From Patescibacteria group bacterium (GTDB taxonomy: Bacteria; Patescibacteriota; Microgenomatia; UBA8517), in contig JALHYA010000017.1 of NCBI GenBank assembly GCA_022868165.1, positions 11,634 to 75,633 on the forward strand: a stretch of 64,000 nt of DNA, read 5' to 3'. How positions within the stretch are numbered: position 1 is the first letter of the stretch; each line of letters opens with the position of its first letter. Below, piece by piece: positions 1 through 64,000 of the stretch. Under the pieces are notes generated by a model that did no database searches, was not told where the DNA came from, and saw nothing but the letters and a program-made list of their open reading frames with translations. The translations under genes and the position numbers were made by a program.

Positions 1-34
1 ATGAGAACTATTCTTCTCCAAAAGTCTGGGCTTG

Positions 35-1012
35 TCAATCCTTAAGCTCCCCTAGGTATTTGATGGCATCCATGGCCGCCATGCAGCCGAAGCCGGCTGC
101 CGTTACTGCTTGTTTATATTGATAGTCGTGCACATCTCCCGAAACAAATACGCCCTGCACGTTGGTTGCGGTTTTGTATCCGCCAATTTTCTCGTCCCAA
201 AATCTTTTGACATAACCTTTCTCGTCAAGCTCGATCTTTCCTCCAAAGATTTGTGTTGAAGGAACGTGTCCTATTGCTACAAAAAGTCCGTCGACAGGAA
301 ATTCGCTAGTTGAATTGTCATAATTGCTCTTGAGCTTCAATTTTTCCAATTTCTGCTCACCAATCACTTCTGTCACTTCCGTGTTCCATAAAATTTTAAT
401 CTTGGGATTTTCCTTCACTTTCTGCTGCATTGCGGCGCTAGCCCTAAATTCATCGCGCCTGTGGATAATCGTTACTTCAGTCGCGTATTTTGTAAGTGTC
501 ACTGCCTCTTCCATTGCCGAATCCCCTCCTCCAACAACAACCACTTTTTTATCTTTGAAGAAGGCCGCGTCGCAAGGGGCGCAAGAAGAAACCCCGCGAC
601 CGATAAGCTTTTTGAGTCCCGGAACATCCAACCATTTTGTCTCCGCACCTGTAGCAATAATTATTGATTTTCCCAGATAAACCTTTCCCGCTGCTATAAC
701 TTCAAAAGGTTTTTTGGAAAAATCAACGTCGGTTGCATTTTCCCCAAGAAATTCCGCCCCAAAACGCTCGGCCTGAGCCCGCATCTCCCCCATTAACTTG
801 GGTCCCAAAATTCCCTGAGGAAAACCGGGAAAGTTATCAACTGTTGTGGTCAGCATAAGCTGGCCTCCCCAGACTTCTCCGCCGATAATTAGCGTTGAAG
901 CGGCTCCTCTGGTTGTATAAATTGCGGAAGTAAGCGCTGCAGGACCCGAGCCTATGATTATTACATCCCAAGACTCGCCTTGTTGCGGCTTTTTTGCGAA
1001 GGTTTCTTTCAT
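35..1012 (-). CDS. trxB: thioredoxin-disulfide reductase
   Basis: GSGPAALTSAIY FAD-binding motif and a second GGGDSAMEEA NAD(P)-binding motif. The redox-active disulfide is CAPCDA; the canonical TrxB motif is CATC. Confidence 0.9.
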   Translation of the reverse strand: MKETFAKKPQQGESWDVIIIGSGPAALTSAIYTTRGAASTLIIGGEVWGGQLMLTTTVDNFPGFPQGILGPKLMGEMRAQAERFGAEFLGENATDVDFSKKPFEVIAAGKVYLGKSIIIATGAETKWLDVPGLKKLIGRGVSSCAPCDAAFFKDKKVVVVGGGDSAMEEAVTLTKYATEVTIIHRRDEFRASAAMQQKVKENPKIKILWNTEVTEVIGEQKLEKLKLKSNYDNSTSEFPVDGLFVAIGHVPSTQIFGGKIELDEKGYVKRFWDEKIGGYKTATNVQGVFVSGDVHDYQYKQAVTAAGFGCMAAMDAIKYLGELKD

Positions 1013-1020
1013 GAACCTAT

Positions 1021-1263
1021 TTAAACTGTTCCCCCTGTACCACCAGTAGCTGGCGGTTCATTCACGGGTACTTGAGGCTCAGGAGCTCCTGCGGGAGGCG
1101 GTGTTGGTTCGCCAGGCGCCGGCGTAGGTTCCGGTGTTGTCGGTACTATTGGTTCCGGTGCCGGAGGCGGCGTTACTGGCGGCTCTGCCGGAGTAGGCAT
1201 GGGAGCCGGTGTGCCCATAGGCTGCGGCTGATCTGTTGGATTAGTCGGTTGTGTTGGTTCCAT
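1021..1263 (-). CDS. Pro/Thr-rich low-complexity hypothetical protein (80 aa)
   Basis: Stop-to-stop ORF packed exactly between trxA stop (1264) and trxB start (1012) on the same strand. Composition is extreme (P,T,E,A). No homology recognisable. Confidence 0.3.
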   Translation of the reverse strand: MEPTQPTNPTDQPQPMGTPAPMPTPAEPPVTPPPAPEPIVPTTPEPTPAPGEPTPPPAGAPEPQVPVNEPPATGGTGGTV

Positions 1264-1602
1264 TCAAATCACCCCCTTTTTAATCAAATCTTCGAATGCT
1301 TGTTTTCCTGCAAATCCTACCTGCCTTCCCAACTCTTTTCCCTCTTTAAAAAGAATTGTTGTGGGAATGGACATAACGCCGAATTTTGTTGCCGTATTGG
1401 GATTCGCATCAACATCTAATTTTGCGATTCCCACTTTGTCATTATACTCACCGGATAGTTCTTCCAAAACCGGCTCGGCCATTTTGCACGGACCGCACCA
1501 TGAAGCCCAAAAATCAACCAAAACTGGAGTCTTTTTCTGAATAACCTTTGTCTCGAAATCCGAATCCGTTATATTAAATGTCGTCATGATTTGTCGTTTC
1601 AA
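1264..1602 (-). CDS. trxA: thioredoxin
   Basis: WCGPC active site, about 110 aa, thioredoxin fold sequence pattern. Confidence 0.9.
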   Translation of the reverse strand: MKRQIMTTFNITDSDFETKVIQKKTPVLVDFWASWCGPCKMAEPVLEELSGEYNDKVGIAKLDVDANPNTATKFGVMSIPTTILFKEGKELGRQVGFAGKQAFEDLIKKGVI

Positions 1603-1638
1603 TATACAGACTTAATATAGTTTAAGTCAACACTCTTT

Positions 1639-3723
1639 TCACAAACGCGTTCGCCTAAGGGTCAGTGCGTTGGCTACGACGATAAGCGATGAGGCACTCA
1701 TTAGGATGGCGCCGTATTCGGGGCGAAGCATTATACCCCAGGGGATAAATACTCCAGCTGCAGCCGGAATCGCCAATACGTTATATCCTGTTGCCCAAGC
1801 AAGATTTTGCTTCATCTTAGCATCTGTTTTTCGACTTAGAGCGATTACTTTGACAACATCCAGAGGGTTATTTTTTACTAATACTACTTCTGCGGACTCA
1901 ATGGCGACATCCGTTCCCGCTCCTATTGCGATACCAACATGGGCCTGCGTTAGACTTGGGGCATCGTTTACTCCATCCCCCACCATGCCGACGGTGTGGC
2001 CCATTGATTGAAGTTCTTTTACTTTATTTACCTTATCTTCTGGCAAAACCTCCGCAAAAACGGTATCTATTCCCAATCGTTCCCCCATCTCTTCTGCAAT
2101 CTCCTTTTTATCCCCCGTAAGCATCGCAATCTTTAATCCCATCCCATGAAGTCTATCAATTGCCTTTTTAGACTCCGGACGAACCTCATCTTCCAAAGTG
2201 ATATTGCCGATAAATTTTCCATCCTTCGTTACGGAAATATCTCTTCCTCCAACTTCTATCTTTGATTTTCCGACCATGCCTTCTATTCCCTTGCCTGGAT
2301 ACGATTTAAAATTTCTGACTTTTGGTATATCAATTCCTTTTTCCTTGGCTGCCATGACGATTGCCTTCGCAATCGGGTGCTGAGAATATATCTCAACCGC
2401 CGCGGCCAATCGCAAACACCCTTTGTTTGAAAACTTTGTTACTGCAAAATTTCCCGTTGTTAGCGTTCCGGTTTTGTCAAAAATTATGTAGTCCAGCTTT
2501 CTTGCAATTTCCAATCCCGCCATGTCGCGAATCAAAATCCCATTTCTGGCCGCCACAGCCGAAGTAATCGTTGTAACCGTCGGAATTGCCAATCCCAATG
2601 CGTGGGGACAGGTTATAACAATGACGGTGATGGCCAACGTTACTGCAAAAATCGCTCCGTGGGGATTGATAAAGAACCAATAAATAAAAGTTCCCGAGCC
2701 GACAACTATTGCGACAATTGTGAGTGCGTTTGCGGCTTTATCCGCAAGCTTTTGCACCGACGGCCTTGTTTCTTGAGCTTGACGAATAAGCTCCATTATT
2801 TGGGAGATAGCTGTTTCGCTTCCTGTTTTGGTTACTTTGACAGTCAAGGAGCCGTCATTATTAATAGTTCCGCCGATAACTTTATCGCCATTTTTCTTCC
2901 CTACGGGGCGGGATTCGCCGGTTATCATCCCCTCGTTTACCGAAGACTCTCCGTCTGTTACTACCCCATCGATAGGTATTTTCTCTCCGGGCCTTACCAG
3001 AACAGAATCCCCTACTTTGATTTCCCCGGTCGGGATGTCAACAACATCGCGACCGGACAATTTATGTGCCGCCGGAGGGATTAATTTAGCAAGTTCTCCG
3101 AGAGCATTGCCGGTCCCCAAAACAGCGCGCATCTCCATCCAATGCCCGAAAAGAAATGCCAAAACCAAAGTTGAAATTTCCCACCACAGCGATTCTCCCG
3201 TAAATAAAAATGTTGCGGCAACGGAAAAGAAATATCCCGAAATTACAGCGAGAGAAACCAGCGTCATCATGCCATAATTCTTGTTTCTTAATTCAACCAG
3301 CGCTTCTTTAAAGAATGGCCATCCGCCATAGAGGAAAATTATTGTTACAAGAAAAAATAATGATACATTATGATATGGAAGCGTCTTTTGAAATCCCAAC
3401 CATTGTTGGATTTTTGGAGAAAGAGCTAAAACGAGAATCGTTAGGGGCAGGGCAACAAAAAATCTTCTCTTAAAATCTTCCGCCATCATTGCGTGATGGT
3501 TCTCGTGACCCTTATGCTCCCCCACTTCTACAAGTGACATCCCGCATTTGGGACAAAAACCAGAAGCATCCTGTTTTACTTCAGGATGCATTGGACAAAG
3601 ATATTTATGTTCCACAGCTTCCTCCGCCCACAGCGTTTTGAGGAAGCGGACCAACTTTCTTTGCAATACCAGAGGCTCCAGTGCCTGAAGAAAAATCTTT
3701 TCCCAGCATCTCTTTTGCGTCAA
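1639..3723 (-). CDS. copB: heavy-metal (copper) translocating P1B-type ATPase, CPH-motif (CopB-like)
   Basis: DKTGTLT phosphorylation site, GDGVNDAP hinge, TM6 motif CPH ([12 protein letters not shown]), N-terminal CPMHPE...CPKCGM metal-binding module. Likely true start is an internal GTG near 3615, because the ORF overlaps the upstream gene by 119 bp. Confidence 0.9.
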
Positions 3724-4504
3724 CCTTATCCCAATCCAGATTCCTTGCGGTCTTCATGTAATAAGCATTTGTGATGTAAGTCTGGGAGAACCAAAAGGAA
3801 TTAAGCTCCAAAATATACTTGTAGATATCGTTTTCCGGAACGCCTTTTGAGACCAAAAGTTCAATCGCCGCCAAGGCTGCCATTCCGTGATTGCAGTCCG
3901 GAAACCAAGTGGGATTATCACAACAGGGTCTGTAAACCCCCTTGGCAATTCTGGCTACTTCATCCTGTTGCTCGACCGTGAGAGAAATCAAATCAAATTT
4001 ATTAAGATAATTTACTGCGTCCGACTTTGCCAAAGTCCAGCCTCCGGTTGAAGCAAAATTTCCTACCTCGGCCTTATAATCTGTGCCCAATGGTCCTTGG
4101 TCATAAACAATTGATTTTTGGGCAAGGCCCAAAGCCCAAAGAAAATCAACCACAAACTGGGAATTGGCAGCATCGATTTTTAGATTGTCGGATGAGCCTT
4201 CGGTTAATATCTTTCTTTGCTCCTCGGTCAGTTTAACGGCCTTTTCAAATTGGGCCATATCAATCACCCCGGCAGCAACGAGTTTGGGGCCGTAGTCGCC
4301 CCAGGAAACCGGCAAGGTAAAACCCTCTTTAGGAACAACTTTAGAGGAAATTTCGGCAATTGTTGCCAGTGCTTTAGCATCGCTCTTTGCTTTAACAATT
4401 ACTTGATACTTTTCTCTAAAAGTATTCATGTTCATTCCCAGGAGCAATCCCCCTACTCCCAAAACCAGGAAAGCGATTAGTATCAAAATATTTTTTCTAT
4501 TCAT
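3605..4504 (-). CDS. hypothetical exported protein with Cys/His cluster ([14 protein letters not shown])
   Basis: N-terminal signal/TM segment. 4-bp overlap with the upstream gene and overlap with the copB start. No recognisable family. Confidence 0.5.
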
Positions 4505-5067
4505 GCGAAGTTAAGCAATATAAACAAGATTATTGATGCTAGTAATATGCTTCCGAGGCTGAAAAATATCCTTTGATAAGGGAAGTAAACTTTTCCGTTT
4601 CTTTTAATAAGAAAGTTGTCCAAAATATCGACAAGATAAAAAATTGCTCCGCCCAAAACCAGTCCGAAGGTTAATCTATCCAACCCCATTATTTTGCTTA
4701 GATGGGTATTAATTAGGAAAAATTTCAGATTTAGAACCGCCCAGTTGTTAAAAGCATAAAAAGACCATATGGTTAACCCAAAAATCACAACGTAAATGGC
4801 AGGCTTTATAAACTTCCGGATTTGCCCGGAAATTTTGGCGTCGTATTTCCGAAGAATGAATGTGCCAAACCAAAAGGCTATCGCCCCCAAAAATGCCGCC
4901 ATCCAAAGACCTGTTATTGCATCATCAACTCCCAAAAATCTGGCAACGGAAAGCCCTACTACCGCTCCCCCGACACACAACGGACAATGGGCGGAAACCA
5001 CCGGGGGCAATATCAAATAGACACCTGGCAATAGAAGCAAAATTGTGATCTTTAAGGAATTTTTCAT
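4501..5067 (-). CDS. membrane protein with N-terminal CPxC motif (paralog of 5924-6442)
   Basis: Signal-like N-terminus then AHCPLCVGGAVVGLSVARFLGVDD. Multi-TM. Shares CPxC, GLxxxRxLGVDD and FxQRxxF motifs with the ORF at 5924-6442. Confidence 0.6.
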   Translation of the reverse strand: MKNSLKITILLLLPGVYLILPPVVSAHCPLCVGGAVVGLSVARFLGVDDAITGLWMAAFLGAIAFWFGTFILRKYDAKISGQIRKFIKPAIYVVIFGLTIWSFYAFNNWAVLNLKFFLINTHLSKIMGLDRLTFGLVLGGAIFYLVDILDNFLIKRNGKVYFPYQRIFFSLGSILLASIILFILLNFA

Positions 5068-5567
5068 TGGACCACATCCCCATTGAAGGTCAGTTCTTTC
5101 ATCCCACCGTCAAAATAAAGCCAAACGCTTCTCTGAACCTGTCCCAAACCTGCCAAACCATGGGCAGCCGGATCGAACCTTACGGTAACTTTGACAGTTT
5201 CGCCGTTTTTAACTGCCAAACTAAGGGTTGGGTTCGCCACACCGCTCATTTCCATTCCATAAAACGAAGATCCTTTCCCGCCGATGGTAACCGATGCTGT
5301 GGTACACATGCAGGATGTGGTGATTTTAAAAAGCTTAATATCCTTACCGGAAGCATTTTTTATCTCATACTCTTTGGTAACCAATCCCCCAGAATAAGGT
5401 ACGTTGCCCAAATCGTAATTTTGAGGATTTGACTCAATACCCTCGACCGGATTTGTAGAAATTGCAGCCTCGGTTTTTTGTTTTGTCGTAACTAAAAAGG
5501 TTAATCCGACAACCAACAAAATTGTTACAATAAAGGCTCCAATAATAAATTTACTTTCTCTGCTCAT
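5064..5567 (-). CDS. DUF1573-like domain protein (N-terminal TM anchor)
   Basis: TTSCMCTTASVTIGG resembles the DUF1573 SCGCT core. C-terminal pattern VKVTVRFDP...SVWLYFDGG. Member of the copper operon. Confidence 0.55.
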   Translation of the reverse strand: MSRESKFIIGAFIVTILLVVGLTFLVTTKQKTEAAISTNPVEGIESNPQNYDLGNVPYSGGLVTKEYEIKNASGKDIKLFKITTSCMCTTASVTIGGKGSSFYGMEMSGVANPTLSLAVKNGETVKVTVRFDPAAHGLAGLGQVQRSVWLYFDGGMKELTFNGDVVQ

Positions 5568-5833
5568 TTGCTTTTGCTAAATACTTCCACTATTTCTTTG
5601 ACTATTTTCTCTTTTTCGCCGGCTGGTTCGTGGATATCGTGAAGGACACAGGAGTGAAGATGGCCATGAAGAATAATTTCATCAACCTTTTTAAGAGCAG
5701 CCTGAACTGCCTGCGATTGATGTATAACATCTAAACAGTACGCATCTTCATCAAACATCTTGCGTACCCTTTTCAGATGCCCCTCGGCAATTGCCAACCT
5801 TCTTAATGTTTGTCTCTTAACGGAAGCGTCCAT
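5564..5833 (-). CDS. csoR: CsoR/RcnR-family metal-sensing transcriptional repressor
   Basis: 89 aa. Conserved YCLDVIHQSQAVQAAL and HLHSC motifs give the C-H-C copper ligand set. First gene of the overlapping operon. Confidence 0.85.
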   Translation of the reverse strand: MDASVKRQTLRRLAIAEGHLKRVRKMFDEDAYCLDVIHQSQAVQAALKKVDEIILHGHLHSCVLHDIHEPAGEKEKIVKEIVEVFSKSK

Positions 5834-5842
5834 ATGAAGTAG

Positions 5843-5861
5843 TATCCCCCCGGGGGGGATA
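5843..5861. promoter_or_regulatory. candidate CsoR operator: perfect GC-tract palindrome TATCCCCCC/GGGGGGGATA
   Basis: Read directly: tat-C6-G7-ata, centred between the divergent csoR and CPxC-paralog starts. Resembles known CsoR operators (AT-flanked C/G-tract inverted repeats). Confidence 0.6.
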
Positions 5862-5923
5862 TGCTGTCAAGAAGGTATTTTGTCCGTTGCGCCGAGATAG
5901 ACTTTTCCCATAGAATTCAATGT

Positions 5924-6442
5924 ATGAAGAAATTTCTAAAAGTCCTTTCTGTTTTTTCCCTATACTCTGTCCTCTCTATACTCTTCCCTTCTGTTACCTA
6001 CGCCGTCTGCCCCGTTTGCACAGTCGCAGTCGTGGCCGGGTTAGGACTTTCTAGGTGGTTGGGTGTTGACGATACCGTTTCGGGAATATGGATAGGCGGC
6101 GTCATTCTTTCTACCTCTTTCTTGTTTGCGAGCTGGCTAAAAAAGAAAAACATAACATTTCCGTACTTAACCGTTATTTCGGCCGCGATTATGTATGCTA
6201 TTGTTCTTCTTCCCTTACAGTTTGCCAAAATAATCGGTCATCCGTTGAATACCCTCTGGGGCGTTGATAAGCTAATTTTAGGCACCTTAATTGGTTCGGT
6301 CGTCTTTCTGACGGCGGTTTTTGCCGATAGAAAGGTCAGGGAAATCAAAGGAAAACAGCTTTTTATCTTCCAGAGAGTCATTTTTCCTGTTGGCGCACTT
6401 GCAATTATGTCTTTGGTGTTTTACTTTGTAACCAGACACTAA
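5924..6442 (+). CDS. membrane protein with N-terminal CPxC motif (paralog of 4501-5067)
   Basis: Start placed at MKKFLKV (signal-like). The list ORF begins at 5861, inside the palindrome. VCPVCTVAVVAGLGLSRWLGVDD motif. Transcribed divergently from csoR. Confidence 0.6.
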   Translation: MKKFLKVLSVFSLYSVLSILFPSVTYAVCPVCTVAVVAGLGLSRWLGVDDTVSGIWIGGVILSTSFLFASWLKKKNITFPYLTVISAAIMYAIVLLPLQFAKIIGHPLNTLWGVDKLILGTLIGSVVFLTAVFADRKVREIKGKQLFIFQRVIFPVGALAIMSLVFYFVTRH

Positions 6443-6443
6443 T

Positions 6444-6983
6444 ATGGCAGATAAAGCTGACGTAAAAAAACTATTGGATAAGGTCGAATCCGTCACGAAG
6501 GAGAAAAAACTCGACCTCTCCTCCGACGAAGACCTCTCTATAGGAATAATGAACCTCATTTCAATTGAGGAGCACCTTTTCTTCACTTCTCAAAAAACCG
6601 GCAAACAAATGTATCTGGATCTACTTAATGAGGTTCGGCTGATGCGAACCGAACTCATGAGAAAAATCATCAAGGACTACGAAGGAGAGGTCTGGTGCAT
6701 AAGCAAGCATTTACTTGCGGCTTCGATGAGAATGATGGAAGTCGGCACCAAAGAACTTAAAAAGGGCAATAAAAACGAGGCTTGGGAATTATTCGATAAA
6801 GGATACAAGCTCTATTCGATGTTCTGGGGCATCAATCTTGGAGTAATCAAGATGGACAGCATCAAAAGAGGAGATACAGAGGTTAACTTGGTAGACGAAA
6901 AATTTAACCTCAAGGGCAAGGTTTCCCTTTGGGATAAGCTTGGAGTAATTGTCAAAAAAGCCATCGACTGCTGCAAAGAATAA
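6444..6983 (+). CDS. hypothetical protein (179 aa)
   Basis: Starts 1 nt after the CPxC paralog stop, so likely co-transcribed. No recognisable motif. Confidence 0.45.
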   Translation: MADKADVKKLLDKVESVTKEKKLDLSSDEDLSIGIMNLISIEEHLFFTSQKTGKQMYLDLLNEVRLMRTELMRKIIKDYEGEVWCISKHLLAASMRMMEVGTKELKKGNKNEAWELFDKGYKLYSMFWGINLGVIKMDSIKRGDTEVNLVDEKFNLKGKVSLWDKLGVIVKKAIDCCKE

Positions 6984-7005
6984 ATCTCCAAGGACAGGGA
7001 CTGCC

Positions 7006-7557
7006 CTATTCTACTGGGGTCAAAAGAAATAGATGAATAAATACTGTTTCTTCCTTATAAAAAATCGTTTCCTCCCCAAGGGTTAACGAAATATCTTCTC
7101 TACGGTCCAAAACTCTGTAGGCATATCTCCATTCTCCATTGTCCCCATCGGTCTCGGTGGGCATACAGGTTCTATCAAGTCTAGTCATGCCTCCCAGCCC
7201 TCTGATTTTCCATTTAAGGTAACCGGCTACATCTTTCTTTGTAATCCCCAGTTTTTCAAGTTGTTCCGCTGGGGCTACTCCTCCCGCATAAAGCCGAGTG
7301 AATTTTTTGCCATCTACCTCGACTACTTCCTGGCCACCACCGGTAATCTGAGCCAACCACTCATCATGATATACTCCCTCGGCCCCTTCATAATGGCTTG
7401 ATTCAAAGGAAAACCCTCCGCGGTCAACGGGTGTTCTAAGGTTGCGACCTGCATAACCAGAAGTTAGCCCTCTGGTCAAAATTTCTTTAATTTCTTTACT
7501 TATCACGACACCCGTAATATAGCACTCCGTTATGGTTAAAACAATTTTGTCCGCCAC
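7006..7557 (-). CDS. hypothetical protein (183 aa)
   Basis: Long ORF with protein-like composition. No family recognised. Confidence 0.45.
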   Translation of the reverse strand: MADKIVLTITECYITGVVISKEIKEILTRGLTSGYAGRNLRTPVDRGGFSFESSHYEGAEGVYHDEWLAQITGGGQEVVEVDGKKFTRLYAGGVAPAEQLEKLGITKKDVAGYLKWKIRGLGGMTRLDRTCMPTETDGDNGEWRYAYRVLDRREDISLTLGEETIFYKEETVFIHLFLLTPVE

Positions 7558-7609
7558 GAAGCTGGATCAGTATAAGGGGATGTGCGAGAAAAGCGTGCCC
7601 AGATATAAA

Positions 7610-8143
7610 TTACAGCAAAAATCCAAAAAGGAGAAGAATCCCCGCGTTTGCCGCCAGATATAAATTTGCTTGATTTTTATTTAGAACAATCGGAGTCTGT
7701 CTAAACCAATTTATCAGACCATTTGTCTCCATCAAATCCACAACCTCATCAACTATCAAATGCAGCATAAAAGCCAGCACTATTCCTCTGCCGAATACGC
7801 TTCCCGACGAGGTTACCACCAAAAAGGCAAAAACCAGGAAAATTATCTGGAAAAGGGCGGTGTGGAAAATAAGCTTTGTCCGCTCGTTTCTGGTCTCGGC
7901 AAGCAAACTTAGGCTCCCCCATAAATCGCGTTGCCCAATCATGTGATTAAATCTTTGGGAAACGTATTCCTGCGGCCTAAGAAAAAAGACATAAAGAAGA
8001 TGGTCCAAGTCCGGAAGCATGGTTCCAACCAATCCCCCAACCCAAAACGGCCAATATGAGAGAGTCGTCCAGCCGCGCATTAAAGAAACAAAAACAAAGA
8101 AGGAAACTAAAAAGGAAAAATGGATAAAAATCTCTTTCTTCAC
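7610..8143 (-). CDS. hypothetical membrane protein (possible membrane-bound metal-dependent hydrolase, LPDLDHLL motif)
   Basis: Multiple hydrophobic segments plus a D/H motif. Confidence 0.45.
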   Translation of the reverse strand: MKKEIFIHFSFLVSFFVFVSLMRGWTTLSYWPFWVGGLVGTMLPDLDHLLYVFFLRPQEYVSQRFNHMIGQRDLWGSLSLLAETRNERTKLIFHTALFQIIFLVFAFLVVTSSGSVFGRGIVLAFMLHLIVDEVVDLMETNGLINWFRQTPIVLNKNQANLYLAANAGILLLFGFLL

Positions 8144-8180
8144 AAACTAATTATGACATATTTGGATTTGAAGAAATCCA

Positions 8181-9158
8181 TTAGTCCGTAAATACTTGTA
8201 CAAACATTTTTCCGTAGAAGCCGTTGTCAATAAGGCCAATTCCGACTTTATGAAATCTCGGTTCCAAAATATTCGCCCTGTGGCCTTCGGAATTTATTAG
8301 TCCCGTCATTGCGGTTTCAACAGTGGGCGCCAGAGCTAAATTTTCTCCAGCAAAACTAAAGCTAATATGGGCCGCCGTGAGCCTATCCCCGACATCCTGT
8401 CCTTCCGGTGAATAATGTGAGAAATATTGCCTAACCCACATATCTTTTGCGTGTGCTCGGGCAACTTCGGTAATCGCAGGAGACCATGTCAGAGCAGCAA
8501 CTCCCCGACTTGTTCTCTCTTTATTTACCATAGCAAACATTTGCTCCTCACTTTGGCTATCGACCGAAAGATTCTGACTTCCAACAGTTAAAGGCACGGA
8601 TTCTTTGCTTCCGGGTTTAATCGTAAAGTAGGTTAAAGATTCATTGACCGCTCCTCCAAAAATCTCGTTTATTTTCTTTTCTACCCCCGAAGTTTCTTTA
8701 ATAATTAAGCCTCCGATTTTGGACTTGGACTCCGCTTCTTTAAGCTGGGGATTTACCGGAAGACCCAGAATAAAAGTCAGAATAAAGGCTATTAAGATTA
8801 GCCCCTCACCCAGCGCGGGCAAAATTGCCAGGTATTTTGAGTATTTGCTGTTCCAATACTTCTCCGGAAGCTTGGTTATAAGGTGCGCAAAAACATAACC
8901 CAAAAGGGCTTCGCTAAGTATCGCCGTAAGTAGAAAACCCAACGCGTTCGCTATTGAATGGGAAAGAGAAAAGTTGCTTTCCAGAATCCCCGCGGCAAAT
9001 TTATATCCCCGAAGGGAAATCAATAAGGAACCCAAAAAGGCTGCAAAGTCTGCCAAAAGCACCCAAATTCCGTGACGCCAAGCCTCGCTGATGAAGTAAA
9101 TAAGAACAAGGATAATAACCAGGTCAACCCAATTTCCGTGCAGAGCAGGAATCTTCAT
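8181..9158 (-). CDS. CvpA-like membrane domain fused to CAP/SCP (YkwD-like) domain
   Basis: N-terminal TM bundle typical of colicin V production protein. C-terminal motif set typical of CAP domains (HYSPEGQDVGDR, GENLA, HRANIL). Confidence 0.7.
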   Translation of the reverse strand: MKIPALHGNWVDLVIILVLIYFISEAWRHGIWVLLADFAAFLGSLLISLRGYKFAAGILESNFSLSHSIANALGFLLTAILSEALLGYVFAHLITKLPEKYWNSKYSKYLAILPALGEGLILIAFILTFILGLPVNPQLKEAESKSKIGGLIIKETSGVEKKINEIFGGAVNESLTYFTIKPGSKESVPLTVGSQNLSVDSQSEEQMFAMVNKERTSRGVAALTWSPAITEVARAHAKDMWVRQYFSHYSPEGQDVGDRLTAAHISFSFAGENLALAPTVETAMTGLINSEGHRANILEPRFHKVGIGLIDNGFYGKMFVQVFTD

Positions 9159-9451
9159 TTCCTTTTGCTTTTAGCCTCTTTCTTGAGTTGGGTCAATTTC
9201 CAGATGAATAAAGCGGCTCTGTTTTTAACATTATTGGCGTCTTTGACAAAATTTTTGGCCGTCTCCAAAAGCCCCCGCGGGGTTTCTTTGGCCAATTTAA
9301 TATATAACGATTTATTCTTTAAATCCCCCAACTCTTCGGCCAGCTCGTAACCGTATTTCTGGAATTCATAGGAAATAAATTTGTCCTCGTCGTTGTCAAA
9401 CTTTTTTAGAACGTCGGCAACCGTAGAAAATCCCTTAAGATTATTTGGCAT
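9155..9451 (-). CDS. hypothetical protein (98 aa)
   Basis: 4-bp overlap with the downstream CvpA/CAP gene. Lies between pth and that gene. Confidence 0.4.
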   Translation of the reverse strand: MPNNLKGFSTVADVLKKFDNDEDKFISYEFQKYGYELAEELGDLKNKSLYIKLAKETPRGLLETAKNFVKDANNVKNRAALFIWKLTQLKKEAKSKRK

Positions 9452-9914
9452 TTAATAACTCGTCCGCAACTTTTTTTATTACCGGCCTTAAATTTTCCTT
9501 CTCCACTTCGCTAAAATCCTGCAAAACATACTCCTCTCCCGGAATTCTGTTGTCCGGACCGCGGTCATCGACACCGATTCTAACCCTCCAAAAATCATCG
9601 GTGCCCAACAGCCGCTCTATAGAATTTACTCCGTTATGAAGTTTTGGACCCTTACCTTTTTGGATTTTATAGCTTCCCAAAGGAATATCCAAATCATCAT
9701 GAATAACCCATAAATCTGACGGATTTATACGATATTGTTCAACTAATTTCTTCACATAAGCCCCCGACTCGTTCATAAAAGTTATTGTCTTTCTGACTAT
9801 TACTCCGGGAGGAAGAACTCTGGTAAGAAGTTCATCTACTACTATGTAACCAACGTTATGCCGATTATTTTTATATTTTTCTTCGGGATTTCCCAAACCA
9901 ATGATAAGTTTCAT
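9441..9914 (-). CDS. pth: peptidyl-tRNA hydrolase
   Basis: MKLIIGLGNP...HNVGY N-terminal signature. Start trimmed to the internal Met (the list ORF extends to 9992). Confidence 0.85.
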   Translation of the reverse strand: MKLIIGLGNPEEKYKNNRHNVGYIVVDELLTRVLPPGVIVRKTITFMNESGAYVKKLVEQYRINPSDLWVIHDDLDIPLGSYKIQKGKGPKLHNGVNSIERLLGTDDFWRVRIGVDDRGPDNRIPGEEYVLQDFSEVEKENLRPVIKKVADELLNAK

Positions 9915-9930
9915 AATCCCAATTGTAACA

Positions 9931-10572
9931 TTAGTTACTTTCGACGAAGGGCACAAAGGAAAAGATTCCGTACTGCTTTTTTGTGACTCCAAATTTGCTT
10001 TTTTTGTACTTCGTCATAGATTTACTCTCTCCCTCTCCAACCGGAGCGACCAAAATCCCTCCAATCTTAAGCTGGTCAAAAAGACCTTTTGGGACTTGCT
10101 CCATACCCGCGGTAACAAGAATCGCGTCAAACGGCGCATGCGCCTTCCACCCGAATTCTCCCTGTCCCACGCTTACCTTTACATTTTTTATCTGAAGTTC
10201 TTTTAGTGCCTTTTCGGCACTTCTCGCTAGCTCCGGAATTCTCTCAAGTGAATAAACTTCTTTTGCAAGGCGGGAAAGAACGGCTGCTTGATATCCGGAG
10301 CCGGTGCCTATTTCCAATACCTTTTCTTTTCCTTTAAGTCCAAGAAGGTTAGTCATAAAAGCCACGGTGTAAGGCTGGGAAATTGTTTGGCCGAAACCTA
10401 TCGGAAGAGCGGCATCGGAATATGCCAAATATCTTCTACCTTTGGGAACGAAGAGCTCCCGAGGTATTTTAAGCATTGCCTTAAACACCTTGGGAGCATT
10501 CAGTCCATAAGCGGACCTGATTTCTTCTATCATCCCCTTTCGAGGATTCATAAGATTAAGCCTTCTTTGCAA
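9931..10572 (-). CDS. pcm: protein-L-isoaspartate O-methyltransferase
   Basis: LEIGTGSGYQAAVLSRLA SAM-binding motif and PCMT-like flanks. Confidence 0.85.
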   Translation of the reverse strand: MQRRLNLMNPRKGMIEEIRSAYGLNAPKVFKAMLKIPRELFVPKGRRYLAYSDAALPIGFGQTISQPYTVAFMTNLLGLKGKEKVLEIGTGSGYQAAVLSRLAKEVYSLERIPELARSAEKALKELQIKNVKVSVGQGEFGWKAHAPFDAILVTAGMEQVPKGLFDQLKIGGILVAPVGEGESKSMTKYKKSKFGVTKKQYGIFSFVPFVESN

Positions 10573-10882
10573 ATTTTCTAGCGAATTTGCCGAAGAAAGG
10601 CACTTCCCACTCTTCTCCCTGCCAGGCTTTATAAATAAGCACCAGCCAGAGAATGAAACTTAGAATTCCCACAATAGGAACCAGGGGCAAAAGAATTAGT
10701 GTAAGCCCCAATACCCACTGCAATATAAACAATCCTACAAAAACTACGATGGATTGCATCGCATGGAATTTAACGAATGGGTCCTTTTCGACAACCAAAA
10801 AGATTACACCCGTGATTGGTCCCAATACATAGGAAAGAGCACCTGCTGTTTCCTTTTTAAGTCCTGTTCCGTTTGCTGCCAT
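10556..10882 (-). CDS. small membrane protein (DUF4870-like)
   Basis: Two TM segments and an FHAMQS motif. Confidence 0.5.
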   Translation of the reverse strand: MAANGTGLKKETAGALSYVLGPITGVIFLVVEKDPFVKFHAMQSIVVFVGLFILQWVLGLTLILLPLVPIVGILSFILWLVLIYKAWQGEEWEVPFFGKFARKFAKKA

Positions 10883-10913
10883 AACTACTCACCTCCTTGC
10901 TCTATCTATCTTT

Positions 10914-12338
10914 TCAAAAAAGACTGCCCTGGTCAAGAGTCTGAGGCTCTTCTTCCTTATTTTCCTTCCAAATTTTCACTTTACCAAAGACGCCGTCATA
11001 ACCGGGTTCAATTGCTATATCCCCGTTTCTAACTAATGAGATTGCTTCCGAAATTCTCGGCCCGGCGATTGCACTTATTTCGTGAATATCCGTCTCGAGA
11101 AGAATTTTGAATTCATTTCCTAAAGAGTTAATCATCTGCTCATAACTAGCCTGAACTTTCTGGCTAGCAACGCCGGACTCCAAAGCTTCGGACAGAATTT
11201 CCAACAGAGGAACCATCATTACATAAGGCGTTCTCTTTTCCTCTTTATCTTTAATCCATCTCACTCCGAATTTATCGATTTCTCCCTTGGTTTCAATCTC
11301 AACCGAAGCCAGCTCCTCTACCCTGCTCATTACCCCAACCGTTAGCGGCTTTCCGCAAACGGGACAGGCGGTTCCAAGTTTTCTTGCATCGTTTGGCGAA
11401 TAAACAACCTTGCAGTTTCTATGACCGGTATAATGGTACTTCCCCTCTTCGGGATAAAACTCAATAGTGAAAGATATGTGAGGTTGGAGGCTAGAAACTC
11501 GAGTCGCTTCGCTCCGAAGTGAGAGTTTAGATTTCTCACTTCCAACTTCGATGTCCAGCTTCTCACCTCTATCTTCCCACTTCCCAACGATTGCCTTCCT
11601 TATATTCTCATAGCTAATTTCCGAAAGCTCAAAAGCAGTCGCTTCCCTCCCCATTTTTGCCGGAGAATGAGCATCCGAAAAAGAAACAATTCTTCGGCTG
11701 GATAGCTCCGCTATTCTCCAATTCATTGCCGGGTCACTGGAAAGTCCTGTTTCTATTGCGTAAATCTCCGGCGCGAGCTCCTCAAAACATTCATCAATCG
11801 AATCAAATCCCGAAATGCTTCCGAAAACCGAAAAGTACGGGGTCCAGGCGTGAGCGGGAATAATAAGACAGCGACTGTCAACTCCAAGTGCGACTTCGGC
11901 TACGTTTTTGGCAGTAAGTCCAATAATGGGCCTTCCGTCGGAAAGTAAATTTGCTCCCCTAAGTGTCAGTTCTTTATTTATTTTTTCGACCGTTTCAAAA
12001 TTCGGGGCAAAAACCAACGTGTGGATTCTTCGTCCCTTTCCTCCTTGAGAATAAATCGAGCTAATCTCCGTAGAAAGAAGAAACAAGGGCGAACCCTCTT
12101 CGGCGTCTTTTTGCTTGTAAACTCCTTCTCCGGCTTCAATCAAATTCGCACGAAGTTCCCTATACCAAATCGGGTGGGTCCAATCGCCGGTTGCAACCAA
12201 CTCTATTCCCTTTTTCTTCGCCCACTGGCTAATAACAGGAGGGGTCATTTGCTGAGAAACGGCACGGGAGAATCTGGAGTGAATTTGAAGATCGGCTATT
12301 ACCCTCATTGCATGCCGCGTTCTACACGGTGAGGGCAT
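10914..12338 (-). CDS. PHP-domain nuclease, endonuclease Q-like (TIGR00375-like)
   Basis: N-terminal ADLQIHSRFSRA...GDWTHP PHP signature. C-terminal CPVCG zinc ribbon. Probable start at MRVIADL (about 12308). Confidence 0.6.
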   Translation of the reverse strand: MPSPCRTRHAMRVIADLQIHSRFSRAVSQQMTPPVISQWAKKKGIELVATGDWTHPIWYRELRANLIEAGEGVYKQKDAEEGSPLFLLSTEISSIYSQGGKGRRIHTLVFAPNFETVEKINKELTLRGANLLSDGRPIIGLTAKNVAEVALGVDSRCLIIPAHAWTPYFSVFGSISGFDSIDECFEELAPEIYAIETGLSSDPAMNWRIAELSSRRIVSFSDAHSPAKMGREATAFELSEISYENIRKAIVGKWEDRGEKLDIEVGSEKSKLSLRSEATRVSSLQPHISFTIEFYPEEGKYHYTGHRNCKVVYSPNDARKLGTACPVCGKPLTVGVMSRVEELASVEIETKGEIDKFGVRWIKDKEEKRTPYVMMVPLLEILSEALESGVASQKVQASYEQMINSLGNEFKILLETDIHEISAIAGPRISEAISLVRNGDIAIEPGYDGVFGKVKIWKENKEEEPQTLDQGSLF

Positions 12339-12352
12339 TGTAGCACAACTAA

Positions 12353-14086
12353 CTAAGAAGTAACTTTCTGCATCTCAAACAGTTTCTCGAGCTCAACAAA
12401 CGTTGTAACCTGGTCGGGGTTCTTCTCGTCCCTAAACCTGATAAGTCTTGGAAATCTTAAAGCAAGCCCAGCTGAGTGCAAGGGGCTTTTAGTAATTTCA
12501 TCGGCCAGAATTTCGACAACCAACGACGGCTTCGTCCAAATATCGGGAGTAAGATTTTTCGGAACTTCATATTCTTTAGGCTTCTGGGTAACTTCCAGTT
12601 TTCTGGCACGTTTGGCCAATTCTCTCCACTGTTCATCGGTTAGTCCCGTTCCGATTTTTGAAACCGTTTTAAACTCTCCTCCCGATTTTATTCCTACCAA
12701 AAATGCCCCGACGCCAAAGCCCGCCCTTTTTCCTCTCCCTTTATTTACTCCCATAACCAAGCAGTCTATTGTGTCGGCAACTCCTTCATCAGTATGTTTT
12801 TTGTATTTGACCCAATGATAACCTCTTGCACCGGCTTTATATGGCGCATCGATTTTTTTGATAACAGCTCCCTCAAGTCCCTCGGTAAGATATTTCTTAA
12901 TTAAATCGCGGATTTTATCGGGGTCGCTTACCAAATTCTGTCTGGTCAGCTCAACCACTCCGCCGTCTTTTGGCAAAGCATCTTCAAGGGTTTTTCTTCT
13001 TTGGTTAAAAGGCATATCTAAATAGCTTTTTCCGTCTTTAAATAAAATGTCAAAAAGATAAAGCCTTAATGGGAAATTCCTAGCCGCCTCCTCTATGCCG
13101 TGCTTTCTTTTTCTTTGAACGGTTTCTTGGAAAGGCAAAAATTTATCGGTTTTGGGATCATAACCGATTGCCTCTCCGTCAAAAATAGCGGAGGTAACTT
13201 TTATTTTTTTGGCCGCCTCGACTAAATCCGGAAACATGGCTGTTGTGTTTTCCAAATTTCTTGAAAAAATGCGTACCTTTTTCTCTTTTCCCTCATGCCA
13301 AATATGGACCTGGGCTCTAAACCCATCGTATTTAGGCTCAACATACACAGTCTTTCCAACCTTTTCCAAAATCTTTTCGGCTGAAGGAAGCCTTTCGCAG
13401 AGAGAAGCCCTTATCGGTGTTCCCGCTTCCGGTTCGACCTCAGATAAACCAACTAGACCCTTTTCTTTAACTCTTTTGGCAATTTTACCGATATCAACTG
13501 TGACATTGAAAGCGCTTTCGATTTCATGTCTGGCGCTCTTATCCCCTTTCGTCATGTACGAGAGGGCGTCTAGTATTGTCATGTCGGAAAAGCCAAGTCG
13601 AAGCTTGCCAACCGGGATTCTGGCTACGTATCGGGCGGATAATGGGGCAAGCTCGCCCAAAAGTTTTGCCATTTTGCTGACTTTTCTTTCCTGACTTCCC
13701 TCCCCGCCCTCGTCGGCAACTTCCATTAACTTTTCAAAAACTTCGCCGACGGCAAGGTTTATCCCACCGCTGGAGGCTAAATCGGAGGCAACGTTCCCCA
13801 AATCTCCCTCTTTTTTATATAAAAGTTTAATTTTATTAATATCCTCGTCGTAAGCTTGGGCGATAATTCTTAACATCATGCGCTCGGCAATATTAAGAAC
13901 AACGCCTTCGTAGTTGGGGGCAAGCTCGCCCAGTACCAAATAAACGATTTTATCTATTTCCCCGGCTGTGGATTTTTTAAATAAGTCCGCAAGAATCTGA
14001 GTAATTTCGTTTCTTGAAGAAGTTTTTTCCAGTTTTTGGAGATAAGCGGCAAGTTCCGAAAATTTCATACCCATATTATATCTCAT
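12353..14086 (-). CDS. lig: ATP-dependent DNA ligase
   Basis: KYDGFRAQVH adenylation motif (KxDG), about 570 aa, archaeal/eukaryotic-type ligase architecture. Possible start at MKFSEL (about 14068). Confidence 0.85.
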   Translation of the reverse strand: MRYNMGMKFSELAAYLQKLEKTSSRNEITQILADLFKKSTAGEIDKIVYLVLGELAPNYEGVVLNIAERMMLRIIAQAYDEDINKIKLLYKKEGDLGNVASDLASSGGINLAVGEVFEKLMEVADEGGEGSQERKVSKMAKLLGELAPLSARYVARIPVGKLRLGFSDMTILDALSYMTKGDKSARHEIESAFNVTVDIGKIAKRVKEKGLVGLSEVEPEAGTPIRASLCERLPSAEKILEKVGKTVYVEPKYDGFRAQVHIWHEGKEKKVRIFSRNLENTTAMFPDLVEAAKKIKVTSAIFDGEAIGYDPKTDKFLPFQETVQRKRKHGIEEAARNFPLRLYLFDILFKDGKSYLDMPFNQRRKTLEDALPKDGGVVELTRQNLVSDPDKIRDLIKKYLTEGLEGAVIKKIDAPYKAGARGYHWVKYKKHTDEGVADTIDCLVMGVNKGRGKRAGFGVGAFLVGIKSGGEFKTVSKIGTGLTDEQWRELAKRARKLEVTQKPKEYEVPKNLTPDIWTKPSLVVEILADEITKSPLHSAGLALRFPRLIRFRDEKNPDQVTTFVELEKLFEMQKVTS

Positions 14087-14099
14087 CGCGAGCGCAAGG

Positions 14100-14303
14100 C
14101 TATACTTTTTGGCTCAAGTAAGTGGAGAAGAAAAAGTAGGCAATAATTACGGCTCCCAGAAAAATTATTCCAAAAAAAATGCTTATAAAACCGGCCATCT
14201 CTTTGTGGACCACCTTATTAAGCCCTTCGCCAACAAGCACAAATCCGAATAAAACGGGAAGGACCAAAATCATATAAAGAAATTGCGGGTCGGAAGGTTT
14301 CAT
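14100..14303 (-). CDS. small hydrophobic membrane protein (67 aa)
   Basis: Two TM helices. Directly abuts the Fic gene stop. Confidence 0.4.
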   Translation of the reverse strand: MKPSDPQFLYMILVLPVLFGFVLVGEGLNKVVHKEMAGFISIFFGIIFLGAVIIAYFFFSTYLSQKV

Positions 14304-15368
14304 CTATTTATTGGCAATCACATACTTTGATGCTTTTGTGCTTCCTTCTTTTTTGATAATCCCCTTGTCCAAGGCGTCTTTTAAATCTCTCAAAATCGTA
14401 TCTTCCGAAACCATAGGCAAAACTTTTGTTAGCTCCTGCATATTGGCCGAGCCTTGGTCGGAAATGTATTCGATGAGCCTCATTTGTCTCTCGGTAAGTG
14501 CAATCTGCTGACCGAATTTAACCTTGAGTCTCGTATCAATAGACAATTTGCGGACTTTTTCCTTAACCTTACTAAGCTCCACGGCCACAACTTCGGTAAA
14601 GTACTCAAGCCATGGTGTTAAATCCCTTAGGGCTATGTTTTTGCTTTGCCTGTCCACCCTGGCAAAGGCTTCGTAGTAAGCTGCCGGGTTTTCGTCAAAA
14701 CTTTCCTCCATAGAAAAGAAGCGTTTTATGTCATAGCCTTCACGAATAAGAAGAAGGGTGGTAAAAGCCCTGGCCGTTCTTCCGTTTCCTTCTACAAACG
14801 GGTGGATTGCGACCAAGGTGTAGTGCGCAATTCCGGCGCGAAGAATTGGATGCACTTCCATTGCTTCCGGAGAGTTAAGCCAAGCAAAGAAGTCGTCTAT
14901 AAGGTATGGAACTTCCACAAAAGGAGGCGGCTGAAAAATAATTTGCCCTGTCTCTTCTTCCTTTACAACAACCTCTGTTGTGCGAAAAACACCCGCTTTT
15001 TCATCGGGAATAATCTTAAACACCGTTTCTTTATGAATTTCCTTGAGCATTTCGACATCATATCCTCCCCTTTTAACACCCATGTCGTCCAAAAGTGTGA
15101 CAACGTTTCTGTAATTAATAACTTCCTGAATATCGCGGGCGTGTGCGTAAACCTCCTGCCCTTCCAAGACCTTTTTTGTTTGGACAAGTGTTAGGTCGTT
15201 TCCTTCGATATGGGTTCCATGATAAATCGTTCTGACAATTGCGTCCGACTGGAACTGTTTTTCGAAAGAAGGAACCAATGGGGCGTTTTCAATAACTTCC
15301 TTTGAAGCCTCAACCGCACCGATACTTTTTAAGATTTTACCGGAGATTACGTATTTTGGAGCGTACAT
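14304..15368 (-). CDS. Fic/DOC family protein with C-terminal winged-helix
   Basis: Canonical Fic motif HPFVEGNGRTAR. N-terminal THIEGN inhibitory-helix-like motif. C-terminal wHTH. Confidence 0.85.
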   Translation of the reverse strand: MYAPKYVISGKILKSIGAVEASKEVIENAPLVPSFEKQFQSDAIVRTIYHGTHIEGNDLTLVQTKKVLEGQEVYAHARDIQEVINYRNVVTLLDDMGVKRGGYDVEMLKEIHKETVFKIIPDEKAGVFRTTEVVVKEEETGQIIFQPPPFVEVPYLIDDFFAWLNSPEAMEVHPILRAGIAHYTLVAIHPFVEGNGRTARAFTTLLLIREGYDIKRFFSMEESFDENPAAYYEAFARVDRQSKNIALRDLTPWLEYFTEVVAVELSKVKEKVRKLSIDTRLKVKFGQQIALTERQMRLIEYISDQGSANMQELTKVLPMVSEDTILRDLKDALDKGIIKKEGSTKASKYVIANK

Positions 15369-15377
15369 TTCCCCATT

Positions 15378-16220
15378 TTACGCAACTTTTGCGGAAAATA
15401 CAACAGGAACCGTATTCGCCAAATCGTCGGCGTTGTAGTTTGTGCCGGCTTTTTTGAATAGCTCATCCGCTGCCGCCTTTGTGAGATAAGACGATGCACA
15501 GGCGACCAAAAATGGCTCGTTTTTTGCCAAAAGGCCAATGGCCAACCCTGCCTGAACGTCCCCCGTTCCCCCTTTTGTAAGGCCGGCATTGCCGTTTGAT
15601 ATCTCAACACATTTTTCCGGAGAGCAAACCATTGTTGTGGGCCCTTTGAGAACAATTATGCAGTCATATTTCCTGGCCGCTTCCATCGGTTCCGTTTTTC
15701 CAAAAAGTATTTCGAATTCTTTTTGGTTAGGCGTAAGAATCGCATTTTTGGGAATCCAATTGGGATCCATTGTCTGCAGGCTCCCGGCATCAATTACCCA
15801 TTTCTTGTTAGGAAATTTCTTGAGTAAACTTTCTGTAATCTCTCTGCTTTTTTTGCCTTCTTCGTGACCGAAGTGTTCTCTTTTATCTTCCAGTGTCTTT
15901 TCGCTGCCAAATCGCATAAATCCCGGTCCAATCAGCACCGCGTCAGACTTTTTAATATATGCCTCTAGGTCTGTCCAGGGAGCCCAGATAAAAGAAAGGA
16001 GCCTCGATTTTATCTGCTCCGCGGTTCTACCGACCGAAGGTTCCGGAGAGGAAAAGAAAACCATATCGACAATTTTTGAGGCTACCTTTAACGATAGAAG
16101 GGGTGCGCCGTGGAACAAATTAGAACCGCCAATAATTGTAACCTGCCCGTTATCTTCTCCCGAAGAATTCTTGGCAGGTTTATATAAACGATTAAGCTCG
16201 GCGGGGTCGAATTGATTCAT
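15378..16220 (-). CDS. nnrD: ADP-dependent (S)-NAD(P)H-hydrate dehydratase (YjeF C-terminal family)
   Basis: GSNLFHGAP and GTGDVQAG carbohydrate-kinase-like motifs. Confidence 0.8.
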   Translation of the reverse strand: MNQFDPAELNRLYKPAKNSSGEDNGQVTIIGGSNLFHGAPLLSLKVASKIVDMVFFSSPEPSVGRTAEQIKSRLLSFIWAPWTDLEAYIKKSDAVLIGPGFMRFGSEKTLEDKREHFGHEEGKKSREITESLLKKFPNKKWVIDAGSLQTMDPNWIPKNAILTPNQKEFEILFGKTEPMEAARKYDCIIVLKGPTTMVCSPEKCVEISNGNAGLTKGGTGDVQAGLAIGLLAKNEPFLVACASSYLTKAAADELFKKAGTNYNADDLANTVPVVFSAKVA

Positions 16221-16549
16221 TTCTCTTCCTCTATTTTTGGAGGTTGGTCTTGCTGATTATCAATTACTCCCTTCATCCTCTCTTCGGCTGCATCTTCCGG
16301 ACTAACCGCCCCTTGCCAAGACTGAACTCTTTCCTCGTTTGTAGGCTGCACCAACGGCGAAGGTCTTTCTACTACCTTAGGCACCCTTCTCCAACCCTGT
16401 ATTTGTTGTGGTTTGTCGGGATTTTCCCTTATGGCTACCCAAGTAAACGGTTTGCCTTGATAAATTCCGTCCCTAGGTCTTTTTTGCTGCCAAGTTACTA
16501 AAGGAATCTCCTTTTTTCTTCTTTCTCCGTGGCTTTCCGTTTCCGTCAT
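16217..16549 (-). CDS. hypothetical charged protein (110 aa)
   Basis: Overlaps nnrD by 4 bp. No motif recognised. Confidence 0.4.
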   Translation of the reverse strand: MTETESHGERRKKEIPLVTWQQKRPRDGIYQGKPFTWVAIRENPDKPQQIQGWRRVPKVVERPSPLVQPTNEERVQSWQGAVSPEDAAEERMKGVIDNQQDQPPKIEEEK

Positions 16550-16593
16550 GGCAATATTTTACTATTTTTTATGCAAAAGGGTATAATTGCGCC

Positions 16594-17079
16594 ATGAAAG
16601 ATAGGCTTACAGAAACTCCTTTGCCTTGGCACGAAGTAAATGCCCAACAATTTGTGGCTGACATTCGGGAAGAACTTATGGCAGACTTTCGGGACATACA
16701 AATAGATTTCTACGATTGGTCCCAATTAAGGCGCAGGAATTTGGAAGGCATTAGTAAAAAAGCCAGGCAAAAAGGAGACGAAAATTTGGCTACTGTATTT
16801 GAAAAGTTGGCCCAGGAAGCAAAAGAGGAGCAATCTTCTTCGGTACTAATTGAAATCGTGGGTAACAGCCGAGTAAGAATAAACGAGGCCTTATTTTCGT
16901 TATCAGAAATCGCCAAAAGAAATTTTGGAGTTTTGGACACCGAAAAAAGCAAGTCTCTCTATGTAAACCCGCCATATAAAGCCCTCAAAGAGGCCGGAAT
17001 AGGAGAAATCTTGGCGCCACGCTGGAAGTGCGAAATGGCTTATAAATTCACGGAAGAGAAATCTTCTCGAGCTTCTTAA
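16594..17079 (+). CDS. hypothetical protein (161 aa), leaderless start
   Basis: TATAAT at 16582-16587 lies 6 nt upstream of ATG. No family recognised. Confidence 0.45.
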   Translation: MKDRLTETPLPWHEVNAQQFVADIREELMADFRDIQIDFYDWSQLRRRNLEGISKKARQKGDENLATVFEKLAQEAKEEQSSSVLIEIVGNSRVRINEALFSLSEIAKRNFGVLDTEKSKSLYVNPPYKALKEAGIGEILAPRWKCEMAYKFTEEKSSRAS

Positions 17080-18109
17080 GTTTCTCTGTAAAATGCGGGT
17101 CCGCGGTAGTAATAATTGTCTGCTGACTATTTGACGTCTTCATCACTACTTCCCTGTGTGCATCGTCCAGCTCGGAGAAAATATCGTCCAAAAGAAGAGT
17201 CGGCCTTTCTCCTGATATATGCTCAATATATTCCAACTCCGCAATTTTTAGCCACAAAGTTCCCATCCTTTGCTCTCCACGACTCCCGAATCTGGACAAA
17301 TCACGCTTTTTTTCCGTAAAGAAACAAAAATCGTCCCGATGCGGTCCAACCAAGGTTGTCGCTGCCGCAACTTCTTCTTCCGTGTACTGCTCAAGTCTGG
17401 CCTCACTGATTGCACTTTTGTCGTACTCGAGCTCAAACTTCTGGGTATTCAAACCCTGTGTTGCGTTGGCAAAATCAATAAACTCCTGCCTTTTTAGAGA
17501 GATATAGTCGCCGTTTTTGACAAGCAATTTGTTCCAAAAAAGAAGTTGGCTTCTGGAAATTCCTTCTTCCCGAATTCTCAAAAGGAGCCTGTTGCGTTGT
17601 CTTAAGCCTTTTTCATAAGAGAGGCTGGCACGGCGATACTCACGGTCAACCTGTGAAATAACCGTGTCCATAAATCTTCTTCTGAGAGTTGGCGATTCGG
17701 TTACCAAATCCAGATCCCAAGGTCCGAAAAGAGTCACTCTAAAATTCCCCGCAAAATCAATTAGGCGCTTCCCTACTCCGTTAACGAGAAGCCTCTTCTT
17801 TGCAATTTTTTCCGGAGCGCTCTTTCCAATATCCAAAAACCCTCTTGTCAGTACTGTTTCCAAATCAACGACTGCCCCATCGGTCTTAACTCTCCCTTTA
17901 ACCCTCGCAAGATCGGCATCATAATTAACCATTTCTTCCTCAACCCTGGCATGGAAACTTTTTCCGGTCGAAAGAAGAAAGAGACTTTCCAAAATATTGG
18001 TTTTTCCGGAAGCATTCGGGCCAATAATTACGGTTGTCTTGGGAGAAAACTCAAAGAGTTTGGTCTTAAAATTACGGAAGTCATTTAGCCTAACCTTTTG
18101 TATTAACAT
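17048..18109 (-). CDS. recF: DNA replication and repair protein RecF
   Basis: Walker A GPNASGKTN and RecF-like ABC signature region. Confidence 0.9.
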   Translation of the reverse strand: MLIQKVRLNDFRNFKTKLFEFSPKTTVIIGPNASGKTNILESLFLLSTGKSFHARVEEEMVNYDADLARVKGRVKTDGAVVDLETVLTRGFLDIGKSAPEKIAKKRLLVNGVGKRLIDFAGNFRVTLFGPWDLDLVTESPTLRRRFMDTVISQVDREYRRASLSYEKGLRQRNRLLLRIREEGISRSQLLFWNKLLVKNGDYISLKRQEFIDFANATQGLNTQKFELEYDKSAISEARLEQYTEEEVAAATTLVGPHRDDFCFFTEKKRDLSRFGSRGEQRMGTLWLKIAELEYIEHISGERPTLLLDDIFSELDDAHREVVMKTSNSQQTIITTADPHFTEKLKKLEKISLP

Positions 18110-18112
18110 CGA

Positions 18113-18967
18113 CTATTGTTTTTGGCAGATTGGGCAGAAGAAGGTTCCGCGACCGCTAAGATTAATTCTTTTAATTGTCCTTCCACATTTGGAGCATTTT
18201 TGGCCTTCCCGCTGATAAACCCGAAAATGTTTTTGATACTCCCCCGCCTCGCCGGTTGGCTTTATATAAGCCTCATCGGCAGCCGACGAGCCGCCATACT
18301 TGAGGCCATCTTCCAAAACTTTAATGATAGATTCTCTTAATTTCTTTATTTGGGTTTCACTTAATGCCTTCGCCGGCGAAGTCGGTGAAATACCCGCTTC
18401 AAATAAAGCATCATTAGCATAGATATTGCCAACCCCGGCAATCTTTTCCTGGTCCATTAAGACCACCTTCACCGGCTTGGCGGTCCTGGAAAAAATTTGC
18501 TTGAGGTATTCTTCGCTAAACTCTTTATCCAACGGCTCAGCCCCCAACTTTCCCACTTCCTTAACTACCCCAGCCTCATCAAGAACCTTAATCCAGCCGA
18601 ATTGTCGGAGGTCATTAAAGAAAAGTTGGCCTTCGTCGATATCAAAGATTATGTGGGTAGTTTTGGCAGGTAGATTACTTCCGGCAAACGGGACGGGGTG
18701 ACCCAAGGTTACTCTTTCCCCTTTTTTCGGAACCCAAACCAATTGGCCGGTAAGTTTAAAGTGGATAAGTAAATTCTTGCCATTGGAAAGAGAAATTTTT
18801 AAGATTTTTCCCTTTCTTTCTATCCCTTGTATGTTTGTGCCAACAACGTCCCTTTTTTCTCCCTGAAATTGTTTCGCCAAAATAACCTCAATCCCGATAA
18901 TTTTTTTACCAACGATGGATTTTTGCAGACTTCTTTTAATTGTTTCTACTTCTGGTAGTTCGGGCAT
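18113..18967 (-). CDS. mutM: formamidopyrimidine-DNA glycosylase
   Basis: N-terminal MPELPEVE (catalytic Pro2/Glu3). C-terminal CxxC-x-CxxC zinc finger. Start trimmed to MPELPEV. Confidence 0.9.
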   Translation of the reverse strand: MPELPEVETIKRSLQKSIVGKKIIGIEVILAKQFQGEKRDVVGTNIQGIERKGKILKISLSNGKNLLIHFKLTGQLVWVPKKGERVTLGHPVPFAGSNLPAKTTHIIFDIDEGQLFFNDLRQFGWIKVLDEAGVVKEVGKLGAEPLDKEFSEEYLKQIFSRTAKPVKVVLMDQEKIAGVGNIYANDALFEAGISPTSPAKALSETQIKKLRESIIKVLEDGLKYGGSSAADEAYIKPTGEAGEYQKHFRVYQREGQKCSKCGRTIKRINLSGRGTFFCPICQKQ

Positions 18968-18974
18968 ATTGTTT

Positions 18975-19544
18975 TTACCAGATGGCTTCCTTTCTAACTC
19001 CAAAATACTTCCTCTGAAAAAGAGGAAAGCCTTTTTCTTTTAACCTTCTCGGCCAGTATATATGAAGCAGGATCTCGCGTATTTCTGAAGCAAGAAGAAG
19101 AAAAAGGAATATCCCAAACGGAAGTTGTATCCCCAAAAGAGGAAAAATAAACCACCACAAAAACGAGGCTTCAATAAAATTGGGAAAAAAGACAAATACG
19201 CTCTGTTTCTTCAAGTAAAGGAAGAGTCCCTGGCCGATTAGTCTGTAAAGAATAGGAATCAAAATCAGAATAAAGTTTTCGCTTTTGATGCTTACTATGA
19301 ATATGGATATATAACCCAGCCAATCTTGATATTTGTCAAAAACCTGGTAGGTCGGCCGCGGCATATCCACCAATCCTTCTACTTGTTCGAAAAGATATCC
19401 ATCCCAAAAGTCGAAGAATAAATACAAGAAAAATCCCCAAACCGGATTAAACAGAATATAGATTGCTGAGGCGATTCTAAGACATAGCGAGACCAATACA
19501 ACCGGGTTGCCGAGATAATCTCTTATTCTGTATGATTTCCTCAT
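18975..19544 (-). CDS. hypothetical membrane protein
   Basis: Several TM segments and a DFWDG motif. Confidence 0.45.
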   Translation of the reverse strand: MRKSYRIRDYLGNPVVLVSLCLRIASAIYILFNPVWGFFLYLFFDFWDGYLFEQVEGLVDMPRPTYQVFDKYQDWLGYISIFIVSIKSENFILILIPILYRLIGQGLFLYLKKQSVFVFFPNFIEASFLWWFIFPLLGIQLPFGIFLFLLLASEIREILLHIYWPRRLKEKGFPLFQRKYFGVRKEAIW

Positions 19545-20656
19545 TTTGAAACCTTTGAATTAACAAAAGCTGAAATTTCTTTTTTGAATCTTTCTTTGGA
19601 AAACTTTTTGGCCTGGGCGATACAAGCTTCCGATGTAATACTTCGATGAATCGATTTATCGAAATGCCGGATGGCCGAGGATAGAGATTCCACGGTTGGT
19701 TCGTCGAAAAACACTCCGGTTTTACCTTCGATAACCGATTCTTTGACTCCGCCCGAGCGGAGCGCAATAACGGGAGTCCCAACCGCCATGGCCTCAACCG
19801 GAGTGATTCCGAAATCTTCAAATTCTGCCGGGAAAATAAAGGCCTTGGCTCCGGCCATAACCCTAAATTTCTCTTCATCGGAAATCTCTCCCAGAAATTC
19901 GACGGTCGGACCCGCCATTTTTCTAAGTTCTTCACCGTAGCCGGCAAATTCCTTCCCGAAAACTTTCAGGGGAAGATTAAGTTTGGTACAAACTTTAACC
20001 GCCAAATCGATTCTTTTTGGCCTCGCCAGCCTTCCCCCGGTTAGATAGTAATTTCTCGAGGTTGAATATTGGAGGTTAGAAGCTGGAAGTTCCACAGGAG
20101 GATAGATTACTGTAGAGTCTCTTCGGTAAAACTTCTCTATTCTGGCCACGACTTCTTTGGAATTAGCAATAAAATAATCGACATTTTGTGCCGATTCAAA
20201 GTCCGTCATTCTCAAAAAATGATTTGCAACCTCGCCCAAAACCCTAAAAACTACATTGTTTTTCCAATTTCTGGCTGTCGGATAACCATAAAGGTATCTG
20301 GGCGGAGTATGACAATAACAAACATGAACGGCTTTCCCCTTTTTGATTAAATTAGGAGTATAAGCCCCGGTTGCGGAAACGATGACCACGTCATATTTCG
20401 AGAAATCCATATTCTTGAAAATCGAAGGTGTAATAACACGAAACGGGCTTATCAGCTTTCCTTTCATTGGTATCCATTGAAGAAACGATGTCCTTATATC
20501 CCATTTGGAAAATCTTTCTTTATGGGGGCCCAAAAACCTTGGAAGATAAACAGTTGTATAAACGGGAGCTTTTGGCCATATCTCATGCAGGGTTTCCAAA
20601 ACCCTTTCCGCTCCCCCGTATTCCTTTATGTAGTCGTGGACTATTGCAACTTTCAT
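19541..20656 (-). CDS. glycosyltransferase family 4 (GT-B, GT1/GT4)
   Basis: EFEDFGITPVEAMAVGTPVIA C-terminal GT4 motif. Confidence 0.8.
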   Translation of the reverse strand: MKVAIVHDYIKEYGGAERVLETLHEIWPKAPVYTTVYLPRFLGPHKERFSKWDIRTSFLQWIPMKGKLISPFRVITPSIFKNMDFSKYDVVIVSATGAYTPNLIKKGKAVHVCYCHTPPRYLYGYPTARNWKNNVVFRVLGEVANHFLRMTDFESAQNVDYFIANSKEVVARIEKFYRRDSTVIYPPVELPASNLQYSTSRNYYLTGGRLARPKRIDLAVKVCTKLNLPLKVFGKEFAGYGEELRKMAGPTVEFLGEISDEEKFRVMAGAKAFIFPAEFEDFGITPVEAMAVGTPVIALRSGGVKESVIEGKTGVFFDEPTVESLSSAIRHFDKSIHRSITSEACIAQAKKFSKERFKKEISAFVNSKVSK

Positions 20657-21543
20657 ATTAGGTGCATTTGTTTTTCTTCATCCATTTGCTTGCCTACCTT
20701 TTTAACTCTTTCCGTTAGGGTCTTAAATCCAAAGTCTGCAAAAACATCCAACACTTTTTTATTATCAACGTCCCATTTGCTTGCCGCTTCCTCGTCGAGT
20801 TCAACGGGTACATCTTTTACTATCGTAGCTAATTTATGCGATATCTCCGCCGACTTTTCCCCCTCCTTAAGTTTCTCGGAAAGTTTCGGCGGGATTTTCT
20901 TCAAGTTTTTATAAACTCCTGTAACAGAACCGAATTTGTTAAGTAAATTAATCGCAGTTTTCGGTCCGATTCCGGGAACGCCAGGATAATTGTCCGAAGG
21001 GTCTCCGACCAAAGCTTTATAATCCGGGATAAGTTCCGGAACAACTCCCATTTTCTCAACTACCTCATCCTTTCCCATCAATTTTCCCTCCGACATACCG
21101 GAGATGGGCATATAAACTTTTATCTTCTTATTAACCAGCTGCAAAATATCCCTATCTCCGGTTACAATTACTACATCTTCTTTTGACTGGTTTGCTAAGG
21201 TTCCAATGACATCGTCTGCTTCAAAACCCGGCTTTGAAAATATAGGAATTCCGAAGGCATCTATAACCCTGCGGGCCTTTTCGAACTGACCCGAAAGCTC
21301 GTTTGCCATAACCGGCCGCTGAGCCTGATATTCCTTGAATTGTTTGTGTCTGAATGTCGGCGCCTTTTCGTCAAAACAAATTGCAATTTCGGAAGGTTTT
21401 AAGTCTTGGATTACCTTAAGAAGCATGCTAATTAGACCATAAACCGCATTAATCGGCTCTCCCCGCCTGGTTGTCAATGGAGGAAGTGCGTGGTATGCCC
21501 TATGAAGAATGGCGTTTCCGTCGATAACTACTAGTTTGCCCAC
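20653..21543 (-). CDS. 5'-3' exonuclease (Pol I N-terminal-like / FEN family)
   Basis: MGKLVVIDGNAILHRAYHAL signature and H3TH region. Confidence 0.85.
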   Translation of the reverse strand: MGKLVVIDGNAILHRAYHALPPLTTRRGEPINAVYGLISMLLKVIQDLKPSEIAICFDEKAPTFRHKQFKEYQAQRPVMANELSGQFEKARRVIDAFGIPIFSKPGFEADDVIGTLANQSKEDVVIVTGDRDILQLVNKKIKVYMPISGMSEGKLMGKDEVVEKMGVVPELIPDYKALVGDPSDNYPGVPGIGPKTAINLLNKFGSVTGVYKNLKKIPPKLSEKLKEGEKSAEISHKLATIVKDVPVELDEEAASKWDVDNKKVLDVFADFGFKTLTERVKKVGKQMDEEKQMHLI

Positions 21544-21557
21544 AAGATTATTCTAAC

Positions 21558-23468
21558 TTAATCCTTCCGTTTTACGCCAACAATCGCCTCGAAGTCATCT
21601 CTTTCCAATGTTTCTTTAACCAAAAGTTTTTTAACAATACTGTCTAGGGTCTTTCTTCTTTTCTTGACGATTTGAACAGCTTCCTTATAACAGGAGTCGA
21701 TAATTTTTTTAACTTCGTTGTCGATTTTTTCCTGCATTGCCGGAGAAACCTGCGCCGGTTCGTACATCTCCGGTGCTCCAAATTCGCTATATTCGGTTTG
21801 CGGGCCCAAATTAATCGGTCCAAGGTTGCTCATTCCGAAATCCACAACCATCGCTCTGGCAATCCTTGTTGCTTGGGCAATATCATTCGATGCGCCCGAT
21901 GTCATTTCGTTAAAAACCAACTCTTCGGCTGCTCTTCCCCCAAGCATCGCAGTAATTTCCTGAGTAAGATGGGTTTTGGTTTCATGCGACCTGTCTGCCG
22001 CGGGAGGAATTAGCGTGTGGCCCAAACTCATTCCCCTCGCAACAATGGAAATTCTGTGTACCGGGTCCATTTTTGGCAGAGTGTGGGTTACAATTGCATG
22101 GCCGGCTTCATGATAGGCCGTTATTTCTTTATCTTCTTTGCTTTGAAGTTTATTTTTGGCCGGACCAAGCTTAACTTTGGTGGCAGCCTCCTCGATATCT
22201 TCCATCTCCACCAATTCTTTTCCTTCGCGCGCTGCCAAAATGGCGGCTTCGTTAAGCATATTTTCCAAATCTGCTCCTGAAAATCCAACCGTTCTATCTG
22301 CTACTCTTTGCCATTTGACCCCGCGGGAAAATTTCTTCCCCCTGGCATGAATCTTCAAAATAGCCAGTCTTCCCTCCTTGTCCGGCATATCCAAAACTAC
22401 ACGCCTGTCAAATCTTCCCGGCCTTAATAGTGCGGGATCCAATAAGTCTCCCCTATTTGTTGCGGCAATAACCATTACGTTGTCGTTGGGAGTAAAGCCA
22501 TCCATTTCAACCAGAATTTGGTTCAGGGTTTGCTCACGCTCATCGTGGCCTCCAAAAAAACCTCTTCCTCTCGGGCGGCCGATAGCGTCTATCTCGTCAA
22601 TGAAAATAATCGAGGGAGCGGTGGCTTTGGCTTGAGCAAATAAGTCGCGGACGCGGGATGCCCCAACCCCAACGAGCATTTCCATAAATTCGCTTCCCGC
22701 CATGCTAAAAAACGGCACTCCGGCTTCTCCGGCAACGGCTCTTGCCAAGAGTGTCTTTCCGACCCCTGCCGGACCAAAAAGAAGTACACCTTTCGGAGTT
22801 CTGGCCCCAAGCTTACTGTACTTCGTGGGATTTTTTAGAAAGTCCACAACTTCCTCGAGCTCTTTTTTGGCATCATCAACTCCGGCAACGTCATTAAAAC
22901 TTACCTGCTGTCTGCCCTTGGCGAAAAGTTTTGCCCGGCTGCGGCCGAAAGAAAATATATCTTGTGCCCCTTTTGTTTGGGCCCGAATGATAAAAAAGAA
23001 GAAAACGCCCATTAGGGCGAGGGGTAAAACAATTCCCATAATATCTCCAAAAGTTTTGGATAAAGACTGGTCAACAACCTTATAGCTTATGCTTGAAGGG
23101 TTAACACCGGCCTTAGACAAAAGATCCGAAAAGCTGTCCTTATCCTCCTTTATTGAATACTTTACTGTCCCATCTTTATAGTCGAGGATTAAACGGTTAT
23201 CTTCTATTGTTACCTTGGAGAGTTTTCCTGCCTTGGCGTCCGAGACAACTTGGGATATATCTACATTAGTGTTGGTGTTTTTTAACTCAAATGCCGAAAG
23301 CAAAAGCGGTACCAGAAAAATTATCAAAAAGAGGCCAAAAAGAACCGACCAGAGATTAATCTTAATCTTAAACTGCAAGCCCTTTTTCCCTTTTTTGTCG
23401 CCAAAAATCTTTATTTTTCGCATACTTGCCTTAAGGCAGGCTATTTTACCACATTCAGCATGTGGCAA
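21558..23468 (-). CDS. ftsH: ATP-dependent zinc metalloprotease FtsH
   Basis: AAA Walker A GPAGVGKT, SRH region, HEAGHA zinc motif, N-terminal TM. Start may be the downstream MRKIKIF. Confidence 0.9.
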   Translation of the reverse strand: MPHAECGKIACLKASMRKIKIFGDKKGKKGLQFKIKINLWSVLFGLFLIIFLVPLLLSAFELKNTNTNVDISQVVSDAKAGKLSKVTIEDNRLILDYKDGTVKYSIKEDKDSFSDLLSKAGVNPSSISYKVVDQSLSKTFGDIMGIVLPLALMGVFFFFIIRAQTKGAQDIFSFGRSRAKLFAKGRQQVSFNDVAGVDDAKKELEEVVDFLKNPTKYSKLGARTPKGVLLFGPAGVGKTLLARAVAGEAGVPFFSMAGSEFMEMLVGVGASRVRDLFAQAKATAPSIIFIDEIDAIGRPRGRGFFGGHDEREQTLNQILVEMDGFTPNDNVMVIAATNRGDLLDPALLRPGRFDRRVVLDMPDKEGRLAILKIHARGKKFSRGVKWQRVADRTVGFSGADLENMLNEAAILAAREGKELVEMEDIEEAATKVKLGPAKNKLQSKEDKEITAYHEAGHAIVTHTLPKMDPVHRISIVARGMSLGHTLIPPAADRSHETKTHLTQEITAMLGGRAAEELVFNEMTSGASNDIAQATRIARAMVVDFGMSNLGPINLGPQTEYSEFGAPEMYEPAQVSPAMQEKIDNEVKKIIDSCYKEAVQIVKKRRKTLDSIVKKLLVKETLERDDFEAIVGVKRKD

Positions 23469-23489
23469 GCTTTGCTTACCACACTTTGC

Positions 23490-23828
23490 CTAGTGGATTT
23501 TGGACCCGGGCGCAATTTCGTCAATTGGAGCCAAAAGAATACACTCTTCGCCGTCATCGGTTTCTGCGGCCATTATCATCCCCTGCGACTCTTCTTCCAT
23601 CATCTTTTTGGGCTCTAAGTTGAAAACAAAAGCAAAAATTTTCCCTTTTAAATCTTTGGGCGTGTACCACTTTTTGATTCCGGAGAGAATTGTCCTTTTT
23701 CCTTCTTCGCCGAAGTCGACGGCAAGCCGCATTAAGGTTTCGGCGCCCTCAATGTTTTCGGCCTTGAGAACCTTCCCTACCCTGAAATCTATCTTTGAGA
23801 AGTCTTCAAAAGTAATTGTATCGCTCAT
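23490..23828 (-). CDS. tRNA-binding domain protein (CsaA/Trbp111-like)
   Basis: FRVGKVLKAENIEGA OB-fold tRNA-binding signature. Confidence 0.7.
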   Translation of the reverse strand: MSDTITFEDFSKIDFRVGKVLKAENIEGAETLMRLAVDFGEEGKRTILSGIKKWYTPKDLKGKIFAFVFNLEPKKMMEEESQGMIMAAETDDGEECILLAPIDEIAPGSKIH

Positions 23829-24829
23829 ATCAAACCCATTGACTTTTTGACCTCATCCAAAGTCCCTCGCGCAACAGCCCTGGCCCTTTTTGCCCCGTCT
23901 TCGAGCACTCTTTCTACATAAGAAGGGTCTTTTTCAAGAACTGCCCGCCTTTTTTGAATAGGCTCAATTTCCTTATAAATTGCCTGGGCAAGCTTTTCTT
24001 TGAGCTCGGAATATCTAATTCCCTCGCCAAGATACATCTTTTCGTATTTTTCTCTCTCCGCCCCTCCTTCAAAAAGCTCAACAAGTTCCAATAGCGTCGC
24101 CACGCCACCTTTTTCGGGCACTTTCTCCCCACGTCCGGAATCTGTCGGAGTTTTGGCCAGCTTCTCTTTGATGGCTTCCAGGCTGTCGGTTAGGTAAATC
24201 GAGCTTCCCTCAACTGTTTTGGCCATCTTCCCCTCTCCTGTTAATGACGGCACATACTCGCCCTCGGTTACGAATCTTGTCGGTTCCGGAAAGGATAGTC
24301 CATACTTCTCATTCATTTTTCTGGCAATTTCTCTGGTTATCTCAAGATGCGGTTCTTGGTCTATTCCGGTCGGCACAAGCGGAGCTTTATAAGCCAAAAT
24401 GTCGGCCGCCATAAGGATTGGATAGTTGAGAAGGCCAACATTTACGTTCTGGGGGTACTGTTTAACCTTCTCTTTGTAAGTGGGAAGGTGCTGCATGCGG
24501 GCTATTGACACGGCTGTTGAGAAAAGATAGGCCAACTCAACATGCTCGGGAACGTAAGATTGGATAAAAATCGTCGATTTTTCGGGGTCAAGGCCCGCGG
24601 AAAGATAGTCCATTACAACCTCCCTGGTGTTATTTTTGAGCTCCCTGGGGCTATAAGGCGTGGTAAGGGTGTGTAAATCGGCAACCATATAGAAAGTTTC
24701 ATAATCCGGATTATCTTGTAGGACCAGCATGCCCTTGACCGCCCCCAGATAATTACCCAGGTGTAGCCTTCCTGTAGCCCTAATGCCCGATAAAACTCGC
24801 TTTTTGGCCATATATACGGATTCTACCAT
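23825..24829 (-). CDS. trpS: tryptophan--tRNA ligase
   Basis: HLGNYLGA (HIGH-region variant) and KMAKT (KMSKS variant). About 330 aa class I aaRS. Confidence 0.85.
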   Translation of the reverse strand: MVESVYMAKKRVLSGIRATGRLHLGNYLGAVKGMLVLQDNPDYETFYMVADLHTLTTPYSPRELKNNTREVVMDYLSAGLDPEKSTIFIQSYVPEHVELAYLFSTAVSIARMQHLPTYKEKVKQYPQNVNVGLLNYPILMAADILAYKAPLVPTGIDQEPHLEITREIARKMNEKYGLSFPEPTRFVTEGEYVPSLTGEGKMAKTVEGSSIYLTDSLEAIKEKLAKTPTDSGRGEKVPEKGGVATLLELVELFEGGAEREKYEKMYLGEGIRYSELKEKLAQAIYKEIEPIQKRRAVLEKDPSYVERVLEDGAKRARAVARGTLDEVKKSMGLI

Positions 24830-24918
24830 TATTGAGGCTAAAGAGGAAATTTACTAGTGGCTACGAGAGGATTCGCCGTGCAAAACTTAACCTTGAGAAG
24901 CACTATCGAAACCTCGAG

Positions 24919-25156
24919 TGGCTACGAGAGGATTCGAACCTCTGATCTTGCGCTTATAAGCGTAGCTTGCAAACCCTTCGGGTTTATAAGCGAAGCTTGT
25001 GTCGCGAAATATTGGTGCCAGCGACAGGACTCGAACCTGTGACGGCTCGCTTATGAAACGAGTGCTCTACCGCTGAGCTACGCTGGCATATTTCGCGTCA
25101 TGAAATCCCGCTCTTAGGCGATAGCCGCACCTCTTGGTGCACTGAGCTACGTAGCC
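24919..25156 (-). other. interrupted/split tRNA gene (host of nested tRNA-Met)
   Basis: 5' part GGCTACG-TA-GCTC-AGT at 25156 downward. 3' part AGAGG-TTCGAAT-CCTCT-CGTAGCC-A ending at 24919. Acceptor strands are perfectly complementary (7/7). The about 190 nt between them contains a complete tRNA-Met. Confidence 0.45.
25013..25087 (-). tRNA. tRNA-Met (anticodon CAT), elongator-like, CCA encoded
   Basis: GCCAGCG-TA-GCTC-AGCGGTA-GAGC; anticodon stem CTCGT/GCGAG with loop TTCATAA; T-arm ACAGG-TTCGAGT-CCTGT; CCA. Flanked by a 12-bp inverted repeat GTCGCGAAATAT/ATATTTCGCGTC. Confidence 0.85.
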
Positions 25157-25262
25157 GCGTCAATGCTTAGCTCGCCTAATTCAATTCTGTCCCTTTCGGG
25201 ACACGAATCTTTACCGCTCGCTAGCCTTTCCTTTCAAAATTGCTAGGCAATTTTGGTGTTTA

Positions 25263-25283
25263 CAAAATCGCAATGCGATTTTG
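25263..25283. repeat. perfect 10-bp inverted repeat CAAAATCGCA-a-TGCGATTTTG
   Basis: Read directly in the tRNA-locus intergenic region. Confidence 0.5.
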
Positions 25284-25358
25284 AGAGGAGGAGCCGACTT
25301 GAAATAGCTAAGTCCCGACTAAATCGGGACGAAGCGCAAAAGTCGAGCTCCGACGATG

Positions 25359-25428
25359 TTGCGGGGCTAGGAGTTGAACCTAGCCTGGAAGATTATGAGC
25401 CTTCCGTGCAGCCGTACACTACCCCGCA
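25359..25428 (-). tRNA. tRNA-Met (anticodon CAT), initiator-like (TGCGGGG...CCCCGCA acceptor, loop CTCATAA), no CCA encoded
   Basis: Acceptor TGCGGGG/CCCCGCA, D-stem GTGT/GCAC, anticodon stem GAAGG/TCTTC with loop CTCATAA, T-arm CTAGG-TTCAACT-CCTAG. Confidence 0.7.
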
Positions 25429-25454
25429 CGTAGATGAACGGGCTCTATTATACC

Positions 25455-25817
25455 TCAAAGGAACAGTTTCAGCCACTTTCTCCAGGTTGGGTCAGGCAGT
25501 TTTTCTTCCTCTTCCGGTAGCCTCGGAGCCAACTCTTCTAGGATTTTTGTTTCCGGCAAAACTATCACTATTTCGCCCTTTTTAGCCAGCCCCAACTTAT
25601 CCCGTAGCTGTTTTTCAATATATTCCTCGCTCTGGGCTTCTTTAAGTCTAGCTTCCAAGTCGCTATTTTCTCCCTGAAGCTTAGTAATATTTTCCTTTAT
25701 CTTATCTGTCCCCCTTTTTGCTTCAAGTCCTTTGAATACATTTCTAACCAAGGAAATACTCAAAAGCACTGCAAGTCCTAAAAGTAATAAATTCGTATAT
25801 TTTGCTAACTTTTGCAT
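25455..25817 (-). CDS. septum formation initiator FtsB/DivIC-like (single TM + coiled coil)
   Basis: N-terminal TM, LQGENSDLEARLKEAQSEEYIEKQ coiled coil, 120 aa. Confidence 0.55.
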   Translation of the reverse strand: MQKLAKYTNLLLLGLAVLLSISLVRNVFKGLEAKRGTDKIKENITKLQGENSDLEARLKEAQSEEYIEKQLRDKLGLAKKGEIVIVLPETKILEELAPRLPEEEEKLPDPTWRKWLKLFL

Positions 25818-25948
25818 TGTAGCTTATAAGCACAGCTTGTGAGACTTTACTTTAAAAAGTAAACGTCTCATAATATGCGTTGACTCAGCAGAAATATGTG
25901 CTAGAATATAGGTCCTGCGAAAATTTCTGCTCCTAAGTTTATCTGATT

Positions 25949-26815
25949 ATGGCACAAGATACTCTAAAAAACCTGCTACCCAAGTTTGTCGAAAGCTTGA
26001 AAACCAAAGGTCGCTCCCCGTCGACCGTTCTCGCCTATCGGGCAGACCTTGAACAGCTTGTACAGTTTCTATTAAGCAAGAATAAGCCCCTTTCGGACCA
26101 GGTTAGACCCAGCGATTTGGAGGGCTTCCGTGACACCCTTTTGGCCGAAAAATACACTCCCAAAAGCGTATCCCGCAAGCTAAACGCCGTCAAAACTTTC
26201 TTTAGATGGCTGATTGCCGAGAATATTCTTACATCCGATCCTTCGGCTTCCGTAGCCCATCCCAAGATAGAAAGTTCTCTTCCCAAGTTTCTTTCCCAGC
26301 TGGAATATAGGGCTCTTCGTGATGTCGTCCGCGGGGATGTCAGAATAGCCGCTATTGTGGAGCTTATCTTGCAAACCGGAATGAGAATTTCCGAGGTTGC
26401 AAACCTTAAAATCGAAAATGTCAAAGAGAATGAAGCAAAAATTGAGGCTTACGCTACCCAGCCCGAGCGCACCGTTCCTCTAAACAAGCCGGCCAAAGAC
26501 GCTCTAAATGCTTATTTGGCAATCAGACCCGACAAAAACGGCTCGCCGTATGTGTTTGTAAGCAAAACCGGTCATCCGTTGGCAGTAAGAAATATAAGGG
26601 CCGCAATAGACAGATATATGCAAAAGGCAGAAGTTCCCGCCTATTCGGTTAATGATTTGAGAACTACTTTTATAGTCGAAAATCTTAAGGCCGGAGTTGA
26701 TTTGGTTCTTCTTTCCCAAGTAACGGGCCACAAAAGACTTTCGACAACCGAGCGTTATTTGGAGTTAGCCCAAGTCACCGAGCCCGGCAAGCGCCAAATC
26801 CTTCAGGAGCTTTAA
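25949..26815 (+). CDS. tyrosine site-specific recombinase, XerC/XerD-like
   Basis: N-terminal SAM-like core-binding domain (TVLAYRADLEQLVQFL). Catalytic R (RISEVANL), H-x-x-R and nucleophile Y in GHKRLSTTERYLEL. Confidence 0.8.
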   Translation: MAQDTLKNLLPKFVESLKTKGRSPSTVLAYRADLEQLVQFLLSKNKPLSDQVRPSDLEGFRDTLLAEKYTPKSVSRKLNAVKTFFRWLIAENILTSDPSASVAHPKIESSLPKFLSQLEYRALRDVVRGDVRIAAIVELILQTGMRISEVANLKIENVKENEAKIEAYATQPERTVPLNKPAKDALNAYLAIRPDKNGSPYVFVSKTGHPLAVRNIRAAIDRYMQKAEVPAYSVNDLRTTFIVENLKAGVDLVLLSQVTGHKRLSTTERYLELAQVTEPGKRQILQEL

Positions 26816-26820
26816 AAGTT

Positions 26821-27019
26821 TGGTGGAGCCGCTTGGGACCGAACCAAGTACCTGTTGTTTATGATAGAGCTTCACTCTGACATGTCAGCAAAACCTCTGT
26901 GGAACGGGATGGGATCGAACCATCGACCTCATGTTTATAAGACATGTGCTCTAACCACTGAGCTACCGTTCCATTATTGCTGTCATAAGACAACCGCTCT
27001 ACCAATGAGCTACGGCTCC
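26821..27019 (-). other. interrupted/split tRNA gene (host of nested tRNA-Ile UAU); reconstructed anticodon CAU or UAU
   Basis: 5' half GGAGCCG-TA-GCTC-ATTGGTA-GAGC-G-GTTGT-CTTATGA (27019 down to about 26983). 3' half TCATAA-ACAAC-AGGTA-CTTGG-TTCGGTC-CCAAG-CGGCTCC-A-CCA (about 26858 to 26821). Acceptor 7/7 and anticodon stem 5/5 complementary. Canonical D-arm and T-arm. Interrupted in the anticodon loop by about 137 nt. Confidence 0.55.
26900..26972 (-). tRNA. tRNA-Ile (anticodon TAT, reads AUA)
   Basis: GGAACGG-TA-GCTC-AGTGGTTA-GAGC-A-CATGT-CTTATAA-ACATG-AGGTC-GATGG-TTCGATC-CCATC-CCGTTCC-A. All stems Watson-Crick. Confidence 0.8.
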
Positions 27020-27056
27020 ATCGAGGCTATATTATATCAGAAAGAGGCTATTGAAG

Positions 27057-27908
27057 TTACTTTTTCTTCTTTTTATGATTCACGGCTCCTTCAATCTCCT
27101 CCCAATCTCTTACTTTTCGAATCTTCAGATTCTTTTCCCACATGGCTTTTAAGGCGGACATATCCACACCCATATTTTTGGCAAAACCCAAAAGCGCGAC
27201 TGTATCCTTGGGAAAACATTTGCCACCAAAACCCCGAATTGTTGTAACACTAAGGTGGCTCAACCCAATTCTGGGGTCAGCGGCAACCAGTTCCTTTACC
27301 TCGTCATATTTAATACCAAGGGCGGTACACAAGTCGTACATTTCATTCGCAAAAATGACCTTAGAAGCCAAAAGGGCATTGCTCATATATTTAACCATCT
27401 CTGCCGTGGTTGTATCCGTAATAAAAATTTTTGCTTTTGGTCCCAATAGGTCCCTATAAAGAGCAACCAATCTTTCCGAAACAGACTGGGAAAGGGCCCC
27501 TATTATTGTTCTGTCTGGGTGTAAAAAATCCCAAGGGCCATTGGCTTCAGTTAAAAATTCGGGGTTCATCGCAAAAAGCGTTTCCGGATACTTCTTTTTG
27601 AACGATACCGTTGTTCCGGGAACCACGGTGGATTTTATTGTGAGAATTTTATCTGTTTTCACTATTTTGGGTGCGATTCTATCAACAACCTCTTTGATCA
27701 CCGATAAATCGATCCCGCTGTTGTCGGAAAACATTGGAGTAGGAACACAAACAAATATAAATTCCGACTCGGATATTACTTTTTGAAGCGAAGCAGGACC
27801 TTTTTTATACTTATCCCACCAGAAAATTTCGTTTTCTTTGTTTCTAGCAAAACCTTCTCCGACGGCTTTCCCTACTATCCCCCAGCCGATAATTCCGATT
27901 TTAGCCAT
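27057..27908 (-). CDS. nucleotide-sugar (UDP-glucose/GDP-mannose) dehydrogenase family protein, short form lacking the C-terminal domain
   Basis: N-terminal IGIIGWGIVGKAV Rossmann motif and catalytic-Cys motif GFGGKCFPKD. Only 283 aa. Confidence 0.7.
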   Translation of the reverse strand: MAKIGIIGWGIVGKAVGEGFARNKENEIFWWDKYKKGPASLQKVISESEFIFVCVPTPMFSDNSGIDLSVIKEVVDRIAPKIVKTDKILTIKSTVVPGTTVSFKKKYPETLFAMNPEFLTEANGPWDFLHPDRTIIGALSQSVSERLVALYRDLLGPKAKIFITDTTTAEMVKYMSNALLASKVIFANEMYDLCTALGIKYDEVKELVAADPRIGLSHLSVTTIRGFGGKCFPKDTVALLGFAKNMGVDMSALKAMWEKNLKIRKVRDWEEIEGAVNHKKKKK

Positions 27909-27922
27909 CGGGCTTTATACTA

Positions 27923-30256
27923 TCATAACTTTGCTCTTCTGATAATTTCGGCATCGACTAGTTTTAGGTCGCGGCCAAATTTGAGTCTGCTCATTTCTTT
28001 TATTATCTCCGACACTCTGGGATTTTCTTCCTCTTTGAGCTTATTCATATCGCGGGTCAAGTCCATAGAAAAAGGCGGAACAGGCTCATTATTAACGGTT
28101 GTCTTGGTGTAAACATGGAACCTGTCGATATTAAGAAGGTCGTCTTCTCCAAAGGTCGGAGTAAATTCGTGAGCCAAATAGCTAGCATCGGTTACTCCTA
28201 CCCTAAAGGCAAGTATGCTTCCGACGTTTCCGAAGACGGCGTTTTTAACCTCTTCTTCCACTTGGCCGATAAACTGGTTGGCAACCGTTAGATTAAGTCT
28301 ATATTTTCTCGCCTCGGAGAGAATTTGGGCAAAGTCGGGTGTCGCAAAATTTTGAAACTCGTCAACATAAAGATAGAAATCCCTGCGGGCATCCTCCGGA
28401 ACATCCTGTCTGCTCATGGCGGCCATTAGAATTCTCGGGACCAAAACAAGCCCCAAGAAGTTGGAGTTCTCCTCCCCTATCGCACCCTTTGCCAAGTTAA
28501 TCAAAAGAATTTTGCTTTCATCCATTACTGTTCTGAATGAGAAAGAGGACTGGGATTGGCCAATTATGTTTCTTATCATTTTATTTGTAACAAAGCGGCC
28601 GAATTTGGAAACGATATAATCCAAAACTTCGGATTTATGGAAGTCGGCTGTTTGGGCAATCTGGTCGGTCCAATATCGTCTGACAATGGGATCCTGAACC
28701 TTGGGTAAAATCTCTTGGACAAAACTTGCGTCCGTAAGAATTCTCATAACCTCTACAAAAGTGCTTCCCGGCTCGCTCATGGCCGTAAGCATTGCGTTTC
28801 TGACCGCGTGTTCAAAACGGGGGCCGACAATTCCGGTTTTATAAGGGTCGAAAAGCTTGTACATCATATTAATTACTGCGGTTGAGACAAAGTGTTTTTC
28901 GTCTTCCGTGTTTGCCTCAAGAAGATTAAGTCCCATTGGCCTCTCCGTGTCCGACGGATTAAAGTAGATAACATCCTCTGCACGTTCCGGCGGAATTAGT
29001 TTAAGCAAATCCTCGATTGCGTCTCCGTGCGGGTCCATAAAGCAAATTCCGCGTCCGGCTTTTATATCCTGCATAATAAGATCCTTAAGAAGTTCCGTCT
29101 TTCCGGTTCCGGTTTTGCCGATAATATACATGTGTCTGCGCCTATCGTCATTTGAGATATAAACTGCCCGTTTTATTCCCCGATAAGTACTTTGTCCCAA
29201 AAAAAGTCCCTCTGTGGGAATTTCTGCCGGTGCCGGGGCCGTCTTGGAATACAACCAATAGATATGCGGGGTTGTTACCTGCTTATTTGGAAAATGATAA
29301 ATAGTTGCCAACTCTTCGGAGTTTAGAATCGAAGGATGGTTTCCGAAAAGATGGAACATCGGCTGATAGCGATAGAGAAAATCTTCCATAAAGCTCCCTT
29401 TGCTTCGAATTTTGCGGCTTTTTATGTTGTTGTTTTCGCTCGCGAACTGGCTAAAGGAGGAGTTGATGTTGTCCAAAATCATTTTCGCTTTCTCGGCTGC
29501 CACGGAAACAACAACTATGCGAATTGAGGTTTCAAACCCGGGCTTGGAAATTTTATTCTCAACAGCCTCTAGGGTTTTCGCACTTGTCGAAAACTTGGCT
29601 TTCTCGGGATCGGACTCTTGTTTTTTGGTATCGGAAATAAACTTTCTTCCGTCTTTTTGCCAACTGCTTTCCACCGGAGACAACAATATTTGAATCGCTG
29701 CGGCTTCCCCAGGGCCCATTTTTGCCATTGCGGAGGAAAGTGAAGAAAGCGGGTCGGTAACCAAATCTTTGAATGTTTTTATGGGAAAGAAGTTTGACTT
29801 GGCAAGCTGCAAAGATTTGTAAGCAACTTTTCCGTTTTCGCTGAAAATATTGTATTCAGGAACTTCCAAAATTTCGGCATCCGAATATGCCCCATGAATT
29901 TGCTTTTCGATAAGGTCCTGCATTCTCTTTGGAGTCCAAACATAGAATCTGATATCTTCTTGTCTTGCTACCAACTCGAAGCTGATTGTGGGTTGAGTAG
30001 AAAATCTTTGCTTCCATCCTCCTTTTTTGATTGAGTAAAGAGATGCAAATAGCTGCTCCATTGCGTCGATTTTGATTTCATTTCCTCGAGGAACGGCAAC
30101 TTGAAGAAGAACCGAGTCTATGGAGCGCTCTTCTCTTCCCCTGAATTTAAAAAAAGTAAAAAAAATGTATGCCAAGGAAACAAGCAAGAGAAAGCTTAAC
30201 GAAATCAAAACGAGAACCAGAAAAATTGCGTTTACATCGATTGTTGCGGGGATCAT
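27923..30256 (-). CDS. membrane-anchored P-loop ATPase, type IV secretion coupling-protein-like (VirD4/TraG/TraD AAA-like family)
   Basis: N-terminal TM. Walker A IIGKTGTGKT at about aa 380. Walker B YLYVDEFQNF (T4CP-type DEF). 777 aa. Confidence 0.6.
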   Translation of the reverse strand: MIPATIDVNAIFLVLVLISLSFLLLVSLAYIFFTFFKFRGREERSIDSVLLQVAVPRGNEIKIDAMEQLFASLYSIKKGGWKQRFSTQPTISFELVARQEDIRFYVWTPKRMQDLIEKQIHGAYSDAEILEVPEYNIFSENGKVAYKSLQLAKSNFFPIKTFKDLVTDPLSSLSSAMAKMGPGEAAAIQILLSPVESSWQKDGRKFISDTKKQESDPEKAKFSTSAKTLEAVENKISKPGFETSIRIVVVSVAAEKAKMILDNINSSFSQFASENNNIKSRKIRSKGSFMEDFLYRYQPMFHLFGNHPSILNSEELATIYHFPNKQVTTPHIYWLYSKTAPAPAEIPTEGLFLGQSTYRGIKRAVYISNDDRRRHMYIIGKTGTGKTELLKDLIMQDIKAGRGICFMDPHGDAIEDLLKLIPPERAEDVIYFNPSDTERPMGLNLLEANTEDEKHFVSTAVINMMYKLFDPYKTGIVGPRFEHAVRNAMLTAMSEPGSTFVEVMRILTDASFVQEILPKVQDPIVRRYWTDQIAQTADFHKSEVLDYIVSKFGRFVTNKMIRNIIGQSQSSFSFRTVMDESKILLINLAKGAIGEENSNFLGLVLVPRILMAAMSRQDVPEDARRDFYLYVDEFQNFATPDFAQILSEARKYRLNLTVANQFIGQVEEEVKNAVFGNVGSILAFRVGVTDASYLAHEFTPTFGEDDLLNIDRFHVYTKTTVNNEPVPPFSMDLTRDMNKLKEEENPRVSEIIKEMSRLKFGRDLKLVDAEIIRRAKL

Positions 30257-30588
30257 TGTTTTCGTCCTCCTACTACCATCTGCCAGCCGAAATGAATTGC
30301 TTTCTTAATTATTCTAACCCAGAAAGCCGCAAACCAAGTCAGAGAATCATTTATGGAACCCTTTGCCACCGTTGTAAGTTGAGCCTGGTCCGCAGGAATT
30401 TGAACCGAAACGGCTCCAGAACCTGTCGGTTGGACCAACGGCTGACCTTTATCGTCGGTTACTTTGGCCTTAAACTGCGTAGGCGTCGGGGTAACGAACG
30501 ATTTGTTCTCAACTTCCATAGGAATTTCGGGAAATTCTTCCGGTCTTTCGACAACTGGAAGAGATTCCTTTTCGGGAAAAGGACTCAT
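30253..30588 (-). CDS. small C-terminally membrane-anchored hypothetical protein (111 aa)
   Basis: ATGA overlap with the ATPase gene, so translationally coupled. C-terminal hydrophobic helix WFAAFWVRII. Confidence 0.45.
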   Translation of the reverse strand: MSPFPEKESLPVVERPEEFPEIPMEVENKSFVTPTPTQFKAKVTDDKGQPLVQPTGSGAVSVQIPADQAQLTTVAKGSINDSLTWFAAFWVRIIKKAIHFGWQMVVGGRKQ

Positions 30589-30595
30589 ATAAAAT

Positions 30596-31144
30596 TCATT
30601 TTAACACCTTTGGGGGCCACGAAGTTTCGGCAGTTTTCTCCCTGGAGTTTGCTTCTCTCGCCAACATGAAGAGGAGGTCACTTAGGCGGTTAAGAAAAAC
30701 CAAAACCGAGGGATTCACTTTTTCCTCTTTCGAAAGCGTAACCACCATTCTCTCTGCCCTTCTTGACACAGACCGCGCCAGATGAAAATTTGCGGACAAA
30801 ATGCTTCCTCCCGGAAGAATAAAATGTCCCAAAACCGGAAGTTTTCCCTCCAAATAATCAATTTTCTTCTCCAGATATTTCACTTTTGAGGCCGAAAATC
30901 TTTTGTTGGCTCCCGCCAAAATTGCTCCGATTGTAAATAGGTCGCTCTGGATTTTTTGAATAAACTTTTTGCCGGAGCCGTCTTTTTCCAAAGAAGCGCA
31001 AATTCCCAAAACGCTATTAAGTTCATCGATGGAGCCGATTGAATGGACTGTCAAAGAGTCTTTTGAAATGCGGATTTTTTGAGAAGACTCTTTGTCGTAA
31101 AGAGAAGTTTCACCTTTATCCCCCCTCCTGGTATAAATAGCCAT
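30596..31144 (-). CDS. ATP:cob(I)alamin adenosyltransferase, PduO-type
   Basis: N-terminal MAIYTRRGDKGETSL signature of PduO/MMAB family. Confidence 0.8.
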   Translation of the reverse strand: MAIYTRRGDKGETSLYDKESSQKIRISKDSLTVHSIGSIDELNSVLGICASLEKDGSGKKFIQKIQSDLFTIGAILAGANKRFSASKVKYLEKKIDYLEGKLPVLGHFILPGGSILSANFHLARSVSRRAERMVVTLSKEEKVNPSVLVFLNRLSDLLFMLAREANSREKTAETSWPPKVLK

Positions 31145-31377
31145 TATTCTTTCTTCATAAAAACAAATCGAGGAACCTTCTGTCCGTTAATCTCCACCTC
31201 TTCAGTAAACATATTTTTGGGTCTAACCCAAAGCTTTGAATCGGGATTATCGTAAAGAGCCTCATAGACTACTAACTCTTCCGATGTTTCACTGTGTTTG
31301 GCCACACCGATAACTCTATAAAAATTTCCAGTTTTTGAATGTTTATAAATTCCCGGTTCTATATTCTCTTTCGACAT
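31144..31377 (-). CDS. DUF1653 domain protein
   Basis: YKHSKTGNFYRVIGVAKHSETSEELVVY matches the DUF1653 core pattern. Confidence 0.65.
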   Translation of the reverse strand: MSKENIEPGIYKHSKTGNFYRVIGVAKHSETSEELVVYEALYDNPDSKLWVRPKNMFTEEVEINGQKVPRFVFMKKE

Positions 31378-31464
31378 CTCGCGCTATTTTAACCCGCGAG
31401 GCAACCTTTTTGAAGAAGCTGTTAAAGAGTTGCGAGCGCGAGGAAATTTTTCGACAAAGCTCGC

Positions 31465-33984
31465 CTAGCATTCACTGTGGCCACAGGAGTAGCATTTTGC
31501 GCAGCCTTCTTCATAAACCAGCGCACTGGCTCCGCATGAGGGGCAGATATCACCTATTGCCATGTGTGCCTCGGAAAAAGCGGAAGCTGGAGCCGGTATG
31601 GGGTCAGAAGTTTGACTCCGGACAGGAGTTTGGTGTCCCGTCCCATTTGGGGCGGGACCATTCGCCACCACAACAGCCCCAGCTTCTTCAATGTGAGTAA
31701 CGCTGTTCGTTGCCGCATCGCCATTTGTTGCAACTCCATTTCCTTCTACTAAAGCTGCGAAACCGTTAATTTTAAAGTCGTAGTGGATAGAAAGAGCCGC
31801 CGCAATTGCATCCGGAAGTGAGCGGATTTTGTTGGGCCCAAATCCTACCGAGCGTCTTCCTCCAATTCCCGAGAGCTGTCTAGCAATTTCTCTGGCCCGT
31901 TCTTTGGAATTTAGATGACCCCTAAAGCGAAGTGCGGTTGAAATTGTTCTACCCAAAGCCTCGGCCATTGCCGCAACATCGCTTCCGGCCTTGCCTACAT
32001 TGATAAAAACTTCCAAAGGCATGTTGTCGGTAGTTTCGTTGATTGTCACAAACGCGCTGCCTACCGGCGTTGCGAGTCTGTATGTTGCTCCCTTAGCAAC
32101 CATAGGTCTTTCAATCAGCGTTGTCGCGTTATCCATGATAACCGGCTGCGGCGTTTCTTTGGCTTCTTCTTTTTTCTGGGGGACCGTTTCCAAAACCCCG
32201 GGACGGGAACCGGCTCTCATAAAAGTTACTCCCTTACAACCCAACTCATATGCCAAGTTATAAAGCTTCTTTACGTCATCAACACTAAAGCTTGCCGGAG
32301 CGTTAACGGTCTTGGAAATAGAAGCATCAACATATTTTTGAATCGCCGCCTGAACTTTTACATGGTCTTCGGGAGTAAGATCCTGGGCTGTAACAAAATA
32401 TTGCGGAGGAGTTTCTTCGGGATGCTCATTCTTCCAAGAATCATAAAGCGAATGATAGATTCTATGCTCTCCAAGCCTGTCTCTTCTTATAAACGAAAAC
32501 TCATAAACCGGCTCAATCCCAGAAGTTACGCCGGCCATAAGCGAGGTCGATCCGGTAGGCGCCTGCATAAGGATTACAGAATTCCTGGTCCCGTTTTTCT
32601 TGACTTTCTTCAAAAGCTCTTGAGGCAATTGGCCCACAAAATAGCTTTTGGTATATTTTTCGGGGTCAAATTTCGGAAACGCGCCTTTTTCGTGTGCAAT
32701 ATCGCTTGATGCGCCGTAAGCCGTATCCCTTATTAATTTATAAATTTTCTCAATAACTTTTATGGACTCTTCGCTTCCATAGCGGATTTTCATCCGAATC
32801 AACGCATCTCCCAGACCCATCGTTCCCAATCCAATCCTTCTCTCCCCCTCAAGCTGTGTCTTTTTAATTCCGTCAAAAATATAGATATCGGAATCGATAA
32901 CATTATCCAAGAACCTCACGGCAATCCTGACATGCTCGGCCAAAGAGTTGTAGTCAAAACTGCCGTCTTCTTTAACAAAAGGAACCAAATTTAGGGAGCC
33001 CAGATTGCAAACTCCATAGGCAGGAAGGCCTTCCTCCCCGCAGGGGTTAACGCAGTTAATTTTATTGAAGTAATAATTGTTGTGCCATTTGTTGTATCTT
33101 TCCATAAATACAACGCCGGGTTCGGCGGATGTCCAAGCCGCCTGTGCAATCATGTCCCAGAGCTCCCTGGCCTTAATTGTTTTGTAAATTTTTATTTTTC
33201 CGCCGGCTTCAAGCCAATTTTCCAAAATGCCATCCCATTTTTCGTCGTATATCGGGTCATCCAAATCGGGGAAAATTAGCGGCCAGTCTTCGTTTTTCTT
33301 GACCGCTTCCATAAACCTGTCCGAAACGCAAACAGAAAGGTTGGCGCCATTAATTTTACTCAAGTCCTTCTTTATGGTGATTAACTCTTCAATATCGGGG
33401 TGCCAGTCCCAAAGCATAAGCATGAGTGCTCCCCGCCTGGTTCCCCCTTGCTGGATAATATCGTGGGTGGCAACCGAATAAAGTTCTGCCCAATTAAGAG
33501 GTCCCGAAGAAAATCCGTTGACTTTCTTGACCCTGGCGCCCTTTGGTCGCAGGGATGAAAGGTTTATTCCGACCCCACCCCCGCGACTCATAATTTCAAC
33601 CATCTCCTTGAGGTTATCCAAAATTCCGTCCCTTGAATCCTTTGGACTCGGAAGAACATAACAGTTGTAGTAAGTTACGGCAAAACCGGTGCCGGCACCG
33701 GAAAGAATTCTTCCTCCGGGAACAAATTTGAACTCATCCAAAGCTTTGTAGAATTTTTCTTCCCACTCTTTTTTCTTTTTGCCGGTTTTTTCAATCTGCG
33801 CGACTCCCCTGGCTACTCTTCTCCACATTTGCTCGGGATAATCTTCCAGTGGACTGCCGGCTTCGTCTTTGAGGGAATATCTGTCTATAAAAACTTCGCG
33901 CCTTATTCCTTCAAGCACTGTTCCGTTTTCGACAGGCTCCGGCATCACCCTGAGAAGTTTTTGTGTAGTATTTTTCTTTTGCAT
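31465..33984 (-). CDS. nrdJ: ribonucleoside-diphosphate/triphosphate reductase, class II (adenosylcobalamin-dependent)
   Basis: RNR class II core motifs. C-terminal CPSCG...CAKCYSCGHSEC zinc ribbon. Follows nrdR directly. Confidence 0.9.
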   Translation of the reverse strand: MQKKNTTQKLLRVMPEPVENGTVLEGIRREVFIDRYSLKDEAGSPLEDYPEQMWRRVARGVAQIEKTGKKKKEWEEKFYKALDEFKFVPGGRILSGAGTGFAVTYYNCYVLPSPKDSRDGILDNLKEMVEIMSRGGGVGINLSSLRPKGARVKKVNGFSSGPLNWAELYSVATHDIIQQGGTRRGALMLMLWDWHPDIEELITIKKDLSKINGANLSVCVSDRFMEAVKKNEDWPLIFPDLDDPIYDEKWDGILENWLEAGGKIKIYKTIKARELWDMIAQAAWTSAEPGVVFMERYNKWHNNYYFNKINCVNPCGEEGLPAYGVCNLGSLNLVPFVKEDGSFDYNSLAEHVRIAVRFLDNVIDSDIYIFDGIKKTQLEGERRIGLGTMGLGDALIRMKIRYGSEESIKVIEKIYKLIRDTAYGASSDIAHEKGAFPKFDPEKYTKSYFVGQLPQELLKKVKKNGTRNSVILMQAPTGSTSLMAGVTSGIEPVYEFSFIRRDRLGEHRIYHSLYDSWKNEHPEETPPQYFVTAQDLTPEDHVKVQAAIQKYVDASISKTVNAPASFSVDDVKKLYNLAYELGCKGVTFMRAGSRPGVLETVPQKKEEAKETPQPVIMDNATTLIERPMVAKGATYRLATPVGSAFVTINETTDNMPLEVFINVGKAGSDVAAMAEALGRTISTALRFRGHLNSKERAREIARQLSGIGGRRSVGFGPNKIRSLPDAIAAALSIHYDFKINGFAALVEGNGVATNGDAATNSVTHIEEAGAVVVANGPAPNGTGHQTPVRSQTSDPIPAPASAFSEAHMAIGDICPSCGASALVYEEGCAKCYSCGHSEC

Positions 33985-34431
33985 TTATTTTCTGTCTTCA
34001 ATTGCCTTTTCAAAATCGCTCAAGTCCTCAAATTCCAGGTAAACACTTGCAAATCTCAACCATGCCACCTTGTCAATCTTCCTTAAACGCTTAAGAACCG
34101 CATTTCCTATCATTCTTGAAGGAATTTCTTCCTTCTCACTTCTTAGCATTTCCCTCTCTACATCCCCCACCAAATCTTCTACTAAATCCAAAGAAACCGG
34201 CCTCTTTTCTATGGCTCTTAAAACTCCCCGTTTTATTTTTTCTCTGTCAAAAGGCTCTCGTCTGCCTTCTTTTTTAACCACCCATAAAACCGAACCTTTG
34301 ACTCTTTCGACCGTTGTAAATCTCTTCCCACATTTGGCACATTCCCTGCGTCTTCTTATCCCTTCGCCGTCATCCGTTACTCTTGACTCGAGAACCTGAG
34401 TATCACTGCCTCCGCAGAATGGACATTTCAT
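33985..34431 (-). CDS. nrdR: transcriptional repressor NrdR
   Basis: MKCPFCGG...ECAKCGKRFTT zinc ribbon plus ATP-cone. Start trimmed to MKCPFCG. Confidence 0.9.
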   Translation of the reverse strand: MKCPFCGGSDTQVLESRVTDDGEGIRRRRECAKCGKRFTTVERVKGSVLWVVKKEGRREPFDREKIKRGVLRAIEKRPVSLDLVEDLVGDVEREMLRSEKEEIPSRMIGNAVLKRLRKIDKVAWLRFASVYLEFEDLSDFEKAIEDRK

Positions 34432-34478
34432 ATATGAAAACAAAAAACGCTATCGGCAGTAACGAGGTCAATAATCTA

Positions 34479-34494
34479 ACACTAGATATAGCCA
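34479..34494. promoter_or_regulatory. candidate NrdR box (ACACTAGATATAGCCA)
   Basis: 12/16 match to the NrdR-box palindrome acaCwAtATaTwGtgt, upstream of the nrdR-nrdJ operon. A second box was not convincingly found. Confidence 0.3.
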
Positions 34495-34635
34495 GTCAAC
34501 TAGTAAGTTGTATGTCAAAAAATATCATCTCACGCACGCCCCGTGACTGGAGTTTTCACTTTAACCGAAGATTTTCCGCATAACGAAAATGGTGTTAAAT
34601 ATTAATGGTGAAAATTTTTTCGTCGAAAGGTTGGC

Positions 34636-35271
34636 TTATGGTCGTTCGAATGGGTTTTCCGGAACAGGCACTCCCTTGGAATTTAGGGCGTCCCGGGCCT
34701 CTTTGAAAGCGTTTTTGGCATAATCCTCGGACTGAACAATTCCGGGTTTTGCATCTTCCGGAGCAATTTTTAATATCTCTTCCAACACTTCTCTATGTTT
34801 GAGAGCCGCATTGGCCAACTTCTGCCAGAACGGCACCGTATCCAAACCCTTCTTTGTATTCTCTTTCCCTTGGTTCACGGCCATTTCCAGATATTTTTCT
34901 CCTTTGCTTAAAGACGGAAATGCAACCGATGATTTGTTTCTTTCAAATAAAATCTTGCTCGAAGCCAGCCTTTTGTCGGCGAAAAGAAGCATCAAATCCG
35001 CTTTCTTCCCACTATCGGTAGTTATAAAAAGCCAAAGCCTGTCTCTTGCTGCTTTGAGAAGCCAGAAAGGGCTATCCGGGAGTATTGAACCGGGATAAGC
35101 GAGAGAATAATCGATTATGACTGGTTTTTCGTTGGATGGAGTACTTGTCGGTTGTGGAGATGCGGGGAGAGCAAATGCGTACTTAATTGATGCGGTTTTA
35201 AGAACAGAAATAAAAAGAATTAAGGACGCCACCGAAAACGCACAACAAATATATGCAATCCGCCTAAACAT
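34636..35271 (-). CDS. hypothetical secreted/membrane-anchored protein (211 aa)
   Basis: N-terminal hydrophobic segment. No family recognised. Confidence 0.45.
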   Translation of the reverse strand: MFRRIAYICCAFSVASLILFISVLKTASIKYAFALPASPQPTSTPSNEKPVIIDYSLAYPGSILPDSPFWLLKAARDRLWLFITTDSGKKADLMLLFADKRLASSKILFERNKSSVAFPSLSKGEKYLEMAVNQGKENTKKGLDTVPFWQKLANAALKHREVLEEILKIAPEDAKPGIVQSEDYAKNAFKEARDALNSKGVPVPENPFERP

Positions 35272-35337
35272 TAGGGTAAGGATAATAGTACTTCTCTTTC
35301 AAAAGCTAGTCAAGCTCGAAGGTTGAGTTTCCAGTCT

Positions 35338-35364
35338 CCATTCCCAAAGGACATGAAGGAAGAT
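35338..35364. repeat. 27-bp direct repeat copy 1 (CCATTCCCAAAGGACATGAAGGAAGAT), duplicate of the CPBP gene 3' end
   Basis: Matches 35627-35654 at 27/28 positions. Confidence 0.6.
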
Positions 35365-35605
35365 AAGCAAAGCTTGCGACTTAGTCTAAAGCAAAGCTTG
35401 CTGCTTCGCAGTAAGAAGTATTTTAAGCTTAATCTTGATTCCGAGGGAACCATTTTTAAAAATGTGTCGAACCAGCCCCAAGAAAGACAAACGATTCTGG
35501 TAAAAGTTCTCTGGCTGGTGAGACGCAAGCGAGGAGCGGAGTCTACAAAATAAGCTCAATTATACTCGACGAGAGTTTTTTAAAAATGCGTTTCCGAAGG
35601 AATCT

Positions 35606-36247
35606 TTATCTAAACAAAATAATGGGCCATTCCCAAAGAACATGAAGGAAGATTGAAGAGAAAACATTCTTTGTCCGGGCAAAAACAAAAGCCGAACCCA
35701 ATCCAAAAAGAGCAGTGATAAGTAGATTTACCATTGTTGCCGAAGCGCCCAACTGCAGAACAAAAATGTAAATCGGAACGTGTATTAGAACCCAAACAAG
35801 AGTTGTTATTACATTGGCGAGCCATTCATTTTTCAGAGCAAGCCACAACCTGTTAAACATATATCCCCTAAACGCAATCTCCTCACTCACGGCTGTTGCA
35901 AACGATATTCCCAAAGCCATAGGAAGCGTCTTGTCTCCAATATTTGCCGCAAAACTTAGGCCGTTGTGCTTAATAAAATTGATAATCAGCGCCTCCATCA
36001 CAAAAAACGAACCCAGGGCCAGAGAAAAATAAACGGAGGGGAAGAGGTTTTTGACTGTTATCCCCAAAGAATCCAAACCCAAGCCCTCTTTTTTGATAAT
36101 TACAAAAACCGGTATCAACCAAATAATGGGTTTTACAACCAACTCCTCTACTTCATCGGGTAGTTGTATTAAAAACCTGTAAAGTCCCCAGACTATCAAA
36201 AGATATGTTGCGTAAACCGTCGCTGTTTTTAAATAATTTTCTTTCAT
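35606..36247 (-). CDS. CPBP family intramembrane glutamic endopeptidase (CAAX protease/Abi-like)
   Basis: EEIAFRGYMFNRL motif 1. Multiple TM. Conserved His in the downstream TM. Confidence 0.75.
   Translation of the reverse strand: MKENYLKTATVYATYLLIVWGLYRFLIQLPDEVEELVVKPIIWLIPVFVIIKKEGLGLDSLGITVKNLFPSVYFSLALGSFFVMEALIINFIKHNGLSFAANIGDKTLPMALGISFATAVSEEIAFRGYMFNRLWLALKNEWLANVITTLVWVLIHVPIYIFVLQLGASATMVNLLITALFGLGSAFVFARTKNVFSSIFLHVLWEWPIILFR
35627..35654. repeat. 27-bp direct repeat copy 2 (overlaps the CPBP stop region)
   Basis: Matches 35338-35364. Confidence 0.6.
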
Positions 36248-36729
36248 TGCCCTTTCATTTTACATTCTTTATATGCTAGGCCGATGGCTTTGATAACCAT
36301 ATCTACTCTTTCTTTCGCCTCGGTGACACTCAGAGCATTCTTTTCGTTGGGAAACCAATGGAAAACCAAATTTCTGCAATTTTTCCAAGTGTCCCAAAGG
36401 GTATCCGCAAGCATGTTTGTCCCGGTAAAAGCGACCAGTTTGTCGTAGACGCTCTCGCTCCTGAAACTTTTTTCCAGAGAAGGATTTAAAGCTTTCCCGA
36501 TCCTAAAATGCTTTCCGTAGTAATCCTGGGGGGTGATAAACTCCAAATCCAAAAACAATTTTTTCAAAAATCCTTCGTAGGCTTTGGCTGCAGGAAAAAC
36601 CACAAAAGCATAGTCATGGAAATCCTCCTTGCCGTAATATGTTTCGGACAACAAAACCGCCTCATTTAGAAGCTTCTGAAGATCTTCTCCCAGGTAATTC
36701 CACCAGACCTCTTTCGACAGCTCACCCAT
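36244..36729 (-). CDS. hypothetical protein (161 aa) with R-x4-H (HEPN-like) motif
   Basis: NCRNLVFHW carries an Rx4H motif. Overlaps the CPBP start by 4 bp. Confidence 0.45.
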   Translation of the reverse strand: MGELSKEVWWNYLGEDLQKLLNEAVLLSETYYGKEDFHDYAFVVFPAAKAYEGFLKKLFLDLEFITPQDYYGKHFRIGKALNPSLEKSFRSESVYDKLVAFTGTNMLADTLWDTWKNCRNLVFHWFPNEKNALSVTEAKERVDMVIKAIGLAYKECKMKGQ

Positions 36730-37358
36730 TATTTTATTCCCAAAGTAACCGAAATGGTCAATTTTCCGCTGCTTTCGGCAAGTCCAACAAATCCGCTCGT
36801 TTTGTCCTTCTCAAAAGAAATAGTCTGCATTGCCTCTTGAGCAAGCTCGTTGTCTATCTTCCAACCACCAGCCGTAAGTTTATCTTTATAGAATAATTTT
36901 ACTTGGGTCACCGAGTCCGTCGTTTCCCAAACGACAGAAATTCCCTTGCTGTCTTCTCCGGTGGTTGTCCAAGAGGATGTTAGTTTGGCTCCGGGATAAA
37001 TCGGAAAATCGCTTGGGAAACCATCCGGCAGTTTTCCTTCTGCCGAGTAGGAAAACTGTCCTCCCTTACCGTCGAAGCTAATCTTTTTGCCGTCATTCTC
37101 CACCTTGACGTTTTCTCCTGCTGTCTTGGAAAGGAAAAGTGAGAGAAATTTTGAACTGATTTTCCCCCCTAAGCTTCTCCACAAAACCCGGGCCGCAAAT
37201 CCAACCAAAACCAAAACGGCAAGAACCGATAAGAGAATAATCAGTAGCTTGTTAGACTTTTTCTTGGGCTCTTCCTTTTCTTCTTTTTTATCTTCCAGTT
37301 TATCTTCCAAAAGAAACTCACCTCCTACCAAAAAACAATAGTCCAATAATATTATCAT
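36729..37358 (-). CDS. hypothetical membrane-anchored protein with Lys/Glu-rich N-terminus
   Basis: Start chosen at MIILLDY, which follows a GGGGTTT...AAACCCC hairpin. The list ORF extends to 37397. One TM helix. Confidence 0.45.
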   Translation of the reverse strand: MIILLDYCFLVGGEFLLEDKLEDKKEEKEEPKKKSNKLLIILLSVLAVLVLVGFAARVLWRSLGGKISSKFLSLFLSKTAGENVKVENDGKKISFDGKGGQFSYSAEGKLPDGFPSDFPIYPGAKLTSSWTTTGEDSKGISVVWETTDSVTQVKLFYKDKLTAGGWKIDNELAQEAMQTISFEKDKTSGFVGLAESSGKLTISVTLGIK

Positions 37359-37449
37359 GCGGGGTTTTAAGTCAAACCCCGAAAGCCTGTATGACATCCT
37401 CCCCGCTTTGAAAAGCGGGGTTTCCTCTAAAGGAGAATGACATATCAGC

Positions 37450-37502
37450 GTTCAATTCATCCCCTCGACTACGCTCGGGGTTTTCTTGAATGCTGATATA
37501 AT
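37450..37502 (+). promoter_or_regulatory. conserved leader element GTTCAATTCATCC-hairpin-TTCTTGAAT plus extended -10 (TGATATAAT) upstream of PBP1A-1
   Basis: The same architecture and spacing recurs at 39796-39849 upstream of the second PBP gene. Confidence 0.5.
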
Positions 37503-37508
37503 TCTCAT

Positions 37509-39728
37509 ATGAAAGAAAAACTGCGGCTTGTTTTTGGAAAACTAAGAAAATTTTTTGCGAACGGAAAAAGGATTAAGGCTCTACTTTATTGGGGAGTTGT
37601 AGCCGTGGTCTTGACATGGCTTTTCTGGGGAATACCGCTCCCGACCGCCCTTTCTTCCAAACAAATCCCGGTTTCAACCAAACTTTATGACAGAAACGGA
37701 AAACTGATTTATGAAATATACACCGACAAAAGAAGTACGCCGATTAAACTTTCGGATCTCCCGGCTTATGTCAAAGAGGCCACTATTTCTATAGAAGACA
37801 AAGATTTTTACAAGCATTACGGATTTTCTTTTACCGGCATTGCCCGCGCTGCTTTTAATATAGTTTTTAAAAGAAATCTTCAGGGCGGGTCAACCCTAAC
37901 TCAACAATTGGTCAAAAATGCCCTTCTGTCCCCCGAACGCACGGTCAAGAGAAAAATTCGGGAATTCGTTTTAACAATGTTTGTCGAATCTCTTTACTCA
38001 AAAGACCAAATTCTGGAGATGTATCTAAACCAAATCCCCTACGGTTCAACCGCATACGGAATTGAAGCCGCGAGCGAACTTTATTTCGGAAAACAGGCAA
38101 AGGATTTGACGTTAGCCGAGTCGGCTCTTTTGGCGGGACTACTTTCATCTCCCACGGCATACTCGCCTTTTGGGGCCCACCCGGAGCTTGCCAAGGAAAG
38201 GCAAATAGACGTGCTCAGAAGAATGGTCCAAGACAAATATATCACTCAAGCCCAGGCGGATGAGGCAAAAAATCAGGAATTAAAGTATGCAGAAATTACC
38301 CCTCCTGCCGCTCCCCATTTTGCCCTCTGGATAAAAGAGCAGCTTGCAGAAAAGTACGGAACAAACATTGTCGAACAGGGGGGTTTGAGGGTTACCACTA
38401 CTCTTGATTTGGATTTGCAGGATTTTGCCCAAAAAGCCGTTGCGACCGAGGTTGCTAAACTCAAAGCCCAAAAGGTGGGAAATGGGGCCGTGATTGTTAC
38501 AAGGCCAAAAACCGGAGAGATTTTGGCGATTGTAGGGTCGAAGGATTATTTCGCAACGGATGAGGACGGTAAAGTGAATGTCATCCTATCCAAAAGACAG
38601 CCTGGCTCTTCCATAAAACCCTTAAATTATGCCTTGGCTATAAAAGATAAAAAAATAAATGCAGCCACTCCGCTCGCGGACGTTCCCAGCTGTTTCGCTG
38701 TTATTGGACAACCCATCTATTGCCCCACCAACTACGACGAAAAATTCCATGGAGCGATACAAGCCCGCTTCGCCCTTGGAAATTCTTACAATATACCGGC
38801 CGTTCGTGTTCTTGCCTTAAACGGTCTGGATAATTTTGTCAACTTTGCCAAACAGATGGGAATTACAACCTTTACCGACCCCGCCAATTATGGTCTTTCT
38901 TTAACCCTTGGAGGCGGTGAGGTCCGCCCGTACGATATGGCCGTGGCCTTTGGAGTCTTTGCCAACCAAGGAATCAAACAGCCTCTTATTTCAATACTCC
39001 AAGTAACCGACTGGAGGGGAAAAATTTATGAGGAAACCAAACCTAAAGATGTTGAACTTACGGGCGAGCGTGTTCTTAATCCCGAAGTAACCTTTATTGT
39101 TTCCCACATTCTTTTGGATAATAATGCGCGTTCACAGGCATTTGGCGAAACTTCATATCTCAATGTTGCCGGCCATCCTGAGGTTTCGGTCAAAACCGGA
39201 ACTACCAATGACAGAAAGGATAATTGGACGATAGGATATACCGCGGACGCTGCAGTTGTAGCTTGGGTTGGCAACAACGACAACTCTTCAATGTCTGGGG
39301 CGGTTTCGGGAATTTCGGGTGCTTCTCCTATTTGGAACAGGATAATGAAAGCGGTTTTGGATTCGGCGGAAAAAGGAGCTTACGACAAAGAGGAGGAAGG
39401 ACACGCCTGGCCACACCAACCGTCCGATGTTGTGGGCGCAACAATATGTTCTACGGATGGACTTTTGCCTCCCGGGCCCAAAGACAACCCCGGCTGTCCC
39501 GCACGTTTTGAGTACTTCCTAGAAGGAACCTTGCCGACCCAAACCAGCGGCCAAAAAGCCGATATTCCGATAAACAAGGATGACCATACCGTCTCCGCTC
39601 CCGATACCCCGCCGGACAAGATTGAAACCCAAAACCATCCGGTTTTATATGACCCTCTAAAAACTTTGGTGTGCCTTGACTGTCCGATACCTACAAAAGA
39701 GGTAACAATCAGTTATCCTCTGAGGTAG
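37509..39728 (+). CDS. penicillin-binding protein 1A (bifunctional GT51 transglycosylase/transpeptidase)
   Basis: GT51 motifs EDKDFYKHYG and GGSTLTQQLVKN. Transpeptidase SxxK (SGSSIKP), SxN and KTG (KTGTTND). Confidence 0.9.
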   Translation: MKEKLRLVFGKLRKFFANGKRIKALLYWGVVAVVLTWLFWGIPLPTALSSKQIPVSTKLYDRNGKLIYEIYTDKRSTPIKLSDLPAYVKEATISIEDKDFYKHYGFSFTGIARAAFNIVFKRNLQGGSTLTQQLVKNALLSPERTVKRKIREFVLTMFVESLYSKDQILEMYLNQIPYGSTAYGIEAASELYFGKQAKDLTLAESALLAGLLSSPTAYSPFGAHPELAKERQIDVLRRMVQDKYITQAQADEAKNQELKYAEITPPAAPHFALWIKEQLAEKYGTNIVEQGGLRVTTTLDLDLQDFAQKAVATEVAKLKAQKVGNGAVIVTRPKTGEILAIVGSKDYFATDEDGKVNVILSKRQPGSSIKPLNYALAIKDKKINAATPLADVPSCFAVIGQPIYCPTNYDEKFHGAIQARFALGNSYNIPAVRVLALNGLDNFVNFAKQMGITTFTDPANYGLSLTLGGGEVRPYDMAVAFGVFANQGIKQPLISILQVTDWRGKIYEETKPKDVELTGERVLNPEVTFIVSHILLDNNARSQAFGETSYLNVAGHPEVSVKTGTTNDRKDNWTIGYTADAAVVAWVGNNDNSSMSGAVSGISGASPIWNRIMKAVLDSAEKGAYDKEEEGHAWPHQPSDVVGATICSTDGLLPPGPKDNPGCPARFEYFLEGTLPTQTSGQKADIPINKDDHTVSAPDTPPDKIETQNHPVLYDPLKTLVCLDCPIPTKEVTISYPLR

Positions 39729-39795
39729 ATATGGTAAAATCTTCCGCCGACTAAAGTCGGCGGCACCAGCCCCTAAGGGAAGATTATAGCCCTAG

Positions 39796-39849
39796 GTTCA
39801 ATTCATCCTCGCAATAAATTGCAAGGTCTTCTTGAATCTATGGTAAAAT
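39796..39849 (+). promoter_or_regulatory. conserved leader element GTTCAATTCATCC-hairpin-TTCTTGAAT plus extended -10 (TGGTAAAAT) upstream of PBP1A-2
   Basis: Paralogous to 37450-37502. The inner hairpin sequence differs but stays palindromic (TGCAAT-AA-ATTGCA). GTG start at 39857 lies 7 nt after the -10. Confidence 0.5.
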
Positions 39850-39856
39850 TGCCGCA

Positions 39857-42103
39857 GTGAAAGGCAGGTCTCAAATTTTTACTGCCCTAAGTTTCTTCGC
39901 CAGCGCCCTTAAGTTTGTCGGCCGGCCTTTCTACCTAATCTTCTCTTACGGATTTATTGCTCTGATTTTGGCAATATCCGCCGTCGGTATTTTGATAAAA
40001 GCCATTCTCTCCTTTCCAATAAGGCTTCTCCCGAAAATCCCTCTGAAAATCAAGTTTAAGTTCCGTCCCAAATTATTAACGACGTCTGTTTTGGGGCTGG
40101 CAATAATTCTTTCGATTTGGTTCTTTGTTTTCCGCAACCTTCCCTCTCCCAAAGAGCTTGTTAGCCGCAATCTGGAAGTTTCCACAAAGATTTATGACCG
40201 AAACGGGATCCTTTTGTATAAAATCTACAAAAATAAAAATCGCACGGTTGTCCCTTTATATAGGATTCCTCAAAACGTAAGGCTGGCCACTTTGGCTGCC
40301 GAGGACGCCGAGTTTTATAGCCATCCAGGAATATCAATTCGCGGGATAATCCGCTCTATTGTTACAAACTTGAAGCAAGGAGAACTAACCGGAGGCTCAA
40401 CAATTACCCAGCAGCTTGTTAAAAATGCGCTTCTTTCGCCGGAAAAGACTTTTCGACGGAAACTTCGCGAAGTAATTCTTGCATTCGAAGTCGAACTTGT
40501 ATACTCAAAAGACCAAATTTTGGAAATGTATCTGAATGAAGTTTCCTATGGCGGAACCGCGTACGGAATTCAAGAAGCCGCCCAGCTTTATTTCGATAAA
40601 GATGTAGAAAATCTGGATTTGGCCGAAGCCGGGCTTCTGGCCGGACTTCCAATAAGTCCGACAAAATATTCTCCGTTCGGATCAGAACCCGACCTGGCAC
40701 TCGTTCGCCAGAAAGAAGTGCTGGAACTTATGCGCATCAACAAATACATTACCCAAAGGGAAATGGAGGAAGCCGAAAACGAACCCGTCAGCTTTGCCCC
40801 AAACAGAACGGATATCAAAGCTCCCCATTTTGTAATGTAAGTTAAAGAGCAATTGGTTGATAAATATGGTGAAGAAATGGTTCAGCAGGGAGGACTCAAT
40901 GTCATAACTACTCTTGATTATTCTATACAAAGATTGGCGGAAGATGCGGTAAAAAACGAAGTCGCCAGCCTTCAAGCGCTACATGTAGGAAACGGGGCGG
41001 CGTTGGTTTTAAACCCGAGAACAGGAGAGGTTCTTGCAATGGTAGGCTCCAAAAATTATTTTGATACCGAAGGAGGAGGAAACGTAAACGTAACCCTGCG
41101 CCCTCGCCAGCCCGGCTCTTCAATAAAAATCGTCAACTATGCCTATGCTCTTTCCACTAGTTACACCCCGTCATCGATTCTTTCGGATACTCCCGTCACT
41201 TTTTCAACCGGAGGACTTGCCCCTTACACCCCCAAAAACTATGACGGCAAATACCGGGGGAATCTTACCCTTAGAAGTGCTTTTGCGGAATCCAGAAACG
41301 TCCCTGCCGTAAAGGTTCTCGCATCTTACGGTGTAAGCCACATGATTGACCTTGGAACCAAAATGGGCATTACAACTTGGACCGAACCATCTAACTACGG
41401 ACTATCTCTCACTCTCGGTGGTGGTGAAGTGAAACTTTTGGATTTGGCACGGGTATTCGGGACAATTGCCGATTACGGCAAAAAACCTCCGATTTTTTCA
41501 ATTATTAAGGTAACCGACTATAAAGGAAAGGTTTTGGAAGAAAATAAGTGTTTAACCGAAGAGCCGTGCGAAGGTCCCGAAGTCGTTGACCCAAGGGTTG
41601 CGTTTCTCTTAACAGACATCCTCAAAGATAACAGTGCCAGAACCCCCGCTTTTGGTTCAAATTCCGCATTGGCTATTGCCGGCCATCCCGAAGTTGCAGT
41701 CAAGACCGGAACCAGCAATGATTTAAAGGACAATCTGACCCTCGGTTTTACCCAAAAATACCTTGTTGCAACTTGGGTAGGAAATAACGACTCAAGTCCC
41801 ATGTCAAAAATTGCCTCGGGCATAACAGGCGCGGCACCAATCTGGCATACAATTATGGCAAGCCTTCTTTCCAATGAAAAACCCGACCCCTGGCTGGTCC
41901 CGGACGGGGTTGCCAAGCTTTCGATTTGCACACTGACCGGAACTTTGGCCTGCGAAGAATGCAATTCTTATTCCGAATGGTTTCTGAAGGAAAAAGCCCC
42001 GACGAGGGCGTGTACAAAAGAAGCCATAACAAAGATTAAGGACGAGAAAAAGACCCAAGGCAAAATTCTAGAACCCGCAGCGAAAATTGAGGTTGTTAAC
42101 TAA
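39857..42103 (+). pseudogene. second PBP1A paralog interrupted by an in-frame TAA (40838-40840) at a conserved Trp position; list ORFs 39857-40840 and 40853-42103 are in the same frame
   Basis: APHFVM*VKEQL aligns to APHFALWIKEQL of PBP1A-1. GT51 motifs are intact in part 1. SxxK (SGSSIKI) and KTG (KTGTSND) are intact in part 2. GTG start. Confidence 0.7.
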
Positions 42104-42761
42104 GCTCTTTGTAGAGAAGATAGAACGGAATCAGAAAAAATGGTCCCATAAAAATCGCAAAAACCGGTCCGACGTAAGGAATGTTGGCAAAAACCATCTG
42201 AATCAGAATGTAGATAAGTAAAAATACCGAGAATCTTCCCAATATCGGCCAAAATCTTCCTTTAGTCAGCGCCTTGCTTTTTGCCAAAGATTCCTTAACC
42301 GAAGTTCCTTTTGAAATTTGTATAAAAAGCGAAAAGGAAAACCAAATTCCGAAAATTATTCCTGGAATTATAAGAAGGACAAATCCTAAAGCCATAATCA
42401 GTCCTCTGGCCAAACTTACAAGAAAGAAGCACCAGGTCTTTTTCCATGAAGTTAAAAGAGTCTCCTTTACTACAAGGGTTCTGCCCTCAACAGCTCTGAT
42501 TACCGCTTCATAGGTAGCTGCTTGAAACCAAATACCGATGATGGCAAGCGGGATTGCCGAGGCCACCAAGGGCAATATAAAAGCAGGTTGTCTCGCAGCA
42601 TTCGAGCCGGTTCCTTTTGCAACCACAAAAAATATGCTCGTAGCAATTGATAAAACCAAAAACAGCAAACCGAGTTTTAGGAAATAAATCAAATTTTTCT
42701 TCTCAAAATAAATTTTGAATGCTTCCCTAATATATAAAACCGGTGACGAAAGTTTTTTCAT
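42096..42761 (-). CDS. hypothetical polytopic membrane protein
   Basis: At least 5 TM segments. No family recognised. Confidence 0.5.
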   Translation of the reverse strand: MKKLSSPVLYIREAFKIYFEKKNLIYFLKLGLLFLVLSIATSIFFVVAKGTGSNAARQPAFILPLVASAIPLAIIGIWFQAATYEAVIRAVEGRTLVVKETLLTSWKKTWCFFLVSLARGLIMALGFVLLIIPGIIFGIWFSFSLFIQISKGTSVKESLAKSKALTKGRFWPILGRFSVFLLIYILIQMVFANIPYVGPVFAIFMGPFFLIPFYLLYKELS

Positions 42762-43813
42762 TTTGTCATCCCGTCATAAACGACTTTTGAAATCTCCGAA
42801 ATTGCCGTTTGTGCTTCGCCCAAGTCCGCATCTTTGCTCATAATTACCAAAATATATGGCTTGTCGGCAAAGATAATTCCGGCGTCGTTTACTACCGAAT
42901 CAATCATACCGTATTTGTGGGAAACTCTTACCTGTTTGGGCACTCCTTGGGGAATTAAATCCTCGCGAACGGTGTTGGTAAGAAAATCCAATATCTCTGT
43001 CTTGTATTTTTCCGATACAATCTCATCCCGCCATAGTTTTTTGAAAAAAATCCCAACATCTTTCGGGGTCGTTTGGTTTTCGCTAAACGATGTATTTTCC
43101 ATGCCTATTTCTTTTGTGACTCTTTCAATCTTTTCCACCCCTCCGACTTCGTTTTGTGCTATATAAAGTGCGGTATTATCCGAACCGTTTCCCATTAAAC
43201 GGGCCAGTTCTTCGAGCGTTATAACGGTTCCCTCCGGCTTTTGGGAAAGCTCTCCTGCCCCACCTTGTTTGTCCGAATTAACCAAAGTGTGGGTAGTACT
43301 TAAATCCAAACTTCCATTTTCAACTTCCTTGAAAATCGTTGCCAAAACTTGAAGTTTGTTGAAAGATGCCGACTGAAAAATTTCGCCTTCTCTTTCGCCA
43401 AAGCCAAAGCCGTTTGATAAATCGATAACATAAAAACCGTAAGTTCCAGAAAGTTTGGAGATTTTCTCTTCGAAAGCCAATTTTATTTTGTCGGCTTTAT
43501 CTCTTTGTTCTTTTGTCCCTTCAATTGTGATGGTCCCGCTTCCCCACTCGGGTAGAGAGATTTTTGGAAATTTAGGCAAGGTAAAACCCTCGGAAGAAAT
43601 TGTGAGAAAAGCCGCAACAGAAGCGGTTACCAATAAAGTTGAAAGAACAATTATTCTTTCTTTTCTGCCCCACGGCTTAAGGGGTTCTTTTCTTTTCTTT
43701 TTGTTCTCCGGCCTTAAATCCTTAAAGGATTTCCTTGAAGAACTTTTTTCCTCCAACTCGTCTTCCTCTAAGTCTTCCTCTTCTTCGCTTTTTTTCCTTC
43801 TAAAAAATGGCAT
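42758..43813 (-). CDS. serine hydrolase, class A beta-lactamase / PBP-like, with charged N-terminal extension and TM anchor
   Basis: SFNK (SxxK) and GSDN (SDN) motifs. KYG in place of KTG. Confidence 0.6.
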   Translation of the reverse strand: MPFFRRKKSEEEEDLEEDELEEKSSSRKSFKDLRPENKKKRKEPLKPWGRKERIIVLSTLLVTASVAAFLTISSEGFTLPKFPKISLPEWGSGTITIEGTKEQRDKADKIKLAFEEKISKLSGTYGFYVIDLSNGFGFGEREGEIFQSASFNKLQVLATIFKEVENGSLDLSTTHTLVNSDKQGGAGELSQKPEGTVITLEELARLMGNGSDNTALYIAQNEVGGVEKIERVTKEIGMENTSFSENQTTPKDVGIFFKKLWRDEIVSEKYKTEILDFLTNTVREDLIPQGVPKQVRVSHKYGMIDSVVNDAGIIFADKPYILVIMSKDADLGEAQTAISEISKVVYDGMTK

Positions 43814-43904
43814 AGGATTATTGTACTATCTTCGTATTATATTCGGACTCGTGAAAAACTCAACTTCCTTTGCTTGGCAGGGGATATTTTATGTTCGGAA
43901 GTGC

Positions 43905-44894
43905 TTATTTTCGCCTATTTTCCCACACTTCTTCATTGACTAGGTTTTCGGGCTTTTTGCCTCCTAATGAGTCGAGTATCGTCGAAACTGCCTGTTGACC
44001 CATCTTCTCTCTTGCTTCCAATGTGGCAGAGGCTATATGTGGGGTTGTAATAGTGTTGGGCATTCCAAGAAACTCAGGGTCTATGTTTGGTTCGTTGTCA
44101 TATACATCCAATGCTGCACCGCCTAAGTGTCCAGATTTTAAAGCCTCGATTAGGTCTCTTTCGTCGACTACTTGCCCCCTTGCCGTGTTTACAAGAAAGC
44201 TTCCTTTTTTCATCTTTGCCAAAGTCTCCTTATTAATCATGTGTCTCGTTTCCTCGGTTAAAGGAACATGCAATGACACAAAATCGCTTTTTGCCAAAAG
44301 CTCATCCAATGGAGCAAATTTTATACCAAGTTCCTTTTCTGCTTCCGGATCCGGTTCGTGTTTATTATATAAAACAGTCATGTTGTAACCCTTTGCCCTT
44401 CTTGCAACCATGGTTCCAATCCTCCCCAAACCGATAATTCCTAAGGTCTTACCAATTAAATTTGTCCCGATAAAAATATCCGGCTCCCACCCTTTATATC
44501 CTCCCCTTCTGGTTGCCTCATCTGCCTCAACTATTCTTCTGGCTATAGAAAGAATAAGAGCCCAAGTATGTTCCGCGACCGCTTCGTTTACTTCATCGGA
44601 AGGTGTGTTGCAAACCGGTATTTGCCTATCGCTGGCCGCCTTGATATCGACATTGTCAAATCCTACGGCATAATTGGAAATGATTTTAAGCTGGGGTCCC
44701 GCAGCATCCATTAAGTCCCCATCAATTCTGTCTGTCAGAAGACACAAGAGAGCATCCACCCCTTTTACCTTTTCCACTAATTCTTCTTGTGTAATTGGAC
44801 GGTTGAATTCGGAAATCTCAACCTCGTGTCCAGCTTTTTTAAGCTCTTCCAGGTGCTCTCCTGGAATTTTTCTGGTAACAAATATTTTTGCCAT
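43905..44894 (-). CDS. D-isomer-specific 2-hydroxyacid dehydrogenase (glyoxylate/hydroxypyruvate reductase-like)
   Basis: GIIGLGRIGTMVARRA NAD-binding motif and catalytic R/E/H region. Start trimmed to MAKIFV to avoid overlap with the next gene. Confidence 0.8.
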   Translation of the reverse strand: MAKIFVTRKIPGEHLEELKKAGHEVEISEFNRPITQEELVEKVKGVDALLCLLTDRIDGDLMDAAGPQLKIISNYAVGFDNVDIKAASDRQIPVCNTPSDEVNEAVAEHTWALILSIARRIVEADEATRRGGYKGWEPDIFIGTNLIGKTLGIIGLGRIGTMVARRAKGYNMTVLYNKHEPDPEAEKELGIKFAPLDELLAKSDFVSLHVPLTEETRHMINKETLAKMKKGSFLVNTARGQVVDERDLIEALKSGHLGGAALDVYDNEPNIDPEFLGMPNTITTPHIASATLEAREKMGQQAVSTILDSLGGKKPENLVNEEVWENRRK

Positions 44895-44899
44895 TATCG

Positions 44900-45889
44900 T
44901 CAAAATTCTTCTACCTTTACTCCGCTTGAGCGTGCTCTCTCTAACCATTCTGGCATTTCTTCGGAGGTTAGCAAGCCCTTTTGCGAACCGGTATAGCCTA
45001 TCACCGAGGCGGAATTTACCGTTCCCCAAATTAGCGCCTCGCCGATATCTTTCCCTTTAATTACTGCGCTCAAAAACCCTGATCCGAAAGCATCTCCGGC
45101 CCCGGTTCTTTCGAAAGCATCGACCGGCAAAACTCCGACTTTCAACCCCTTTACCAAGTCGTAAGCAAAGGCTCCATTGCCCCCGTCGGTTATTACGCAA
45201 ATCTTGGGGCCCAGCTTATTAAGGGCCACACATAAATCTTTCTCTTTGCCGTGCGAAGGCCCAAAACCTGTTAGCTTTTCCGCTTCTTCCCTGTTCACAA
45301 AAATAATAAAAGTCATAGCCAATACGTCGGCAATTTCCTTTACTCCTCCTTTTAGCTGCCAGCTACCAGGGTTAAATACCAACTTGGTATTGGGATTTTT
45401 CCTCAGCCAGTCTAAGAAATGATTATAAAAAGGCCGGTAACTTTCTCCCATTGAAGTAAGATATGCCCAGGGAACATTCGGCAGCTGTACCGGAAATTCG
45501 TAAGAGCGCGGTGCATGAAAGGTAAAAATCGTTCTTTCCCCCGAATAATTGATTACAGTTGAATAGTTCGAAGCCGTGGAAGGCTGCTGAAAAACGTAAG
45601 TTAAATCGATTCCTTCTGCTTGGAGTTTCTCCACCAGCATTCCTCCTATGTAATCGTCGCCCAAAGTAAGAACAAGAGCATCTGTAACTCCTAACCTTTT
45701 TGCTCCAACGGCGTTGTTGGCGGCATTCCCGCCGACCGAAAACTGGAGATTTTTTACGGGAATTTTTTGGCCGTAGGAAAAAGCTATAAAGCACTCCTTT
45801 GTGTCAATCTGGCATAGCTGTTCGGACTCGGTCGGAGCCATAAAAACGTCTATCGACGCATCGCCTATGGACAGTAGGTCATAATTCAT
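44900..45889 (-). CDS. PfkB-family carbohydrate/nucleoside kinase (ribokinase-like)
   Basis: GGNAANNA and GAGDAFGSGF motifs. Confidence 0.8.
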   Translation of the reverse strand: MNYDLLSIGDASIDVFMAPTESEQLCQIDTKECFIAFSYGQKIPVKNLQFSVGGNAANNAVGAKRLGVTDALVLTLGDDYIGGMLVEKLQAEGIDLTYVFQQPSTASNYSTVINYSGERTIFTFHAPRSYEFPVQLPNVPWAYLTSMGESYRPFYNHFLDWLRKNPNTKLVFNPGSWQLKGGVKEIADVLAMTFIIFVNREEAEKLTGFGPSHGKEKDLCVALNKLGPKICVITDGGNGAFAYDLVKGLKVGVLPVDAFERTGAGDAFGSGFLSAVIKGKDIGEALIWGTVNSASVIGYTGSQKGLLTSEEMPEWLERARSSGVKVEEF

Positions 45890-46898
45890 TTTCCATCTCC
45901 TCCAAATACTGCCCCTGAGAAGCCAAACTATTTAGCTTAGCCCGTTTATATAAAGCAGACTGGACTGCTTTTCCGTTCTCCACCTCGTTTTTCCAAATCT
46001 CCATTGCTGGACCTTCAAGCCCGCGCTCGAATGAGAAACTTACTTTCCAAGGCAAATCTTTCGTTTTACAAATCTCATTTAGCCTTGCCGTTGCAAGGAT
46101 CACATCCTGACCTCCGGAAAGAAAAACAATACCAGGAACTTCTTTCGGAACCGTCTTAAGAAGGGTTCGAATTGTCATCTGGGCTACTTCTTCTAAACCA
46201 GCCTGGGTCTGACACTTGTATCCGGACAAAACCATATTGGGTTTAAGAATTATTCCTTCCAGAGCTACTTTTTGCTCTTTGAGTTGGGCAAAAACATTCA
46301 AAAGAACAGCGGTAGTGATTTCCTCTGACTTTTCAATTGTGTGTTCCCCATCCATCAAGACTTCGGGTTCAACTATTGGAACCAATCCCTGCTCCTGGCA
46401 AAATTTTGCATAACTGGCCAACCTCTGAGCATTTGGCTCGATACACCTCTGGGATGGTATTCCATCCCCGATGCTGATTACCGCTCTCCATTTGGCAAAT
46501 TTTGCTCCCATTTGTTTGTACTCGGCAAGCCTTTCACTCAAGCCTTCAAGTCCTTCTGTTACCTTTTCCTCCGGAGAGCCTTCAAGCTCCACAGTTCCTT
46601 TGTCGACTTTGATTCCGGGAACAATTCCCTGTTTTTGTAATAGATCGACAAAACCGATTCCCTCTGAAGTTCTTTGTCTGATGGTTTCGTCGTAAAGAAT
46701 TACCCCCGAAATAAATTCTCCCAAACCTGGGGTACTAATAAGAACTTCCCTAAACATCGTGCGCGTTTCAAGCGTTGGAGTAATTCCAGCCGCTGTCAAT
46801 CTCTTATCCATTGTTGGAGTTGAGGCATCGGTCGCCCAAATTCCCTTTCCGGGTGCCACCAATTCTTTGGCGGTAGATTCAAGATCATTCTCAGCCAT
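45879..46898 (-). CDS. fba: fructose-bisphosphate aldolase, class I (eukaryotic type)
   Basis: APGKGIWATDASTPTMDKRL matches PGKGILAADESTGSIAKRL. Schiff-base lysine region IKVDKG. LSERLAEYKQMGAKFAKWR. Confidence 0.8.
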   Translation of the reverse strand: MAENDLESTAKELVAPGKGIWATDASTPTMDKRLTAAGITPTLETRTMFREVLISTPGLGEFISGVILYDETIRQRTSEGIGFVDLLQKQGIVPGIKVDKGTVELEGSPEEKVTEGLEGLSERLAEYKQMGAKFAKWRAVISIGDGIPSQRCIEPNAQRLASYAKFCQEQGLVPIVEPEVLMDGEHTIEKSEEITTAVLLNVFAQLKEQKVALEGIILKPNMVLSGYKCQTQAGLEEVAQMTIRTLLKTVPKEVPGIVFLSGGQDVILATARLNEICKTKDLPWKVSFSFERGLEGPAMEIWKNEVENGKAVQSALYKRAKLNSLASQGQYLEEMENEL

Positions 46899-47961
46899 TT
46901 TTTTCCTTTTTAACTATTACTCTTTTGACCGCTTCAACAATACTTTTGGATTTCATTCCGTATTTTTCCAGAAGCTCGTCGGGCGCACCCGATTCGCCAA
47001 AATGGTCCGGCATTCCGACAAATTCCATTGGAGTCGGGTAATTTCTGGCCAATGTTTCTGCCACTGCGCCACCCAATCCGCCGGTAATTTGATGCTCTTC
47101 AACCGTAACGACCGCTCCGGTAGTTTTTGCTGCTCGGATTATTGCTTGCTCGTCTAAGGGTTTAAGCGTATGGGAATTGAGCACCAAAACATCGATTCCT
47201 TTCTTTTCCAGCTCTTTTGCCGCCAATAGGGCTTCATAAACTAAGGGTCCGCAGGCGACTATGGCGACTAACGGATCGCCATGTCGTCCTGAGATTGTCG
47301 AAGGACCCCATAGAACTTCTGCACGACCGATCTTAAAAGGAGTATCTTCGGTTGTAAAAACGGGGGATTTTTCGCGGGCAAAGCGAATATAAACAGGGTG
47401 TTCGGTTTTGGCCGCCGCCACGGTTGCCTTCTTGGCCTCGAGACTGTCGCAAGGAGCAATAACCGTCATGTTGGGCATTGCCCGCATCAAAGCCATATCC
47501 TCAAGCATCTGGTGTGTGGCTCCGTCGGGCCCGACGGATATGCCGGCATGTGCTCCGGCAATCTTTACCGGCACATCGTTTAAGGCAATTGTGGTTCTAA
47601 TTTGTTCCCAATTTCTTCCGGGAGAAAAAGCGGCGTAACTACTTATAAAAGGAATTTTGCCGTAATTTGCCATTCCCGCGGCAATTGTAGCGAGAGCTTG
47701 CTCGGCAACTCCAACCTCAATAAATCTCTCGGGGAAACGCTCCTTAAAAAGAATCGAGCGGGTACTCTCGGTCACGTCCGCGCACAAAACTACAACTCTT
47801 TCGTCCTTCTCCCCCACCGCCACCAACCCTTCCCCATATCCCTGCCGGGTGGGAATCATTTCTATATCCTTCTGGAAAATCTTTTTGGATAGTTTCGCTT
47901 CCTTATTAATCATTTTCGCTTTTGATTTTTCCTCCCAACGTTCTGAGCTCTCTAAGGGCAA
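46891..47961 (-). CDS. transketolase, C-terminal (pyrimidine-binding) subunit
   Basis: Split-transketolase B subunit pattern. Follows the A subunit with overlap. Confidence 0.85.
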   Translation of the reverse strand: MPLESSERWEEKSKAKMINKEAKLSKKIFQKDIEMIPTRQGYGEGLVAVGEKDERVVVLCADVTESTRSILFKERFPERFIEVGVAEQALATIAAGMANYGKIPFISSYAAFSPGRNWEQIRTTIALNDVPVKIAGAHAGISVGPDGATHQMLEDMALMRAMPNMTVIAPCDSLEAKKATVAAAKTEHPVYIRFAREKSPVFTTEDTPFKIGRAEVLWGPSTISGRHGDPLVAIVACGPLVYEALLAAKELEKKGIDVLVLNSHTLKPLDEQAIIRAAKTTGAVVTVEEHQITGGLGGAVAETLARNYPTPMEFVGMPDHFGESGAPDELLEKYGMKSKSIVEAVKRVIVKKEKNG

Positions 47962-48757
47962 TCTTTGCCTCCTCGGCTGTGGGAGGCTTACCGTGCCATT
48001 CAGGAAGGTTTTCCATAAAAGAAACCCCTTTGCCCGGAATTGTGTGGGCGATAATTACGGTTGGATTCTCATAAACTGCGCGGGCTTGTTCGACCGCATC
48101 GATAATTTGCTCGATATTGTGACCGTCGACTTCTATCACTGTCCAATTAAACGCTCTATATTTATCAACCAGAGGCTCAAGCGGCATCACATCTTCGGTG
48201 TGGCCGTCTATTTGGATATTGTTTCTATCAACTATTACGGTGAGATTTGAAAGGTTATATTTACCGGCAAAAAATACGGCCTCCCAGTGGTTTCCTTCGT
48301 CGTGTTCCCCGTCGGAACAGATACAAAACACTCTGAATCTTTTTCCGTCCATACGCGCAGCGTATGCATAACCCGAGGCTTGAGCCAAACCGCTGCCCAA
48401 AGGACCGGAAGTTGTTTCGACCCCGGGAAGCCTTAGCCTTTCGGGATGTCCTTGAAGTCTGGTTCCAAGATGACGCAGAGTTTTGAGTTCTGAAATCGGA
48501 AAATATCCCGCATGCGCCATTGTGGCGTAGCGCACCGGACAAATATGCCCGTTTGAAAGAATTAATCTGTCTCTATCTTCCCAAAAAGGATTTTTGGGGT
48601 CATGGTTCATAATCGCGAAGTATAGGGCGGTGAAAATATCTGCCGTTCCCAAAGGCCCTGCGGAGTGGCCGCTTCCGGCGGCCACGAGCATTTTTATTAT
48701 GTCCTTGCGGATATCATTGGCCTTCTTTTGAAGCTTTTCGATTGTATATTTGGGCAT
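47906..48757 (-). CDS. transketolase, N-terminal (TPP-binding) subunit
   Basis: GSGHSAGPLGTADI and GDGE TPP-binding motifs. Confidence 0.85.
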   Translation of the reverse strand: MPKYTIEKLQKKANDIRKDIIKMLVAAGSGHSAGPLGTADIFTALYFAIMNHDPKNPFWEDRDRLILSNGHICPVRYATMAHAGYFPISELKTLRHLGTRLQGHPERLRLPGVETTSGPLGSGLAQASGYAYAARMDGKRFRVFCICSDGEHDEGNHWEAVFFAGKYNLSNLTVIVDRNNIQIDGHTEDVMPLEPLVDKYRAFNWTVIEVDGHNIEQIIDAVEQARAVYENPTVIIAHTIPGKGVSFMENLPEWHGKPPTAEEAKIALRELRTLGGKIKSEND

Positions 48758-48771
48758 GACAGAAAAAAATT

Positions 48772-49374
48772 TTAAAGTTGGAATGCTTTTTCATTATCAT
48801 GGGCATGATTTTGCCCCCCCAAAGCTTGTTCAAAAGATTGTATTGCCTGGAAAGCCTCCTTGGGAGAGTTGACCACTCTATAAACTTTCAATTCCTCCGG
48901 TCTTATTCGCATATTATCTACAAAGGCTTTAACAATATTGTTCCAAAACTCGCCGTATAGAAGAAGCGGCTTGTGGTGTCCAAAATACAGCCTTGCCAAT
49001 CCCCAGGCCATTCCAAATTCCGAAATTGTTCCGGTACCTCCACGGAAAATTACATAAACGTCTCCCAACTCCAAAAGCTTTAGTGTCCTTTCCAGATAAT
49101 TATTCGTTTTAATCTCTTCGTCAATCGGATTTCCCGGGTCTTTTCCTTCAAAGTTTGTTATGTCTTTCGGGTAAAAAGTAACTCCGATGGCCTTTCCGCC
49201 CGCAGCTTTCGCTCCCTCCGACACGGCTTTCATCGTCCCCGGCCCGCCTCCGTTGATTGCAACATAGCCTTTCTCTGTCAGAAACTTTGCAACCTCAAAG
49301 GCCTCTTTATAAAGGGGGTCATTTACCGCCGCATCCGCAAATCCAAAGTATGATATTTGTTTGATCTTTTTCAC
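48772..49374 (-). CDS. LOG family protein (cytokinin riboside 5'-monophosphate phosphoribohydrolase-like, TIGR00730)
   Basis: GGGPGTMKA and PGGTGTISE LOG motifs. Confidence 0.8.
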   Translation of the reverse strand: MKKIKQISYFGFADAAVNDPLYKEAFEVAKFLTEKGYVAINGGGPGTMKAVSEGAKAAGGKAIGVTFYPKDITNFEGKDPGNPIDEEIKTNNYLERTLKLLELGDVYVIFRGGTGTISEFGMAWGLARLYFGHHKPLLLYGEFWNNIVKAFVDNMRIRPEELKVYRVVNSPKEAFQAIQSFEQALGGQNHAHDNEKAFQL

Positions 49375-50027
49375 TATTTTTTGTTATACGCTGCTCTAAT
49401 GTATCTGTCTATATTCTCCGCCAAGTTCCCATCGAAAAGTCTTCGGCCGATAACTATCTCGTCGGCACCGGCTATCCTCGTATCATCAATTGTATCAGGA
49501 GTTTCCCCTCCATCGACGCATATTTTAAACGGTGTTGCATCTCGGGACCTAATTTCATCTAGTTCTCTTATTTTGGTGAGTGCTTTTGACTCAAACTTTT
49601 GCCCACCAAACCCCGCCCTTACGGCCATAACAAGAACCACATCCAAATTGGTAAGAATTGTCGGGTCGAGAGCGGAAACCGGTGTGTCCAAATCGATAGC
49701 AAGTCCAACAGAAAGAGCAACTTCGGAAACTTTGCCGACAAAATCGACTTGGCTTGCCATTTTCTCAATTTGTCCGACTATTCTCTCTGCCCCGGCCCGA
49801 ACGCATCTTTCAACCCAATCTGTGGGTTCTTTTGTCATTAAATGGAAATCCAGCATCAAATCGGTATCAAAATTTTCCAAAACAGAAGGGTCTATTGTTT
49901 TACTTTGGGCAAATTGGCCATCGATTATGTCAACCTGCACCCTGTCAACAACATCCTCGGCTCGTTTTAACAGCGCCTCCACTTCTTGAGGATTTGACGA
50001 AAGTATTGCGGGGATTACTTTAAACAT
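49374..50027 (-). CDS. rpe: ribulose-phosphate 3-epimerase
   Basis: VDIIDGQFA, DFHLM, RAGFGGQKF and ICVDGG motifs. Confidence 0.8.
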   Translation of the reverse strand: MFKVIPAILSSNPQEVEALLKRAEDVVDRVQVDIIDGQFAQSKTIDPSVLENFDTDLMLDFHLMTKEPTDWVERCVRAGAERIVGQIEKMASQVDFVGKVSEVALSVGLAIDLDTPVSALDPTILTNLDVVLVMAVRAGFGGQKFESKALTKIRELDEIRSRDATPFKICVDGGETPDTIDDTRIAGADEIVIGRRLFDGNLAENIDRYIRAAYNKK

Positions 50028-51133
50028 TACGGGCTTTGATGGAAAGACAAAGTAATTGCATCAGTCGGCGCTTTCTCGGAAGATAAGGTTCTCCCGACTC
50101 TTATTACCTGCTCAACTAGCCTATTTGCATAACCCCATTCATTATCATACCAAGCAAAAACCTTGACAAGATTTCCTCCGACTACCTGGGTAAGGCCCAG
50201 ATCAACAATCGCCGATTCGCTTCTACCGATTATGTCGGATGAAACCAGCGGCTCTTCGGTTGTTGCCAGTATTCCTTTATATAAAGGGTTTTTTTCTGCC
50301 TCCTTAAAAGCCTGGTTAACCTCTTCTAGAGTCACATTTTTCTTCAAAATGATCGCAAAATCGGTTATTGAACCGGTTAAAACCGGAATTCTTAGGGCTC
50401 TTCCGTCGAAAAGACCTTTAAGCTCCGGTATAGTCTCCGTTGTTGAAATTGCCGCACCGGTTGAAGTCGGAATAATATTTTGGGCTGCGGCGCGCGCCCT
50501 ACGAAGGTCTTTGTGCGAACCGTCCTGAATATTTTGATCGTCGGTATAGGCATGGGAAGTTGTCATTGCCGCTTTTTCTATCCCGAATTTTGCGTGAAGA
50601 ACGGCAGCAACCGGCGCAACACAGTTGGTTGTACAGGAAGAATTCGACAAAATTTCCGTCTCGCCTTTGTACTGGTTTACCCCAATTATGTAGGTGTTTA
50701 CATTTCCCCCCTTAACCGGAGCGGAAATAACTACTCGTTTTGCACCGCCGACAGCGTGCTTTTTGGCATCTTCTTCGCTGGTAAACTTACCGGTAGACTC
50801 GATAACAACATCTACCCCGTATTTTGCCCAAGGAATTTTTGAGGGGTCTTTCTGGGCCAAAACGGGAATTTTTTTGCCGTCGGCAATCAAATTCCCAATT
50901 TGCGGTTCTTCATCAGTAGCCTCCTCGGGCTTTTTTAGTTCTTCACTTTTAATTTCCTTCTCAAATTTTCTATAAGTCGTATCGTAATTAACAAGATGCG
51001 CCCAACCTGCAGTTTCCATGCTGCCGGAGGTATTTATTGCAGAGAATTCCAATTCCTGAGAGTGCTTAAGAAGCCCTATTCTGAAAGCTATTCTTCCTAT
51101 TCTTCCAAATCCATTAATGCCTACCTTCACCAT
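50027..51133 (-). CDS. gap: glyceraldehyde-3-phosphate dehydrogenase (with about 25-aa acidic insertion)
   Basis: VKVGINGFGRIGR NAD motif and SNSSCTTNCVAPV catalytic Cys. Start trimmed to MVKVGING. Confidence 0.9.
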   Translation of the reverse strand: MVKVGINGFGRIGRIAFRIGLLKHSQELEFSAINTSGSMETAGWAHLVNYDTTYRKFEKEIKSEELKKPEEATDEEPQIGNLIADGKKIPVLAQKDPSKIPWAKYGVDVVIESTGKFTSEEDAKKHAVGGAKRVVISAPVKGGNVNTYIIGVNQYKGETEILSNSSCTTNCVAPVAAVLHAKFGIEKAAMTTSHAYTDDQNIQDGSHKDLRRARAAAQNIIPTSTGAAISTTETIPELKGLFDGRALRIPVLTGSITDFAIILKKNVTLEEVNQAFKEAEKNPLYKGILATTEEPLVSSDIIGRSESAIVDLGLTQVVGGNLVKVFAWYDNEWGYANRLVEQVIRVGRTLSSEKAPTDAITLSFHQSP

Positions 51134-51174
51134 GGCAGTTATAATTTTAAGTATATCGTATAATCCTAAGTTAT

Positions 51175-51861
51175 ATGAAGGTTTCTGTGGTAATTCCGGC
51201 ATTTAACGAAGAAAAATACATCAAAAAAAGTTTGGCGAGCGTAATGAACCAAAAAGTTGAGGCTGACGAAATAATTGTTGTAAACAATAATAGCCGCGAC
51301 AGAACCGAAGAAATTGCCATTGGTATGGGTGCAAAAGTGGTGCGCGAGCCCAAACAGGGAATGATTCCGGCAAGAAACAGAGGTTTCGACTCGGCTAAAT
51401 ACGAAATAATAGCCCGAATCGATGCCGATGTTATAGTTCCAACCGATTGGATAAAACAAATAAAAAAGAGCTTTGAAAAGAAAAATTATGATGCCTTTAC
51501 CGGTCCTGTCACATTCAACGATCTTTTTGCCAAGCCCACATCCACACTCCCTTCAAAAATATATCTGGAATCATTAAGCGTGCTCACGAGAGGAAATAGA
51601 TACCTAATGGGCCCCAACATGACTCTTAAGCGGGATATTTGGCTTAAAGTGCGCAGATTGGTAAATCTTGATGATTCAAAAGTACATGAAGACATTGATT
51701 TGTCACTCAACATCATTAAGGTTGGTGGAAAAATCGGGTTCGACCCCGACCTGGTAGTACAAATATCGGCTAGGAGAATTAAAAAACACCCCGAATCTTT
51801 TTTCCTGGAATACCCTGCGAGAATAGTAAAAACTTTCTTAATAAATAAGATTAAGAAATAA
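51175..51861 (+). CDS. glycosyltransferase family 2
   Basis: VSVVIPAFNEEKYI and DxD-type GT-A signature. Confidence 0.8.
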   Translation: MKVSVVIPAFNEEKYIKKSLASVMNQKVEADEIIVVNNNSRDRTEEIAIGMGAKVVREPKQGMIPARNRGFDSAKYEIIARIDADVIVPTDWIKQIKKSFEKKNYDAFTGPVTFNDLFAKPTSTLPSKIYLESLSVLTRGNRYLMGPNMTLKRDIWLKVRRLVNLDDSKVHEDIDLSLNIIKVGGKIGFDPDLVVQISARRIKKHPESFFLEYPARIVKTFLINKIKK

Positions 51862-51876
51862 TTCCCAGCACTCTGC

Positions 51877-52077
51877 TTACTTCTTTTTTGTAAGCATGGC
51901 GTAAGCTCCCCAAAGGCCTGCAACCCCGACTAATATGTAAACAACCTTAACTAACATTGGCCAGCTGCCCAATAGGCTTCCAATTAAGTCAAAATTCATG
52001 AAACCCATTAGTCCCACCTCTATAGCTCCAAGTACAACTAACCATTTGGAAACTGTCTTTAATTTCATTCTCCTCAC
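51877..52077 (-). CDS. DUF378 small membrane protein
   Basis: Two TM helices with the GxxxG-rich DUF378 pattern. Confidence 0.6.
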   Translation of the reverse strand: MRRMKLKTVSKWLVVLGAIEVGLMGFMNFDLIGSLLGSWPMLVKVVYILVGVAGLWGAYAMLTKKK

Positions 52078-52110
52078 CCTCTCTCTGCATTAACTTTAGC
52101 ACGTTTCGTT

Positions 52111-53076
52111 TTAGTACGACAAAGCTTCGATTCCCGGTAAAGTTTGTTTCGCCAAAAATTCAAGCATTGCTCCCCCGCCGACCGAAATCCAATCAAACTT
52201 ATCTTCAAGGTTATACATAGATACAACAACATTGCTGTCGCCGCCTCCGGTAATTTTATGGGCCGAGGAAGATGCAACTTTTTTGAATATTCTTTCCGTA
52301 CCCTGCCTGTGTCCCTTATCTTCATACTTTCCCATAGGCCCGGCAATAACGATTGTTTTGGCTTTCTCAATCTCGTTTTCAAAACGCTCGATTGAATTAA
52401 TTGTCATGTCCTCTTTATCCATAACAAGGTTGGCGGTAACAATCTTTTCATTCGGACCAATCGTGCGAATGCTACCCTCAAATCCCATATAATCCGGAAT
52501 TCTTCCGCCGATAAGTAATTTGTCCGCAATTTCAGCCAGCGGTTTAATCAAATCCAGTTTATCTTCTTTGGAGCCTCCAAGAATTACAACGATGGGCCTT
52601 TTGGGATTTTCAAAAATAACACTTAGTTTTTCAACCTCTTGACAAAATCTGAAGCCTGCCGCGTGGGGAAGAAGTTTCGGAAGTCCGACTATGGATGCGT
52701 GCACCCGATGACTTGCCGCAAAAGCTTCGTTAACGTAAAGTTCGCCATTCTCCGCCAGTTTTTTTGCAAAATCCGAGTCATTGGCCTCCTCCCCAGGGTC
52801 GAAGCGCAAATTTTCCAACACGGAAAACTCTACTTCCCTGACTATTTTTCTTAGCCGCTCCTCAATCGGTTTGAGACCCAGACTTTCTACCTTAACCCCA
52901 TTTGGTCTTCCCCTGTGACCAATGAGTGTAATCCCAGCCCCGTTGTCCGACAAAAATTTAAGCGTAGGAGCCAATGCCCTGAGGCGGAAGTCTTCTTCAT
53001 CGGGAACATCGAGATCGGCACGAACTAGCACCTTTTTGCCGCTAACCTCCAGGTTTTGGACAGAAGGAAGATTCAT
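52111..53076 (-). CDS. pgk: phosphoglycerate kinase (compact form)
   Basis: KKVLVRADLDVP, NEAFAASHR and ITGGGDS motifs. Confidence 0.8.
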   Translation of the reverse strand: MNLPSVQNLEVSGKKVLVRADLDVPDEEDFRLRALAPTLKFLSDNGAGITLIGHRGRPNGVKVESLGLKPIEERLRKIVREVEFSVLENLRFDPGEEANDSDFAKKLAENGELYVNEAFAASHRVHASIVGLPKLLPHAAGFRFCQEVEKLSVIFENPKRPIVVILGGSKEDKLDLIKPLAEIADKLLIGGRIPDYMGFEGSIRTIGPNEKIVTANLVMDKEDMTINSIERFENEIEKAKTIVIAGPMGKYEDKGHRQGTERIFKKVASSSAHKITGGGDSNVVVSMYNLEDKFDWISVGGGAMLEFLAKQTLPGIEALSY

Positions 53077-53080
53077 TACA

Positions 53081-53530
53081 CTAATTATTGGCTTCTATTT
53101 TTTCTATGTCGGCAAGTCTTCTTACAGATCTCGCTTTCCCGGTAAATTCCGTTTCCAAAAAAGCCTTAACCATCTCTTTCGCTTCTTCTTCTTTTGTATA
53201 GTCTGCCGCGATAACCAAAATATTCATATCATCACCATTTCTCCCGGCTTTAACTTGCTCGGGACTCTTACCGATTGAGGCTCTCACTCCGTCGATTTTA
53301 TTGGCCGCAACGTCAACGCCGACCCCGGAGCCGCAAAGAAGGATCCCTATTCCTTGACCCGCGCCTACTATCGAACCAACTTTTTGAGCATAAAGGGGGT
53401 AATCGTCGTTTGGGTCATGCGCATATGCGCCTAAATCTTCCCACTGATAATTCCACCGGCTCAGCCAATCTTTAATTTTCTCTTTATATTCAAACCCCCG
53501 ATGGTCGGTTCCCAAAAACACCTTCATCAT
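53081..53530 (-). CDS. rpiB: ribose-5-phosphate isomerase B
   Basis: KVFLGTDHRGFEYK and LLCGSGVGVDVAANK RpiB/LacAB signature. Confidence 0.85.
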   Translation of the reverse strand: MMKVFLGTDHRGFEYKEKIKDWLSRWNYQWEDLGAYAHDPNDDYPLYAQKVGSIVGAGQGIGILLCGSGVGVDVAANKIDGVRASIGKSPEQVKAGRNGDDMNILVIAADYTKEEEAKEMVKAFLETEFTGKARSVRRLADIEKIEANN

Positions 53531-54186
53531 TTGAATCCTTCCGTTAAATCCAAAAGCTGGGCTTTCGGGTCTTGAGCTTTGACAACGTCCGTTGCCACAG
53601 CAACTCCTGCGGCCCCAAGTTCCAAGCTTTTTCTAACATCTTCCTGCGAATGTATTCCTGCTCCAACTATCAAGGGAATCCCGGAAGCTTTTGCGTACTC
53701 GTATGCTTCTTTTACTATTTCCGGCTTGGCAGTAGATACGGAAGTCGTGGTACTGCCTACCAGTTCAGGAGGTTCATAAGCAAGATAGTCCGGCCTTAGG
53801 GTGAGAACCTGTTTAAGTTCGTTTATATCGGCCGCAAAGACTAAAGTCTTAAGAGACGCCTCCTTACATTTTTCGACCGCCAAAGATAAAGAGTTCCAAT
53901 CCGGAAATTTGTGTTCCGAATGGTTTAGAAAGACTCCGCGGACTCCGGACTTTGCAACCTCCTGGGGCAACACCCAACCCGTGTAGGGACCGTAAGAAAC
54001 CGGGTCAACGTGTTGAATCCAAACCTCAAGTTGAGTGGAGTTTATAACCGTCTCGGCATCGATTACCTGAACAACGGGAATAATTTTAATCTGGGTCGCA
54101 CGCGCTACTTCTTCCAAAATCTTTGTCAAGGCAAGCGCACGCTCGCCGCTTGCTTCCGCATAGGTTTTATAATTTACAAAAATCAT
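53527..54186 (-). CDS. tpiA: triosephosphate isomerase, archaeal type
   Basis: VNYKTY, LNHSEHK, PDYLAYEPPELVG and VGAGI closely match archaeal TIM signatures. About 220 aa. Confidence 0.8.
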   Translation of the reverse strand: MIFVNYKTYAEASGERALALTKILEEVARATQIKIIPVVQVIDAETVINSTQLEVWIQHVDPVSYGPYTGWVLPQEVAKSGVRGVFLNHSEHKFPDWNSLSLAVEKCKEASLKTLVFAADINELKQVLTLRPDYLAYEPPELVGSTTTSVSTAKPEIVKEAYEYAKASGIPLIVGAGIHSQEDVRKSLELGAAGVAVATDVVKAQDPKAQLLDLTEGFK

Positions 54187-54437
54187 TCGCTAATTCCCAA
54201 AGTCTGGTTAAATTTTCCCTTGTCGAATCCAATTATCGATTCCTTGCTGCCGTCATCTTTAACAACAACACTAAACGGAACCCCCAAAAATCCTCCGGAA
54301 ACTGTTTCCATCTCTTTTTGCGCAGCCTCGTCCATATCCACCAGTTTCTCGGAAAATGTTTTTCCCTTCTGGGTAAGATAATCCTTAAGCATTTTGCAGT
54401 ACGGACAAGTTGTGGTTGAGTAAATCGTGATTTGCAT
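54183..54437 (-). CDS. glutaredoxin-like protein (NrdH/Grx family)
   Basis: CPYC active site, 84 aa. Confidence 0.8.
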   Translation of the reverse strand: MQITIYSTTTCPYCKMLKDYLTQKGKTFSEKLVDMDEAAQKEMETVSGGFLGVPFSVVVKDDGSKESIIGFDKGKFNQTLGISE

Positions 54438-54663
54438 GCTCTCACCCCCTAATATCCTATCTTATACTATACAGCTTTATTTTCCGCATTTTTAACGCAC
54501 TATTTCCGCTTGACTATCCCGCAAAAAAATTCTAACCTCCCCTTAAGAGGTTGTGTTCAAGGAACCCTGTGAGATTCAGGGGCTGTGCCGCAACTGTAGA
54601 GCCAGAAAACTAGCAACCAGAAGGTCCCGAGTGTAATCGAGGGATCATTCCGAGCAGGAAAAA

Positions 54664-55443
54664 ATGTCTAGAGAAACAATTTATTCACAAGATGTAGAGT
54701 ATGAGGCTTCGGTTTCTCTTGAAACCAATAGAATCCCCGACCCATACCACTATTTTTTTAAGAATGGAAAACTCTACTCCCCCGTAACCAATGAGCCTGT
54801 CGAAAATTCAATAACCATATATCGTGCACTGAATGAAGACGAATCTTCAGCGTTTCAAAAAATCCAAAAATGGTTTGTTGAAAGCGAGGAGGGAATGGTT
54901 GTCTGGATAAGTCCTCCCCATCCTGAAAGGTCTCCCAATACAAAAATAATTTTTTCTGACATTGTTTACGAGCTAGGCTCGGGAAAGAAGCTTCGCAATA
55001 GAGCCGTCTGTATTGGTTTAACTCCTAACGGTTGTGTTGCCTTTGCAAGACGGCTGGGCTTTTCGGGCGCTATCTCGGCTGAAGAGCTGCGCGCTTCGCC
55101 GCTTTTTCTCGACAAAATATCTCCTGATGAATTTATCGATATTCTCGCAGAATATACACAAAAACAGGCTCGAATTATCAAAAGCGGCGAAGATTTTATT
55201 ATCAAAGAGAACCTTAAGGCCAGGATAGCACTTGGCTATCCAGCTCCTATCGGGCCTTATCCCTCAAGCTGCGGACCGGCTTTGCAATCTGCATTTAATG
55301 TGATGTTTGGAAATTCCCTGAATATAAGCGAGGCCTACTTTGACTGCCCAAAATGCCACAAGGCAATTCCCTCGGGGCGGGGTATAACCACCTGCCCGCA
55401 TTGCGGAGCCATAAAGGAGGATTACAATTCCGGCTGCGACTAG
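54664..55443 (+). CDS. hypothetical protein with C-terminal zinc ribbon (CPKC...CPHCG)
   Basis: 259 aa. Preceded by a 226-bp structured leader. No family recognised. Confidence 0.5.
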   Translation: MSRETIYSQDVEYEASVSLETNRIPDPYHYFFKNGKLYSPVTNEPVENSITIYRALNEDESSAFQKIQKWFVESEEGMVVWISPPHPERSPNTKIIFSDIVYELGSGKKLRNRAVCIGLTPNGCVAFARRLGFSGAISAEELRASPLFLDKISPDEFIDILAEYTQKQARIIKSGEDFIIKENLKARIALGYPAPIGPYPSSCGPALQSAFNVMFGNSLNISEAYFDCPKCHKAIPSGRGITTCPHCGAIKEDYNSGCD

Positions 55444-55482
55444 AGCAGTGAATATATCAAAGGGTCGGATGCAAATCCCTTT

Positions 55483-55689
55483 TCATTTCGAACCTCCTAC
55501 CGACGGCTGACCCGAAGGAGTAACTACCTGCGATCCCCCCGTCTGTCCCGGACCTTGAAGATCATTTAAATCATTCATCCCCCTCCCAAGATTCGACCTT
55601 CCGAGGAAAAACCCTATTGTGCCTGCTACCAGAAGTCCAATCACCACCCAAGTAATAATTAAGGCTTTCTTAGCATCCATAAAAATCAC
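55483..55689 (-). CDS. small single-TM protein (68 aa) with Gly/Ser-rich tail
   Basis: Hydrophobic helix plus low-complexity C-terminus. Confidence 0.4.
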   Translation of the reverse strand: MIFMDAKKALIITWVVIGLLVAGTIGFFLGRSNLGRGMNDLNDLQGPGQTGGSQVVTPSGQPSVGGSK

Positions 55690-55872
55690 CGCCTCACAGA
55701 AGTCATTAAAATAAAGCTACATCATTTTTGTCTAAGGTTTCAAGGGGAACTAGTGGTTTGGCTTGAAAAACGCTTTTAATTATGAGTAATATTAGAATGC
55801 GAAAGCCTCTGGTTATGGCGGTAGCTTTTATTTTAGGCTCAATTTTTGTCTTCTTGAGAAAAAGGAGGCGCA

Positions 55873-57387
55873 TTGTTAACTAAGTGGGGAAAAAGATTAC
55901 TTGTCTCTCTCTTTTTGGTTTTTTTATCTTTCGCGATTTACCTTTACAAAGTTGAGGAAATAACCCCCGGTGCTTGGGGCGATGAGATTGTAATAGGACA
56001 AACCTCAGAAAAACTAGTCAAATCCCCCGGGTTTTCGGTATTCGTTGATGTTAACTATGGACACCCAACTCCTCTCCTTTATCTTACGGGGTCGGTAACA
56101 AATTTATTTGGCAAAAGTCTGACATCCCTTAGGCTGGTAAGCATAATGTTTGGGGCCTTGGGTGTCGGTTTAAGTTATCTGCTATTTACCCTGTTTTTCG
56201 ACGAACAAGTATCTTTTCTTGGGGCACTTGCGATGCTGACCTCATATCCACTAATTATTATTTCCCGCTTTGCTTACGAGGCAACTGCGGCCATATTCTT
56301 CGGAGTACTTTCGATTCTTTTTGGCATACAAATGGTAAAGACGAAAAAAGTATATTGGGCTTTACTGTTTGGGGTCGCTCTTGGAGCGGGAATATACACT
56401 TATCTGGGGTTTAGAACCATGGCCCCCTTAATATTTCTGGTTTTCTCCCTCATACTTTTTAAACAAGAGGCTCCAAGAAAAGCTCTTGTCAAAACCCTTC
56501 TCGTTATGTTTACCGTTGCTGTCATCTCCTCTCCCATTCTGATTTATGCATTCAGAAATCCTCAACAATTTTGGGCAAGAACTAAATCTGTCTCTATCTT
56601 TAACTACAACCTGTCTCCGAGTGGGATTCTAAAGGAATTTGGTGCGGGAACGGCCAGAACCATAGGAATGTTTTTCGTAACAGGAGATCCAAATCCGAGA
56701 CAAAACCCCTCCGGAACAACAATGTTTGATTTACTCACAACATGCCTGATGCTAGTGGGGGTCGTCTATTTATGGAGAAAAAATAAAGTTGTAGCATATG
56801 TATGTCTTTTTCTTGCTATCTCTCCCTTAATTAATGATATTTTCACCGTCGAATTTTTCCCGGAATTTCATTACTACGGTACAGGCCATCCGAACGTTCT
56901 TAGAGTTTCGGGAATAATACCCATTGTCTATTTTTTAGTTACCGCAGGACTAGCAAGTATAAAAAGCTTTCTCTCTACCCAGCTAGATAAGAAAAAGGTG
57001 GTCTGGGTACTCATTTTGATAGTGGGAATCGCTCTCTTAATTAATCTGGGGAGGTATTTTGGCCAAACCGTTAGCAGGTTTAACTATGTAATAAATGGTG
57101 CAGGGGAAATAAAAATAGCGAAATACATAAATAAATCACAAAAACACAAAATCGTGCTCTCGCCAAGTCTCTACAACGATATACGAATACAATACTTAGT
57201 TAATGATAAAACGCTGGAAAAGTCGGACACTATTCCAAGTGAAGAGCTGACAATAATCAAATCAACCGACAACCCCGAGGTGATTAAAAAGATATTGGCG
57301 GGAGGAGAAATCAAACCAGTGGAGGTTTTTGTAAACCCGTGGAGTGAAGTTGAAGCCGTCGCAGTCTATGAAGTTAATACCCAATAA
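55873..57387 (+). CDS. ArnT/PMT-like (GT39/GT83-type) polytopic membrane glycosyltransferase
   Basis: At least 10 TM segments. N-terminal loop with acidic motif. TTG start with AAAGGAGG Shine-Dalgarno. Confidence 0.7.
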   Translation: MLTKWGKRLLVSLFLVFLSFAIYLYKVEEITPGAWGDEIVIGQTSEKLVKSPGFSVFVDVNYGHPTPLLYLTGSVTNLFGKSLTSLRLVSIMFGALGVGLSYLLFTLFFDEQVSFLGALAMLTSYPLIIISRFAYEATAAIFFGVLSILFGIQMVKTKKVYWALLFGVALGAGIYTYLGFRTMAPLIFLVFSLILFKQEAPRKALVKTLLVMFTVAVISSPILIYAFRNPQQFWARTKSVSIFNYNLSPSGILKEFGAGTARTIGMFFVTGDPNPRQNPSGTTMFDLLTTCLMLVGVVYLWRKNKVVAYVCLFLAISPLINDIFTVEFFPEFHYYGTGHPNVLRVSGIIPIVYFLVTAGLASIKSFLSTQLDKKKVVWVLILIVGIALLINLGRYFGQTVSRFNYVINGAGEIKIAKYINKSQKHKIVLSPSLYNDIRIQYLVNDKTLEKSDTIPSEELTIIKSTDNPEVIKKILAGGEIKPVEVFVNPWSEVEAVAVYEVNTQ

Positions 57388-57401
57388 ACCTTGCAAGATA
57401 A

Positions 57402-58172
57402 TTATTCTCTCCAAGCATAAATATAGCCATAGGGAGAGCCATCGGAAGTTAGACGCGTTTTAAATCCCAGCCTTTGAAATCTTTTGTTTAAATCTTCGTG
57501 TTTAACCGGCGACATATCGTCGTGATATTCCAGGGAAACCTTGCGGATTTTCTTCCAAACATAAGCCGGAGTCGAAAGAATAATTTTACCTTCGCTTCCT
57601 TCGGCATCAATCTTGAGAAAATCGACTTTCTTGAGATGGTATTTAGAGATAATAGATCTCAAAGTGAGCGTGGGAACCTCAATATTTTTTCTAAACCCTT
57701 CTTTCAGCAGAGAGCCGTGTGGATCGGATTTACCCAGATAAAACCTGGCCAGGCCGGTTTTGTCGGCCACAGCGGCTTGGACAACAACCGGCTCGGGAAG
57801 ATTATTTTCCTTAAAATTTCGATATATTAATCCGGCATTCTCGGGCAAAGGCTCGAAGGCGTAAATTTTGCCCGCATCCTTGGACGCGGCAAAAAGGCTA
57901 AAAACGCCAACGTTTGCTCCGATATCAACAACTACATCTCCGGATTCTATGGGCAAAAACTTAGGGGTATAGCCCTTACGAAAAAATATTTCGTCGACAA
58001 CGTCTAACAACAAACTCTTTCTGTTTCCCCGAATAACCAATCCATTTTTAAGTCTCAGCTGGGTAATCGGCTTGCAAAGGAGTCTCTGTTTTATAAGAAT
58101 TGCCAAGCCATCGGGATAATAAGACAAAAGGTGAGAGATATAGCGGTATTTTCCCGATAAATTTAATGCCAT
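57402..58172 (-). CDS. FkbM-family methyltransferase
   Basis: VVDIGANVGVFSLFAA SAM-binding motif. Confidence 0.8.
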   Translation of the reverse strand: MALNLSGKYRYISHLLSYYPDGLAILIKQRLLCKPITQLRLKNGLVIRGNRKSLLLDVVDEIFFRKGYTPKFLPIESGDVVVDIGANVGVFSLFAASKDAGKIYAFEPLPENAGLIYRNFKENNLPEPVVVQAAVADKTGLARFYLGKSDPHGSLLKEGFRKNIEVPTLTLRSIISKYHLKKVDFLKIDAEGSEGKIILSTPAYVWKKIRKVSLEYHDDMSPVKHEDLNKRFQRLGFKTRLTSDGSPYGYIYAWRE

Positions 58173-58234
58173 CTGAGTATTTGTTGGACAATTTTAGAAT
58201 AACGCAGGCGCTAGAAACAGTTGTAAAATGAAAC

Positions 58235-58399
58235 GTGTCATCAAAGACCACTTTTTATATAGCTGCCTTAATTGGTTCAGTAATCGGGGCTTACATACCG
58301 GCGCTCTGGGGAGCGGGTTTATTTTCGTTTTCCTCAGTTATTTTTAGTGCCATTGGAGGAATAGCCGGAATCGTAATCGTTTGGAAATTTTTTAAATAA
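58235..58399 (+). CDS. unlisted small glycine-zipper membrane protein (about 54 aa, GTG start)
   Basis: Own translation reads ...FYIAALIGSVIGAYIPALWGAGLFSFSSVIFSAIGGIAGIVIVWKFFK*. Two small-residue TM helices. Below the ORF-track cutoff. Confidence 0.35.
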   Translation: MSSKTTFYIAALIGSVIGAYIPALWGAGLFSFSSVIFSAIGGIAGIVIVWKFFK

Positions 58400-58733
58400 A
58401 ACTTTTCCGCAAGGGATTCATGAAAGAAGTAGGTTAAGGATAAAGGCGGCAGTAAAAAAAACCGCTCCGCCAAAACAAGGTGTCAGAAACGGATTGGGGG
58501 CCTTAATAGAACAACGACCGCTTCGGCATTTTATTTTCCCCTTTTTCCAATTAAGTAGCTCCGAGCCAAAATTAAACCAAGCAAAAAGAGTGCCCCCAAG
58601 AAGTACCCAGAATTGAATCCAAAGAATATCCATACTTCATTCTAAACAATTTTTGAAGAAAAATCTCAATGGAAATAATCTGCTCCACCTGGTAGATCGT
58701 AGATGGTGAGGCAATCGAACCACGACTTTGGAC

Positions 58734-59327
58734 CTATTTCTCTGTAAATCCGAGCTTCTCTCCAACTGTAAACTGAATAAGGCTGAAGATAATAAAGTTA
58801 ACAATAAGGAGGTAAATTATGAAACTAGAATTGGCAAAGGTTAATTCTGTTAGCGTTAATAAAGTGAGCACAACCCCTATTGAAGTAGCTAACCAAGGCC
58901 AAGCAATTTCTGTATCAGGATATTTATATGCCTTGACGATTGTCGGTACTGCTGCCAAACCATCTGCCAAAATACTAAAAACTATCGCTATATTCCCCAC
59001 TTTTGTTATTAACCATAGAATTAACCCCATGACAGATAAGAGTCCGCAAGACAAATCAAATCGTGTCAATTTCCATTCTGCTTTTTTATTTACAAATGAC
59101 GCAATGAGAATCGTAAATGGAAGAAACCCTGCGCTAAAGGTCATCAGTGCTTCCAAACCAACCCCTTGTTTAATTTGTGCGGCAAAAGCTATAAATGGCG
59201 CAATAGACCAAAGTAAAAAAGAAACCCTATTAGGCTTCACCTTACCCCTCAAAGTGCTTATTAAATAGACAAGCGAGCCAATTGCACTTATAAGAGTTCC
59301 AACAATTACAAAATTTGGATGTAACAT
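58734..59327 (-). CDS. hypothetical polytopic membrane protein
   Basis: 6 or more hydrophobic segments. Confidence 0.5.
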   Translation of the reverse strand: MLHPNFVIVGTLISAIGSLVYLISTLRGKVKPNRVSFLLWSIAPFIAFAAQIKQGVGLEALMTFSAGFLPFTILIASFVNKKAEWKLTRFDLSCGLLSVMGLILWLITKVGNIAIVFSILADGLAAVPTIVKAYKYPDTEIAWPWLATSIGVVLTLLTLTELTFANSSFIIYLLIVNFIIFSLIQFTVGEKLGFTEK

Positions 59328-59486
59328 CTTTTGAGTATATCAAAAGTTCTAATGCCGACTGAGGTATTGAAAAATTGAGGCTAAAATAAAATTTGAAAAC
59401 TCGTATAGGATATAAACATTCCCGGGAAGGTGGCGGAAAAAATTGTCAATTTTGAAGTAAAACCTACCCTTATATACAGATTATCT

Positions 59487-59729
59487 TTATTTAAATTTCG
59501 GGAAGATCTTTTTGATAAGATAGGCAATAAGTGTCAGTACTAGATAGAAAACGATAAAGAAGATGATAAAGTTAAGCACATAGTCGAGAATCTGTCTTGA
59601 AAGACTACGGGTGGCGATAATGTTGATATTTCTGGGGACAAAATTAAAAGCGTAAAACACAACAAGTAAGGAAGCGATTGCCGACACTAAAGCCCTTTTT
59701 TTAGAGATAAATATCTTCTTTCCCTTCAT
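59487..59729 (-). CDS. small membrane protein (80 aa)
   Basis: Two TM helices. Confidence 0.4.
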   Translation of the reverse strand: MKGKKIFISKKRALVSAIASLLVVFYAFNFVPRNINIIATRSLSRQILDYVLNFIIFFIVFYLVLTLIAYLIKKIFPKFK

Positions 59730-59750
59730 ATAAAGATTATATAATAAAAA

Positions 59751-60386
59751 ATGATGAAAAGATTTATTACCTTATTAGTATTTATAACAGCAATCCTCAT
59801 TTGTTTTTTTGTGTATCAAACATATCAGTATAATCGTCCCGTACCCAATGGAGCGGTGGCGTTAGAATTTCCTCTGAAAAATGGAGGTTTTATAGCCGTT
59901 CAAAGCGGCAGGTTTGGAAATATACATACCACCCCAGTTGAAAAATATGCTTTGGATATTGTAAGATCTCCCAGTTTAGCTTCATTTTTCAAATTTCGGC
60001 AGGCAGGTTTGGAGTCAGATGCTACGTATGGCACTCCGGTTTATAGTCCGTGTTTGGGTCGTGTAAAAAAAGTGAGAGATGGTATTTCCGACCAGCCGAT
60101 TGGAATAAAAAACCGTGCAGCCGGAAGCGGAAATACTGTAATTATTGGCTGTTTTGGCTTTGATGTCATGATGGCTCATTTTAAAATTAACTCAATCAAG
60201 GTAAAAGAGGGTGACCAAATTCAGATCGGAGAAGATATTGGTCAGATTGGTAATAGTGGGAACACCGACGGGCCTCATTTGCACATTGTGGCTTATCTTT
60301 CCAACGACTCAACCGGGGGAAAAATACCCTTGCCAATAACGTTTGCCGGAAAATATCTGCGTCGGGGTGACAATTTTACAAACTAA
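59751..60386 (+). CDS. M23 family metallopeptidase (LytM-like)
   Basis: GNSGNTDGPHLHI zinc-binding HxH motif and N-terminal TM. Confidence 0.8.
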   Translation: MMKRFITLLVFITAILICFFVYQTYQYNRPVPNGAVALEFPLKNGGFIAVQSGRFGNIHTTPVEKYALDIVRSPSLASFFKFRQAGLESDATYGTPVYSPCLGRVKKVRDGISDQPIGIKNRAAGSGNTVIIGCFGFDVMMAHFKINSIKVKEGDQIQIGEDIGQIGNSGNTDGPHLHIVAYLSNDSTGGKIPLPITFAGKYLRRGDNFTN

Positions 60387-60617
60387 GTTTTAGTAAAATG
60401 AAATATTGTGGAGTCTCAACCTTCTGTGTTGAACAGCTTTGAACACGGAAAAAATTAAGGTATATTAAGTGCCAACTGGCTCCTCGGGCAGGATTCCCTT
60501 CGGTAAACTCAGGGTAAATTTGTCGAATGAGCTTCACCCGACGGAGAATATTGGTAATATTAATACTTATTCCGGTGAAATTGATTTCGTTTAAGTTCTT
60601 ATCCATAATGCCTCTAT

Positions 60618-61070
60618 ATGTTGGAAAGAGAAACCTGTGCGTTGGCATCCGAAGAAGCATTGACAAGATCCTTGGAAAGTGCACGGTCATGGAGTAAAAA
60701 CGAGCTTGGTAGATATGTCCGAGGTGTTGTTTGTAAATTTAATTACGACATTTTCAGGTTTATCATTGATAATGAGCAAATGTCTGATATGTGTCTTGAT
60801 CCCAAAGAGGAAGGCTTGATTCGAGTTTCTCAAAAACAGCTGGATTTCATAAAACGACGACAAGAGGCTTTCAGCGGGATGATAGGGGCGGCTGAGGTTG
60901 ACCCTGAATCGATTTTTGTACACGAAATCACAGAGTTTATTGTGGACATTGATACCTCGGTATACCTACAAAATTGTGTACCCTTAACGAGATTTCCTCA
61001 TGATGTTGCCTGTATTGTAGAAAACGCCAACAGGAAAGAAAGAGGACTAAAACCCTGGTTTCACTACTAA
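60618..61070 (+). CDS. hypothetical protein (150 aa)
   Basis: No motif recognised. Confidence 0.4.
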   Translation: MLERETCALASEEALTRSLESARSWSKNELGRYVRGVVCKFNYDIFRFIIDNEQMSDMCLDPKEEGLIRVSQKQLDFIKRRQEAFSGMIGAAEVDPESIFVHEITEFIVDIDTSVYLQNCVPLTRFPHDVACIVENANRKERGLKPWFHY

Positions 61071-61177
61071 AAATAGGATCCTCCCAAGGAGCTTCTTGTG
61101 CAATTGAAAACTGGTAGCTCAAATCAGAGAGGAAATAGAAAAAGTAAAACCCAATCTTATTGCGCTTACTCCACGCA

Positions 61178-61468
61178 CTACTTCTTTTTAATGATTTGCT
61201 GTAAAAGCTTTGATCCTCCGAAAACGACTAAAGATACGACAAAGTAAATAATCAGGATAAACATTGCCATAACTAACAGAAGGTGAGGCTGTTGGAAATG
61301 TTGAAAGTAATCAATGATAACAGTTATTGGTCTATAGTGAGTAACGTATTGTCCGTTATTATATTGCTCTCTTAATATGGGTAAACACAAAACAAGGAAG
61401 GTAAGTAAAATATTAAGTAGCCGAGGCTTTAAAAAGTGGAGGCTTTTATACACTTTCATTACCATCAT
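61178..61468 (-). CDS. small membrane protein (96 aa)
   Basis: Two TM helices. Confidence 0.4.
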   Translation of the reverse strand: MMVMKVYKSLHFLKPRLLNILLTFLVLCLPILREQYNNGQYVTHYRPITVIIDYFQHFQQPHLLLVMAMFILIIYFVVSLVVFGGSKLLQQIIKKK

Positions 61469-61537
61469 TTTAACATAGCCTGCAATTCGTATTTTAAATG
61501 CAATCTTGCTCTATCTAATGGACAACATCAGAACCTA

Positions 61538-61873
61538 TTACTCTAGGAAGACGATATAGCCACCATTAGTTTTGGGTGTGTAATATCCTTCTACTTCATT
61601 TGAATTATTAGGTGTCCAACATTTCTTAGCTATTCTCCCTCGGAAGTTCCAATCTTCACCTGATGAATGTCCTTCGTCATTGAGGTTTAATTCTTCAATG
61701 AATAGCCACAGTGGTGTTGTTAATCGGGGTAGGGATTTTCTATTTGCTACAACAAATACATTACCTATCCAAAATTCTACGAACGAACGATTTTCGCCTT
61801 CTAATGGAACGAGTGAATTTCTCATTTCTACAATGCTGGGGCCCATTTCAATCCGATGTTCGAACTCTGCCAT
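61538..61873 (-). CDS. hypothetical protein (111 aa)
   Basis: No motif recognised. Confidence 0.4.
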   Translation of the reverse strand: MAEFEHRIEMGPSIVEMRNSLVPLEGENRSFVEFWIGNVFVVANRKSLPRLTTPLWLFIEELNLNDEGHSSGEDWNFRGRIAKKCWTPNNSNEVEGYYTPKTNGGYIVFLE

Positions 61874-62053
61874 AGAAATTATTGGTTGGAGTATATAACA
61901 AATATTCTAGTTTCGTCTAATTAGCCCCCGCTAAAGGACTTATTCATTAACCAAAAGATACAGTTTGATTATAACTTAGACGAGCTTAAACTCTTTATCA
62001 ACCAAATTGAAGGTCTAAATTCTTCGTTCTCTTTCGCATAATTGGTGTAAGAT

Positions 62054-62677
62054 TTACTTTTTAATCCCCTTGATTGTTTCCCATTTCTCTCTTGGACATT
62101 TCCTTGGCCAAGTTCTCCAGGCTTCCTTGTCTCTATACTGAGGAAACTCACCATCTTCTACCCAATGAAGTTTATTATCATCTTTTATGTGAGTTACAAA
62201 CTCTTTTCCGTTTAAGTGGTCAATCTCATGTTGAAAAATCCTGGCAACATAACCTGTATACTTTTCTTCAACTTTTTCTCCATCTTTTGTATATGCTTTT
62301 ATCTCGATAGATTTTGGTCTTGAAACAATGCCACAAACCCTATCTGTAGAAAAACAACCTTCATACCATTTTTCTTTTGTTTTTGATTTCCAAACAATTT
62401 CTGGATTTATAAAAACTCTCAGGTCTGAAACTTTTCCATGCCCGTCAGCGCCAACATCAACCAGAATTATTCTTTTTTGAATTTTAACTTGAGGAGCAGC
62501 AAGCCCAACTAAAACTGGCTTTTTTCTGTCACTCTGCTCTGGATACGCAAATTTAAGCATTTTCTCAATTATCTTTTGGGTCTTGGATGAAGTAATTTCT
62601 TTAACAGAGATTTTTTTAGCAGTCTTAACTAAAATTGGGTCATTTGGATAAGCGAAGCCTTTTCTGTGGACCGCCAT
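62054..62677 (-). CDS. def: peptide deformylase (leaderless start)
   Basis: GLAAPQV, EGCFS and QHEIDH motifs. Minus-strand TATAAT at 62684-62689 lies 6 nt upstream of ATG. Confidence 0.9.
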   Translation of the reverse strand: MAVHRKGFAYPNDPILVKTAKKISVKEITSSKTQKIIEKMLKFAYPEQSDRKKPVLVGLAAPQVKIQKRIILVDVGADGHGKVSDLRVFINPEIVWKSKTKEKWYEGCFSTDRVCGIVSRPKSIEIKAYTKDGEKVEEKYTGYVARIFQHEIDHLNGKEFVTHIKDDNKLHWVEDGEFPQYRDKEAWRTWPRKCPREKWETIKGIKK

Positions 62678-62894
62678 ATCGGGATTATACTACAAGTTCG
62701 AATCCTGCTTGGGATTGTCCAGTTTGATATGGTTTTCTGAGGCTAAAGACCGTGGCTAAGCGGGAAAGTGTCCTACGCTGGCGACAGCAAGGTGCAGAAT
62801 TGTACATTGCTCCCTAGCCCTGAAATTATCCTCCTTCGCGCAAGGCTTCGGCGGGACAAGTAATACAAGTTACAAATAGGATTGTTAAGGCGTT

Positions 62895-63902
62895 TCAGGA
62901 ATCCTTAATCAAGCTCCATGTGGCATATTCTTGGGGAGTTAATCTCAACTTTTTTGATGATTTTCTGCCGTATGACCTTGCAAAATGCGGAACCAAAATG
63001 TGCCTTTCATAGGACGAAATAATTACAGGGTGAATATAATACTTTCTGCATACTCTTTTGGTGTTGCCCAGGTGAACTGAGACCACGGCAACCACTTCAG
63101 AAATATTATTCTTAAGTTCGTTTTTGTCTTTGGCGTTTCCCTTCTTGTAAAGTGAATCCCCCGCCATAACGCTTCCGCCCCAAGTCCGAAAATCTTTTGC
63201 AGAAAAGTCCGCCCCCGTATGGGTTTTCAGATAATCATTTACATCCCCAGAATCCACCACTTGTGTGTTTTTGTCGCTATCGAAATATTGAAAAATCTCA
63301 TATCCGGGAATATCAAGACAGTCTTTCATGGTTTTTGCAACTCTCGAATTTGTCACATCAAGCTCATGGAAAACTCCGCTTTTTCCTTCAAAATTAAAGG
63401 TCAAAGTGTTACCTCTAACTTCTATATGTTTATCGCGCATGGTTGTAAGTCCGTATGACTGGTTTTCCTCGGCATACTCTTTGCTCCCCACCCTTATGAA
63501 AGTGTGTTCCAAAAGCCAAATTACAGTAGCAATGACACGGTCTTTCGTCAGCCTGCGTTCATTCATGTGGGCTTTTACTGTTTTCCTTAAAGTTGGGAGT
63601 CTTTCACCAAAGATTATCATTTGGTCAAATTTATGCTCCTGATTACGCTTTATCCACTCGGGATGATAAATGTACTGCTTGCGACCGCGGTCATCCACTC
63701 CGATTGCCTGAATATAATCCCAAGGATCGGCACTTATGACAACCTCGTGCCATGCGGGAGGGATTGCCAAGCCTAAAACCCGTGCTTTTGCAATTTTGGA
63801 AATGCGTTTTCCTTTTTCATTGATGAAGCCAAAACCCTTATCCTTTTTTATGCGACGCCAGGGAAGATTAGTATCTTTACGATAATGAACCTGAGACACC
63901 AT
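62895..63902 (-). CDS. DNA topoisomerase IB (poxvirus/Deinococcus type)
   Basis: N-terminal GFGFINEKGKRI...IPPAWHEV. Catalytic region KDFRTWGGS. HLGNTKRVCRKYYIHP with active-site Tyr. About 335 aa. Confidence 0.8.
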   Translation of the reverse strand: MVSQVHYRKDTNLPWRRIKKDKGFGFINEKGKRISKIAKARVLGLAIPPAWHEVVISADPWDYIQAIGVDDRGRKQYIYHPEWIKRNQEHKFDQMIIFGERLPTLRKTVKAHMNERRLTKDRVIATVIWLLEHTFIRVGSKEYAEENQSYGLTTMRDKHIEVRGNTLTFNFEGKSGVFHELDVTNSRVAKTMKDCLDIPGYEIFQYFDSDKNTQVVDSGDVNDYLKTHTGADFSAKDFRTWGGSVMAGDSLYKKGNAKDKNELKNNISEVVAVVSVHLGNTKRVCRKYYIHPVIISSYERHILVPHFARSYGRKSSKKLRLTPQEYATWSLIKDS

Positions 63903-64000
63903 TACAGTGTATCAGTTTTGCTTTAGAGGAAAATCACGGGTACTTTGCTCCGTGTTCCTAGTTTCGCTCTGACCACTGCTTTATCCCGTGTTCTCAAGGC

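Follow-up and report, generated by a model that had tools for sequence, protein, structure and literature searches.

The locus occupies positions 1639-6983 of the window, i.e., of the whole 64-kb stretch of DNA that was analyzed, and comes from an uncultured Patescibacteria genome. An earlier note had described seven genes here, including a divergent pair formed by paralog B and p179, and all seven open reading frames are present where it placed them. The operon on the minus strand reads csoR, DUF1573 gene, CPxC paralog A, p299, and CPH-type P1B ATPase; paralog B, followed by p179, runs in the opposite direction on the plus strand. The features are as follows:

1639..3615, minus strand: CopB-like (CPH) P1B-type copper ATPase with an N-terminal HMBD (TIGR01511, PF00122, PF00702, PF19335); GTG start at 3615
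3605..4504, minus strand: p299, an N-terminally anchored exported protein of 299 aa; AF2 pLDDT 93
4501..5067, minus strand: CPxC membrane paralog A, 188 aa; AF2 pLDDT 85
5064..5567, minus strand: membrane-anchored exported DUF1573 (Ig-like) protein (PF07610, 42.9 bits, cut-off 26.1)
5564..5833, minus strand: csoR, copper-sensing repressor, 89 aa (PF02583, E=1.8e-21)
5843..5862, no strand assigned: predicted CsoR-type operator, the GC-tract palindrome TATCCCCCCGGGGGGGATA
5841..5870, minus strand: predicted sigma-70-like promoter of the csoR operon, TTGACA-18-GATACT
5924..6442, plus strand: CPxC membrane paralog B, 172 aa, with A-V-C-P-V-C, divergent from csoR
6444..6983, plus strand: p179, a very conserved protein of 179 aa (alignment A5)

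According to the earlier note, the five operon genes overlap by 4 bp throughout. This holds for the csoR/DUF1573, DUF1573/A, and A/p299 junctions, each of which is a 4-nt ATGA overlap, but the fourth junction is an 11-nt overlap, with the p299 stop codon at 3605-3607 and the ATPase starting at GTG 3615. The longer overlap was assigned because only GTG 3615 retains the first HMBD Cys, and a GGAGG lies 5 nt upstream of it. Paralog B and p179 are spaced by 1 nt. In the DUF1573 protein, A, B, p299, and p179, the conserved Cys are the only ones present. The operon gene order is seen again in about 40 Microgenomates species.

CsoR scores 76.8 bits against PF02583 (cut-off 22.8), which places it in the family; its top NCBIfam match is RicR, below the cut-off of that model. 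C33/H58/C62 have the spacing of a Cu(I) triad, for which we take C36/H61/C65 of M. tuberculosis CsoR as the reference, and Tyr32 precedes the first Cys. The palindrome was read directly in the sequence of the csoR/B intergenic region (5834-5923), where TATCCCCCCGGGGGGGATA spans 5843-5861, and the same ATATCCCC-N0-6-GGGGATAT element precedes csoR in 50 of the 65 distinct loci that were compared. Together with the repeated gene order, this recurrence indicates that the arrangement exceeds chance. The best-scoring promoter site matches the consensus at 10 of 12 positions, and the predicted operator shares positions with its spacer and -10 hexamer; a GC-tract inverted repeat thus sits at the promoter of csoR itself, as in a CsoR-type site. 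The promoter search found no plus-strand promoter for paralog B. The Cu(I) triad of the repressor and a conserved operator overlapping its promoter make control of the operon by CsoR and copper very probable, as judged from the sequence, and the CsoR control of a copper module proposed in the earlier note is supported.

The ATPase falls into the copper subfamily TIGR01511 (581 bits, cut-off 397, E=2.5e-174). Its translation has DKTGT and ITCPHALG, the latter containing the CPH of the transmembrane metal site, and the HMBD (PF19335, E=1.5e-11) is recognized as an N-terminal metal-binding domain. Copper as the ion pumped is predicted from family and motifs.

In the DUF1573 protein, C86-x-C88 provides the sole Cys. 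Its operon homologues have an invariant S-C-M-C and a conserved DP..HG motif; a Met and a His are conserved in addition to the CxC. DUF1573 proteins with selenocysteine (UGC) at the CxC position have been reported (PMC9312934).

p299 has more than 5,600 homologues but no family match in Pfam, NCBIfam, or PDB and no Foldseek match in PDB. Alignment A2 has 59 invariant columns, including RPCC-x8-C-N-H-G and a C-terminal GGSCG[AT] tail; the Cys3His set might serve as a structural zinc site. Of 48 aligned homologues, 11 have a rhodanese domain inserted behind the anchor, and its active-site Cys is intact. In p299-centred loci, a DUF1573 gene lay within 4 kb in 21/21 and a P1B ATPase in 19/21, also where the CPxC gene is absent. 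DUF1573, p299, and the ATPase hence form a wider conserved core.

The two CPxC proteins are true paralogs, as the earlier note had proposed from their shared motif: they are 29% identical over the full length (E=8e-21) and have A-x-C-P-x-C ... R-x-LGVDD in common. Paralog A consists of a signal-like helix, A-H-C-P-L-C, a re-entrant helix, and then four transmembrane helices. ATG 5924 (MKKF...) is the most likely start of paralog B; a start at 5861 was disfavoured, as the longer form adds two non-conserved Cys. A26, C28, P29, C31, and Q165 are invariant in the CPxC family alignment (A1), and the K+R charge distribution and the fusion topology predict the CPxC on the outside of the membrane. The protein has one Cys pair and no recognizable cofactor site. 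The HMM and structure checks that the earlier note had suggested gave no Pfam, NCBIfam, or PDB family for the CPxC proteins and no Foldseek match in PDB for the model of paralog A.

Homologues of p179 number at least 8,000, and searches of Pfam, NCBIfam, and PDB gave no match for it. E42 E43 H44, E-G-E-W-C85-I-S-K-H89, and a C-terminal C176-C177-x-E are invariant. As it lacks a signal peptide, p179 is presumably cytoplasmic.

The genomic context divides the CPxC family. A-type genes have DUF1573 directly upstream (41/41), p299 directly downstream (38/42), csoR within 1.5 kb (35/41), and a P1B ATPase within 6 kb (24/25), although these counts are not phylogenetically independent since most loci come from one lineage (Microgenomates/Woesebacteria). 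trxA, trxB, and YdjM are likewise syntenic in the A-type loci of this lineage. Paralog A remains between DUF1573 and p299 even in loci in which csoR and the ATPase have been relocated, such as L003 and L009, and one locus from Saccharibacteria (L054) and one from Micrarchaeota (L073) likewise combine a CPxC gene, p299, and an ATPase. p179 adjoins csoR in 22 of 35 A-type loci, in nine of the 35 without any B gene, and lies inside the operon once; in 12 of the 35, B, p179, and a thioredoxin-like gene are all missing from the vicinity. The A-type motif is H-CPLC in 44/44 genes, and a His before CPLC is confined to this copper-operon subfamily. An invariant His beside the Cys pair would suit Cu(I) binding by a Cys2His set, and paralog A seems to be a branch of the family that has specialised in copper.

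B-type genes are spread across Patescibacteria and some archaeal MAGs, usually distant from copper genes, and csoR or the ATPase is usually absent nearby. p179 follows them directly in 45 of 46 loci. Directly upstream, 28 of 54 have a gene for an exported CPHC thioredoxin-like protein, which shows DsbA-like hallmarks (invariant CPHC, GVP in which Val precedes the cis-Pro, and a further Cys pair) and matches the PDB glutaredoxin 7c10 (E=2.6e-6), i.e., a thioredoxin fold; a homologue of this gene is found nowhere in the 64-kb window. The commonest non-housekeeping neighbours of B/p179 pairs are HMA and cupredoxin genes. Among long cluster representatives, 13/18 are B-type fusions in which an N-terminal CxxC (thioredoxin-like) domain precedes the CPxC domain; weak Pfam matches (Glutaredoxin, Glrx-like, or Thioredoxin_2) were obtained for four of the seven scanned. 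The CxxC dipeptides vary among the fused domains, as would be typical of redox tuning. Because of this B-type context and the fusions, the CPxC family seems to act in the membrane as one side of a thiol-disulfide (or Cu(I)-thiolate) exchange; as thioredoxin folds and CxxC motifs can both bind metals and exchange disulfides, the gene fusions are compatible with either redox chemistry or the transfer of metal. The B-type pattern points to thiol-disulfide exchange as the putative ancestral role rather than that of a dedicated copper chaperone.

Consequently, the membrane copper-handling role proposed in the earlier note finds some support for paralog A, embedded with csoR and the ATPase and carrying H-CPLC throughout, but not for the whole family, given the pairing of B with p179, the CPHC thioredoxin-like gene, and the 13 fusions. 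That note had also staked its reading on a conserved neighbourhood with csoR and copB; A-type genes keep it and B-type genes outside Microgenomates do not, which goes half way towards refuting the reading.

Our preferred interpretation, which we put forward tentatively, is a CsoR-repressed copper-stress operon that would couple a Cu(I)-exporting CopB-type ATPase to membrane-anchored Cys proteins at the outer face engaged in thiol or Cu(I)-thiolate exchange. When copper rises, CsoR would leave its operator, the five genes would be co-produced, and Cu(I) would be expelled by the ATPase. The DUF1573 protein (CxC plus Met/His) and p299 (CC...C-x-H plus a flexible C-terminal Cys) may bind Cu(I) at the surface, mend surface thiols mis-oxidised by copper, or both. 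Paralog A, with H-CPLC and its re-entrant helix in the outer leaflet, would be the membrane partner that swaps a disulfide or Cu(I)-thiolate with the CxC of the DUF1573 protein. The ancestral B-type protein would perform the same exchange with the exported DsbA-like CPHC protein of thioredoxin fold, and p179, in which Cys and His residues are invariant, probably partners both A and B from the cytoplasmic side. As paralog A, one of three unstudied surface Cys proteins under the copper repressor, is from a family that in other genomes pairs or is fused with exported thioredoxin-like proteins, the operon would point to thiol chemistry in copper defence. The selenocysteine forms of DUF1573 and the rhodanese insertions of p299 homologues also speak for this interpretation. 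Counting against it are the single Cys pair of the CPxC protein, with no recognizable cofactor through which it might be recycled, its lack of similarity to DsbB, VKOR, MauE, or DsbD/CcdA, the missing thioredoxin-like gene in the window, the 12 A-type loci that lack B, p179, and this gene, and the chance that the Cys3His of p299 binds structural zinc.

The view of the earlier note was a pure copper chaperone or relay, in which A, the DUF1573 protein, and p299 accept Cu(I) where it leaves CopB, to be sequestered or released, the motifs being ligands only without disulfide chemistry. We regard this as somewhat unlikely. The strict association of A-type genes with csoR and the ATPase is as a chaperone would have it, but B-type genes and p179 mostly occur without copper genes, even if HMA and cupredoxin genes lead their non-housekeeping neighbours. 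The A-specific His gives a Cys2His set resembling the Cu(I) site of CsoR, and the conserved Met and His of the DUF1573 protein beyond its CxC suit a ligand role as well, whereas the B-type partner is DsbA-like and the dipeptides of the fused domains vary. Similarly, DUF1573 and p299 accompany the ATPase without a CPxC gene, which favours copper binding, while the rhodanese insertion of p299 points to sulfur/thiol chemistry.

A Mer-like thiol relay is improbable. Here, an exported CxxC protein would pass Cu(I) to the CPxC protein and on to the Cys-Cys of p179, bringing it inward for cuproproteins, with A as the copper-regulated version. The Cys pairs follow the same order as in MerP-MerT-MerA (exported CxxC, membrane pair in the outer leaflet, cytoplasmic C-terminal Cys-Cys), and p179 often stands beside csoR in A-type loci. 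However, the CPxC proteins have no cytoplasm-side Cys to finish the relay, p179 has no reductase domain, and it would be physiologically odd for a de-repressing copper sensor to switch on an importer together with an efflux pump. Homology was not found either, and membership in MerT, MerC, or MerF was rejected for lack of a Pfam match. Synteny inherited from a shared Microgenomates ancestry without functional coupling, the CPxC proteins having an unrelated membrane role and a structural Cys pair, agrees with the lineage bias of the A-type loci and with the synteny of trxA, trxB, and YdjM there, but is very improbable in view of the 4-nt overlaps on both sides of A, its constant place between DUF1573 and p299 (also in L003 and L009), the independent fusions with thioredoxin-like domains, the invariant subfamily-specific His, and the L054 and L073 loci.

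The thiol-exchange operon proposed here resembles CsoR-regulated cop operons (Bacillus csoR-copZ-copA; the Mycobacterium csoR/ricR regulons) in the C-H-C repressor, the GC-tract operator over the promoter, and the P1B ATPase. It differs in that a CopZ/HMA chaperone is missing, three exported or membrane Cys proteins of uncharacterised families lie between repressor and pump, and the pump is of the CPH type with an HMBD N-terminus.

CopG is a periplasmic CxCC protein that binds copper as a tetranuclear cluster, and PspE is a periplasmic rhodanese. p299 is like CopG in being exported, in its CC...C-x-H cluster, and in being encoded beside copper export genes, and its homologues are like PspE in that many have a single-domain exported rhodanese. 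p299 nevertheless cannot be linked through Pfam to CopG (DUF411) or to other families, and its fold is without a Foldseek match in PDB.

DsbA-DsbB, DsbA-VKOR, and MauD-MauE use a small helical membrane protein with an active Cys pair at the outer face, a layout that is predicted here for the CPxC protein. As in these pathways, the CPxC gene is beside or fused with that of an exported thioredoxin-fold protein (DsbA-like CPHC), and thioredoxin-VKOR fusions are a parallel. DsbB and VKOR have two Cys pairs, while the CPxC protein, with four transmembrane helices, a re-entrant helix, and a CPxC predicted to face outward, has one pair and no evidence of a quinone site. The obligatory, very conserved, non-secreted partner p179 has no counterpart in the DsbB/VKOR/MauE pathways. 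Among 53 CPxC family members, the Pfam families DsbB, VKOR, and MauE/DoxX gave no match at E up to 5, and neither Pfam nor Foldseek against PDB detected sequence or fold similarity to DsbB, VKOR, MauE, or DsbD/CcdA. Membership in DsbD/CcdA/ScsB was rejected, as there is no Pfam match and both Cys lie in one CPxC motif, not in two helices.

The closest known analogue is the non-homologous Scs system (ScsABCD of Salmonella, Proteus, and Caulobacter), whose copper-induced envelope thiol-disulfide oxidoreductases protect against copper (PMC10907172, PMC8900818, PMC3322552). The CxxC of ScsC combines redox work with high-affinity Cu(I) binding, and its soluble or anchored partners of thioredoxin fold are recycled by ScsB, which is a membrane protein (PMC10907172, PMC8900818, PMC3322552). 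Hence, it was too strong to place the role outside characterised copper systems, as the earlier note did: copper-induced Scs is a functional, though not homologous, precedent (PMC10907172, PMC8900818). ScsB belongs to the DsbD family, with Cys in two transmembrane helices plus periplasmic domains, whereas the CPxC protein has one pair and a re-entrant helix and shares no homology with it. The Scs partner has a thioredoxin fold and the system is regulated by CpxR/CueR; the proposed partner in this operon is the Ig-like DUF1573 protein, and the predicted regulator is CsoR.

The gene layout that the earlier note had read from the sequence, a csoR operon of five genes with a second CPxC membrane protein transcribed divergently, was borne out: the ORF listing and the family scans agree. 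Two small corrections were needed, at the last junction and at the start of paralog B, and the proposed membrane copper-handling or chaperone role was supported in part.

Genes of the csoR operon and of the divergent pair
5564-5833, minus strand: csoR (PF02583, E = 1.8e-21)
5064-5567, minus strand: membrane-anchored DUF1573 protein (PF07610, 42.9 bits against a cut-off of 26.1)
4501-5067, minus strand: CPxC membrane paralog A (no Pfam or NCBIfam match)
3605-4504, minus strand: p299, a 299-aa anchored protein (no Pfam or NCBIfam match)
start GTG 3615, minus strand: P1B copper ATPase (TIGR01511, 581 bits against a cut-off of 397; HMBD domain, CPH motif, DKTGT)
start probably ATG 5924, plus strand: CPxC paralog B, a paralog of A
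6444-6983, plus strand: p179, a 179-aa protein beginning 1 nt past the paralog B stop

The 4-bp overlaps (ATGA start/stop) hold at the first three junctions of the operon. At the fourth, p299 and the ATPase overlap by 11 nt, because we take GTG 3615 as the ATPase start; it is the sole start retaining the first HMBD cysteine, and GGAGG lies 5 nt upstream. Paralog B probably starts at ATG 5924, since the longer form from 5861 brings two non-conserved cysteines. Compared along their full length, A and B show 29% identity (E = 8e-21). The window belongs to a metagenome-assembled genome, and A is 100% identical to MUP46_03900 ('Patescibacteria group bacterium'). CsoR and the ATPase are ordinary family members; the accessory proteins fit no described family.

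Several other genes of the window were identified. The copper ATPase is followed by trxA (1264-1602, minus strand) and trxB (35-1012, minus strand), an order repeated in more than 20 Microgenomates loci; in the window, the two are separated by an 80-aa low-complexity ORF rich in Pro and Thr (1021-1263). A 183-aa ORF (7006-7557, minus strand) has no Pfam or NCBIfam match and no homologue among the 86 related loci. A YdjM-like gene (7610-8143) and a CvpA (Colicin_V)-CAP fusion protein (8181-9158, minus strand) are syntenic with the operon in Woesebacteria (locus L001). Further away are a Fic/DOC family protein (14304-15368, minus strand) and a bacterial type IB topoisomerase (62895-63902, minus strand; PF01028, E = 7.6e-38, plus Top1B_N_bact).

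CsoR carries C33, H58 and C62, with Tyr32 ahead of C33. These residues are the Cys-His-Cys Cu(I) triad, spaced as in characterised CsoR proteins. As the triad His (H58) is present, a CstR-type persulfide sensor was ruled out. The csoR/B intergenic region measures 90 bp and contains a palindrome, TATCCCCCCGGGGGGGATA, at about 5843-5861. Its best promoter-like site is the minus-strand TTGACA-18-GATACT, with the palindrome inside the spacer and the -10 hexamer. Of 65 distinct related loci, 50 have a ATATCCCC-N0-6-GGGGATAT element upstream of csoR. Because of the triad, the palindrome within the promoter and the recurring element, de-repression of the five-gene operon by copper is a well-supported prediction. 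As to a possible control of paralog B by CsoR, no plus-strand promoter passed the promoter scan of the intergenic region; a weak candidate read by eye, TTGCGC-18-TAGAAT, has the operator upstream of it.

The CPxC family comprises 567 clusters at 50% identity. Its scan covered one genome per species; relatives were found in 197 genomes, 80 loci were kept, and the window proteins were searched against their six-frame ORFs. Two subfamilies emerged. A-type: these 44 genes, all Microgenomates/Woesebacteria-like and 39-60% identical to A, carry H-CPLC in 44/44. At their loci, whose phylogenetic clustering limits the independence of the counts, DUF1573 lies directly upstream (41/41), p299 directly downstream (38/42), csoR within 1.5 kb (35/41) and the P1B ATPase within 6 kb (24/25); a thioredoxin-like gene was upstream in 0/41. 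B-type: these 54 genes occur in Parcubacteria, Moranbacteria, Saccharibacteria, Berkelbacteria and Falkowbacteria, and also in one Bathyarchaeia and one Micrarchaeota MAG, with the motif [V/I/M/F]-CP[V/I]C. Here p179 is directly downstream in 45 of 46 and a thioredoxin-like gene directly upstream in 28 of 54, DUF1573 is upstream in 0/54, and the ATPase is within 6 kb in 11/27, mostly divergent as in the window. The proposed copper link holds for A-type genes and fails for B-type genes outside Microgenomates.

Housekeeping genes aside, the commonest neighbours of the B/p179 pair (L050-L086, 108 genes scanned) were HMA (6), DsbD_2/CcdA-like (4), Cupredoxin_1 (4) and P-type ATPase (3) proteins. 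Woesebacteria copper operons (L003/L004 7755-12188; L001 7926-9374) hold extra small genes downstream of p299, either ahead of the ATPase or behind it, which encode YHS, DUF5676, a free HMBD peptide and a 225-aa AhpC-TSA/Redoxin protein.

The gene upstream of B-type members encodes about 125 aa: behind an N-terminal anchor comes a domain of thioredoxin/glutaredoxin fold, and the PDB glutaredoxin 7c10 is matched at E = 2.6e-6. The protein has an invariant C-P-H-C (DsbA-type), Val before the cis-Pro and a second Cys pair. No such partner gene was found in the whole 64-kb window. Examples ahead of B-type genes are:

L057, 9621-9998: thioredoxin-like gene
L085, 9567-9944: thioredoxin-like gene
L001, 4544-5008: thioredoxin-like gene

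Among the best 150 CPxC cluster representatives, 18 reach at least 250 aa. In 13 of these 18, the CPxC domain is preceded by a signal peptide, a thioredoxin-like CxxC domain (CPHC, CPYC, CQYC and CPNC, among others) and a transmembrane helix. Such fusions are an independent tie of the family to exported thioredoxin-fold proteins. In one 305-aa representative, P0406, an N-terminal Nitro_FeMo-Co domain (PF02579) replaces the thioredoxin-like one.

Pfam-type HMM searches with p299 and the two paralogs, suggested in the earlier note, matched no Pfam or NCBIfam family. When 53 CPxC members were compared with DsbB, VKOR, MauE/DoxX, DsbD/CcdA, MerT and CopD, none matched at E up to 5, and a profile search against PDB sequences had no hit better than E = 0.79. 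Paralog A, as modelled by AF2 (pLDDT 85), has a signal-like helix, a 16-residue helix starting at CPLC, and four long helices. The fusions set the topology: the thioredoxin domain lies outside, a helix leads to a basic loop inside, and a second helix leads back out to CPxC. The mean K+R counts of the family agree: inside are the N-terminus (2.2), the H3-H4 loop (3.7) and the H5-H6 loop (3.7), outside the loops before (0.3) and after (0) the CPxC helix. Because of the fusion topology and this distribution, the CPxC helix is predicted to be a re-entrant or interfacial element in the outer leaflet. Just ahead of this helix, the invariant A-x-A looks like a signal-peptidase site, at which cleavage (A-x-A|H-C-P-L-C) would leave an N-terminal histidine brace. 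Since Val, Ile, Met or Phe takes the His position in B-type proteins, a brace cannot define the family; in A-type proteins only, it is a possibility.

In paralogs A and B, the DUF1573 protein, p299 and p179, the conserved cysteines are the only cysteines. The DUF1573 homologues of such operons keep S-C-x-C, a Met about 13 residues further on, and DP..HG. Selenocysteine (UGC) forms of DUF1573 appear in selenoproteome surveys (PMC9312934, PMC13188914) and mark the first Cys as chemically active. p299 has more than 5,600 homologues and no match in Pfam, NCBIfam or PDB sequences. In its AF2 model (pLDDT 93), helices predominate and the C-terminal tail is disordered. p299 has two invariant segments, one opening with R-P-C-C (14 further letters not shown), the other a GGSCG[A/T] at the C-terminus. 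Of 48 aligned homologues, 11 have a rhodanese domain inserted past the membrane anchor, and its active-site Cys is intact. A p299-centred metagenome scan (80 loci kept, 76 distinct) placed DUF1573 (21/21), the P1B ATPase (19/21) and csoR (15/21) within 4 kb. As a CPxC gene lies directly upstream of p299 in only 25/46 of these loci, paralog A is an addition to an older DUF1573-p299-ATPase association, and DUF1573 and p299 form the wider copper core.

p179 has at least 8,000 homologues, no signal peptide and no relative in Pfam, NCBIfam or PDB sequences. It is among the most conserved proteins of the region: the window protein is 49-69% identical to those of other Patescibacteria classes and one Bathyarchaeia MAG (L051-L086). 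E42-E43-H44, E-G-E-W-C85-I-S-K-H89 and a terminal C176-C177-x-E are invariant in it. Judging from this conservation, p179 may be an enzyme or an essential factor. Of 35 A-type loci, 22 have p179 no more than 4.5 kb upstream of A; nine of these 22 lack a B gene, and once p179 sits inside the operon (L021: csoR, p179, DUF1573, A, p299). Hence, p179 may serve both paralogs. The invariant FPYQR cytoplasmic loop (Q165) of CPxC proteins is a candidate contact for it.

The data support an operon that copper induces and that expresses a Cu(I) pump together with surface cysteine proteins. At the level of the family, the evidence points to the CPxC protein as a partner of an exported protein in cysteine-based exchange; in the ancestral B module that protein would have a thioredoxin fold, and in the copper module it would be DUF1573. 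A disulfide and a Cu(I) ion are both plausible as the exchanged entity. In the proteobacterial Scs system, one CxxC performs both disulfide exchange and Cu(I) binding (PMC10907172, PMC8900818, PMC5524982). Hence, we rank first, tentatively but as quite credible, a relay combining thiol protection with Cu(I) capture. Its weaknesses are that the CPxC protein has a single Cys pair, no visible cofactor site and no homology to known membrane oxidoreductases. A pure copper-chaperone role ranks second and is possible but rather doubtful: csoR and the ATPase accompany A-type genes, which favours it, but B-type genes occur mostly apart from copper genes. A Mer-like import relay, third, is improbable; MerT gave no match. 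Mere synteny, for which the clustering of A-type loci leaves some room, comes last and is highly improbable given the fusions.

We also consider it conceivable, if somewhat unlikely, that CPxC, p179 and the exported CPHC thioredoxin-like protein form an unrecognised transmembrane thiol-disulfide system of Patescibacteria and some DPANN-type archaea, non-homologous to DsbB, VKOR, MauE and DsbD, with paralog A, DUF1573 and p299 as its CsoR/CopB-wired copper-stress branch. Such a system would fill a gap in extracellular disulfide formation and repair of quinone-poor, reduced-genome organisms. Patescibacteria account for much of bacterial diversity, and to our knowledge their envelope biochemistry is almost unknown. 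p179, p299 and CPxC are three large unannotated families tied to copper efflux and thioredoxin-type thiol chemistry; gene order, translational coupling, fusion and the conserved copper-sensor operator give them a testable function.

Literature searches on DUF1573 with copper, and on the Candidate Phyla Radiation with copper and CsoR, returned nothing on this module. Oxidative folding pathways are unidentified in about 20% of surveyed bacterial species, in a survey that does not mention Patescibacteria (bioRxiv 10.64898/2026.03.05.709764). If the CPxC protein is a new disulfide-exchange enzyme, it would join DsbB, VKOR and MauE, itself a recent proposal, as an additional class, address these acknowledged gaps (bioRxiv 10.64898/2026.03.05.709764), and show a monoderm, respiration-poor cell coupling copper defence to surface thiol protection. 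In outline, the module is like the Scs, Dsb and CcdA systems, but in sequence family it matches none of the three. What is new is the union of a copper efflux operon with envelope thiol proteins, built from uncharacterised, non-homologous parts.

Follow-up and report, generated by a model that had tools for sequence, protein, structure and literature searches.

Results

Genes and features at the csoR locus

The window, by which we mean the whole stretch of DNA that was analysed (64,000 nucleotides), carries two divergent gene groups, which are separated by a 90-nt gap holding a 19-bp palindrome (5843-5861). On the minus strand, five genes run in the order csoR-DUF1573-CPxC_A-P299-copA, with a 4-nt overlap at each of the first three junctions. 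The leading gene, csoR (5564-5833), encodes a protein of 89 amino acids, which is predicted from its match to PF02583 and from an alignment of its metal ligands to be a Cu(I)-sensing repressor of the CsoR family. It is followed by a gene (5064-5567, minus strand) for a DUF1573-domain protein of 167 amino acids (PF07610, E=4.9e-11) with an N-terminal membrane anchor; the start of this gene overlaps the csoR stop by 4 nt, and it follows csoR in 24 of the 39 species-level loci that we compared. CPxC_A (4501-5067, minus strand), recognised by conserved synteny, is a membrane protein of 188 amino acids whose first mature helix opens with a CPLC motif. It has no Pfam family, its sole NCBIfam match is spurious and sub-threshold, and it is paralogous to the divergently encoded CPxC_B, with about 25% identity.

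The fourth gene, P299 (3605-4504, minus strand), codes for a Cys-rich, uncharacterised protein of 299 amino acids with a signal anchor and a Cys motif. No family match and no solved relative were found for this protein, which was defined by conserved synteny, its position between CPxC_A and copA being kept among the csoR loci compared. The last gene is copA (1639-3615, minus strand), encoding a P1B-type copper-translocating ATPase with an N-terminal HMBD. It matches E1-E2_ATPase, Hydrolase, HMBD and TIGR01511, the copper P-type ATPase model, the latter with 581 bits against a cutoff of 397. The copA reading frame is open up to 3723, and its start is probably GTG 3615, behind GGAGGA at 3625-3620. 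A copper-exporting P1B ATPase is therefore encoded in csoR's own operon, and csoR and copA are genetically linked in 33 of the 39 loci.

On the plus strand, the divergent operon begins with CPxC_B (5924-6442), a membrane protein of 172 amino acids that combines a signal peptide and a CPVC motif with five more helices. All of its 649 homologues are hypothetical proteins, and no structural or sequence relative was found in the PDB; its AF2 model has a pLDDT of 85.7. The first in-frame ATG of this gene, at 5861, would overlap the palindrome. We rejected it in favour of ATG 5924, because a 100%-identical public protein has 172 amino acids; the homologues begin with the same signal peptide, in agreement with this choice. 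The second gene, P179 (6444-6983, plus strand), encodes a cytoplasmic helical protein of 179 amino acids. It belongs to a very large and strongly conserved family of Patescibacteria with at least 8000 clusters, the best 120 listed being all more than 70% identical. Its invariant residues include E43, H44, C85, H89, C176 and C177, which make up an EH motif, a CxxxH motif and a C-terminal CC. P179 has no Pfam match and no solved relative, its predicted structure is weak, and it is linked to csoR in 16 loci.

The csoR product has the ligand set of a Cu(I)-type CsoR

The csoR product matches PF02583 (Trns_repr_metal/DUF156) over residues 6-86 and scores 76.8 bits, the cutoff being 22.8 (E=1.8e-21). 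Among solved structures, it is most closely related to CsoR of T. thermophilus (3AAI), M. tuberculosis (2HH7) and Geobacillus (4M1P). When it is aligned with 2HH7, its residues C33, H58 and C62 coincide with the M. tuberculosis Cu(I) ligands C36, H61 and C65, E80 matches E81, and Y32 stands directly before C33. All five residues (Y32, C33, H58, C62 and E80) are invariant across 26 homologues. The second-shell pair Tyr35/Glu81, in M. tuberculosis numbering, couples Cu(I) binding to DNA release, and its counterpart Y32/E80 is among these invariant residues. Since the ligands align with those of 2HH7 and the residues are invariant, the protein carries the x-C-H-C signature of copper-type CsoR. 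Its N-terminus, MDASV, is without the His found in RcnR/InrS. Judged by its sequence, the protein encoded at 5564-5833 is a Cu(I)-type CsoR.

[quoted passage not shown] The first Arg of the motif is invariant, and the fourth residue is Ile in most homologues from Patescibacteria and Arg in a few. The fourth Arg is also missing in CsoR of M. tuberculosis (RLKT) and of T. thermophilus (RLLS), so its absence does not exclude membership of the CsoR group. Across the loci, we saw no clean co-variation between the fourth residue and the half-site type of the box; RLAR and RLAI proteins alike have TATCCC boxes. No second CsoR paralogue was found within the 64-kb window. The analysis also shows that database csoR entries of 102-109 amino acids are over-extended through the putative operator.

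A unique perfect palindrome lies between csoR and the divergent operon

An inverted-repeat search resolved positions 5843-5861 as TATCCCCCC-G-GGGGGGATA, that is, two 9-nt arms that are perfectly complementary on either side of one central G. The palindrome, TAT-C6-G7-ATA, reads exactly as an earlier note on this DNA had it and lies where that note had placed it, between the csoR operon and the divergent CPxC gene. The distance to the csoR start, given there as about 10 bp, is also correct, with nine bases (5834-5842) intervening before the ATG (5833, minus strand). We annotate the element, without assigning it a strand, as a CsoR box, a putative operator, on the basis of its sequence, uniqueness, conservation and likeness to characterised boxes.

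With up to three mismatches allowed, the 19-mer has no match on either strand of the window other than itself, and no match was obtained in 100 dinucleotide-preserving shuffles. The window has a G+C content of 43.5% and contains only nine G/C homopolymer runs of six bases or more, two of which adjoin to form the palindrome. Against the family consensus TATCCC-N7-GGGATA, the site scores 12/12, and a motif scan detected no further box in the csoR/CPxC_B intergenic region. Two candidates for a second CsoR box elsewhere in the window were considered: one at 31117-31135 (TATCCCCCCTCCTGGTATA, one mismatch), which lies within coding sequence (MAIYTRRGDKGET...), and one at 19128 (two mismatches). Both were rejected as chance-level, because about 2.4 such matches are expected by chance.

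The palindrome overlaps the core promoter of a probably leaderless csoR transcript

On the csoR strand, TTGACA (5870-5865) and GATACT (5846-5841) are separated by an 18-nt spacer and form a sigma70-like promoter with 10/12 matches, GATACT as a -10 hexamer contributing a 4/6 match only. This is the joint-best site of its kind between 1000 and 7200, tied with 1630-1601, and it was the only one reported between 5500 and 6100 by a promoter scan with a threshold of 9/12. The -35 hexamer, which recurs 0-3 nt ahead of the box in 13 of the compared loci and in the close relatives L040-L043, stands 3 nt upstream of the palindrome. From that point the palindrome fills the spacer, and its csoR-proximal arm supplies the first four bases of the -10 hexamer.

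The -10 hexamer ends 7 nt before the csoR ATG, and the csoR transcript is thus probably leaderless. Judged from spacing alone, it probably starts at the ATG or within 1-2 nt of it. A leaderless csoR mRNA fits a start pattern that is common in the genome: among 59 long ORFs, few have SD-like motifs, and in many first-in-operon genes TATAAT, TACAAT, TAAAAT or TATACT ends 5-7 nt before the ATG. These observations provide sequence-level evidence that such organisms use sigma70-type TTGACA/TAnnnT promoters with leaderless starts.

We also asked whether the palindrome could be a hairpin, a terminator, a cruciform or a riboregulator, or simply a product of chance or of faulty assembly. A 9-bp G/C stem could form in principle. 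However, its centre would be a single nucleotide, there is no T-tract, no terminator was called at the site, the intergenic region folds no better than its shuffles (z = -0.21), and no Rfam match was obtained. In addition, the palindrome is probably not transcribed, because it lies upstream of both inferred transcription starts, between the divergent starts. An assembly artefact is excluded, because the box is conserved in independent assemblies. Taken as a whole, explanations of this kind are extremely improbable.

The box is conserved upstream of csoR across Patescibacteria

In an alignment-seeded scan that took one genome from each GTDB species, 39 csoR loci were found, 38 from Patescibacteria and one from a Firmicute (L039). 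In 34 of them, a box TATCCCC-N5-GGGGATA (at least 10/12) is found no more than 130 nt upstream of csoR. In L013 and L028, another gene precedes csoR in the operon, and there the box stands at the operon's first gene. The box position of L014 is masked by Ns, and L018 and the degenerate L002 are without a clean box. The earlier note had named absence of the palindrome from orthologous csoR promoters as an observation that would speak against a CsoR operator, and the comparison across genomes found the reverse.

We also counted sites with a stricter pattern, TATCCC-N7-GGGATA with at most two mismatches. It occurs in the approximately 150 nt before csoR in 28 of the 39 loci, against about 0.2 expected. 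The remaining 290 kb or so of the loci contain 10 sites against about 9.0 expected from first-order Markov simulations, indicating that the box is conserved upstream of orthologous operons and at chance level elsewhere. A matrix built from 29 sites reads T-A-T-C-C-C-C-n-n-n-G-G-G-G-G-G-A-T-A, with seven invariant positions. In four close relatives with 83-92% CsoR identity (L040-L043), TTGACA, the box and the -10 hexamer are all kept, and the boxes vary only at the centre (C7G6, C6G7 and C5TG7).

The box takes one of two layouts relative to the promoter. In the first, found in the window, in 10 Patescibacteria loci and in L040-L043, it begins 0-3 nt past TTGACA and is followed by TAGGAT, TAGGGT or GATACT, with the ATG 6-9 nt further on; L026 and the Firmicute L039 hold the box in the spacer as well, but have a longer leader with an SD. 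In the second, the box starts 20-39 nt past TTGACA and overlaps the -10 element or the TSS. Either way, RNA polymerase would be blocked by a protein bound to the box.

The C and G runs lie exactly in the promoter spacer, and their lengths differ among relatives (C5-C8, G6-G8), which could suggest a slippage-prone, phase-variable spacer that alters the -35/-10 distance and hence promoter strength. Yet a run of 6-7 bases is short if slippage is to be efficient, the 13-bp core is kept in all sites of the 19-nt geometry, and the spacer stays at 17-18 nt. In many orthologous boxes the runs are broken (for example, CCCC-ATG-GGGGGG) while the dyad symmetry persists, and this combination points to recognition by a protein. 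Phase variation is, in our judgement, highly improbable.

If a protein is the reader of the dyad, it might be some DNA-binding protein other than CsoR, or the palindrome might be a mere G/C-rich spacer element, with CsoR binding elsewhere. Absence of the TAC/GTA dyad of characterised boxes would agree with such a reading. On the other hand, the motif tracks csoR operons specifically and moves with the operon start when csoR moves (L013 and L028), and its geometry is that of known CsoR boxes. L005 is informative here, as this locus encodes a second CsoR-family paralogue (x-C-H-H) that has its own box of the classical type, TATACCCCAGAGGGGTGTA, at the same position in the promoter spacer, which shows that box and regulator travel as pairs. 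Furthermore, no other palindrome that could serve as the CsoR site is conserved upstream of csoR in the 39 loci. We consequently regard a site for another protein as very unlikely, and a CsoR operator as the reading to be preferred.

The divergent operon most likely has a promoter of its own

We examined whether the same box could also repress the CPxC_B-P179 operon and act as a bidirectional operator, with both operons responding to copper. The best candidate promoter on the plus strand (5887-5916) consists of TTGCGC (5887-5892), an 18-nt spacer and TAGAAT (5911-5916), followed after 7 nt by ATG 5924, which is again a leaderless pattern. It is weak, with 8/12 matches, and falls under the 9/12 threshold of the promoter scan, which did not report it. 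The same elements are present in the close relatives L040 and L041, which are too similar to be decisive. This candidate does not overlap the box: its -35 hexamer begins 25 bp beyond the box, whose centre lies at about -72 from the plus-strand start. No second box was found in the intergenic region, nor near the divergent promoter in L008 and L011, where the intergenic regions are long. Three of three CPxC_B/Trx-like-P179 operons located away from csoR (L045, L046 and L047) are without a box, and in the close relatives L043 and L044 the csoR promoter and box are kept with no divergent gene present. The earlier note had held that the palindrome would place both divergent transcripts under copper control; the position of the plus-strand promoter and the boxless distant P179/CPxC operons speak against this part of its proposal.

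Several observations nevertheless favour a shared control. A short intergenic region of about 50-140 nt is common to csoR and a P179 operon in at least 12 species and in L048, and the P179 operons concerned occur with or without CPxC_B, a Trx-like CPHC protein and a CcdA-like protein. In L016, P179 lies within the csoR operon. In L015, the intergenic region measures no more than 47-53 nt, and the csoR promoter and box take up almost all of it; any P179 promoter there must therefore overlap them. Precedents exist as well. In E. coli, a short intergenic region with a single box separates the CsoR-family gene rcnR from the divergent rcnA, and this pair is an experimentally proven case of a CsoR-family box controlling a divergon. 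Another proven case is csoR-cueA of B. liaoningense, where the box occupies the stretch in which the -10 elements of the two promoters overlap, and both promoters are demonstrably repressed (PMC5057107). The locus in the window resembles csoR-cueA in that a CsoR-family gene and a divergent gene share a short intergenic region with a single box. It differs in that the candidate divergent promoter is set 25 bp away from the box instead of having its -10 element across it, and in that the divergent genes encode uncharacterised proteins and not an ATPase.

At such a distance, repression of the plus strand could come about through an extended or wrapped CsoR-DNA complex, or through competition between back-to-back RNA polymerases. 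Co-regulation retains some plausibility, because the divergon is conserved and P179 is found inside the csoR operon in one species. On balance, we consider a bidirectional operator possible but rather doubtful; the CPxC_B-P179 operon would most likely use its own promoter outside the box and would not necessarily be repressed from it.

Discussion

Taken together, our analysis indicates that the palindrome at 5843-5861 is very probably the CsoR operator of an autoregulated, probably leaderless csoR-...-copA copper-efflux operon. A Cu(I)-type CsoR is encoded next to the palindrome, the palindrome overlaps the core promoter and has the architecture of type-2 CsoR sites, and the box is conserved in 34 of 39 loci, all of which bears out the central proposal of the earlier note.

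These features suggest the following mechanism. When copper is low, apo-CsoR would occupy the 19-bp box TATCCCCCC-G-GGGGGGATA; by analogy with characterised CsoR proteins, two tetramers would probably bind per site. Because the box fills the spacer and reaches four bases into the -10 hexamer, the bound repressor would exclude RNA polymerase. Cu(I) coordinated by C33, H58 and C62 would lower the affinity of CsoR for DNA and allow the promoter to fire, and the product would probably be a leaderless five-gene mRNA for CsoR, the DUF1573 protein, CPxC_A, P299 and CopA.

A bolder version of this model is conceivable, in which the single box is the control point of the conserved divergon and Cu(I)-CsoR governs a Patescibacteria-specific set of Cys-motif proteins. 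The set would consist of the two CPxC membrane proteins, the CC-x-C protein P299, the DUF1573 protein and P179, and in other species it would also include the Trx-like and CcdA-like partners. We consider this extension unlikely and put it forward as speculation. If it were true, ultra-small bacteria would possess a new module for copper handling or thiol protection, and its mRNAs would be leaderless, made from promoters in which the operator itself forms the spacer.

Our study makes a well-supported assignment of a cis-regulatory site in the Candidate Phyla Radiation, a group whose transcription factors and promoters have received almost no study; no mention of CsoR in this radiation was found in the literature searched. 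The 19-bp consensus TATCCCC-N5-GGGGATA is usable for annotating CsoR regulons across Microgenomates and Woesebacteria, and the analysis flags three conserved uncharacterised protein families as candidates for copper handling. In itself, the switch is of the ordinary CsoR type; what is unusual is the lineage, that of an uncultured Woesebacteria-like CPR bacterium. The names carried by homologous proteins put this organism in the Woesebacteria/Microgenomates part of the Patescibacteria. The conserved uncharacterised proteins of the cluster and the leaderless promoter architecture are the more interesting leads.

Comparison with known CsoR-family operators

Two types of CsoR-family operator were compared with the palindrome. 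Type-1 operators, of the RcnR kind, contain one tract of 3-8 G (or C) residues, and their AT-rich inverted repeats stand 6-9 bp apart. Type-2 sites, which are bound by two tetramers, combine two G/C tracts, set 2-4 bases apart, with AT-rich inverted repeats on the outer sides (PMC3902906). The site in the window differs from type-1 operators (TACT-G6-N-AGTA) in that its C-run switches to a G-run and 13 bp separate the flanks, which leaves neither the single tract nor the 6-9 bp spacing. The regulators differ too, the x-C-H-C copper signature found here standing against the H-C-H-H of RcnR.

Type-2 boxes are known from S. lividans, B. subtilis, L. monocytogenes, S. aureus, C. glutamicum and B. 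liaoningense (PMC3902906; PMC5057107). With its dyad-symmetric G/C tracts and outer AT-rich inverted repeats (TAT-C6/G7-ATA), the site in the window has this architecture, and it is identical at 12 of 14 specified positions both to the box of B. liaoningense, TATACCCnnnnnGGGTATA, and to that of C. glutamicum, ATACCCCnnnGGGGTAT (PMC5057107). The likeness to known CsoR operators, described in the earlier note as that of an AT-flanked G/C-tract inverted repeat, is thereby confirmed. We had considered a wider geometry for the Patescibacteria box and dropped this idea, as the 19-bp box of B. liaoningense is equal in length and only positions 4 and 16 are changed. These two positions are C:G in the window and A:T in the B. 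liaoningense and C. glutamicum boxes; TAC/GTA therefore becomes TCC/GGA, and the G/C core grows from 11 to 13 bp.

The spacing departs from that of known type-2 boxes accordingly. The C- and G-tracts of the window site adjoin, with 0-1 intervening bases compared with 2-4, and 13 bp lie between TAT and ATA compared with the approximately 11 bp typical of type-2 boxes. In most orthologous boxes the tracts do stand 2-4 bases apart (for example, TATCCCC-ATG-GGGGGGATA), yet within a 13-bp core. For S. lividans CsoR, a TAC-X9-GTA dyad and the RLXR motif (R54/R57) are essential (PMC3902906). By comparison, the window and most relatives in the 29-site matrix have TCC-X9-GGA; a minority (L006, L020 and L023) have TAC...GTA, but 13 bp apart. 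The repressor of the window has R-L-A-I where that of S. lividans has RLXR. With a TCC/GGA dyad in the box and Ile in place of the fourth Arg of RLXR, the details of recognition must differ, and this natural variant of an 'essential' dyad and motif could be used to test models of operator recognition.

In the characterised type-2 systems, csoR is autoregulated (PMC3902906; PMC5057107). Like them, the locus in the window has its box overlapping the core promoter of the csoR/copA operon, across the spacer and the -10 hexamer; unlike them, it holds the box within the -35/-10 spacer of a promoter that is probably leaderless.

The box at the start of csoR operons and in database entries

The position of the CsoR box (the 19-bp operator candidate) follows the operon rather than the csoR gene. 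In two of the csoR loci from other species, L013 and L028, csoR is not the first gene, and the box remains at the operon start: upstream of the DUF1573 gene, adjoining a divergent CPxC_B-P179 pair, at L013 (1376-1394), and upstream of copA at L028 (508-526). In addition, locus L005 carries a second CsoR-family paralogue (7194-7483; ~40% identity, ligand pattern x-C-H-H) immediately 5' of a second P1B ATPase. This paralogue comes with a classical box of its own, TATACCCCAGAGGGGTGTA, which lies within the TTGACA-17-TAGGGT spacer, 9 nt ahead of the paralogue's ATG.

The csoR promoter DNA also surfaces in protein databases. Several csoR entries of 102-109 aa (homologues P0002, P0005, P0007 and P0020; L041:1501-1539 and L044:1501-1560 among close relatives) are over-extended at the N-terminus, and their surplus residues (LTEYPPGGDTIPN...) are the promoter and operator translated, YPPGGD corresponding to TAT CCC CCC GGG GGG GAT. 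Elsewhere in the window, TATCCCCCCTCCTGGTATA at 31117-31135 matches the box pattern with one mismatch but lies inside coding sequence, encoding the N-terminus MAIYTRRGDKGET of an ORF at 30596-31144 on the minus strand; we judged it a chance match.

Leaderless starts and the start of copA

Judging from promoter spacing, leaderless starts look common across the genome: many first-in-operon genes have a strong -10 hexamer (TATAAT, TACAAT, TAAAAT, TATACT, TAGAAT) that ends 5-7 nt 5' of the ATG. This pattern is found at 16594, 37509, 59751, 40877 and 5924 (the CPxC_B start) on the plus strand, and at 43813, 9914, 15368, 59327, 62677 and 5833 (the csoR start) on the minus strand. A survey upstream of 59 long ORFs in the window found almost no Shine-Dalgarno-like motifs; a clear one, GGAGGA (3625-3620, minus strand), stands at a site outside those scored, 5' of a GTG at 3615 (the two together span window 3613-3625). 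This GTG is probably the copA start, which would overlap the end of P299. The mechanically called ORF reaches a TTG at 3723, and starting at the first ATG (3591) would truncate the HMBD, the N-terminal domain of the ATPase.

Uncharacterized members of the two operons

CPxC_A (4501-5067, minus strand) and CPxC_B (5924-6442, plus strand) are paralogous membrane proteins with ~25% identity to each other. Both carry an invariant C-P-x-C where the first mature helix begins, and R44 and D49-D50 are conserved as well. AF2 gives a confident six-helix model for CPxC_B (pLDDT 85.7), no structural or sequence relative was found in the PDB, and the family seems restricted to Patescibacteria. P299 (3605-4504, minus strand), whose conserved place in the operon is between CPxC_A and copA, has a signal anchor and a 16-residue Cys motif; Pfam and NCBIfam gave no family for it, and the PDB no relative.

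P179 (6444-6983, plus strand) likewise has neither a Pfam family nor a relative in the PDB, and belongs to a family of at least 8000 clusters at 90%; each of the best 120 matches listed is >70% identical. Invariant residues include E43, H44, W84, C85, K88, H89 and the C-terminal C176-C177. Its gene is often divergent from csoR, lies inside the csoR operon in L016, and adjoins thioredoxin, thioredoxin reductase and HSP70 genes in L046, a locus away from csoR.

The gene content of the divergent operon differs between loci. CPxC_B and P179 are accompanied by a membrane-anchored thioredoxin-like CPHC protein (L001, L008, L011, L023) and/or a CcdA/DsbD-like membrane protein with GGISCxAVQGG (L002, L006, L015, L020, L021, L024), and these thioredoxin-like and CcdA/DsbD-like partners suggest that the divergent operon serves a thiol-disulfide function.

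What the first reader, a model, noticed from the sequence alone, without database searches (positions are those of the whole stretch)
24856..25156. Interrupted tRNA gene hosting a complete tRNA-Met, with IR flanks and duplicated 3'-end repeats
On the minus strand, a 5' tRNA segment (GGCTACG-TA-GCTC-AGT, 5' end at 25156) and a 3' segment (AGAGG-TTCGAAT-CCTCT-CGTAGCC-A, ending 24919) have perfectly complementary acceptor strands. Between them lies a complete tRNA-Met(CAU) (25013-25087), directly abutted by a 12-bp inverted repeat (plus strand GTCGCGAAATAT at 25001-25012 and ATATTTCGCGTC at 25088-25099). In addition, the 3'-terminal 20 nt (AGTGGCTACGAGAGGATTCG, plus strand) is duplicated 61 bp away (24856-24875 and 24917-24936), like attL/attR scars. 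This looks like a tRNA target site repeatedly hit by integrative elements, or a tRNA-in-tRNA (intron-like) arrangement.
Basis: seen in the sequence. Interest (0 to 1): 0.65.

Follow-up and report, generated by a model that had tools for sequence, protein, structure and literature searches.

The report
Nested tRNA genes from hairpin insertions
In this ultra-small (CPR/Microgenomates) bacterium a small two-hairpin DNA insert carrying its own complete tRNA sits exactly in the anticodon loop of a resident tRNA gene, once in tRNA-Met (the finding) and once in tRNA-Ile, and the same apparently undescribed element recurs in related genomes, sometimes nested like Russian dolls.

Summary
On the minus strand, two halves of a tRNA-Met(CAU) gene (25156-25100 and 24955-24919) flank a complete tRNA-Met (25087-25013).

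The break lies in the anticodon loop, after CAT and before AA. The insert has a fixed anatomy:
- Helix P1 (GACGC…GCGAC, with a conserved purine-purine mismatch) encloses the nested tRNA.
- Hairpin P2 abuts P1 and ends in YAT.
- Both helices are flush with the junctions.

The same element splits the window's tRNA-Ile(UAU) (27019-26821, 124-nt insert). A relative about 93% identical has the uninterrupted gene, so this is a precise presence/absence polymorphism. At least ten further copies occur in other Microgenomates, always in Met or Ile anticodon loops, always co-oriented, sometimes doubly nested or without a tRNA.

Here the outer tRNA-Met is a decayed relic: a 27-nt D-loop insertion and a broken anticodon stem. 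The nested tRNA is the working gene.

It is not a group I intron, not a BHB intron, not a classical integrase att scar and not a TA-duplicating MITE. The best reading is a small non-autonomous mobile element that disrupts a tRNA gene and supplies the replacement. The mobilising enzyme is unknown. RNA-level splicing of the intact copies is not excluded.

The parts
25100..25156 (-). Outer tRNA-Met(CAU) 5' half: acceptor GGCTACG, D stem, damaged anticodon stem, loop TTCAT ending at T36 (25100)
   Evidence: Read. The same 5' half is undamaged in L062, GGCTACGTAGCTCAGTGGCAGAGCGGGCGTTTCAT. L062's 5' half joined to the window's 3' half gives a normal tRNA-Met in ARAGORN.
25114..25140 (-). 27-nt insertion or replacement in the D loop of the outer 5' half (two mini-hairpins). 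It replaces GGCA of the L062 allele.
   Evidence: Comparison. Fold.
25088..25099 (-). P1 5' strand of the insert (GACGCGAAATAT), starting immediately after T36
   Evidence: (I3).
25013..25087 (-). Nested complete tRNA-Met(CAU) with encoded CCA. It is probably the functional elongator tRNA-Met of this locus.
   Evidence: ARAGORN. Rfam tRNA 69.3 bits.
25001..25012 (-). P1 3' strand (ATATTTCGCGAC). It pairs with 25099-25088 with an A.A mismatch at helix position 2.
   Evidence: Compensatory G>A / C>T changes in L062, L097 and L126.
24986..25000 (-). P2 hairpin (ACAAGC-ttc-GCTTAT), the right end of the tRNA-bearing insert, ending in TTAT
   Evidence: Nearly the same right end is in L079, ACAAGCTCTGCTTAT.
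24956..24985 (-). Second, tRNA-less hairpin pair (AAACCC-gaa-GGGTTT + GCAAGC-tac-GCTTAT), a tandem mini-element with a duplicated right end
   Evidence: Direct repeat D4. Analogous tRNA-less mini-elements lie in tandem in L126 and L079.
24919..24955 (-). Outer tRNA-Met 3' half: AA-GCGCA-AGATC-AGAGG-TTCGAAT-CCTCT-CGTAGCC-A
   Evidence: (weak tRNA hit 24919-24967).
24856..24936 (-). Exact 20-nt direct repeat (24917-24936, 24856-24875). It brackets 41 nt that begin with a T-arm-like GAGGTTTCGA. This is an extra tRNA 3' fragment with a T-loop insertion, not an end of the nested insert.
   Evidence: (D1). A remnant AATCCTCTC is also present in the short allele L054.
25157..25357 (-). Strongly structured 201-nt spacer between the initiator-like tRNA and the outer 5' half. 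Its first ~100 nt are conserved in L054 and L079.
   Evidence: z-score -7.4. Alignment with a covarying inner hairpin. Absent in L062, L002, L004 and L011.
25358..25428 (-). Initiator-like tRNA-Met(CAU), the first gene of the tRNA operon. A TATAAT box lies upstream.
   Evidence: Conserved in relatives.
26985..27019 (-). Second case in the window: outer tRNA-Ile(UAU) 5' half, ending CTTAT
   Evidence: ARAGORN intron mode calls tRNA-Ile c[26821,27019] with a 124-nt intron at position 36.
26861..26984 (-). 124-nt insert: P1 (GACAGCAA / TTGCTGAC) enclosing nested tRNA-Ile(UAU) 26972-26899, then P2 (ATGTCAGAG-tgaag-CTCTATCAT)
   Evidence: It is exactly the only indel against L054.
26821..26860 (-). 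Outer tRNA-Ile 3' half plus CCA. It is identical to the uninterrupted L054/L057 gene except T-loop A58>G.
25949..26815 (+). Xer-like tyrosine recombinase gene lying between the two nested tRNA loci. This is context only. It is syntenic in relatives with and without inserts.
   Evidence: Pfam Phage_integrase and SAM-like domains. Synteny.

Best explanation
The locus is a resident elongator tRNA-Met(CAU) gene that was split in its anticodon loop, between T36 and A37 (target YAT|AA). The splitting agent is a small (~115-150 nt), ORF-less, two-hairpin insertion element that carries a complete foreign tRNA of the same anticodon.

Anatomy of the element (shown):
- Helix P1 begins at the first inserted base. 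It consists of an R-Y pair, a purine-purine mismatch, a C-G pair and then a variable helix. It encloses the cargo tRNA as an extension of that tRNA's acceptor stem.
- Hairpin P2 follows without a gap. It reads AT, an R-Y pair, a T.T mismatch, a variable helix, and ends in YAT at the last inserted base.

How it works (inferred):
- The cargo tRNA is transcribed from the resident gene's promoter.
- It is cut out by RNase P and RNase Z.
- It therefore replaces the gene it destroyed, and the outer halves then decay.
- Because the cargo has the same anticodon loop, it is itself a target. This explains the double nesting and tandem tRNA-less copies seen in relatives.

In this window the tRNA-Met copy is old. 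The outer gene is damaged, the right end is duplicated, and there is an extra 3' fragment. The tRNA-Ile copy is young, with an outer gene that differs by one base from the empty allele.

Mobility at the DNA level is shown by the empty and filled alleles. The enzyme is not identified. My preferred inference is hairpin-directed, orientation-specific insertion 3' of a short target without target duplication, resembling IS200/IS605-type single-strand transposition. I put this sub-claim at roughly one in three.
For: Anatomy and recurrence:
- Twelve copies share the P1/P2 rules (pair table).
- The P1 position-2 mismatch is present in 12/12 copies and the position-3 C-G pair in 12/12.
- P2 position 1 is A-T in 12/12. 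The position-4 pyrimidine mismatch is present in 10/12.
- Inner helix positions change on both sides while staying paired.

Precise insertion:
- Window and L054 are 92-95% identical over about 9 kb.
- At tRNA-Ile they differ only by the 124-nt insert. Its ends are redundant by AT only. L054 and L057 carry the uninterrupted gene.

Target specificity and orientation:
- All 8 strict-scan sites in 1.12 Mb are in Met or Ile anticodon loops and are co-oriented with the host tRNA. Shuffles give 0-2.

Replacement and decay:
- The innermost tRNA is always intact.
- Joined first-shell outer halves give a normal tRNA for window-Ile, L097, L110, L106 and L079-middle. They do not for window-Met, L062 or L126.
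- Outermost shells in L079 and L097 are fragments.
- A tRNA type that is cargo in L110 (GCCAAGA...) is the target in L097.

Turnover and horizontal spread:
- L062 is 100% identical to L054-type contigs for 1006 nt and then carries a completely different allele.
- An identical 25-nt P2 occurs in hosts whose TrpRS genes are only 70-74% identical.

Expression:
- A TATAAT box lies just upstream of the outer genes.
Against: - No transposase, recombinase or homing endonuclease is linked to any copy. A tblastn search with an IS200 TnpA sequence written from memory found nothing in 1.12 Mb of flanking sequence.
- The geometry differs from IS608. There the cleavage sites lie 10-19 nt from the hairpins. 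Here both helices are flush with the junctions.
- Helices conserved only in pairing, and flush with both junctions, are also what an RNA-level intron would look like.
- About half of the first-shell outer genes are still perfect tRNAs once joined. This fits recent insertion but also fits retained function.
- The single difference in the window's outer tRNA-Ile (A58>G) is too little to prove relaxed selection. About 2-3 changes would be expected if the gene were neutral since divergence, and 1 was observed.
- All data are metagenomic assemblies. There are no RNA data.
Confidence: 0.6

Rival explanations
1. It is a true tRNA intron of a new bacterial type. The whole unit is transcribed. The nested tRNA is released from the intron, and the outer exons are joined either by a protein endonuclease plus a ligase such as RtcB or by an unrecognised ribozyme. 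Both tRNAs would then be functional. P1 and P2 would serve to bring the two splice sites together.
For: - Both helices are flush with the junctions and abut each other. In RNA this places T36 and A37 side by side.
- Helix sequences differ freely between copies but stay paired. Two mismatches sit at fixed positions, separated by four base pairs.
- Outer halves of window-Ile, L097, L110 and L106 join into canonical tRNAs.
- Patescibacteria are unusually rich in tRNA introns (PMC13011429).
Against: - No Rfam ribozyme or intron family matches the inserts, although the same search finds genuine group I introns in neighbouring initiator tRNAs.
- There is no bulge-helix-bulge motif. Both junctions lie at helix ends (sequence inspection).
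- Outer genes decay with nesting depth. The copy in the finding cannot yield a tRNA even when joined.
- tRNA-less mini-elements were seen only beside tRNA-bearing ones in genes that were already split. This is what is expected if an insert without cargo is lethal.
- Excision of the nested tRNA by RNase P and RNase Z would itself sever the outer transcript.
Confidence: 0.2
2. The fragments are att scars left by repeated integration and excision or deletion of larger integrase-bearing elements that target tRNA genes. The neighbouring tyrosine recombinase (25949-26815) could be the enzyme.
For: - A tyrosine recombinase gene lies between the two nested loci, 6 nt from the tRNA-Ile 3' end.
- An exact 20-nt direct repeat of the tRNA 3' end lies 61 nt apart.
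- A VirD4-like coupling protein is nearby.
- The P1/P2 boundary is often a dsDNA palindrome centred on AT, for example CTGACATGTCAG at 26888-26877. This could be a recombinase core site.
Against: - The recombinase is syntenic in relatives with and without inserts, and it lies outside the inserts.
- The nested inserts are not flanked by duplicated tRNA 3' segments. The redundancy is at most 2 nt.
- Classical integration restores the tRNA with an element-borne 3' half. It does not bring in a whole tRNA inside a helix.
- The same insert anatomy recurs at about 120 nt in many genomes. Random deletion of large elements would not produce that.
Confidence: 0.1
3. It is chance resemblance, random pseudogene debris or an assembly chimera, with no common mechanism.
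For: tRNA motifs are common, and GGCTACGTAGCTCAGT alone is not statistically remarkable (12 of 100 shuffles gave a match within 3 mismatches).
Against: - The window and an independent Logan assembly (L053) are identical here.
- The same rules hold in more than 10 independent contigs from different projects.
- The strict scan is enriched over shuffles.
- The filled allele differs from the empty one by an exact 124 nt.
Confidence: 0.02

Closest known systems
Group I introns in tRNA anticodon loops of Patescibacteria and cyanobacteria (PMC13011429)
   Same: Same phylum. Same location, the anticodon loop around positions 35-37. ORF-less. Patchy presence and absence. Genuine group I introns sit in the neighbouring initiator tRNA genes of L079, L110 and L005.
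   Different: No group I catalytic core: no RF00028 hit at E<=10 in the window region or at E<=0.5 in eight loci. Only about 40-50 nt of non-tRNA sequence. The last base is T, not G. It carries a whole tRNA.
Archaeal BHB introns and split tRNAs, and the Caldiarchaeum tRNA-Thr disruption model (PMC3293823)
   Same: A tRNA gene is disrupted with a leftover 5' fragment next to a new functional copy. There is population-level heterogeneity at the locus. A helix formed by sequences flanking the break recalls the leader/trailer helix of split tRNAs.
   Different: The organism is bacterial. There is no bulge-helix-bulge motif. The insert is about 120 nt with no recombinase gene, against 1.8 kb with one in Caldiarchaeum. 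The nested gene lies inside the broken gene rather than beside it.
IS200/IS605-derived hairpin elements (PATEs, REP/REPIN-type) mobilised by Y1 HUH transposases (from my own knowledge)
   Same: Non-autonomous. The ends are defined by imperfect hairpins with a fixed mismatch. Insertion is 3' of a short specific sequence, in one orientation, without real target duplication. The right end finishes with a sequence that resembles the target.
   Different: The hairpins here are flush with the cleavage points instead of 10-19 nt away. P1 and P2 are mirror versions (A.A versus T.T mismatch) rather than like-oriented copies. No TnpA was found nearby. tRNA cargo inside a terminal hairpin is not known for these elements.
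Integrative elements that target tRNA genes with tyrosine integrases (attL/attR)
   Same: tRNA genes as hot spots. The anticodon stem-loop as a crossover region. Leftover tRNA fragments. A recombinase gene close by.
   Different: No duplicated tRNA segment flanks the insert. No integrase lies inside it. The tRNA is not reconstituted from an element-borne 3' half. The element is 100 times smaller.

Membership tests
Group I intron in tRNA | Conserved catalytic core (P3-P9) detectable by Rfam RF00028 | tested here: not met
   No Intron_gpI hit in 24300-27300 at E<=10. None on the inserts of eight related loci at E<=0.5, while RF00028 hits neighbouring initiator-tRNA introns at 51-71 bits in the same search.
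Group I intron in tRNA | Terminal G (omega-G) at the 3' end of the intron, and length above about 200 nt | tested here: not met
   All 12 copies end in T (YAT or CCT). Non-tRNA sequence is about 40-75 nt.
Archaeal/eukaryal BHB tRNA intron | Two 3-nt bulges on opposite strands, separated by a 4-bp helix, each bulge containing a splice site | tested here: not met
   By inspection of all copies, both junctions lie at the blunt base of helices P1 and P2. There are only 1x1 mismatches and no 3-nt bulges.
Archaeal/eukaryal BHB tRNA intron | Presence of a splicing endonuclease (EndA) and an RNA ligase in the genome | not testable with these tools
   Only 64 kb of the genome is available. Neither was among the 25 of 87 matched Pfam families that the output listed for 67 window ORFs.
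tRNA-targeting integrative element (tyrosine integrase, attL/attR) | Insert flanked by direct repeats that duplicate part of the tRNA (typically 15-50 bp) | tested here: not met
   The filled versus empty tRNA-Ile alleles show an exact 124-nt insert with only AT repeated. The 20-nt repeat at 24856/24917 lies outside the nested insert.
tRNA-targeting integrative element (tyrosine integrase, attL/attR) | Integrase encoded within the inserted DNA | tested here: not met
   Inserts are 115-150 nt with no ORF. The nearby recombinase lies outside them and is syntenic in insert-free relatives.
IS200/IS605-type hairpin element (PATE-like) | Hairpins at both ends, one orientation, insertion 3' of a fixed short target, no target duplication | tested here: met
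   P1 and P2 hairpins. The target is YAT|AA in all copies. All copies are co-oriented with the tRNA. Terminal redundancy is at most 2 nt.
IS200/IS605-type hairpin element (PATE-like) | Cognate Y1 (HUH) TnpA in the genome. Like-oriented left and right hairpins set back from the cleavage sites. | tested here: inconclusive
   No TnpA-like ORF in 1.12 Mb of flanking DNA, but whole genomes were not available. The hairpin geometry differs: the hairpins are flush and mirror-image.
TIR-MITE of the IS630/Tc1 type | TA target-site duplication and conserved terminal inverted repeats. Copies scattered at many TA sites. | tested here: not met
   The empty site CTTAT|AAAC is incompatible with a TA duplication. 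No copies were found outside tRNA anticodon loops in 1.12 Mb.

The most novel reading that the evidence does not exclude
These inserts are a new class of bacterial tRNA intervening sequence, neither group I nor BHB. Two flush hairpins juxtapose positions 36 and 37. The outer pre-tRNA serves as promoter and processing scaffold for a cargo tRNA. In intact copies the outer exons are rejoined by a so far unknown bacterial protein-based or ribozyme-based splicing pathway. The element spreads horizontally among Microgenomates by homing into cognate anticodon loops.
Probability: 0.15. Interest if true: 0.95.

Novelty: new variant of a known kind. Interest (0 to 1): 0.8.

Why it matters
tRNA genes in bacteria are thought to be interrupted only by group I introns, or used as attachment sites by large integrative elements. 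Here a tiny ORF-less element breaks an essential tRNA gene exactly at the anticodon and brings its own substitute. The cell then becomes dependent on the incoming copy, and the new copy becomes the next target.

This would have four consequences:
- It gives a concrete route for horizontal replacement of core tRNA genes in genome-reduced CPR bacteria.
- It explains why standard tRNA finders report odd fragments and 'missing' or duplicated tRNAs in these genomes.
- It shows strain-level turnover at a housekeeping locus.
- It provides a natural bacterial example of how split or intron-containing tRNA genes can arise, a long-standing question in tRNA evolution.

If the intact copies prove to be spliced, it would be the first non-group-I tRNA splicing in Bacteria.

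Tried and rejected
- My first reading was wrong. I took the two CTTATAA motifs (about 24990 and 24960) for tRNA-Ile(UAU) anticodon loops and the 3' half for an Ile fragment. Comparison with L079, L097 and L110 showed they are the end of hairpin P2 (GCTTAT) plus A37 A38 of the Met exon.
- ARAGORN at low thresholds fits the outer gene as 'tRNA-Asp(atc) with a 145-nt intron'. I rejected this as an artefact of the damaged D arm and anticodon stem.
- A BHB motif, a hammerhead (CUGAUGA...GAAA) and other small ribozymes were looked for by eye and with Rfam at E<=10. Nothing was found.
- The neighbouring integrase as part of the element was rejected because of its synteny in insert-free relatives.
- A relaxed hairpin scan for copies outside tRNAs was uninformative: 50 hits against 43-52 in shuffles.
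- A hand-built fixed-length alignment for the count of structure pairs was mis-assembled and abandoned in favour of a scripted pair table.
- Two scans of viral contigs with junction patterns gave only chance matches without tRNA context.
- The Pfam survey listed no transposase or homing endonuclease for 67 window ORFs, but only the 25 best of 87 matched families were shown.
- Six usable literature searches (a seventh was rejected for its syntax) found no description of nested tRNA genes or of this element. The held library is incomplete, so prior description elsewhere cannot be excluded.

Full report
**Source and context**

The window comes from a CPR/Patescibacteria bacterium of the Microgenomates group. 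Its TrpRS gene (23825-24829, minus strand) has its best matches, at about 70% identity, in Woesebacteria, Blackburnbacteria and Microgenomates MAGs.

On the minus strand the gene order is:
- a VirD4-like protein
- a UDP-glucose dehydrogenase-like gene
- tRNA-Ile(UAU)
- a Xer-like tyrosine recombinase (plus strand)
- DivIC
- an initiator-like tRNA-Met
- a second tRNA-Met
- TrpRS
- a tRNA-binding protein
- FtsH

In most relatives the two tRNA-Met genes are 0-5 nt apart and lie directly upstream of TrpRS. No other tRNA fragments are present there.

**Checking the observation**

- A complete tRNA-Met(CAU) lies at 25087-25013, scoring 69.3 bits against Rfam tRNA.
- GGCTACG-TA-GCTC-AGT starts at 25156.
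- AGAGG-TTCGAAT-CCTCT-CGTAGCC-A ends at 24919. Its acceptor strand is 7/7 complementary to the 5' piece.
- The inverted repeat abuts the nested tRNA on both sides. It is 11/12 complementary, with one A.A mismatch.
- The 20-mer CGAATCCTCTCGTAGCCACT occurs exactly twice, 61 nt apart. No shuffle gave any match.

**What the relatives show**

An exact-protein look-up of the window's DivIC returned sister-strain contigs whose flanks are 96-100% identical but whose tRNA-Met locus differs completely.
- One Logan assembly (L053) equals the window.
- Six contigs (the L054 type) carry a different single tRNA-Met and no outer halves.
- L062 carries a second nested arrangement. The same 5' half is undamaged there (GGCTACGTAGCTCAGTGGCAGAGCGGGCGTTTCAT), and it is followed by GACGCAAAATTAT, a different complete tRNA-Met, and then ATAAATTTTGCGAC.

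More distant Microgenomates, with TrpRS 62-76% identical at the nucleotide level, show the same design.
- L097 and L110 have outer halves that are entirely intact.
- L126 has a tRNA-bearing insert followed by a tRNA-less one.
- L079 has one insert inside the cargo tRNA of another.
- L007/L098 and L119 are variants.

These comparisons place the break in the anticodon loop. The 5' exon ends ...TTCAT and the 3' exon begins AA-. What I first read as Ile-type CTTATAA loops in the window are the end of a hairpin (GCTTAT) plus A37 A38.

**Anatomy of the insert**

Twelve copies obey the same rules.
- P1 starts at the first inserted base. It has an R-Y pair, a purine-purine mismatch (12/12), a C-G pair (12/12), and then 3-8 further pairs that differ between copies through changes on both strands.
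- The complete cargo tRNA sits as the 'loop' of P1. P1 therefore extends the cargo tRNA's acceptor stem.
- In tRNA-less copies the P1 loop is 3-4 nt, or holds small extra hairpins.
- P2 follows with no spacer. It reads A-T, T-A, then A-T or G-C (covarying 7:5), a T.T or T.C mismatch (10/12), and then a helix of unrelated sequence in each copy. It ends with YAT as the last inserted base.
- P1 and P2 are mirror versions of one motif. Their boundary is often a dsDNA palindrome centred on AT: CTGACATGTCAG in the window, TTTGACATGTCAAA in L106.

**The second case in the window**

The window's tRNA-Ile(UAU) is nested in the same way.
- Outer 5' half: 27019-26985.
- Insert: 124 nt at 26984-26861, containing the annotated tRNA-Ile at 26972-26899.
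- Outer 3' half plus CCA: 26860-26821.

ARAGORN in intron mode calls this as tRNA-Ile with a 124-nt intron at position 36.

L054 is 92-95% identical to the window over about 9 kb. It has the uninterrupted gene, and the insert is the only indel. The flanks are otherwise identical for 40 nt on each side, apart from one T-loop change, A58>G. Only the dinucleotide AT is redundant at the ends.

This is a clean filled-versus-empty pair, so the insert is a discrete DNA unit that has been gained, or precisely lost.

**Specificity**

A strict scan for 'P1 immediately followed by P2' over 1.12 Mb (window plus 143 loci, both strands) found 8 sites. All are in Met or Ile anticodon loops, and all are co-oriented with the host tRNA. 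Shuffled sequence gave 0-2.

The cargo always has the same anticodon as the target. tRNA-less copies were seen only next to tRNA-bearing copies in genes that were already split: L126, L079, L006, and 24985-24956 in the window.

**State of the outer genes**

I joined the outer halves in silico and ran ARAGORN on the results.
- Normal tRNAs result for window-Ile, L097, L110, L106 and the middle shell of L079.
- No tRNA results for window-Met, L062 or L126.
- L062's 5' half joined to the window's 3' half gives a good tRNA-Met. They are therefore halves of the same ancestral gene.

The window's own 5' half has since acquired a 27-nt D-loop insertion (25140-25114). It has also lost a base of the anticodon stem (GGGCGT became GGGAT).

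Outermost shells in L079 and L097 are mere fragments. A tRNA type that is cargo in L110 (GCCAAGA...) is the split host in L097.

Together this is a gradient. The innermost gene is always intact, the first shell is intact in about half the cases, and the outer shells are decayed. That gradient is expected if each insertion inactivates its host gene and replaces it.

**Comparison with known families**

- Group I introns. Rfam finds nothing on the inserts at E<=10. In the same kind of search it detects genuine group I introns (51-71 bits) in the initiator tRNA genes of L079, L110 and L005. The negative result is therefore meaningful. The inserts also end in T and are too short.
- BHB introns. There is no bulge-helix-bulge motif.
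- Integrase att sites. The inserts are not flanked by duplicated tRNA segments and carry no integrase. The adjacent recombinase is syntenic in insert-free relatives.
- TA-duplicating MITEs. A TA target duplication is incompatible with the empty site.
- IS200/IS605-type hairpin elements. These are the nearest mechanistic analogy. They share hairpin ends, insertion 3' of a short target, a single orientation, no duplication, and a right end that mimics the target. However, the geometry differs, and a tblastn search with an IS200 TnpA sequence written from memory found no TnpA in 1.12 Mb of flanking sequence.
- Viral contigs. Scans with junction patterns gave only chance matches.

Searches of the held literature found only group I introns described for Patescibacteria tRNAs (PMC13011429). 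The closest conceptual parallel is an archaeal tRNA-Thr gene disrupted by a 1.8-kb element (PMC3293823).

**Interpretation**

Shown:
- The interrupted-gene architecture.
- The exact insertion point.
- The conserved two-hairpin anatomy.
- The filled and empty alleles.
- Recurrence and nesting.
- Decay of the outer halves in this locus.

Inferred:
- The cargo tRNA is co-transcribed from the host promoter and released by RNase P and RNase Z.
- The outer gene is dead after insertion.
- The element moves as DNA by a hairpin-dependent mechanism.

Open:
- The enzyme.
- Whether intact outer genes are ever spliced at the RNA level.

The 20-nt direct repeat downstream (24936-24917 and 24875-24856) brackets a T-arm-like fragment with an insertion in its T loop. 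It is one more relic of the same ancestral tRNA, not an end of the nested insert. A vestige of it (AATCCTCTC) survives in the short L054 allele.

**Verdict**

The finding is real, and its core description is right. It turns out to be one, rather worn, copy of a recurrent and apparently undescribed tRNA-carrying insertion element of Microgenomates. A second, pristine copy lies 1.7 kb away in the same window.

Noticed in passing
window 26821-27019 (minus): The annotated tRNA-Ile(UAU) is itself nested in a 124-nt two-hairpin insert inside a second, otherwise intact tRNA-Ile(UAU) gene. The relatives L054 and L057 have the empty site.
   Followed up: yes
window 25157-25357 (minus); L054 4403-4511; L079 2481-2580: A strongly structured spacer (z = -7.4) follows the initiator-like tRNA. 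It has a conserved long-range stem GGAGCxCGACU/AGUCGGCUCC and an inner hairpin whose sequence is replaced but still paired in relatives. It is absent from L062, L002, L004 and L011. It has no Rfam match. It may be another kind of insertion or a small RNA.
   Followed up: partly
L079 2222-2435, L110 2374-2607 (-), L005 1336-1601 (-): Genuine group I introns (RF00028, 51-71 bits) interrupt the initiator-like tRNA-Met of several relatives. The same small tRNA cluster therefore hosts two unrelated kinds of intervening sequence.
   Followed up: partly
L005 ~2590-2720; L127 ~130-240: A different insert of about 100 nt in the T-loop region of outer tRNA 3' halves shares an identical 34-nt stretch (GGTTTCAGCCAAAGGCTGACCCTTCTGAAATCGC) between a Met locus and an Ile locus in unrelated genomes. 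Shorter T-loop hairpin insertions occur in L079, L088 and at window 24876-24916.
   Followed up: no
L059 ~1700-1856; L040 ~2035-2160; also L045, L020/L135/L136: A small GIY-YIG (UPF0213-like) nuclease gene lies between the two tRNA-Met genes in some strains. These include one contig (L059) whose upstream flank is 99.6% identical to the L054-type strains. It is a candidate for stimulating recombination at this hot spot.
   Followed up: partly
L053/window, L054-L058, L061, L062, L059: Behind identical (96-100%) DivIC and initiator-tRNA sequence, four unrelated alleles of the second tRNA-Met locus coexist in public metagenomes. This is strain-level hypervariability of a housekeeping tRNA gene.
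   Followed up: yes
window 26861-26888 (minus): The end of P1 plus P2 of the Ile insert matches a sigma-70 promoter consensus at 10 of 12 positions (CTGACA-16-TATCAT), pointing into the outer 3' half. In several copies the conserved TTGAC|A at the P1/P2 boundary is a -35-like hexamer.
   Followed up: no
L007/L098 (Ile locus), L127, L126 (mini-element in Met locus): The 25-nt P2 hairpin ATGTCAGGTTCG(A/C)AGAATCTGTCAT is identical or differs by 1 nt in three genomes whose TrpRS genes are only 70-74% identical. This suggests recent horizontal spread. Its loop resembles a T loop.
   Followed up: partly
window, whole (67 ORFs scanned): The window encodes a eukaryotic-type topoisomerase IB domain protein and an ATP-dependent DNA ligase among otherwise housekeeping genes. 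I did not determine which ORFs these are.
   Followed up: no
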